Part shown: one piece after another, positions 1-64,000 of the stretch
How the letters are laid out: each line of letters starts with the position of its first letter
How positions within the stretch are numbered: the stretch's first letter is position 1
NCBI GenBank assembly: GCA_964016885.1
Contig: OZ024747.1
Span: 6,696,001-6,760,000, forward strand
Origin: Eledone cirrhosa
Lineage: Eukaryota
Direction: 5' to 3'
DNA length: 64,000 nucleotides
Notes under the pieces: generated by a model
Seen by the model: only the letters and a program-made list of their open reading frames with translations
The model's database searches: none
Told to the model about the DNA's origin: nothing
Translations under genes and position numbers: made by a program

Positions 1-302
1 GAGATGCCGTTAAATGTAAATGTTTCGTTGTCTAGGGCGTGTGTATTTATTACGTAAATAAAAGGGTTACAGTAAATAAGAAATAGTGACATAGTATATA
101 TTCAGTACTGTTTTGTCAACTAGTAAATATAACACAAGCAATATGGACAGAGAAATAAAAACATTATCAAATGGAAAAAGAAACACATACACGACAAGTG
201 ATGTAAACAGACAAACGTGTTGCTTGATAGAATTCTTCACTCTCCGACATTTTTCAAAAGTGTTGTTAGTTTGTATTTCCTGTGATTCTAGATGTTATTT
301 CG

Positions 303-478
303 GAGGTTTAGCAGTATCGGTAGAGGGTCGGACGCCATGCTTTGACGCATAGAGTTACGGCCCTTGCCATTCTGAGTTCAAATAACTTTGCCTTTCATTC
401 TTCCGGGGTCGATAAAATAAAGTACTAGTAATGCACTGGGTAATTGCTGGCCTTGTGCCAAAAGTAGAAACAATTATT
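303..478 (+). mobile_element. tRNA-derived SINE (family 1); a truncated second copy follows at ~491-550
   Basis: tRNA-like head (agcagtatcggtagag...gagttcaaat), body ctttgcctttcattcttccggggtcgataaaataaagtac, tail gccttgtgccaaaagtagaaacaattatt. The same body recurs at ~27520, 28730, 46620, 49680, 61350 and 61540. Confidence 0.8.
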
Positions 479-705
479 TCTCTTATTTCCAGGGCGGTGG
501 ATTGGCAGTATCGTTAGAGGGTCGGGCGCCATGCTTTAGAAACAATTATTTCGGAGGTTTAGTGCACAACGTTATCCTTTCTGTTGATGTTCCTCTTTCA
601 AAGTCAGTTCCCGTCTTAATTAATAAACTGTTATCATTCATATTATACTGCAAATGCGTCTATAGAGTTAATCGACTGTAGCGAACCTATCAGATGCATG
701 CATGG

Positions 706-1030
706 TCTCGTAACTCCTGGGGGAACGTCAGGGAGCCATGCGGCGTTTCTGGGACATTTTTTAAACTTGGTGGAGCCCATCTCCTCTCCAGGTCTGAATA
801 TAGCAGATTTCTTCCAGAGAAGGAGAGAGGGGGAGAGAATGGAAGTTAGAAAGAGATATAGGGGAAAAATCGACCCCTTGTACTTGACTAGTACTTTTTT
901 TAATCGACCTCGAATGGATGAAAGGTAAAGTTGACCTCGATAGGATTTGAACTGAGAGAGTAAAGAGCTGAAACGAATACTCCAAAGCCTTATATCCGAG
1001 GTTCTAACGACTCTGCTATTTCGCCGCCAT
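706..1030 (-). mobile_element. tRNA-derived SINE with extended (probably LINE-derived) 3' tail
   Basis: Minus-strand head/body at 860-1030 (ttcaaatcctatcgaggtcaactttacctttcatcc). The tail block cgtaactcctg...tgaata(c/t)agcagatttcttccag at 706-818 is shared with ~15360-15445, 18972-19060 and 54927-55045. Confidence 0.7.
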
Positions 1031-1645
1031 AATCAACCTATCAGATAACCTCTACCAAAAGATAATGATATTAGCTAGACTAATCTTTCGTTTTATGATC
1101 ACATACAACTTGAACCTTCACGATTGCTTCAAATGTTTGACCTCATAATCACTGAGCAAAAACTGGCCTTCCTGTTCAAAACTATCAGCGAAACATCATC
1201 AGCACCAACAAAAGACTACACAGTCGTTTGGCTTGCTAGAAACAACAACCAAATTTCCATTAACTCACCTCAAACTACCTTAAAAAATGAAGGCACATGT
1301 GGGATGATGTTTTACTTAAATATAAAAAAAAAGACGAGAGTCACGGCTGCAATCTATTTGATCACGGCCTGCTTGAGAAGGGATTCATCTGAGGCTAATA
1401 AATAAGATTGTGGGGAGGGGGGGGGTTAAATTAACAAGTTAACGAAGGAGCCGCATTATGGTTACTTGACCTGTCAGAAATAGCTGTCAAATTTCCCTCA
1501 TATCAAACTTCAAAGCTTTTTTTTTAAACAAAACAAAACAAAAAAGACACATTGGTCTATGTATTCTTAAATACACAGCTTGGAAACAAAAGATCGATGG
1601 ACATGATTAGAATGTCTTTGATCAGAGTTCACCTCTATCAATAGT

Positions 1646-1790
1646 GAAGGCGCATGGCTTAGTGGTTAAAGCATTGGGCTTGCAATCGAAAGGTTGTGAG
1701 TTCAATTCTCGAACCGGGTGATGTGTTGTTTCCTTGAGCAAGACACTTCACGTTGCTCCAGTTTACTCAGCTGTAGAAATGAGATGATAG
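1646..1790 (+). mobile_element. tRNA-derived CORE-type SINE
   Basis: A box TGGCTTAGTGG, B box GAGTTCAATTC, then CORE-like gtgttgtttccttgagcaagacacttc...gctccagtttactcagctg. Confidence 0.8.
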
Positions 1791-2314
1791 GACTGGGGTC
1801 CCTATCATTAAATTACCCAAGACACCTCCAACGAGATATACCTTGGAGGAGGCCAGCTAAACCTGCATAAGTGTGATCTGTAACAACAACAACCTCCATC
1901 AAGGGCAGTCGTGAAACTAAATTAACAACAAAATATAAAATGGATTCAACGTGAATAAATCAGAAAGTGTTAAGCCACTCACTACCTCTTTAATTATGTC
2001 ATTGAATTCGTTAGAATATGTTTAGATTTACGAGTTGTTTAACTTGGCTAATTCAACTTAATTCTTGTTTATTGCATTCGAGGGGAAAAAATAACAAAGG
2101 GAGAAAAAAGCCATCGTCACTCCATTAAACGTTAACATTTGTTTCTCTTTCTTTCCTGGAAATAAATATCAAAGAGACAGTAATCTTTGTAAAAATAACA
2201 GCAGAAGAATCGTGTCTCTTGGATACCAACATTTAAACCTTGTATATGAGCTTAGATTAAATACTAAGCAGCAGATGTACAGAGATACATTATTTCTATG
2301 TGTATATTATATTG

Positions 2315-2337
2315 TGTGGGGGTGCATATACTCACAC

Positions 2338-2373
<36 letters not shown>

Positions 2374-2390
2374 GTGTGAGTGTATGCCCC

Positions 2391-2454
<64 letters not shown>

Positions 2455-2534
2455 TATATACTGTGTATATATGAATATATACTGTGTATATACGAATATA
2501 TATATATATATATATTCGTGTGAGTGTATGCCCC

Positions 2535-2575
<41 letters not shown>

Positions 2576-2620
2576 GAATATATACTGTGTATATACGAAT
2601 ATATATATATATGTATATAT
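2315..2620. repeat. short inverted repeat centred on (TA)n plus tandem duplication
   Basis: tgtgggggtgcatatactcacacgaa-(TA)n-ttcgtgtgagtgtatgcccccaca. The right arm is repeated at ~2515-2540. Confidence 0.85.
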
Positions 2621-2823
2621 AATGTAATACTTTATACGTATAGCAAGATAAAAAACAAATACTTCTGCTCATCGGCTACTCATAACAGACAAACTTAATG
2701 GTTCGGGTCAAGAATGGCGGGTGGGATGGGGCTTGTTCACACGACTGTTTAACTCGCCTTGGGGCTGGTTCTATAGGAATATTGGTGACGCCAAATATGA
2801 ATATAGAAAGATATTTCGTTAAG

Positions 2824-5800
2824 ACACACACCACACCACACATACACACTACACCACACATACACACTACACCACACATACACACTACACCACACCACAC
2901 CACACACACACACCACACCACACATACACACTACACCACACACACACTACACCACACCACACCACACCACACATACATACCACACCACACCACACCACAC
3001 ACACACACCACACCACACATACACACTACACCACACACACACACTACACCACACATACACACTACACCACACCACACACACACACCACACCACACATACA
3101 CACTACACCACACACACACACTACACCACACCACACCACACATACACACTACACCACACACACACACTACACCACACCACACCACACCACACATACACAC
3201 TACACCACACATACACACTACACCACACATACACACTACACCACACCACACCACACACACACACCACACCACACATACACACTACACCACACACACACAC
3301 TACACCACACCACACCACACCACACATACACACTACACCACACACACACACTACACCACACCACACCACACCACACATACACACTACACCACACATACAC
3401 ACTACACCACACATACACACTACACCACACATACACACTACACCACACATACACACTACACCACACCACACCACACACACACACCACACCACACATACAC
3501 ACTACACCACACACACACACTACACCACACATACACACTACACCACACCACACCACACACACACACCACACCACACATACACACTACACCACACATACAC
3601 ACTACACCACACCACACCACACACACACACCACACCACACATACACACTACACCACACACACACACTACACCACACATACACACTACACCACACCACACC
3701 ACACACACACACCACACCACACATACACACTACACCACACACACACACTACACCACACATACACACTACACCACACCACACCACACCACACATACACACT
3801 ACACCACACACACCACACCACACATACACACTACACCACACACACACACTACACCACACATACACACTACACCACACCACACCACACATACACACTAAAC
3901 CACACCACACATACACACTACACCACACATACACACGACACCACACCACACCACACATACACACTACACCACACCACACCACACATACACACTACACCAC
4001 ACCACACCACACATACACACTACACCACACACACCACACCACACATACACACTACACCACACACACACACTACACCACACATACACACTACACCACACCA
4101 CACTACACATACACACTAAACCACACCACACATACACACTACACCACACATACACACCACACCACACCACACATACACACTACACCACACATACACACTA
4201 CACCACACATACACACTACACCACACCACACCACACATACACACTAAACCACACCACACATACACACTACACCACACATACACACTACACCACACATACA
4301 CACTACACCACACATACACACTACACATACACACTACACCACACCACACCACACATACACACTACACCACACATACACACTACACCACACATACACACTA
4401 CACCACACCACACCACACCACACATACACACTACACCACACATACACACTACACCACACATACACACTACACCACACCACACCACACATACACACTACAC
4501 CACACCACACCACACATACACACTACACCACACATACACACTACACCACACATACACACTACACCACACATACACACTACACCACACCACACCACACCAC
4601 ACCACACATACACACTACACCACACTACACCACACCACACCACACATACACACTACACCACACATACACACTACACCACACATACACACCACACATACAC
4701 ACTACACCACACCACACATACACACTACACCACACATACACACTACACCACACATACACACTACACCACACCACACCACACATACACACTACACCACACC
4801 ACACCACACATACACACTACACCACACACACACACCACACCACACATACACACTAGACCACACCACACATACACACCACACCACACTACACCACACATAC
4901 ACACCACACTACACCACACTACACCACACATACACACCACACATACACACCACACCACACCACACTACACCACACCACACATACACACCACACCACACCA
5001 CACCACACCACACCACACTACACGACACCACACATACACACCACACTACACCACACTACACCACACATACACACCACACATACACACCACACCACACATA
5101 CACACTACACCACACATACACACCACACCACACCACACCACACTACACCACACATACACACCACACCACACTACACCACACACACACACTACACCACACA
5201 TACACACTACACCACACATACACACTACACCACACATACACACTACACCACACACACACCACACCACACCACACATACACACCACACCACACCACACTAC
5301 ACCACACCACACCACACATACACACCACACCACACCACACCACACCACACCACACCACACCACACCACACCACACCACACCACACCACACATACATACCA
5401 CACCACACTACACCACACACACACACTACACCACACATACACACTACACCACACATACACACTACACCACACATACACACCACACCACACCACACCACAC
5501 ATACACACCACACTACACCACACATACACACCACACCGCACTACACCACACACACACACTACACCACACATACACACTACACCACACATACACACTACAC
5601 CACACATACACACTACACCACACACACACCACACCACACCACACATACACACCACACCACACCACACTACACCACACCACACCACACATACACACCACAC
5701 CACACCACACCACACTACACCACACCACACCACACTACACCACACACACACACTACACCACACATACACACTACACCACACACACACCACATCACACATA

Positions 5801-8800
5801 CACACTACACGACACATACACACTACACCACACACACACACTACACCACACATACACACTACACCACACATACACGCTACACCACACACACACCACATCA
5901 CACATACACACTACACCACACTAACACACTACACCACACACACACACTACACCACACATACACACTACACCACACATACACGCTACACCACACACACACC
6001 ACATCACACATACACACTACACCACACATACACACTACACCATACACACTACACCACACACACACACTACACCACACATACACACTACACCACACATACA
6101 CACTACACCACACACACACCACATCACACATACACACTACACCACACATACACACTACACCACACACACACACTACACCACACATACACACTACACCACA
6201 CATACACACTACACCACACATACACACTACACCACACACACACCACATCACACATACACACCACACATACACACCACACCACACACACCACACCACACTA
6301 CACCACATCACACATACACACAAACAAAACACATACACACACACCACACACAACACACACACAACACACACACCACACCACATACACACCACACTACACC
6401 ACACATACACACTACACCACACACCACACTACACCACACATACACACTACACCACACACACTACACCACACACACACACTACACCACACATACACACTAC
6501 ACCACATATACACACCACACCACACATACACACCACACTACACCACACATGCACACCACACATACACACTACACCACACATACACACTACACCACACACA
6601 CACCACACACACACCACACATACACCACACACACACCACACCACACATACACACTACACCACACACACACCACACCACACCACACCACACATACACACTA
6701 CACCACACACACACCACACATACACACTACACCACACATACACACTACACCACACATACACACTACACCACACATACACACTACACCACACACACACCAC
6801 ACTACACCACACACACACCACACCACACATACACACTACACCACACATACACACTACACCACACATACACACCACACTACACCACACACACACCACACCA
6901 CACATACACACTACACCACACACAGACCACACCACACCACACCACACATACACACTAAACCACACACACACCACACCACACATACACACTACACCACACA
7001 TACACACTACACCACACACACACACTACACCACACACACACTACACCACACATACACACTACACCACACATACACACTACACCACACACACACACTACAC
7101 CACACACACACACTACACCACACACACACACTACACCACACATACACACCACACCACACATACACACTACACCATACATACACACTACACCACACATGCA
7201 CACCACACATACACACTACACCACACATACACACTACACCACACACACACCACACTACACCACACACACACCACACCACACATACACACCACACATACAC
7301 ACTACACCACACATACACACCACACCACACACACACCACACCACACATACACACTACACCACACACACACCACACCACACATACACACTACACCACACAC
7401 ACACACACCACACCACACATACACACTACACCACACATACACACTACACCACACATACACACTACACCACACACACGCACTACACCACACATACACACCA
7501 CACTACACACACACCACACCACACATACACACTACACCACACATACACACCACACTACACCACACACACACTACACCACACATACACACCACACACACAC
7601 CACACCACACATACACACTACACCACACATACACACTACACTACACCACACACACACCACACCACACATACACACTACACCACACACACACTACACCACA
7701 CATACACACCACACTACACCACACACACACCACACCACACATACACACTACACCACACATACACACTACACTACACCACACACACACCACACCACACATA
7801 CACACTACACCACACATACACACTACACCACACATACACACCACACCACACCACACATACACACTACACCACACATACACACCACACTACACCACACATA
7901 CACCACACCACACATACACACACCACACCACACATACACACTACACCACACATACACACCACACTACACCACACACACACCACACCACACATACACACCA
8001 CACCACACACACACCACACCACACATACACACTACACCACACCACACCACACACACACACTACACCACACACACACACTACACCACACACACACACCACA
8101 CCACACATACACACTACACCACACATACACACCACACCACACATACACACCACACTACACCACACATGCACACCACACATACACACTACACCACACATAC
8201 ACACTACACCACACACACACCACACTACACCACACACACACCACACCACACATACACACCACACATACACACTACACCACACATACACACCACACCACAC
8301 ACACACCACACCACACATACACACTACACCACACACACACCACACCACACATACACACTACACCACACACACACACACCACACCACACATACACACTACA
8401 CCACACATACACACTACACCACACATACACACTACACCACACACACGCACTACACCACACATACACACCACACTACACACACACCACACCACACATACAC
8501 ACTACACCACACATACACACCACACTACACCACACACACACTACACCACACATACACACCACACACACACCACACCACACATACACACTACACCACACAT
8601 ACACACTACACTACACCACACACACACCACACCACACATACACACTACACCACACACACACTACACCACACATACACACCACACTACACCACACACACAC
8701 CACACCACACATACACACTACACCACACATACACACTACACTACACCACACACACACCACACCACACATACACACTACACCACACATACACACTACACCA

Positions 8801-10020
8801 CACATACACACCACACCACACCACACATACACACTACACCACACATACACACCACACTACACCACACATACACCACACCACACATACACACACCACACCA
8901 CACATACACACTACACCACACATACACACCACACTACACCACACACACACCACACCACACATACACACCACACCACACACACACCACACCACACATACAC
9001 ACTACACCACACCACACCACACATACACACTACACCACACCACACCACACATACACACTACACCACACATACACACCACACTACACCACACACACATCAC
9101 ACCACACATACACACCACACCACACACACACCACACCACACACCACACCACACATACACACTACACCACACCACACCACACCACACATACACACTACACC
9201 ACACCACACCACACATACACACCACACCACACATACACACCACACTACACCACACACACACCACACCACACATACACACTACACCACACCACACCACACA
9301 TACACACTACACCACACCACACCACACATACACACCACACCACACATACACACCACACTACACCACACACACACCACACATACACACTACACCACACCAC
9401 ACCACACATACACACTACACCACACCACACCACACATACACACCACACCACACATACACACTACACCACACCACACCACACATACACACCACACCACACA
9501 TACACACTACACCACACATACACACCACACCACACCACACACACACCATATCACACATACACACCGCACATACACACCACACCACACATACATACCACAC
9601 CAGACACACAGCACACCACACCACACATACACACCACACCACACATACACACTACACCACACACACACACCACACCACACCACGCACACACCACATCACA
9701 CATACACACCGCACATACACACCACACTACACACACCACACCACACTACACCACATCACACATACACACAAACAAAACACATACACACACACCACACACA
9801 AATACACACACAACACACACACCACATATACATACACACACACACCACACACTCAAACAAAACACACACACCACACACACACAAAAACACACCACACACA
9901 CCACACGTACTCACACACTCACACCACACCACACGTACTCACACACACACACCACACATCACACACACATACACAAAGACACACACACCACACCACACAT
10001 ACTCACACAACCAAACAAAA
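2824..10020. repeat. ~7.2-kb complex CA-rich satellite (CACAC/CACTA/CACATACA modules)
   Basis: Directly visible. The H/T/P and V/C/W ORFs are repeat translations. An internal duplication at offset 970 gives identical ORFs 7302/8272 and 7641/8611. Confidence 0.97.
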
Positions 10021-10293
10021 CACTGCCATGTTTAAGATATGATTTAGGACTGTCTTCTTCTTTCTGACGATATCGATGACGCCAAGTGAGCGGATCACGT
10101 GTTACTCATTAGCTATCAAGACTGCTTCAATTAAGATAAATACTTGCATAAATATATCGATACACATACATATATGTATACACATACATATGTACATACA
10201 CATACATACTTATATGCGCACACAAACATACATAAATATACACATACTTAGGCGCTTATTATATGTAGAAATACTGTATTTATGTATATGTAC

Positions 10294-10419
<126 letters not shown>

Positions 10420-10420
10420 A

Positions 10421-10543
10421 TAAGTAATTCCGGGTTGAATCGGAGGTAACCACAGTAAGTAAGGTACTCAATACATAGCAGAGTATAAAAGTTTTTCACG
10501 AATGAAACAGTTCTAGTCCTGTAGAAGCTGTTCTATATCAAAA

Positions 10544-10546
<3 letters not shown>
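10421..10546. mobile_element. fold-back Penelope pLTR-like remnant with partial hammerhead 3' half
   Basis: 10421-10495 is nearly identical to 62543-62615. The right part reads GAAAC-agttcta-GTC-ctgtagaagctgttctatatcaaaac, the inverted sense of the same family. Flanked by (TA)n/(GA)n and (TA)n. Confidence 0.55.
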
Positions 10547-10579
<33 letters not shown>

Positions 10580-10633
10580 CATATACATACATACATATAC
10601 ATACATACATACATACATACATACATACATACA

Positions 10634-10669
<36 letters not shown>

Positions 10670-11229
10670 TATATATGCATATATATATATATGTATATAT
10701 ATATATATGTATATTTGGGCATCCACTGATGAGTTTATGAGAGCCCGCTTGTGTATAAAACTATGGATTATATACAAGTTTCTACATAACATGGAAATTA
10801 TTTATCCCAAATTGTAGAAATGTTATAACGAAACGATCGTCTGGATGGAAAGAGATATTTATTTAATTATGTCTCATATAAAATAATACAACCAGCTATC
10901 CACGAAATACTGATTAGTTAGCACCCCAAACACTGAATTGGGAAAATACTTAGGTATATCCTAATGTTTGAGTGAGATGGAGTTGGTCAGAGTATCGCTT
11001 AAGGCTTTCTCTGTTAATGTATTAAATATATATATATATCTATATATATATATATATATATATATAGATATATAGATATATATATAGATATATAGATATA
11101 TATATATATATATATATATATAGATAGATATATATATATATATATATTATCAGCGGACAACAAAGGCCCTAAAGCAATGAAACGTGCAGAAGAAAATATC
11201 TAAAATACACACCACACACTCACTCACAG

Positions 11230-11261
<32 letters not shown>

Positions 11262-11289
11262 CGTTTGTTTTGTTATTTCTGTTTACTTT

Positions 11290-12678
<1,389 letters not shown>

Positions 12679-12680
<2 letters not shown>

Positions 12681-13482
12681 ACTATAGAGTAAAGCATGTC
12701 CAGAGAATTATTTGATAATATATATACATAATCTCTACTCCCAATCAGCATAATTAACCACACAAAAAATCAATTAGACCAGGCTATAAGAATAAAAGGC
12801 ACCTATGAAGAAACATTAAATAAATACGCCACAGCAGCGTCTTTGCGTCCAACCGCTATAGAATATTTACCCAACATTCCAACAGCACGTGGAAATTAAT
12901 TAATTAAATATACGGTCAACCATACATAATTAAGTAAAATTAAAGTTAGAAATGCTTATATACATACCAGGATTAAATCACTAAATCCAGACCCATGGGT
13001 TTCGCTCACATTTTGAGATATCTTATTAAGTATAAATCTCGAGTTTAGAGCTCTTCAGGGGACAAACTCGCTAGGCCAGATTATTTTCCGAAGTGGCCCC
13101 CGCCAAACACGAATTCTTTTACCTAATTATGTATGGTCGACCGTATATTTAATTAATTAATTTCCACGTGCTGTTTAAATGTTGGGTAAATATTCTATAG
13201 CGGTTGGACGCAAAGACGCTGCTGTGGCGTATTTATTTACTGTTTCTTCATAGGTGCCTTTTATTCTTATAGCCTGGTCTAATTGATTTTTTGTGTGGTT
13301 AATTATGGTGATTGGGAGTAGAGATGATGTATATATATTATCAAATAATTTTCTGGACATGCTTTACTCTATAGTATTTTGCTCTGATTATTTAATTTAT
13401 TAATTCTTCATTGAGCCACATCGTGAATAGTTGCCAAAACACATATATACTTGTGACTTTGTTTAATTGGTGTATCTGTAAA

Positions 13483-13490
<8 letters not shown>
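12679..13490. mobile_element. fold-back element (261-bp inverted arms), probable Penelope-like pLTR derivative
   Basis: Arms 12679-12939 and 13117-13377 are reverse complements with about 8 mismatches. The right arm extends ~110 nt further. (TA)n on both sides; hammerhead motif in the spacer. Confidence 0.8.
12985..13063 (-). ncRNA. type I hammerhead ribozyme (minimal, Penelope-type), near intact
   Basis: Minus strand: gtccc-CTGAAGA-gctc[~40-nt loop]gagc-GAAA-c-ccatgg-GTC-tggat. Stem II gctc/gagc, palindromic stem III acccatgggt, GUC cleavage triplet, stem I with one mismatch next to the core. Confidence 0.7.
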
Positions 13491-13532
<42 letters not shown>

Positions 13533-13535
<3 letters not shown>

Positions 13536-13722
13536 CGAAGGAAATGTGGTAAGGAACCAGGTGGACCATAACGCACCAAAGTACTCTATACTTAGGGTAG
13601 TAGAGTGGGTAATAGGAACAAGTAAGACCCCGACAGCTGAGCTCAAGCCGTTTCGACGGCTAATTCTGGACTGAATTAGCCGTCGAAACGGCTTGAGCTC
13701 AGCCGTCGGGGTCTTACTTGTT

Positions 13723-13727
<5 letters not shown>
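13533..13727. mobile_element. fold-back element centred on hammerhead stem II (copy 1)
   Basis: 55-bp arms 13612-13666 / 13673-13727 with 1 mismatch. Each arm carries GAAAC-ggcttgagctcagc(c/t)-GTC-gggg. The left arm extends to 13533; (TA)n on both sides. Confidence 0.8.
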
Positions 13728-13756
<29 letters not shown>

Positions 13757-14048
13757 GAGAGTAGGTGGGAAAGAAAGGTAAAGAGATAGGTGTATAGAAA
13801 TCGTTGTGTAGAGATATCTACAGAGTTTAATACATTTGTTTACCTGAAGGCAGAAAGTACACAAGTGCGGGTGTAATCGATTGACACAATTGTATATTGA
13901 GAGATGTGGACGACATTGTGGACAGCTGAGATGTTTCAGCAGCCACCCTCCCCCGGCACACAACTCCGCCATCACTAGTAAAACAGTAAAGCCTCTCAAC
14001 TATCTACCACTATATATATATATATATATACTGTGTGTATATATATAT

Positions 14049-14236
14049 ATAGGAAAATGTTTAACCCCGACAGCAGAGCTCAAGCCGTTTCGACGGCTAT
14101 TTCCAGAAATAGCCGTTGAAACGGCTTGAGCTCTGCCGTCGGGGTTAAACATTTTCCTATTACCCACTCTACTACCCTAAGTATTGAGTACTCTGATGCG
14201 TTATGGTCCATCTGGTTCCTTACCACACCCCCTTCG

Positions 14237-14240
<4 letters not shown>
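14049..14240. mobile_element. fold-back element centred on hammerhead stem II (copy 2, opposite orientation, diverged variant)
   Basis: Arms 14049-14103 / 14106-14160 with GAAAC-ggcttgagctctgcc-GTC-gggg. The long arm to 14240 is homologous to the reverse complement of 13533-13611. (TA)n on both sides. Confidence 0.8.
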
Positions 14241-14311
<71 letters not shown>

Positions 14312-14434
14312 AAGAGAGAGAGAGGGAGAAAGAGAGAGAGGCTGAGAGAGAGACTGATGTGTGTGTATGTGTATTGAACAATGAAAAGAAAACAAAAGTC
14401 AGATATAGGTTGGTAATTCATTGTTTTACCTTTC

Positions 14435-14506
<72 letters not shown>

Positions 14507-14757
14507 AGAGAGAGAGAGAGAGAGGGGGAGGGGCATGAATAGCCTGGTATTGTAAAAATATTCAAAAACTATTACAATATCATCAAGTCAAAACATTATA
14601 AAAACATTTATTTTACCAAATCAAAAATATTATATTCATAATATAAATATCAAGGGAACTTCTTTCACCTTCTGACTAGTAAAAACATGAACTACAAAGT
14701 GGTTATTCAGTTCAAGTACATGAATGAGTATATTCCACTGCTAAGTTCCCCAGATTA

Positions 14758-14951
14758 CAGACATGCCAACCTCTAAAAACCCAAACGGGGAAGTACCATG
14801 AATAAAGGTGCCCCAAAACGGGGAGATGTGAAGCAAAATGGGGAGATTTTACATAATGAAAGCTAGTTATTTTAACAAGAGAAAATATCTCTCACCTTCC
14901 CCAAAGTGGGTGGGAGTTCTCCCCGTTGAACTGGGAGAGTTGACAGGTCTG
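14758..14951. mobile_element. non-autonomous DNA transposon (MITE), hAT-like termini
   Basis: TIR cagacatgccaacctct ... agagttgacaggtctg. A homologous copy lies at 15484-15660. No convincing TSD seen. Confidence 0.7.
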
Positions 14952-15441
14952 TGAGTTTGTTCTTCTGTTAAATTTCCCCAGATTAGTTAACCTGTCTAGG
15001 CACATCGTTAATCTTATAGAATTCTTAATACGAGGTAAATCACAGAAAGATCTTTTAGCCTGTAGTAATAATTACATTAGGGAATAGTACCTCAACATGT
15101 AGTACTATAAGTTCGTTTAATAATTTACTTGGTGGAATATTTGATTCATATATTGGTTTTAAATGGACTATTTCATCTTTCGTATCAATTGATATATCGG
15201 TATTACATATTTCACATATTTGATTAATATTGAGCTCAATCTATTTCAGAATATTTCTAAATGAAGACAAATAAATTATTGAAATAAGATTTAATATTAA
15301 AACGTCTTGAAATATTTGAAAGGACTGAACCAAACATGGTGTAAATTAGTAAATAAAGAACCCTTAAGAAACATGGCATGTCTTGAGAATTCTAAACTTC
15401 ACAGAGCCCATCCCTTTCCAGGTCGGAACAGCCGGTTTCCT

Positions 15442-15483
<42 letters not shown>

Positions 15484-15494
<11 letters not shown>

Positions 15495-15660
15495 ACTCTA
15501 AAAACCCAAACAAAGTGCTCCAAATCGGGGAGAAATGAAGCAAAATGGAGAGATTTTACATAATGAAATCTGTACCCATTTTCACAAAAGAAGACATCTT
15601 TCACCCACTCCAAAGTGAGTGGGAGATCTCCCCGTCGGACGGGGAGAGTTGATAGGTCTG
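15484..15660. mobile_element. second copy of the 14758 MITE, nested in a SINE
   Basis: agacctgccaaactct ... agagttgataggtctg, lying between the SINE tail (15360-15445) and SINE head (15665-15740). Confidence 0.7.
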
Positions 15661-16209
15661 AGCTGGAAAAAATGAAAGCACAGTTAGCCTCGGCGGGATT
15701 TGAACTCAGAGCGCAATGACCCCTAACGACTCTACTAATTCGCATGGCATAAAATACTTCTACCTTAAACTTATTCTCACATAAAGATGCATATCACCTT
15801 CCACATCTTCACCAACGAATCCTCTTCTGTTTTCATATGGTTTCCCTGTGTTTTTAGCAACAATTTTACCTTCACTAAGAAAAGAGCCCCAATATTTTAT
15901 GCAGCTAATAAGGGTTACAAATGCTTCCTTCCTCATCAATTGTAGCATTACTGGCTTGAAGAAGAATATTGAGATGATGAAGATTTTGATTCAAATTTTG
16001 ATTCAAATTTATGCCAAATCTGAAAGGAATTTAAATATTAAGTTGGAAATGTTTTTTTTTCCGGAGTTATATTTAGAATGAACAAGAAGATAGTTGTGAG
16101 CTGACTATCGAATATTAGGAATAACTGAGAGTGAACCTCCAACATGTATATTATAGGAATTACTATCAAATATACTGTAGAGATTCTGAACTGATTTAAA
16201 GAAAATATT

Positions 16210-16410
16210 CTCTCTCTCTCTGTTTCTCTCTCTCTCTCCCTCCTTCTTCTTTGCCCACTTATTCCTGGAAGGTGTGCTTGAGGGCAAAGTCTTCAAACAC
16301 CCCTTCCAGTGGGTCCTGTCAGAAACAACCATCTCCAATTTATCCGGCTTGATCTCCGATCGTGACGACCAGCCAAGCTCGTGTGTGTTGTTATTCAACC
16401 ATCTTGCTCT
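16210..16410 (-). mobile_element. 5'-truncated RTE-like LINE 3' end with 78-bp target-site duplication
   Basis: Minus translation RARWLNN...MVVSDRTHWKG resembles RTE C-termini; (GA)-rich tail. Exact direct repeats at 16132-16209 and 16411-16488. Confidence 0.7.
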
Positions 16411-16794
16411 TGAACCTCCAACATGTATATTATAGGAATTACTATCAAATATACTGTAGAGATTCTGAACTGATTTAAAGAAAATATTTAATTTTATTGC
16501 AGTACTCAGTGACACTTCACATACATTGGGACTGTGACAGACACAAGAAAATATAGCCAATGAATTGAACCGGCTTGGAATTACTTGAGAACCATTCTAA
16601 CGACCAGTGATGTTACTCTCATTATCTTAGCCTTGAACATACAGAGAAGGGAATATCATGTTTTTGTTGTTTTAAGACTATCAAGTATTAATTTGACCAC
16701 ATCATTGCTTTGTCAACGAAATCAAGAAATCTTAACTTTGTTCAAATGATAATTCATAATGTTATCATATTAACCAATCAGTTCCAAAGCGACT

Positions 16795-16992
16795 GAGAGT
16801 ACAAGACTTCCCCCTGGACAGGGCGCCAGTCTATTGCAGGGTTAAACCCCCAGCTATTACTGGTACTCATTTTCAGTTGAGTATACTGAAGCAACTTGAA
16901 ATAAAGTGTTTTGCTCAAGAACACAACGCACAACTCAGTTTGAGGATCGAACCCACGATATGATGATCGTAAGTCCAACACCCTTACCACAT
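16795..16992 (-). mobile_element. CORE-type tRNA SINE
   Basis: Minus head gtggtaagggtgttgg...gggttcgatcc, CORE-like gtgttcttgagcaaaacactttatttc, tail ccctgcaatagactggcgccctgtccagggg. Confidence 0.8.
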
Positions 16993-17254
16993 ATTATGTA
17001 TGGCACTAACCTCGCAATTTCAGGGCTGAAACATTCTTTAGCGGTGTGTTGAGATACGGGGAAATAAGCAATGTAAAGGACTTCTGAGCTGGTCCAAATT
17101 TGGGGGAAATTTTTAGACAATACAGTAGAGGTGGGCTTTCTCTTTAAGCCAACTTCGCGATGACAACAAACATGTTTCGACCATAAAACATCTCGACAAA
17201 ACACATTTACTTAGCGCGTTGGATCCACTAGTATTGTCATATATATATATATAA

Positions 17255-17310
<56 letters not shown>

Positions 17311-17835
17311 GGGAATGAATTATGAGTTGATTACGTGTATCAACAAAAGCTAGAGACTGTTGATAAACATAATCAGTACATAAAGCTTTATATATGTGAG
17401 TGTGTCTGTATGTCTGTGTGTGTCTATGCGCGCGGGTGTGCGTGTGTGTGTGTCTGTGTGTGTATGTGTAACGAAATGATTACTTCTAGCGTCCATCCAA
17501 CAAACAAGACTCCATTTTCTATACATTTCTTTCTACAGTGAACAAGAAAATTTCTTTCACACACAAGATTTACGACTGTTCCTTCTTTAACAACACAAAC
17601 AACAAGATTTAATTGAGAAGAATCGAAGTCATTCCCACATGTTCAATACCATGGAAACACACATGAAGGAAACTAATGTAATTTTGATTACGAACTATTG
17701 ACTGCATGGAGAATTAATCATTATCTTTAATGTTTTCTTCTTTGCAAGACTATTCGATAATTTTACAATTTACTCAGTTGTTTTGTAAATTTTCTCTTTA
17801 CTGTATTTTTGCTACTTTTCATAATCCTGTTCTCA

Positions 17836-18160
17836 CTGCTCTTGGCTGGTTGGGACACGTCACACGACTCCCAAGTGAGAGACATGCTAATCAGGTCCTG
17901 TATTAGTTACCCTCGTGGAAAGAGGTGAAGAGGACATCCCAGGATGAACTGGTGGTAGACAATCTACAGAGATCTGAAACCTGTCAAGAAATGTTGGAAC
18001 GATGTATTGATAGATGCAACAGACCGTGGTCATTGGAGGACTTTGGTTGCCTCATAGCCTCATGTGTCTCAAGACGCGGGATTTATTGATAGATGCAACT
18101 GACTGTGGTGATTTGAGCACTTTGGCTGGCTAGTACATCTCAAGACGAGGGATGTATTGA
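17836..18160 (+). mobile_element. degraded RTE-clade LINE 3' end
   Basis: Translates (with stops and a shift) LGWLGHVTRLPSERHANQVL...GKR*RGHPRMNW...DATDRGHWRTLVA, matching RTE C-terminal motifs W.GHV.R, G.R.RGRP...W and DR..WR. The terminal segment is tandemly duplicated. Confidence 0.8.
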
Positions 18161-18649
18161 TACATACGAGGACGACAACGTGTTAGTGGTGTTGTGAATA
18201 GTTTGACAATACAAGCTTCTATCGAGATTATCACAGATACGCAACGTAGGCTAAAATAGCTATTATATAACGTTATCACCGAAAACAGCTTTCATAAACC
18301 ATACAGGTATTTAAGCCCAGCTCAAATTGAGCTTCTCTCTCTTCTCGGTTCACGGCAGTTAGCGCTCTGTCTGTTCTCTCTCAGACACTATGCAAGAGAC
18401 TTTAGTTGTGGCAGTCACTGATAATTGGTGCAACTACAGTCAAATCATGGCTCTCACCATGGCGCTATTTTATCTCAACTAACATCGCATTCACTCACAA
18501 ATTCAGACAGATCGAAACTAAATACTATTCTGAGAACACTATCTTTAGCAACCTGTTGACAAAGCACTATCTGTTATATCTCACCTTGTACGTATTCTTG
18601 TTGTTATATTTTCAAAATTGTATTGCCGTACACCATTTAAAAAAATAAC

Positions 18650-18936
18650 TGGCTCTCCGTCTGTTACGACGATGAGTGTTTCAATTCATACGATCAACAG
18701 AACGGCCTGTTTTGAAATTAACGTGCATACCCTTAACGTAGTTCTCAGGGAGATTCAGCGAGAGATGGAATGTGAGAAGGCTGGCTCTTCGAATTACAGG
18801 TACAACTCATTTTTGCCAGCTGACTGTACTGGAGCAACATGAAATAAAGTGTCTTGCTCAAGGACACAATGCTTCGCTGTGAATCGAACTCACGACCTCG
18901 TGATCGTGAGTCGAATATCGTAACCACTAAGCTGCG
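18650..18936 (-). mobile_element. CORE-type tRNA SINE
   Basis: Minus head gcttagtggttacg...gagttcgattc, CORE-like attgtgtccttgagcaagacactttatttc. Confidence 0.8.
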
Positions 18937-19187
18937 GGTTTTTCACTCATATGGCGTGGCATGGAATGACCCCGTAACTCCTGAGAGTGTCGTAAGGGTA
19001 TTTTTAAACCTGGCGGTGCCTAATCATCTCCACGTCTGAATACAGCAGAATTCTTCCAGGGAAGATATATATACTGCAGAACATTGTATCCGACGTTCTA
19101 ACCACCCTGCCAATTCGCGCCTATTTTTACTTGTCTACCATAATACAAATAAAATGTATGAATTAGCAGTTTTAGTTTTCCTTGTTG

Positions 19188-19335
19188 GTCAGTCTCAATT
19201 CATCATGATCCTGATCCCCTTTCTCACACCCTATTTCAACAACCAACGTCAGTCTCAATCCACGTGATCCTGATCCCCTTTCTCAACCTTATTTCAACGA
19301 TCAATATCAGTCTCAATTCATCGTGATCCTGGTCA
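19188..19335. repeat. ~58-bp tandem repeat, about 2.5 copies
   Basis: tcagtctcaat(t/c)ca..tgatcctg recurs three times. Confidence 0.8.
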
Positions 19336-19573
19336 CTTTCAAAGATCAACTTGAACAATTGACAACATAGCAACCAACCATATGGTGTTGGTGTCGGTGC
19401 TGGTGCTGGTGCTGGTGCTGGTGCTGGTACTGGTGGTGGTGGTGGAGGTAGCTGTGGTAACGGTGGGGTTGGTGGTGTTTGTAGCGGTGGTGATGGTGGT
19501 GGTGAGGTGGTTGGTTATTTCTAGCGGTAGTTGGAGTGTGGTTTGAGGAAGATTTGGTGGCTATTTTCTAGCA

Positions 19574-22500
19574 GTGGTGTGGTGTGCTATGGTGTGGTGT
19601 GGTGTAGTGTGGTGTAGTGTGGTGTAGTGTGGTGTGCAGTGGTGTGCTGTGCTGTCGTATGGTGTAGTGTGGGATGGTGTAGCGTGGTGTAGTGTAGTGT
19701 GGTGTAGTGTAGTATGGTGTTGTGTGGTGTAGTGTGGTGTGGTGTAGTGTGGTGTGGTGTGGTGTGGTGTGGTATAGTTTAATGTGATGTGGTTTAGTGT
19801 GTTGTGGTGTAGTGTAGTGTGGTGTGGTGTGATGTGGTGTGGTGTGGTGTGGTGTAGTGTGGTGTAGTGTAGTGTGGTGTAGTGTGGTGTACTGTGGTGT
19901 GGTGTAGTGTAATGTAGTATGGTGTAGTGCGGTGTGGTCTCGTGTGGTGTAGTGTGGTGTGATGTGATGTGGTCTGGTGTGATGTGATGTGGTCTGGTGT
20001 TCTGTGGTGTGGTGTTGTGTGGTGTAGTGTGGTGTGATGTGGTGTGGTGTAGTGTGGTTTGGTGTTGTGTGGTGTAGTGTGGTTTGGTGTGGTGTAGTGT
20101 AGTGTGGTGTAGTGTGGTGTAGTGTGGTGTGGTATAGTGTAGTATGGTGTGGTATTGTCTGGTGTGGTGTGCTGTGGTCTGGTATAGTGTAGTGTGGTGT
20201 AGTGTGGTGTGGTGTAGTGTGGTGTGGTATAGTGTAGTGTGGTGTAGTGTGGTGTAGTATAGTGTAGTGTGGTGTGGTGTTGTCTTTTGTGGGGTGCTGT
20301 GGTGTGGTATTGTGTGGTGTAGTGTGGTGTGGTGTAGTGTAGTGTTGTGTGGGGTAGTGTAATGTAGTGTAGTGTGGTGTGGTGTGGTGTGGTGTGGTGT
20401 GGTGTGGTGTAGTGTGGTGTAGTGTGGTGTAGTGTAGTGTGGTGTAGTGTAGTGTGAAGGTGTGGTGTAGTATAGTGTAGTGTGGTGTGGTGTAGTGTAG
20501 TGTGGTGAGGTGTGGTGTGGTGTAGTGTAGTGTGATGTGGTTTGGTGTGGTGTGCTGTGGTGTGGTATAGTGTAGTGTGGTGTAGTGTGGTGTAGTGTGG
20601 TGTAGTGTAGTGTGGTGTGGTGTAGTGTGGTGAGGTGTGCTGAGATATGGTATAATATGGTGAGGTGTAGTGTATTGTAATGTGGTGTGGTGTGGTGTAG
20701 TGTTGTGTGGTGTAGTGTGGTCTGATGTGGTGTGGTGTAGTGTGGTTTGGTGTTGTGTGGTGTAGTGTGGTTTGGTGTGGTGTGGTGTAGTGTAGTGTGG
20801 TGTAGTGTGGTGTGGTATAGTGTAGTATGGTGTGGTATTGTCTGGTGTAGTGTGCTGTGGTGTGGTATAGTGTAGTGTGGTGTAGTGTGGTGTGGTGTAG
20901 TGTGGTGTGGTATAGTGTAGTGTGGTGTAGTGTGGTGTAGTATAGTGTAGTGTGGTGTGGTGTTGTCTTTTGTGGGGTGCTGTGGTGTGGTATTGTGTGG
21001 TGTAGTGTGATGTAGTGTAGTGTAGTGTGGTGTAGTGTGGTGTGGTGTAGTGTGGTGTAGTGTAGTGTGAAGGTGTGGTGTAGTGTAGTGTAGTGTGGTG
21101 AGGTGTGGTGTGGTGTAGTGTAGTGTAGTGTGATGTGGTTTGGTGTGGTGTGCTGTGGTGTGGTATAGTGTAGTGTGGTGTAGTGTGGTGTAGTGTGGTG
21201 TAGTGTAGTGTGGTGTGGTGTAGTGTGGTGAGGTGTGCTGAGATATGGTATAATATGGTGAGGTGTAGTGTATTGTAATGTGGTGTGGTGTGGTGTGGTG
21301 TAGTGTTGTGTGGTGTAGTGTGGTGTGGTGTAGTGTGGTGTAGTGTGGTGTGGTGTAGTGTGGTGTGGTGTAGTGTTGTATGGTGTAGTGTGGTGTGGTA
21401 TGGTGTGGTGTAGTGTCGTGTGGTGTTGTGTGGTGTGGTGTGGTGTGGTGTAGTGTAGTGTGGTGTGGTTTGGTGTGTGTGGGGTGGTGTGGTATAGCGT
21501 AGTGTGGTGTAGTGTGGTGTGGTGTGGTGTAGTGTGGTGCGGTGTAGTGTGGTGTGGTGTAGTGTGGTGTGGTGTAGTGTGGTGTGGTGTGGTGTAGTGT
21601 TGTGTGGTGTAGTGTGGTGTGGTGTAGTGTGGTGTGGTGTGGTGTAGTGTTGTGTGGTATAGTGTGGTGTAGTGTGGTGTGGTGTGGTGTGGTGTGGTGT
21701 GGTGTAGTGTAGTGTGGTGTAGTGTGGTGTGGTGTGGTGTAGTGTTGTGTGGTGTAATGTGGTGTAGTGTAGAGTGGTGTGGTGTGGTGTGGTGTGGTGT
21801 GGTGTGGTGTGGTGTGGTGTGGTGTGGTGTGGTGTTGCCTGGTGTGGTGTGCTGTGGTGTGGTGTAGTGGGGTGAGGTGTGGTGAAGTATGGTGTAATAT
21901 GGTGAGGTGTAGTGTATTGTAATGTGGTGTGGTGTGGTCTGGTGTGGTGTAGTGTGGTGTGGTGTGAAGTGGGGTGGTGTGCTGTGCTGTGGTATAGTGT
22001 AGTGTGGTTTAGTGTGGTGTAGTGTGGTGTGGTGTGGTGTGGTGTGGTGAGATGTAGTGTATTGTAATGTGGTGTAGTGTGGTGTGGTGTGGTGTGGTCT
22101 GGTCTGGTGTAGTGTGGTGAGGTGTGGTGAGGTATGGTGTAATATGGTGAGGTGTAGTGTAGTGTGGTGTAGTGTGGTGTAGTGTAGTGTGGTGTAGTGT
22201 ATTGTAATGTGGTGAGGTATGGTGTAATATGGTGAGATGTAGTGTATTGTAATGTGCTGTAGTGTAGTGTGGTGTGGTGTGGTGTAGTGTAGTGTGGTGT
22301 GGTGTAGTGTGGTGTAGTGTAGTGTGGTGTGGTGTGGTGTGGTGTGGTGTGGTGTGGTGTGGTGTGGTGTGGTGTGGTATAGTGTAGTGTGGTGTAGTGT
22401 AGTGTAGTGTAGTGTAGTGTGGTGTAGTGTGGTGTGGTGTGGTGGGGTGTGGTGAGGTGTGGTGAGGTATGGTGTAATATGGTGAGGTGTAGTGTAGTGT

Positions 22501-23730
22501 AGTGTGGTGTGGTGTGGTGTAATATGGTGAGATGTAGTGTATTGTAATGTGGTGTAGTGTGGTGTGGTGTGGTGTGGTCTGGTCTGGTCTGGTGTGGTGT
22601 GGTTTAGTGTATTGTAATGTGGTGAGGTATGGTGTAATATGGTGAGATGTAGTGTATTGTAATGTGGTGTAGTGTAGTTTGGGGTGGTGTGGTGTAGTGT
22701 GGTGTGGTGTAGTGTGGTGTGGTGTGGTGTGGTGTGGTGTGGTGTGGTGTGGTGTGGTGTGGTGTAGTGTAGTGTGGTGTAGTGTGGTGTGGTGTGGTGT
22801 GGTGTGGTGTGGTGTGGTGTGGTGTAGTGTGGTGTGGTGTAGTGTGGTGTGGTGTGGTGTGGTGTAGTGTAGTGTAGTGTGGTGTGGTGTGGTGTGGTGT
22901 AGTGTAGTGTAGTGTGGTGTGGTGTGGTGTGGTGTGGTGTGGTGTGGTGTAGTGTAGTGTGGTGTGGTGTGGTGTAGTGTAGTGTAGTGTGGTGTGGTGT
23001 GGTGTAGTGTAGTGTAGTGTGGTGTGGTGTGGTGTGGTGTGGTGTGGTGTAGTGTGGTGTAGTGTGGTGTAGTGTGGTGTGGTGTAGTGTAGTGTGGTGT
23101 GGTGTGGTGTTGTGTGGTGTAGTGTGGTGTGGTGTAGTGTGGTGTGGTGTGGTGTGGTGTGGTGTGGTGTGGTGTGGTGTGGTGTGGTGTGGTGTAGTGT
23201 GGTGTGGTGTAGTGTAGTGTGGTGTAGTGTGGTGTGGTGTGGTGTGGTGTGGTGTGGTGTGGTGTAGTGTAGTGTGGTGTAGTGTGGTGTAGTGTGGTGT
23301 GGTGTAGTGTAGTGTGGTGTGGTGTAGTGTAGTGTAGTGTGGTGTGGTGTGGTGTGGTGTTATGTGGTGTAGTGTGGTGTGGTGTGGTGTGGTGTGGTGT
23401 GGTGTAGTGTGGTATAGTGTAGTGTGGTGTAGTGTAGTGTGGTGTGGTGTGGTGTAGTGTAGTGTAGTGTGGTGTGGTGTGGTGTGGTGTTATGTGGTGT
23501 AGTGTGGTGTGGTGTGGTGTGGTGTGGTGTGGTGTAGTGTAGTGTGGTGTGGTGTAGTGTGGTGTGGTGTAGTGTGGTGAGGTGTGGTGAGGTATGGTGT
23601 AATATGGTGAGATGTAGTGTATTGTAATGTGGTGTAGTGTGGTGTGGTGTGGTGTGGTGTGGTCTGGTCTGGTCTGGTCTGGTGTAGTGTGGTGTAGTGT
23701 GGTGTGTTGTGGTGTAGTGTGGTGTGGTGT
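19574..23730. repeat. ~4.2-kb pentanucleotide satellite (GTGTG/GTGTA)n
   Basis: Directly visible; grades into a degenerate gtgtgacaggagtctgtcac minisatellite extending to ~24240. Confidence 0.97.
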
Positions 23731-24431
23731 GTGACATGTGTGTGTTACTGTGGTGTGATACAAACGCGTGCGACAGGAGTCTGTCACTGTGGTGTGTTAC
23801 TGTGGTGTGTGACAGAAATGTATGACAGGAGTCTGTCACTGTGGCGTGTGACATATGTGTGTGACTGTGGTGTGTTACAAGTGCGTGTGACAGAAGTATA
23901 TGACAGGAGTCTGTCACTCTGGTGTGTGACATGTATGTGTGATTGCAGTGTGTTACTGTAGTGTGTTACAAGTGCGTGTGACAGAAGTATGTGGCTGCGG
24001 TGTGTTACGGGTATGTGTGACATATGTATGTGACAGGTGTGTGTTACAGTTGTGTGTTACAAGTGTGTGACAGGAGTATGCAATAGGAGTATGTACAAGC
24101 GTGTGCAACAGATGTCTGTGACAATAGTGTGTAACACAAGTGTGTAACTGGTATGTGTGACAGGAGTGTATGACAGCAGTATGTCACTGCGGTGTGCTAC
24201 AGCAGTTTGTAACTTGTGTGTGACTGTGGTGTTATTTAGTTGTGACTATTAATAATATTTGTCAGTAATATATTATGTCAGTGATGATACTAATATGAAT
24301 TGTAGTTTTACTGGTATTGCTTTATAGTAACTATTGTTAGCAACTATACTAGAACTATAGTATTCTATACTAACTTAGCTCTTATCGTGGGCACTGTTTT
24401 ACCACATTCCTGTCATGACCGTGTTACCATT

Positions 24432-25105
24432 TTAGAGAACACCCGTTTTACGACATCCTAGCTATGACTATACCTCCTTTTTAGAGAACACCCGTTTTAC
24501 GACATCCTAGCTATGACTATACCTCCTTTTTAGAGAACACCCGTTTTACGACATCCTAGCTATGACTATACCTCCTTTTTAGAGAACACCCGTTTTACGA
24601 CATCCTAGCTATGACTATACCTCCTTTTTAGAGAACACCCGTTTTACGACATCCTAGCTATGACTATACCTCCTTTTTAGAGAACACCCGTTTTACGACA
24701 TCCTAGCTATGACTATACCTCCTTTTTAGAGAACACCCGTTTTACGACATCCTAGCTATGACTATACCTACTTTTTAGAGAACACCCGTTTTACGACATC
24801 CTAGCTATGACTATACCTCCTTTTTAGAGAACACCCGTTTTACGACATCCTAGCTATGACTATACCTCCTTTTTAGAGAACACCCGTTTTACGACATCCT
24901 AGCTATGACTATACCTCCTTTTTAGAGAACACCCGTTTTACGACATCCTAGCTATGACTATACCTCCTTTTTAGAGAACACCCGTTTTACGACATCTTAG
25001 CTATGGCCATCCTGCCTTTGTAGAGAACCTCTATTTTAAAACATTCCAGCTATGACCATCCTGCCTTTTTAGAGACACCTATTTTAAGATATTCCAGCTA
25101 TGATC
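24432..25105. repeat. 49-bp minisatellite, ~12 near-perfect plus ~2 degenerate copies
   Basis: Unit ttagagaacacccgttttacgacatcctagctatgactatacctccttt, period 49. Confidence 0.95.
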
Positions 25106-25617
25106 ATACTACATTGTTTTAGCGAATCTCAGACTACATTATCTCCCTTGTGCTCGTATTAAACGGTAGTATATAATTTGAGGAAAACTTAACTGCTGTT
25201 TCTAGCAGAAGAAGCGGCCATGTAGGGGTTCACTTGCTGCTGTCTAATTGTGGTGTGTGATGAAGCTATTTCACATTGGCTTGTGGGAGTGTTACAGGGC
25301 AGCTGTTGTTAATGTTGTTTAGCCCTAGGTCAGTCCTGATCAAGCTTTTCTCTATGACATGCAGGTAGTTATGTAGCTGCAGGTCAGCTTACGATCAAAG
25401 ACATTCCTATACCCAAGGAAACCAACATTACATTATCAAACATTCTTTTTTTCCAAAACATTTTGATATAATTTAACGAGGATCTAGCATCTATTTCTAG
25501 TAGGCCGAGCGACCACATACAGGCTCCCTTGTTCAGATGTGTTACACGGTAATGGCACATACATATAGGTGGCGTTGAATTCGTGGTGGCGTGCAATAGC
25601 TTTGTTTGGTTGATGCA

Positions 25618-25618
25618 T

Positions 25619-25655
<37 letters not shown>

Positions 25656-25679
25656 CAGTAGCGGTAGTAGTAGTAGTAA

Positions 25680-25733
<54 letters not shown>

Positions 25734-25753
25734 CAGCAACAGTAGTAGTAGCG

Positions 25754-25790
<37 letters not shown>

Positions 25791-26889
25791 CAGCAACAGT
25801 AGTAGTAGCGGTAGTAGTAGTAGTAGTAGTAGCAGTAGTAGTAGCGGTAGTAGTAGTAGTAGTAGCGGTAGTAGTAGTAGTAGTAGTAGCAGTAGCAGTA
25901 GTGGTGGTGGTAGTGTGTGTGTGTCCGTGGCGATAGTATTGTTATTAGTGCTTTTGTTGGTGTTTGCTAGTAGTGGCTGCAGCATCGCTGGTGTTGCTGT
26001 TTTTGGTGGAGGCTGTAGTGGTGGTGGTGGTGGTGGTGGTGGTGGCGGTAGTGGTGGGGGTGGGGGTGGTGGTGGTGGCGGTAGTGGTGGGGGTGGTGGC
26101 GGTGGGGGTGGTGGGGGTGGGGGTGGTGGCGGTGGGGGTGGTGGTGGTGGTGTGGTTGTGCTGGTTGTGGCTGTGATGATGATGGTGGTGCTGGAGGTGG
26201 TGGTGGTGGTGGTGGTGGCTGTGATGATGGTGGTGGTGATGGTCGTGGTGTGGTTGTGGCTGTGATGATGATGGTGGTGCTGGAGGTGGTGGTGGTGGTG
26301 GTGGTTGTGGCTGTGATGATGATGGTGGTGCTGGAGGTGGTGGTGGTGGTGGTGGTTGTGGCTGTGATGATGATGGTGGTGCTGGAGGTGGTGGTGGTGG
26401 TGGTGGTTGTGGCTGTGATGATGATGGTGGTGGTGGTGGTGGTGCTGGAGGCGGTGGTGGTGGTATTGATGGAGCTAGTAGCAGGTGTTAATATTGCTGG
26501 TGTTGTGGTTGTTGTTTGTGTTAGTGGTGGTGGTGGTGGTGGTGGTGGTGGTGGTGGTGGTGGTGGTGGTGGTGTCGGTGTTTTTGGTGATGGTCTTGTG
26601 GTGGTGGTGGTGGTGGTGGAGGCAGTGATGGAACTAGTGGCAGTTGTTGATGTTGGTGTTGATGATGATGATCGTTTTTGACTTCGGTGTGATGGTGGTG
26701 GTGGTGGTGGCGGGGGGGAGGTCTCTAATGAAGGCAACTAAGGTTTAATGTCTGAGCAAGGAGGGAGGTAATACCGAATAGTATGGCATTGCTATGTACC
26801 ATAGTAGTGGTGGTGGTGGTGGTGGTGGTGGTGGTAGTAGTGTAGTAGCGGTGGTAGTTGTAATAGTAGTAGTAGTAGCGGTGGTGGTT

Positions 26890-26930
<41 letters not shown>

Positions 26931-26966
26931 GGTAGTAGCAGTAGTGGTAGCAGCAGCAGTAAAAGC

Positions 26967-27001
<35 letters not shown>

Positions 27002-27040
27002 CAGCAGCAGCAGTAGTAGTAGTAGTAGTAGTAGTAGCAA

Positions 27041-27081
<41 letters not shown>

Positions 27082-27200
27082 CTCATGTGATAGTACATAT
27101 AGATTAGTGTCAGTGGTGGTGGTTGTGGTAGTGGTGATGGTGGTGGTAGTAGTAGTGACAGTGGTGGTGGTAGTGGTGATGGTGGTGGTGGTGGTGGTGT
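25618..27200. repeat. compound (GTA)n/(GGT)n trinucleotide repeats
   Basis: Directly visible; poly-V/S/G/T ORFs are artefacts. Confidence 0.95.
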
Positions 27201-28065
27201 GACGGATGTTGCAGGAACATTGGTCTGTCGGTTGTTGTGGTTGTTATTGTTCTTGGTTAAACCCAGGCCAACCCTATCCGAACAGAACAGATCTATAGTC
27301 AAATGCATCCCTGTCACCCTCCCGCCTTATTAGAGGTATCTATCTCTAAGGACAACGTTCTAATATCATTTTTCTTCATTTATGGCGGTAGAGTATGATA
27401 TGAGGAAGCTTTCGACTGCTATTTCTAGCTATTTTAACGACTACATAGGGAGTCCCTCGTTGATACGTGGTCTGACATCGGTGAGAGTACCGTCAACCCT
27501 TTAGCATTTACATTATCTTTGCCTTTCATCCTTACGGGGTCGATAAAATAAAGTACCAGTAATGCACTGGGTAATTGCTGGCCTTGTGCCAAAAGTAGAA
27601 ATAATTATTCTATATTTACTATTGCATTTTCACCATAAACTCTTTATTTCACGTAATTATCTCACATAATATTAAATCTATGAGATCTTGATAGTTATTT
27701 TGAGAACAATACCTTAACATAAATATGAGTAGCTGGTTACAGCCAGTTTGAATAGAAAGAGGTAAGAGGATTCTGGCCGGATAAGGCCGGTTTAAATGGT
27801 GTTGTTGTTGGGAGTGGGGAGGGAATTAACCCCCATGTCGGGTTTGATCAAAGAAAATATATATGATCAAAGACGTCCCAGGTAGGAGCATCAAGTATTT
27901 GTTTTCTCGTTTCGGCCATAACGTATCGTGTGATTTGAGGAACATGTGATGCTATTTCTAGCAAGCTAGTTTATCATATTGTCGTTGTTATTCTCACCTC
28001 AGATATACCTGACTTGTAATCAAATGCCTATCCTGTCTTTTTGTCCAGACATTGACTATCTAGGA

Positions 28066-28227
28066 CAACCATGGGCAAATTGCGGCCCGCGAGCCACATG
28101 CGGCTCGTTTGGCTTTCTGAATGGCACACCTAATTTCGAAATTGCCTTAAATTTGTTAGTAGTGCGACCCGCCTTTTGATGATCCACATTTTATGCGGCC
28201 CACTGCTCGACATGCTGTCCATGCCTA
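28066..28227. mobile_element. hAT-superfamily MITE
   Basis: Termini caaccatgggcaa / tgtccatgccta; exact 8-bp TSD atctagga (28058-28065, 28228-28235); homologous to 60784-60927. Confidence 0.85.
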
Positions 28228-28727
28228 ATCTAGGACTACATTTACCAATGTGTCCTTCATTTTTAAGACAGTTTAAGAAAGATCTAACAGCTATTTCCGG
28301 TAGATAAATTGACCATACAAAAACTCTGGTTGGCTTGTTGCTTATATAGTTTGATAATGTAGACACTGGTAGCGATGTGGTTCTTTGGTGTAAAGAATTT
28401 GGTCCAATCTGAGTGTTTCAAGAAAGGTGGATGAGAGCGGCAAAATTTACGAAGCAAGATGGGACTTCCCTGACTATATTTTTCTAATATCGGAGGAACA
28501 GACACTGAAAGAGGGCACCTTTGTTGATACAGAGCAAGCTTGGTCTTTATGTGGGGTTTTACCGTAGGTGATCTACATCACTGTTGGGGTTTCTTGTTTA
28601 TAGTTGTATTTGTTGAGTTTTTTGTTGATTTCAGATCCGCTTACTTTATGTAAACTCCACTTTCTATTGTGATTGGTCCCCCGACGTCTTTGGCCCTTGG
28701 GGCCAATAAAAGAAATCATCATCATCA

Positions 28728-28942
28728 TGGATGGTAGAATCGGTAGAGCGTCGGACAACATGCTTAGCGGCACAGAGTTACGACCCTTTACTTTCTGAGT
28801 TCAAATCCCGCCGAGGTTAGCTTTGCCTTTCATCCTTACAGGATCGATAAAATAAAGTACCAGTAATACACTGGGACGATTTAATCGATTTTCCCCTCCC
28901 CTAAAGTTGTTGGCCCTGTACCTAGGTCAGAAACCATTATTG
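28728..28942 (+). mobile_element. full-length tRNA SINE (family 1)
   Basis: tggtagaatcggtagagcg...gagttcaaatccc...ctttgcctttcatcc...gataaaataaagtaccag...aaaccattatt. Confidence 0.85.
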
Positions 28943-28964
28943 TGTTCTTGCAATTAAACCGTAT

Positions 28965-29252
28965 ACTCTATATATACAAGTAGTATATATATACTTGTAA
29001 ATACATGTACACTACATATATATACAGTATATGTATAGTTGGAAATACATGATGTACACTGTATATATATATATATATATATATATACATAGTTGTAAAT
29101 ACATCATATACACTACATATATATGCATGTATGTACATACTACATACTTGTAAATACATGATGTGCACTACATAAATATACACATGTATATACATAGTTG
29201 TAAATACATCATATATGTACATGTATACACCAACATTTATACACCATATACA

Positions 29253-29348
<96 letters not shown>

Positions 29349-42283: not shown

Positions 42284-43152
42284 AAGTCCCACCAACGCAC
42301 TTGGGATGCCATCCAGTGCAGCCTGGCCTCAGACAGGCTCACGCGCCAGCTCGACCAGCACCACCTTGCTTGTTTTCGTGCGGCCTCCAAACCCCACAGT
42401 GGTGCCTGGCTCCATGCCCTGGCCTCCTTCTTCACTGGCACGCAGCTAGACAACCATAGCCTGCGAATCGGCGTTTCCCTGAGGCTCGGCCTCCGGATCT
42501 GCCAGCCACACCCATGTCGCTGCGGTTCCACCGTGGACTCTTTCGGCCTCCACCCGCTTTCCTGTCGCCACAGTGCCGGCCGAATTCCACGCCATGCTGC
42601 CCTCAACGAGGTCATTAAGCATGGCTTGGACGCTGCAGGCTTCCCTTCCCAGCTCGAGCCGGTGGGGCTGGATGGAGGGGACGGCAAAAGGCCAGATGGC
42701 ATGACCATCTTCCCGTTCCGCGGTGACAACCCCCTCGTCTGGGATGCCACTTGCATCGACACTTTCTGCAACCGCAACCTGGTGCAGTTTGCGACTGACC
42801 CAGGTTCTGCTGCACGTCGGGATGAGGGGGCCAGACTCCTCAAATACTGGTCGCTCTCCGACAGGTTTGCGGTCGTTCCCCTGGCAGTGGAGACTTCTGG
42901 TGTCCTCGGCCCCAGGGCTACCTCCTTACTCACCACCATAGGCGCTGAGCTGGCCAGCCGCAGGTGTGACCCCCGCGAGTTGGAGGGGATTTTCCAGCGC
43001 GTCTCCCTTTCCATCCTCCGGGGAAACGCCTTCTCCATTCTGTCCGCCGGGGCTGTGGGTGGGCCCCATCGCGTACCAATACATTAGTTAAATACCATTT
43101 CATCTGATAAAACACAATAAAGACTAAAGTGTTTAAAAAAACAAAAAAAAAA
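42284..43152 (+). mobile_element. 5'-truncated CRE-clade non-LTR retrotransposon (zinc knuckle + restriction-like endonuclease)
   Basis: Uninterrupted frame to TAG at 43085-43087 with SGAWLHAL, LRIGVSLRLG, C-X1-C-X9-H-X3-C knuckle, RH..LN, KRPDG...VWDATC (PD..D), KY and PLAVETSG motifs. Short 3' UTR with AATAAA and A-rich tail 43135-43152. GC-rich island within TA/TG microsatellite. Confidence 0.88.
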
Positions 43153-43179
43153 TTGATGTTATATATAAATATATATATA

Positions 43180-43271
<92 letters not shown>

Positions 43272-43447
43272 AGAGCAACAGAAGCAAAGATATGTTCAGG
43301 AGACAGTGAAGGAATGAGTGAGTGAAGAGAAGTGATGAAGAAAGAACAGGAGAGAGAGGGGGGGGAATAGAAGGAAAGATAGACTGACAGACAGACAATA
43401 GAAGGAAGATGAGAAAAGATGAAAAGTGTAAAAGTGTGTATTTATGG

Positions 43448-43503
<56 letters not shown>

Positions 43504-43586
43504 GAGGGAAAGAGAGGGAAAAGAGAGGGGGGGATTTGAAAGAGACTGTAAGAGGTGGTTGAAAATGAGGCACAACAGTGACTGGA

Positions 43587-43845
43587 CGGTGGTGGTGGTA
43601 GTGGTGGTGGTGGTGGTGGTGGTGGTGGTGGTGGTGGTGGTGGCGGCGGTGGTGGCCATGTGGTGGTGGTGGTGGTGGTGGTGGTGGCGGCGGCGGTGGT
43701 GGTGGTGGTGGTGGTGGCGGCGGCGGCGGTGGTGGCCATGTGGTGGTGGTGGTGGCGGCGACGGTGGTGGCGATCTTGTGGTGGTGGTGGTGATGGTGAG
43801 GAGGGGGGGGGGGGGGGAGAAGAAGAAGAAGAAGAAGAGAAGGAG
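43587..43845. repeat. (GGT/GGC)n and (GAA)n repeats
   Basis: Directly visible. Confidence 0.9.
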
Positions 43846-44239
43846 GAGCAATGACAACAAACAACAGTAACATGTCGACGATACTATAGCAGCTATTTTA
43901 TAGTGGTCGTAAGTGGAATAAGAGAGAGAGAGAGAGGGGGAAACAGAGAGAGAGGGGTGGAGAAAGAGAGAGAGTGTGTGTGACAGAGAAGAGAGAGAGA
44001 GAGAGAGAGGGCGGAGAGAGAGAAGAAAGAATTAATGAATGAAGGAATTCCAAGAAGCGTGTGGTCCAGTGAAGGAGAGATAGAAACAACAACAACAAAA
44101 TAAGAAAGAAAACGAAAGTAAAAGTATCTTGGTTCGCCTGACTATAAAAATGAAGCAGTGCGCATGTGCATAAATCACTTACTGCATCCACTTCTCCAAC
44201 AGTGGATACGAAGAAATGCAGCTTCCGCTCAGCCACAGA

Positions 44240-44288
44240 TACACACACACACACACACACACAGGCACATACACAGGCACGCGCGCGC

Positions 44289-44370
<82 letters not shown>

Positions 44371-44393
44371 CAACACACAGGTCAATACACAGG

Positions 44394-44434
<41 letters not shown>

Positions 44435-44457
44435 CAACACACAGGTCAATACACAGG

Positions 44458-44508
<51 letters not shown>

Positions 44509-46405
44509 CAGCACACACTAACACACACAGACACATACTCACACAGGCACACACACATATACACACACACACACCAACACACATACCAACACACACTCCA
44601 CCACACAACAACACACACCAACACACACACACCAACACACACCACCACACATAAACACATCAACACACACACACCAACACATACACACCAACACATACAC
44701 CACACACACACACATACCAACACACACCAACACACACCACCACATACACACACACACCAACACGCACACACCAACACACACACACACCAACACACACACA
44801 CCACACCAACACCAACACACACCACCACATACACACACCAACACACACCAACACACCAACACATACCAACACACACCAACACACACATACACCCCAACAC
44901 ATACCAACACACACCAACACACACCAACACACCAACACACACCAACACACACCAACACACACCAACACACCAACACACACCAACACACACCAACACACAC
45001 CAACACACACCAACACACCAACACACACCAACACACCAACACACACCAACACACACCAACACACCAACACACACCAACACACCAACACACACCAACACAC
45101 ACCAACACACCAACACACACCAACACACACCAACACACACTAACACACCAACACCACCAACACACACCAACACACACCAACACACCAACACACACCAACA
45201 CACACCAACACACACCAACACACCAACACACACCAACACATACCAACACACCAACACACACCAACACACACCAACACACCAACACACACCAACACACACC
45301 AACAGACACCAACACACCAACACACACCAACACATACCAACACACACCAACACACACCAACACACACCACCACATACACACACCAACACACACCAACACA
45401 CACTAACACACACTAACACACCAACATACACCAACACACCAACACACACCAACACACACTAACACACACCAACACACACCAACACACCAACATACACCAA
45501 CACACCAACACACACCAACACACACCAAGACACACCAACACACACCAACACACCAACACACCAACACACACCAACACACACACACACCAACACACCAACA
45601 CACACCAACACACACCAACACAACACCAACACACCAACACACACACACACCAACACACACCAACACACACCAACACACCAACATACACCAACACACCAAC
45701 ACACACCAACACACACCAACACACCAACACACACCAACACACACCAACACACACACACACACACCAACACACACCAACACACACCAACACACCACCAACA
45801 CACCACCAACACACCAACACACACACACACCAACACACACCAACACACACCAACACACACCAACACACCAACACACACACACACCAACACACCAACACAC
45901 ACCAACACACACCAACACACACCAACACACCAACACACACCAACACACACCAACACACACCAACACACACCAACACACACCAACACACACACACACACCA
46001 ACACACACCAACACACACCAACACACCACCAACACACCAACACACACACACACCAACACACACCAACACACACCAACACACACCAACACACCAACACACA
46101 CACACACCAACACACCAACACACACCAACACACACCAACACACCAACACACACCAACACACACCAACACACACACACACCAACACACCAACACACACCAA
46201 CACACACCAACACACGACCAACACACCAACACTCACACACACCAACACACACCAACACACACCAACACACACCAACACACCAACACACACCAACACACAC
46301 CAACACACCACCAACACACCAACACACACACACACCAACACACCAACACACACCAACACACCAACACACCAACACACCAACACACCAACACACACCAACA
46401 CACAC
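44240..46405. repeat. (CA)n grading into (ACACACCAAC/ACACCAAC)n satellite
   Basis: Directly visible. Confidence 0.96.
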
Positions 46406-46572
46406 CTGTGTGAGAATATCAGTTGTTAAACGTCCTTCATCCACCTCCATTATTTACCAAATACACTGGGTAATTGCTGGCCTTGTGCCTAAAGTAGAAA
46501 CAATTATTTACCACTTCACCTCATTTTCTACCTCCAAAATTTTCTTCCTATTTTTTTTGTGTATGTGTATGT

Positions 46573-46603
<31 letters not shown>

Positions 46604-46614
46604 GCATTTTCATT

Positions 46615-46782
46615 TGGGTCAGATGCCATACGTTGCAGCATAGAGTTACGTCCCTTTATAATCTGAGTTCAAATCCCGCCGAGGTTAACTTTGCCTTTCA
46701 TTCTTACGGGGTCGATAAAATAAAGTACCAGTAATGTACTGGGTATTTGCTGGCCTTGTGCCAAAAGTAGAAACAATTATTT
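46615..46782 (+). mobile_element. tRNA SINE (family 1)
   Basis: gagttcaaatcccgccgaggttaactttgcctttcattcttacggggtcgataaaataaagtacc...gtagaaacaattatt. Confidence 0.85.
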
Positions 46783-46801
46783 TTATCACTATTACTACTA
46801 C

Positions 46802-46860
<59 letters not shown>

Positions 46861-46982
46861 TACTCGATATATATATATATACATATATACACCATAGCAA
46901 TATATATATATACATCATAGCAATATATATATAAATATATACACCATAGCAATATATATATATACACCATAGCAATATATAT

Positions 46983-47152
46983 ATGATGTATGGTGGCTGC
47001 CAACTCGTTTTCGAGTACGGCCACTACTTTATATCCATGTAGTAGAACCCCTACTGATGCGCTGAACGAGTGTGACCTTTTAGTCCAGCCAGCGACTTGA
47101 ACACTCTGGTACAAACACTACACCTGTGACAATTATTGACACATAGTGCTAG

Positions 47153-47153
<1 letters not shown>
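46983..47153 (-). mobile_element. RTE-like LINE 3' fragment encoding terminal C2H2 zinc finger
   Basis: Minus: HRCSVCTRVFKSLAGLKGHTRSAHQ* then a short 3' UTR, embedded in (TA)n. A C-terminal C..C.R.F.S..GL..H.R.H finger occurs in some RTE-clade ORFs. Confidence 0.65.
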
Positions 47154-47230
<77 letters not shown>

Positions 47231-47237
<7 letters not shown>

Positions 47238-47539
47238 ACAATATATATATAAACGGAAAAAATGAAACGAAATTTCATTTCCCACTCTTAGTACGGCTGT
47301 TACTTAAATATAAGTACACGTACTTAAATATAAGTATGTACACGTACATACATATATGTATACAGACGCACAGTAGTATGTATATATATATACATACATA
47401 CATGCACACATATATATATATGTACGCATGGATTCACCGAACATTTATTTTAATGCTCGGTGTGTTTGTAAACAAACATCCCGTATTAAGCCGTAGTGTC
47501 CAGCAACCATGCGTACATATATATATATGTGTGTGCATG

Positions 47540-47582
<43 letters not shown>

Positions 47583-47683
47583 TACTGTGCGTCTGTATAC
47601 ATATATGTATGTACGTGTACATACTTATATTTAAGTAACAGCCGTTTCATTTTTTCCGTTTATATATATATATTGTTATGATG
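47231..47683. repeat. imperfect fold-back palindrome between (TA)n tracts
   Basis: Arms ~47231-47431 and 47507-47683 are reverse complements (the left arm has two small insertions); 75-bp spacer. Confidence 0.85.
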
Positions 47684-47774
47684 TATATATATATATATAC
47701 ATCATATATATTTTGCTATGGTGTATATATATATATATTGGTATGATGTATGTATATATATATATATAGTTATG

Positions 47775-47836
<62 letters not shown>

Positions 47837-48424
47837 GAAGACCACATTGAATATATATATATACACATATATATATTTGTATGGGTGTGTATATATATAT
47901 ATATATATATAATTGCATGTTTATGTAATATAAACATGTGTAAAGACAACGTTGTGTCGTTCTCACACGGTTGCTGCAATTGATGTAATATGATCACAGC
48001 TTAAAACATTCATAGCGAGAATTTATAGATGTTTATTACACATAAACATATTGTATATGTCTCCATATACATCTCTATTATAAATCACGCTATGTTAGTG
48101 CTATTGCTAATTAATCCTAGCCAGATAGTTCACATTATATGCAAATGAGTATTCCCAGCTGATGTTTTACACGCAAAAAATATATAAACTATACGCGACC
48201 TGCAGGAAATTGTGGTCAAATTTTCCTTAAAATCTACTCCAACATCTAAATAAAGAGTTAAATATCCGGCCTGAATATAATATGCCAGCAAAGAAGACTA
48301 CGACTCGTCTCCAGAGATCACCTTCAGCTACACATATATCGACAGTCGATTGACTTTTGTCAAATCGGACCGAGGAAACAATGTTTCCGTTGGTGTTTCC
48401 AATTGCTAATGCTCTCTATCGGTC

Positions 48425-48557
48425 GCAATTCCAGGTAGAAGGAGCAACGTGAAATAAAGTGTCTTGCTCAATGACATAATGCATCGCCCGGTCTAGGAAT
48501 CGAACAACCTCACGATTGCGAATCCAATTCTCTAACCACTGAGCCACGCGCCTTCAC
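48425..48557 (-). mobile_element. CORE-type tRNA SINE
   Basis: Minus head gaaggcgcgtggctcagtggttagag...gttcgattcc, CORE-like tgtcattgagcaagacactttatttcacg. Confidence 0.8.
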
Positions 48558-48657
48558 TCCACATATACCTAGTTATCAAAACCTCCACAGATCTCCCTCA
48601 GCCCCACATATATAGCTATCAAAAGCTCCACAGATCCCCTTCAATTCCACATATATA

Positions 48658-48837
48658 CCGTATTTTCGGGGGTCGAAGCTGCTGCTGTTTTTTTCTAAAA
48701 TAAGTCTCTAAAATCTCCCATGCGACCTGGAGGCCAAAGGTTGTTTATTTATTATTATTTTTTTTTTTTTTTATTTTGGTTGTCAAAATTAGGGTGCGTC
48801 CTCGAGGACGAAGCGTCTTCGGTGCCGGGAAATACGG
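48658..48837. mobile_element. Tc1/mariner-superfamily (Tc2/pogo-like) MITE inserted in a ~42-bp minisatellite
   Basis: TA|ccgtattttc ... gaaatacgg|TA. The flanking tatagctatcaaaagctccacagatc units (48557-48930) are interrupted by it. Confidence 0.75.
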
Positions 48838-49675
48838 TAGTTATCAAAAGCTCCACAGATCCTCTCCAACTCCCTATATATAGCTATCAAAACCTCCACA
48901 GGTCACCCTCAGCTCCACATATATAGAGTTATGAAAACTTTAAAAATAAAGCACAGTGAAACCAATTTTATCAAGGAACAGAATCACGGCTTTCAGAATT
49001 TAAAAAAAAAAACTTAATCAACCACATTGAAACTGCAGTACATATTTTCGACCAAATAAGTTTAGATGCATCCCCCCACCCCCACCCCCCACCCAAAAGA
49101 AACCTATCCCACAAAGCAACATAAAACATACAACTCTAATTACACCCCAGAAATAGCCATCTCCATAAAACCCAGAGAGAACTTCAAACACTTAGAAAAA
49201 CAGAAATCTGTCAAACATTTTTATGCAGCATAAATCACAAAACTAACAGTAAAGCGCTATATAGAGTAACTCGATATTGTTTCTAACACCTGCAAACAAC
49301 GTCAGAGCATGACAGAAGTTACAGGTACACAGAAACTGTCACACCACACTTCATGTCAAAATATCATAACAACCTTAAATAATATACCCACACTACAACC
49401 ACAAGTAAACGCTGCCACCAACAATTACCCGAAGAGTACTAGACCACAAAACGAAAGAATACCCATTTTTCGCCTACATAATGATTCTAACCCCTTCTTT
49501 CCATCAATCATAGGAAAACCTACAACCTCGAAAACCTTATGGCCAGATAAAATTACAAACATATACCTAAAATCACATAGAGCCTGAAAGAATCCCTACA
49601 CTAGTCAACATCTACAGCTGGTTGTACCAAAACTGTCAACTTTTAAAACCCCCAAGAATCTGAAAGCGGGGCAAA

Positions 49676-49897
49676 ATAATGGTTTCTGATTTAGGCACAA
49701 GGCCAACAATTTTTTGAGGGGAGGATAAAGTCGATTAAATCAACCCAGTATGCTACTGGTACTTTATTCAATCGACTCCGTAAGAATGAAAGACAAAGCT
49801 AACCTCAGCGGGATTTGAACTCAGAATGTAAAGGGCTGTAACTATATACCGCAAAGCATGTTGGCCGACGCTCTTCCGATATTGCCAATCCACCGCT
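49676..49897 (-). mobile_element. full-length tRNA SINE (family 1)
   Basis: Reverse-complement homologue of 28728-28942. Confidence 0.85.
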
Positions 49898-50199
49898 CTC
49901 AAAGCAGTACTAAAGGCGAACAACAATCAGGTGAAATAATATCCAACAGACCCATCACCCTCTCATGTGTACACCTTCAAACATTCTAGAAAGACTAATC
50001 CTTGATGTCACTAACTCACATATACCCTTCCTCTCTCTAAACCGTAACATGGATTTAGACTACAACACTCAGTAGCATAGCTGCTGGAAGGTCTTCCACC
50101 TTGAGCAATACTTTCATGGGGAGAACACTTTAAAAGGAAGTTATTGAGCAATATGATTTATTTTGTTGTGGGCGGCCAGGCGACGAGGTGGGGGGGGGG

Positions 50200-50545
50200 G
50201 TCACCTTGCCTGATGATGTCTCGAGGAATTACATGGGACTTACAGCGAATATTTTCAAGAAAAGGTTTACTTAGCATATGCTTTCTTTCGGATCCAAGGA
50301 CAAGTAAAATCTCCCAATAACATTTTATCTGGAGACCCCGGGACCAAGGAAACTGCTTGCCAAAGTATACTTGGGATATTCTCGACGAGGCACTCCTTTT
50401 ACTCATCCTGAGCGCTTAACTGCCATCTTATTCTCTATGAGAAACTGTATATAATGTTTCAGTCTATTGTATCCCTTAACAAGAAAACTGAACTTTCATA
50501 CCGCTGCAACCAACAGAGGTCTCTGTTAGCTAATTTTAAGTCACT
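50200..50545 (+). pseudogene. decayed Penelope-like element GIY-YIG endonuclease C-terminal half
   Basis: With stops and frameshifts: NYMGLTANIFKKRFT*HMLSF...HFIW...YTWDILDEA...NCHLILYEKLYI...SLNKKTELSYRCNQQRSLLANFK. This matches the PLE pattern YIG.T...FK.R...H..SF, IW, W.IL, C.LC..EK..I, LNKR.EL...C.H. Confidence 0.75.
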
Positions 50546-50898
50546 AGTTGTTAAATCTGAAAAATAATAAAGCAATATCTTGGGTCAGAATGGCCTCTCA
50601 TACTGTTGCTACCCACTAGGTCCGTCCTTATAATACTTAGCAGGTAAATTGGTGGCTCCTGCATGTAACACGAAGTGGCCAACCAGATCAAATCACTCTT
50701 ATCCAATAATAATCAACCTTATATTGAAGCTGTAACTCACTTATAACTTAGTATAATCGTATTCCAACAACCAGGCGTGATTTTTGCCTGTGGAACTTTT
50801 AGTAATGCAAATCTGAAGCAAACTGTTAATACAATTATTTAACCATTTAACCTCCATGGCGTGATCAGAGTTCTATCCGTTCGTTTGTAGACTCTGTG

Positions 50899-50984
<86 letters not shown>

Positions 50985-50986
<2 letters not shown>

Positions 50987-51030
50987 AGGAAAAGGTATGA
51001 CCCCGACGGCAGAGCTCAAGCCGTTTCGAT
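50985..51030 (-). mobile_element. third fragment of the 13533/14049 hammerhead family
   Basis: Minus: tcGAAACggcttgagctctgccGTCggggtcataccttttcctat, between (TA)n tracts. Confidence 0.8.
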
Positions 51031-51073
51031 ATATATATATACATATACATATATATCATATATATATATATAT

Positions 51074-51318
51074 ATTAGAAAATAGAATAGTTTTCACCGT
51101 ATTTTTGACTAAAGGAATTTTAGCCTGATAATGGGGTTTAGAACCCTCAGATAAATGGAAAAAGATGTACATGTACGTCAATACTCATCTTTTTCCATTT
51201 CTCTGAGGGTTCTAAACCCCATTATCAGGCTAAAATTTCTTTAGTCAAAAATACGGTGAAACCTATTCTATTTTCTAATTTCAAACCTGCTCACTGTTTC
51301 AAAACATACTTACTTGAT
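51074..51318. mobile_element. asymmetric fold-back element between (TA)n tracts
   Basis: 94-bp arms 51074-51167 / 51186-51279 with about 3 mismatches; the right arm extends ~37 nt further. Confidence 0.8.
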
Positions 51319-51334
51319 ATATATATAAGGGAAC

Positions 51335-51384
<50 letters not shown>

Positions 51385-51767
51385 GTTCCCTTTTCGTTTC
51401 TGTTCTCTCGTCTCCATGTATTTCTAAAGAACTTTCAGAACTTTTTCTGAAACGCCATAACATTTTTTATCACTTCTCGTGAGTGTCAAACTAATAAGTT
51501 TGATTTGTATTATATTCTATCTTGTTGTCGTTTTTTGTTGTTACTCATTCCGTGTGTGTATGTGTGTGAGTCTGCATGTGTGAGTTCATGTATGTATGTA
51601 TGTGCGTATTTCTTTTTCATTCTAAGTTGAGTCTATTCAATTATCGTAGCTAGCAGTTTCGTGATGCCGATGCTCACACAATTAAGAAATTCTTCTGACA
51701 CGATATTTTTTTGTTTCATTTTTTTTATTTATTTTTTTTATATTCAAGATTTGCAGAGAGAGAATGT

Positions 51768-53450
51768 AACAGCTGAGGTACCCGTCTTGACATACGTTGT
51801 GTGGTTACAATATTGAACAAAGCTCTACAAAGTTGTAATGACGCTAAGATTGATTTATATGACAGTTGAGGTACCCGTCTTGATATACGTTGTGTGGTTA
51901 CAATATTGAACAAAGCTCTACAAAGTTGTAATGACGCTAAGATTGATTTATATGACAGTTGAGGTACCCGTCTTGACATACGTTGTGTGGTTACAATATT
52001 GAACAAAGCTCTACAAAGTTGTAATGACGCTAAGATTGATTTATATGACAGTTGAGGTACCCGTCTTGACATACGTTGTGTGGTTACAATATTGAACAAA
52101 GCTCTACAAAGTTGCAATGACGCTAAGATTGATTTATATGACAGTTGAGGTACTCGTCTTGATATACGTTGTGTGGTTACAATATTGAACAAAGCTCTAC
52201 AAAGTTGCAATGACACTAAGATTGATTTATATGACAGTTGAGGTACCCGTCTTGACATACGTTGTGTGGTTACAATATTGAACAAAGCACTACAAAGTTG
52301 TAATGACGCTAAGATTGATTTATATGACAGTTGAGGTACCCGTCTTGACATACGTTGTGTGGTTACAATATTGAACAAAGCACTACAAAGTTGTAATGAC
52401 GCTAAGATTGATTTATATGACAGTTGAGGTACCCGTCTGGATATACGTTGTGTGGTTACAATATTGAACAAAGCACTACAAAGTTGTAATGACGCTAAGA
52501 TTGATTTATATGACAGTTGAGGTACCCGTCTTGATATACGCTGTGTGGTTACAATATTGAACAAAGCACTACAAAGTTGTAATGACGCTAAGATTGATTT
52601 ATATGACAGTTGAGGTACCCGTCTTGACATACGTTGTGTGGTTACAATATTGAACAAAGCACTACAAAGTTGTAATGACGCTAAGATTGATTTATATGAC
52701 AGTTGAGGTACTCGTCTGGATATACGTTGTGTGGTTACAATATTGAACAAAGCTCTACAAAGTTGTAATGACGCTAAGATTGATTTATATGACAGTTGAG
52801 GTACCCGTCTTGATATACGTTGTGTGGTTACAATATTGAACAAAGCACTACAAAGTTGCAATGACGCTAAGATTGATTTATATGACAGTTGAGGTACCCG
52901 TCTTGACATACGTTGTGTGGTTACAATATTGAACAAAGCTCTACAAAGTTGTAATGACACGTAGATTAATTTAACTGTCGATATTTCTATATTGAGATAG
53001 TTGTCTTGTCATACGTTGTGCGGTTACAACATTGAACATTGCATTATAAAGATGTAATGACACGAAGATTAATTTAATTGTCAATATTTCTACATTGAGA
53101 TAGCCGCCTTAACATATGTCATATGTGGTTATAATATTGAACAATACATTACAAAATGGTAATGACGCTAAGATTAGCTGTTTTGACATATGTTGTTTGT
53201 GGTTACAACATTGAACAATTCATTATAAAGTCGTAATGACACGTAGATTAATTTAACATAGGTAATATGACAGTTGAGATAGTCGTCTTGACATATGTTG
53301 TATGTGGTTACAATATTGAACAAAGCTCTACAAAGTGGTAATGACACTAAGATTAGTCGTCTTGACATATGTTGTATGTGGTTACAATATTGAACAATAC
53401 ATTACAAAGTGATAATGACACGTAGATTAATTTAGCTGTCGATATTTCTA
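51768..53450. repeat. 93-bp minisatellite, ~13 conserved copies then degenerate copies
   Basis: Unit gacagttgaggtacccgtcttgacatacgttgtgtggttacaatattgaac...gatttatat; gives the 31-aa periodic ORF. Confidence 0.96.
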
Positions 53451-53566
53451 CATTTACTAAAAAACATCAACCAACAAACGTCATCAGATGTGTTATAAAT
53501 ATAAATATAAATATGAGGAATGGTATAAAAATAATTATAAAGTTATAACAGAATTATAAAAACGTC

Positions 53567-54510
<944 letters not shown>

Positions 54511-54658
54511 GTGTGTATGCATACATGTGTATATATTATATGTGTATGTATACTCCTACATACACATTATATATATTTGAGAGAGTGTGGGTAAGTGTTT
54601 GCTTTAAATATGTGTATTGTAGATTTTTGATGAAAAATATATAAAGGATAAGAAAAAG

Positions 54659-54815
54659 TATGTAAATGTGAATATATGTGAAGTGTTATCTGTGAAATCC
54701 TATGTAAATGTGAATATATGTGAAGTGTTATCTGTGAAATCCTATGTAAATGTGAATATATGTGAAGTGTTATCTGTGAAATCCTATGTAATTGCTAATA
54801 TCTGTAAAGTGTTAT
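54659..54815. repeat. 42-bp tandem repeat, about 3.5 copies
   Basis: tatgtaaatgtgaatatatgtgaagtgttatctgtgaaatcc three times plus a partial copy. Confidence 0.9.
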
Positions 54816-55086
54816 TTAGCAATTTAGATAATTGATGTTCGTGTAAATATATATATACTATATATGGCTTGCACAATATTTCAATAGAGCATTACTTTTA
54901 AGTATTAGATTGCGATAGATTGAATTCGTAACTCCTGGTGGGAGTCGTAAGGCTGCCTTGGTGATATACGGCGTTTCTTGGCTATTTTAAACTCAGCGGA
55001 GCTCAAACCTTCTCCCCGGGACTGAATACAGCCGATTTCTTCCAGAAAATGAGGGAGAGAGTGAAGGGGGCAGTGAGAGTATTTAA

Positions 55087-55306
55087 CCTTTTAGTGTTCA
55101 AACTGGCCAAAACTGGCCAGAATTCTCTACCTCTTTCTGTTGAAACTGGCTGTAACTGGCCACTCATACTGATGTTAAGGTATTGTTCTCAAAGGGAATA
55201 CTTTCAAAATCTCATAGATTCGATATTATGTAAGATAAGTATGCGAGGTAAAGCATTTACCATGAAAATATAATAGTATATATAGAATAATGTGAATGCT
55301 AAAGGG
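55087..55306. mobile_element. piggyBac-like MITE nested in a SINE
   Basis: TTAA|ccttttagtgttca ... tgaatgctaaaggg|TTAA. It splits the SINE tail (54927-55080) from the SINE body/head (55311-55435). Confidence 0.8.
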
Positions 55307-55599
55307 TTAAAGAGGTACTTTTTTTTTATCGACCTTGAAAAGAGGAAAAGCAAAGTTGACGTCGGTGAGATTTGAACTCAGAGCGCCGGAATAAATACCA
55401 AAAAGCTTTCTATCCGATGATCTAATGATTCTGCCTCTCGTTTGATTGGAGCTGACACCGTAAATATACAGTTAAACCTCAATTAACCGAACGAAACGAA
55501 TGGAAGGGGCTGAGGAGAGATTTTGTTTGAATAATTGATCGTTTGTTCGGACAACTGATCTGAGCGCAAATAAAGGAACTGAACATAAACTCCGTAGAA

Positions 55600-55667
<68 letters not shown>

Positions 55668-55867
55668 AGAGAGAGAGAGAGAGAGATGTCATGTCATTCA
55701 GTCGTTAAAATACATTCCCGTACATTTCTTTTCCACCCTGATCCAGACGTTGTGAAATCTCCAATGCCATTCCTGTTAACGTTTTCTTTCAAAAAATTCG
55801 ATTGTAATGTACTCGGAAGAAAACCGTAGATTAAACGAACACACAACTAATGTTAAAATTATTTTAA

Positions 55868-56097
55868 CTCTTTTGATACCAACCCGCCCAAAACCTGATC
55901 TGGTTCTATGGAACAAAACCGGCCATTTTAAAGGATTTCTATTTGAACTAAAAAATTTCAATATAATTTTCTATAAAAACCTTTTGATATGCTATGTTAC
56001 AAATCCTATCTTTATTATGAAACAGTCAATCTCTCTAAATTATTCATTGATTAATTCTAATACAACGTATTTCATTAGAAATATGATAATGAAAGGG
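55868..56097. mobile_element. TTAA-flanked piggyBac-like non-autonomous element
   Basis: TTAA|ctcttttgatacc ... gaaaggg|TTAA; a related element in the opposite orientation lies at ~56289-56556. Confidence 0.55.

Positions 56098-64000: not shown

Follow-up and report, generated by a model that had tools for sequence, protein, structure and literature searches.

Palindromic stubs of a Penelope-like retroelement in Eledone cirrhosa carry half a hammerhead ribozyme and probably join two separately primed cDNAs

Introduction

According to the available text of PMC8557442 and PMC3846280, EN+ Penelope-like insertions have head-to-head, inverted and 5'-truncated pseudo-LTRs (pLTRs) with a tail on one arm, form partial tandems, carry a hammerhead ribozyme in the pLTR and show no clear target duplication in (TA)n. 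The family described here shares these features. With the Hydra clade, as characterised in part of PMC8557442, it also shares a C-terminal GIY-YIG, RWR in place of RWK, DKT, CxCX5C, CxxC/CxH around E and N, and insertion into (TA)n. The same source names the formation of inverted Penelope-like insertions and the role of their hammerheads as open.

Here we analysed a 64,000-nucleotide stretch of Eledone cirrhosa DNA (contig OZ024747.1, positions 6,696,001 to 6,760,000; hereafter the window). The original prediction placed in it two near-perfect palindromes with GAAAC...GTC-GGGG arms, and both were present, at 13613-13726 (palindrome A) and 14050-14159 (palindrome B). Judging from their sequence, each is a separate insertion, a stub of ~190 bp derived from a Penelope-like retroelement of the Hydra type. 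The inversion layout, the Hydra clade and the U3-A8 ribozyme core are all already known, and the family itself may already be in published supplements, for example the Hydra sequence files of PMC8557442. A literature search of titles and the starts of abstracts, with subscription papers and supplements outside its scope, returned neither twin priming of Penelope inversions nor a start site inside a hammerhead.

Results

Palindrome A contains one mismatch and a 6-nt centre, TGGACT, and palindrome B contains two mismatches and the centre CA. All arms read, in order, GAAAC, GGC ttgagctc(a/t) GCC, GTC and GGGG. In A, the (TA)n target on the left (13486-13534) is followed by the tail-bearing arm on the minus strand (13533-13672), which by family alignment runs from the inferred +1 A at 13672 (AGTCC) through GAAA (13654-13651) and the GTC site (13632) to a ~80-bp tail ending in (TA)n. 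The six bases that open A's longer arm, AGTCCA, would be +1 to +6 of the inferred RNA, and the centre (13667-13672) is their reverse complement. The tail-less arm on the plus strand (13673-13726) begins at +7, contains GAAA at 13685-13688 and the GTC site at 13707, ends with GTTCC-TA and is followed by the (TA)n target on the right (13725-13752). A spacer at 13755-14010, without a match among the other loci fetched from the genome, separates A from B. In B, the tail-less arm on the minus strand (14050-14103), which differs from A in subfamily, ends in (TA)n; the tail-bearing arm on the plus strand (14104-14239) begins at +4/+5, contains the hammerhead 3' half with C11.1 changed to T, and has a ~80-bp tail before the (TA)n target on the right (14238-14279).

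Both elements had been taken as symmetrical, but each carries its tail on a single arm, and both lie inside (TA)n. The outer inverted repeat (13533-14240) consists of two units about 85% alike; because these belong to different subfamilies and have opposite orientations, they represent two separate insertions. The family has left a third and shorter remnant on the minus strand (50985-51029), likewise in (TA)n, which consists of a single tail-less arm cut at TCGA. It adjoins a 204-bp palindrome of a further repeated family (51075-51278) that was present in several fetched loci. An inverted repeat at 12790-13266, with 150-bp arms 97% alike, has a hammerhead-like CTGAAGA between its arms on the minus strand and belongs to a different family. 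Repeat-finder output for the window was dominated by (TA)n, and long blocks between 2000 and 47000 show extreme GC skew (up to 0.99) and resemble simple-repeat arrays.

We then considered the parent element. RT-like and then GIY-YIG-like frames lie upstream of the ribozyme in loci L061 and L079, and both copies are frameshifted; a Pfam search of these frames gave no RT match and a weak GIY-YIG match (E=0.069). Sixty-three loci run beyond the tail, and most of the 30 that were read continue via a 5' UTR to an ORF beginning MRKHNIDF, 100 nt beyond the tail. An open frame across the arm (SRISRR...) was dropped as the ORF start in favour of this position. The parent motifs are RWR, DKT (L079) or DKS (another copy), a CxCX5C linker, and CxxC and CxH without CCHH (read by eye, L061 4888-5463). 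In partial tandems (L171, L180, L184, L186, L188, L190, L193, L204 and others), a whole ribozyme lies directly upstream of the tail, 5' UTR and ATG. The copies also show the EN+ Penelope-like hallmark of an inverted 5'-truncated copy with a one-sided tail, as well as the Hydra-clade preference for (TA)n. Homology extends to about 2.6 kb across copies rather than within one full-length copy, compared with under 3 kb in the Hydra clade. Judged by the match of its motifs to the published description, the family is probably a member of the Hydra clade. A non-LTR retrozyme was rejected, as it needs tandem monomers each with a whole hammerhead, according to the available part of bioRxiv 10.64898/2026.07.22.740005, whereas the copies here are head-to-head half-ribozyme stubs.

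A DNA search of the same genome (3.0 Gb) recovered full-length look-alikes that were 86-97% identical, all lying in (TA)n and differing at the centre. When the tail-bearing arm was searched for with an exact pattern, there were 17,260 matches and none for the reversed control, so that there are at least 17,260 arms. We sampled the first 100 exact matches on one contig, a set that requires an intact TAGCC and is biased to young copies; one extra match outside the pattern was dropped. The sample comprised 80 short palindromes (~190-bp stubs in TA repeats), 6 arms with a whole upstream ribozyme and 14 others. The tail-less arm ended at a single point, offset 51, in 50 of 66 measurable copies. Arm lengths formed a continuum from 60 bp to 2 kb, always with the same one-sided tail, and longer head-to-head pairs of unequal lengths likewise had one tailed and one tail-less arm. 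Subfamily letters were common to both arms in 52 of 67 pairs, compared with 15% under random pairing, and most of the other 15 differed at one site, which fits later mutation. Rare changes were unshared between arms in 100 cases and shared in 6, indicating that the arms are not kept homogenised. The original prediction had offered repeated inversion or homogenisation within each copy: the results favour the former, the palindrome being made anew at each insertion with differing junctions, and speak against the latter. Locus L172 (27009300-27014500 of the sampled contig) contains head-to-tail 257-bp units, each restarting at TAGTCC and reaching the first ORF codons.

Intact family copies read CCCC-TTGANAA-G, a long helix II, GAAAC, a 5-bp helix III, GTC and GGGG. 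The core TTGANAA was present in 14 of 20 aligned intact copies, with A, C, G or T at N, and the remaining 6 were without the 3-8 pair (C3-A8 or another mismatch); a sister-family copy has C3-G8. Fold prediction gave a three-way junction in three of five natural copies. The helices showed no covariation within the family alone. When the sister family was added (151 matches), 91% of cells were paired and helix II showed a G-C/A-U change; three pairs changed on both sides, essentially one family split counted many times. As predicted from these alignments and folds, the intact copies carry a type I hammerhead with a CCCC/GGGG helix I and a U3-A8 core. U3-A8 is a published core variant of Penelope-like hammerheads, for example Cercyon of Schistosoma (available text of PMC4209133).

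Window copies A and B are without the 5' core and the 5' strands of helices I and II. Because intact family copies carry this missing 5' half, the motif in the window is not a chance match and is, as proposed, the 3' half of a real hammerhead. The proposed CCCC upstream was found together with a TTGANAA core; CTGANGA, the core that had been expected with it, occurred in no native parent among the 48 rows found upstream of the 3' half. Those 48 rows were rejected as parents, being junction chance matches or pieces of other families. An Rfam scan of the window showed no hammerhead among the 150 of 169 matches listed, which were mostly microsatellite-driven miRNA matches. TTTAG as a splice acceptor splitting the ribozyme was dropped, helix II being continuous in intact copies. 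Loci L063, L068, L069, L070 and L073 form one subfamily with a C3-A8 core mismatch that is nevertheless widely spread, and this subfamily offers a natural test of the need for cleavage. In L033, L034 and L041, the hammerhead 5' core of another family is joined in the same orientation to the 3' half of this family; these chimeric, ribozyme-like sequences, found via a biased pattern, look as if they came from template jumps at the RNA 5' end.

The original prediction also held that each half hammerhead could be cleaved in trans by an intact member. For transcripts across A and B, the predicted hairpins have energies of -95 to -110 kcal/mol; adding the native 5' half to copy A in a co-fold gave no energy gain. 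A single arm with the native 5' half reached -29.4 vs -15.5 kcal/mol, but not in the hammerhead fold, and its GAAA box lay in an alternative hairpin. In the window, the GAAA box of the half ribozyme at 13678-13693 is predicted in the loop of such a hairpin, formed by GCCGT and ACGGC; this pairing would keep the 5' copy locked. On these predictions, trans-cleavage of A and B by an intact 5' half appears unlikely.

We next mapped the centres, which had been placed in the loop of stem II and attributed to a cDNA snapping back on that stem. Measured upstream of TAGCC, the A of AGTCC (+1) lies at 10 nt, the apical loop at 14-21 and the helix II 5' strand at 37-45; in intact copies, this strand starts roughly 45 nt before TAGCC, and an apical stem-loop is enclosed. 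In A and B the symmetry centre falls short of the loop, on the 3' strand of the helix, at 4-10 nt before TAGCC. What had been called stem II is a mirror image of the arm, the native 5' strand being absent. The strict junction table covered 79 palindromes, with one very long centre excluded; permissive matching inflated arm extents. Under strict matching, 155 of 158 arms stopped no more than 14 nt from TAGCC, within four bases of the fixed A and many at 9-10, whereas snap-back would need about 40; the tabulation refutes snap-back as a general rule. The joins comprised 28 with microhomology, 21 blunt and 30 with filler, and centres with no loop or one base were common. Both arms reached +1 in 3,139 loci, and many arms extended to -1 to -4, for which either a heterogeneous 5' end or added bases would account. 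Sister-family arms stopped at the homologous AGTTC/GTTC (691 loci), while an unrelated hammerhead family had its centres about 110 nt upstream of its own ribozyme (257 loci). The ribozyme fold does not set the position of the centre. A search for arms with the native 5' strand gave 74 matches (some loci duplicated) and among them no true helix II snap-back product; four that resembled one came from the looseness of the search pattern and are ordinary mirror arms in which the native loop is missing. At one locus (two rows), the join falls on the native CGGCT strand. Junctions could have been blurred by deletions that arose later at the palindrome centres.

The base composition of the junctions was then assessed by counting the G:C junctions and the G-bearing arms by hand. 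When a single base separated two +1 arms (553 loci), it was G:C in 46 of the first 50, and the genomic base at this place is T. One position further in (+2; 273 loci), the control gave G:C in 4 of the first 50 (Fisher p 1e-18). In the 100-copy sample, the filler base beside the A was G in 6 of 7 cases, compared with 9 of 53 elsewhere. Among the first 100 of 340 loci, the G was on the tail-less arm in 43 and on the tail-bearing arm in 57, and several junctions had G on both arms. The fixed A sits in TTAGT/TCAGT, kept in the sister family, and this context resembles an initiator. A TATA-like box lies near -30 in this family, with none in the sister family. In L1 and SVA, an untemplated 5' G has been interpreted as the copy of a cap (available text of PMC4859970), and in Penelope of D. 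virilis a start site lies within the pLTR (available parts of PMC8557442 and PMC2377424). We infer from the junctions that the fixed A would be the transcription start and the G a copied cap; the G could instead stem from an untemplated C that RT adds, which would still mark the template end. In four unlabelled contig runs from one study, loose (TA)n ends were seen where both arms end, and depth changed in a step near +1; since RNA ends cannot be read from contigs, these runs are given zero weight.

Discussion

The explanation that we consider probable is that two cDNAs, each primed by one target strand, are copied from Penelope-like RNA as far as its likely capped 5' end, where they run off, and that the two products are then linked head to head. 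The element RNA would start at the A of AGTCC/ATTTAGTCC, within helix II of its own hammerhead, so that the catalytic TTGANAA half would be missing from its 5' pLTR copy and the sole whole ribozyme would be the 3' copy. Both strands of the cut (TA)n target would prime reverse transcription at two internal RNA sites 80 nt apart. Priming within the 5' pLTR copy would give run-off cDNAs of 60 and 140 nt, and hence stubs; closure of the centre would fall to host end-joining. One Penelope-like protein (Anolis Poseidon PAc) has been shown in vitro to cleave and extend both target strands and to start reverse transcription at two internal sites bounding the tail (available text of PMC11167929).

In the DNA, the arms end at two fixed 3' points, and both stop at or just short of the fixed A. 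The tail-bearing arm was clearly longer in 45 of 79 copies and the tail-less arm in 21. A longer tail-less arm, together with a G on the tail-less arm, is not producible by copying the tail-bearing strand. Head-to-head joins with another hammerhead family, at or near its own centre, made up 5 of the 48 rows of the CTGANGA search (L054 with a G), and such cross-family joins are rare, at about 1-2% of events. The subfamily letters common to both arms indicate that two different RNAs are rarely used, and one RNA, or one active source, would usually supply both cDNAs; intramolecular copying predicts the same agreement.

That agreement, with the six shared rare variants, also fits an alternative that we consider unlikely, in which a single cDNA, having run to the same RNA 5' end and acquired some untemplated bases, would fold back and prime itself; cutting or joining of the second arm at CCTA would come later and leave the tail on one side. 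The more frequent excess of the tail-bearing arm (45 vs 21) and templated fillers resembling snap-back synthesis are in line with it, but it gives neither the longer tail-less arms (21/79) nor the G on the tail-less arm (43/100), and it does not yield centres whose loop has one base or none, nor the joins of one family to another.

It is less probable still that the palindrome is a non-autonomous element in its own right, one that is ready-made, spreads as a unit and suffers erosion of its centre once inserted. Instability is a known property of palindrome centres, and uniform outer ends with a very high copy number would suit such an element. However, several subfamilies each have matching arms, the arm continuum from 60 bp to 2 kb retains the same one-sided tail, erosion would not put G at one site, and the 100 unshared against 6 shared rare changes show that the arms are not homogenised.

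The published proposal of self-priming on an antisense template was put forward for the same head-to-head layout in a rotifer (available text of PMC3846280). It appears improbable here, leaving unexplained both the G that, on either arm, immediately precedes the sense +1 A and the tandem units that restart at the same point. Snap-back of the cDNA on the ribozyme's own helix II, with the fold dictating the centre, is hardly credible: helix II exists, a 3' hairpin is predicted for a cDNA extended to 45 nt upstream of TAGCC and one locus joins at the CGGCT strand, but arms end 25-35 nt short of the 5' strand, none of the 74 arm matches is a true product, and another hammerhead family centres far from its ribozyme.

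Taken with two separately primed cDNAs, the start site allows a tentative and rather doubtful reading as a self-limiting switch. The start inside the hammerhead would disarm the 5' copy, leaving the 3' copy as the one that can cut; cleavage would strip the coding RNA of its 3' priming sites, the 5' sites alone would remain, and most transposition would end as ~190-bp twin-primed palindromes. If this were true, a G on either arm would be genomic proof of two-strand priming and would replace antisense self-priming for Penelope inversions. Thousands of junctions with a base-resolved signature favour two separately primed cDNAs over self-priming and match recent in vitro chemistry. Such priming would explain more than ten thousand near-perfect ~110-nt hairpins scattered in the genome, and it offers one nucleotide, the +1 A, as a testable point. 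In L1 twin priming, the two pieces are different parts of the RNA, whereas here the same 60 nt is copied twice.

Common to both systems, on the reading favoured here, is that two target-strand primers give inversions and that a 5' G is read as a copied cap, as set out for L1 in the available text of PMC4859970. With Anolis Poseidon PAc (PMC11167929), the family would have in common that both strands are nicked and extended at AT-rich DNA with two internal RT starts bounding the tail, and a predicted dimer is a further likeness; PAc belongs to a different clade, and in the available part of that paper inverted insertions are left unexplained and cap signatures unused. Minimal hammerheads of Penelope-like elements, as described in the available text of PMC4209133, are likewise of type I with a helix I of 4-5 bp, a long helix II with G10.1-C11.1 and U3-A8 covariation, whereas here helix III has its full 5 bp with a 9-nt loop, and helix II has an apical extension that would contain the inferred start site. 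Compared with the Hydra clade in the available part of PMC8557442, the ribozyme core here is U3-A8 and not canonical. Finally, the tail of EN+ Penelope-like insertions is 30-40 bp in the available text of PMC8557442 and PMC3846280 but about 80 bp here, and, unlike those insertions, most copies in the sample (80 of 100) are stubs of ~190 bp that hold half a ribozyme. In contrast to the antisense self-priming of PMC3846280, the junctions of this family point to two first-strand cDNAs.
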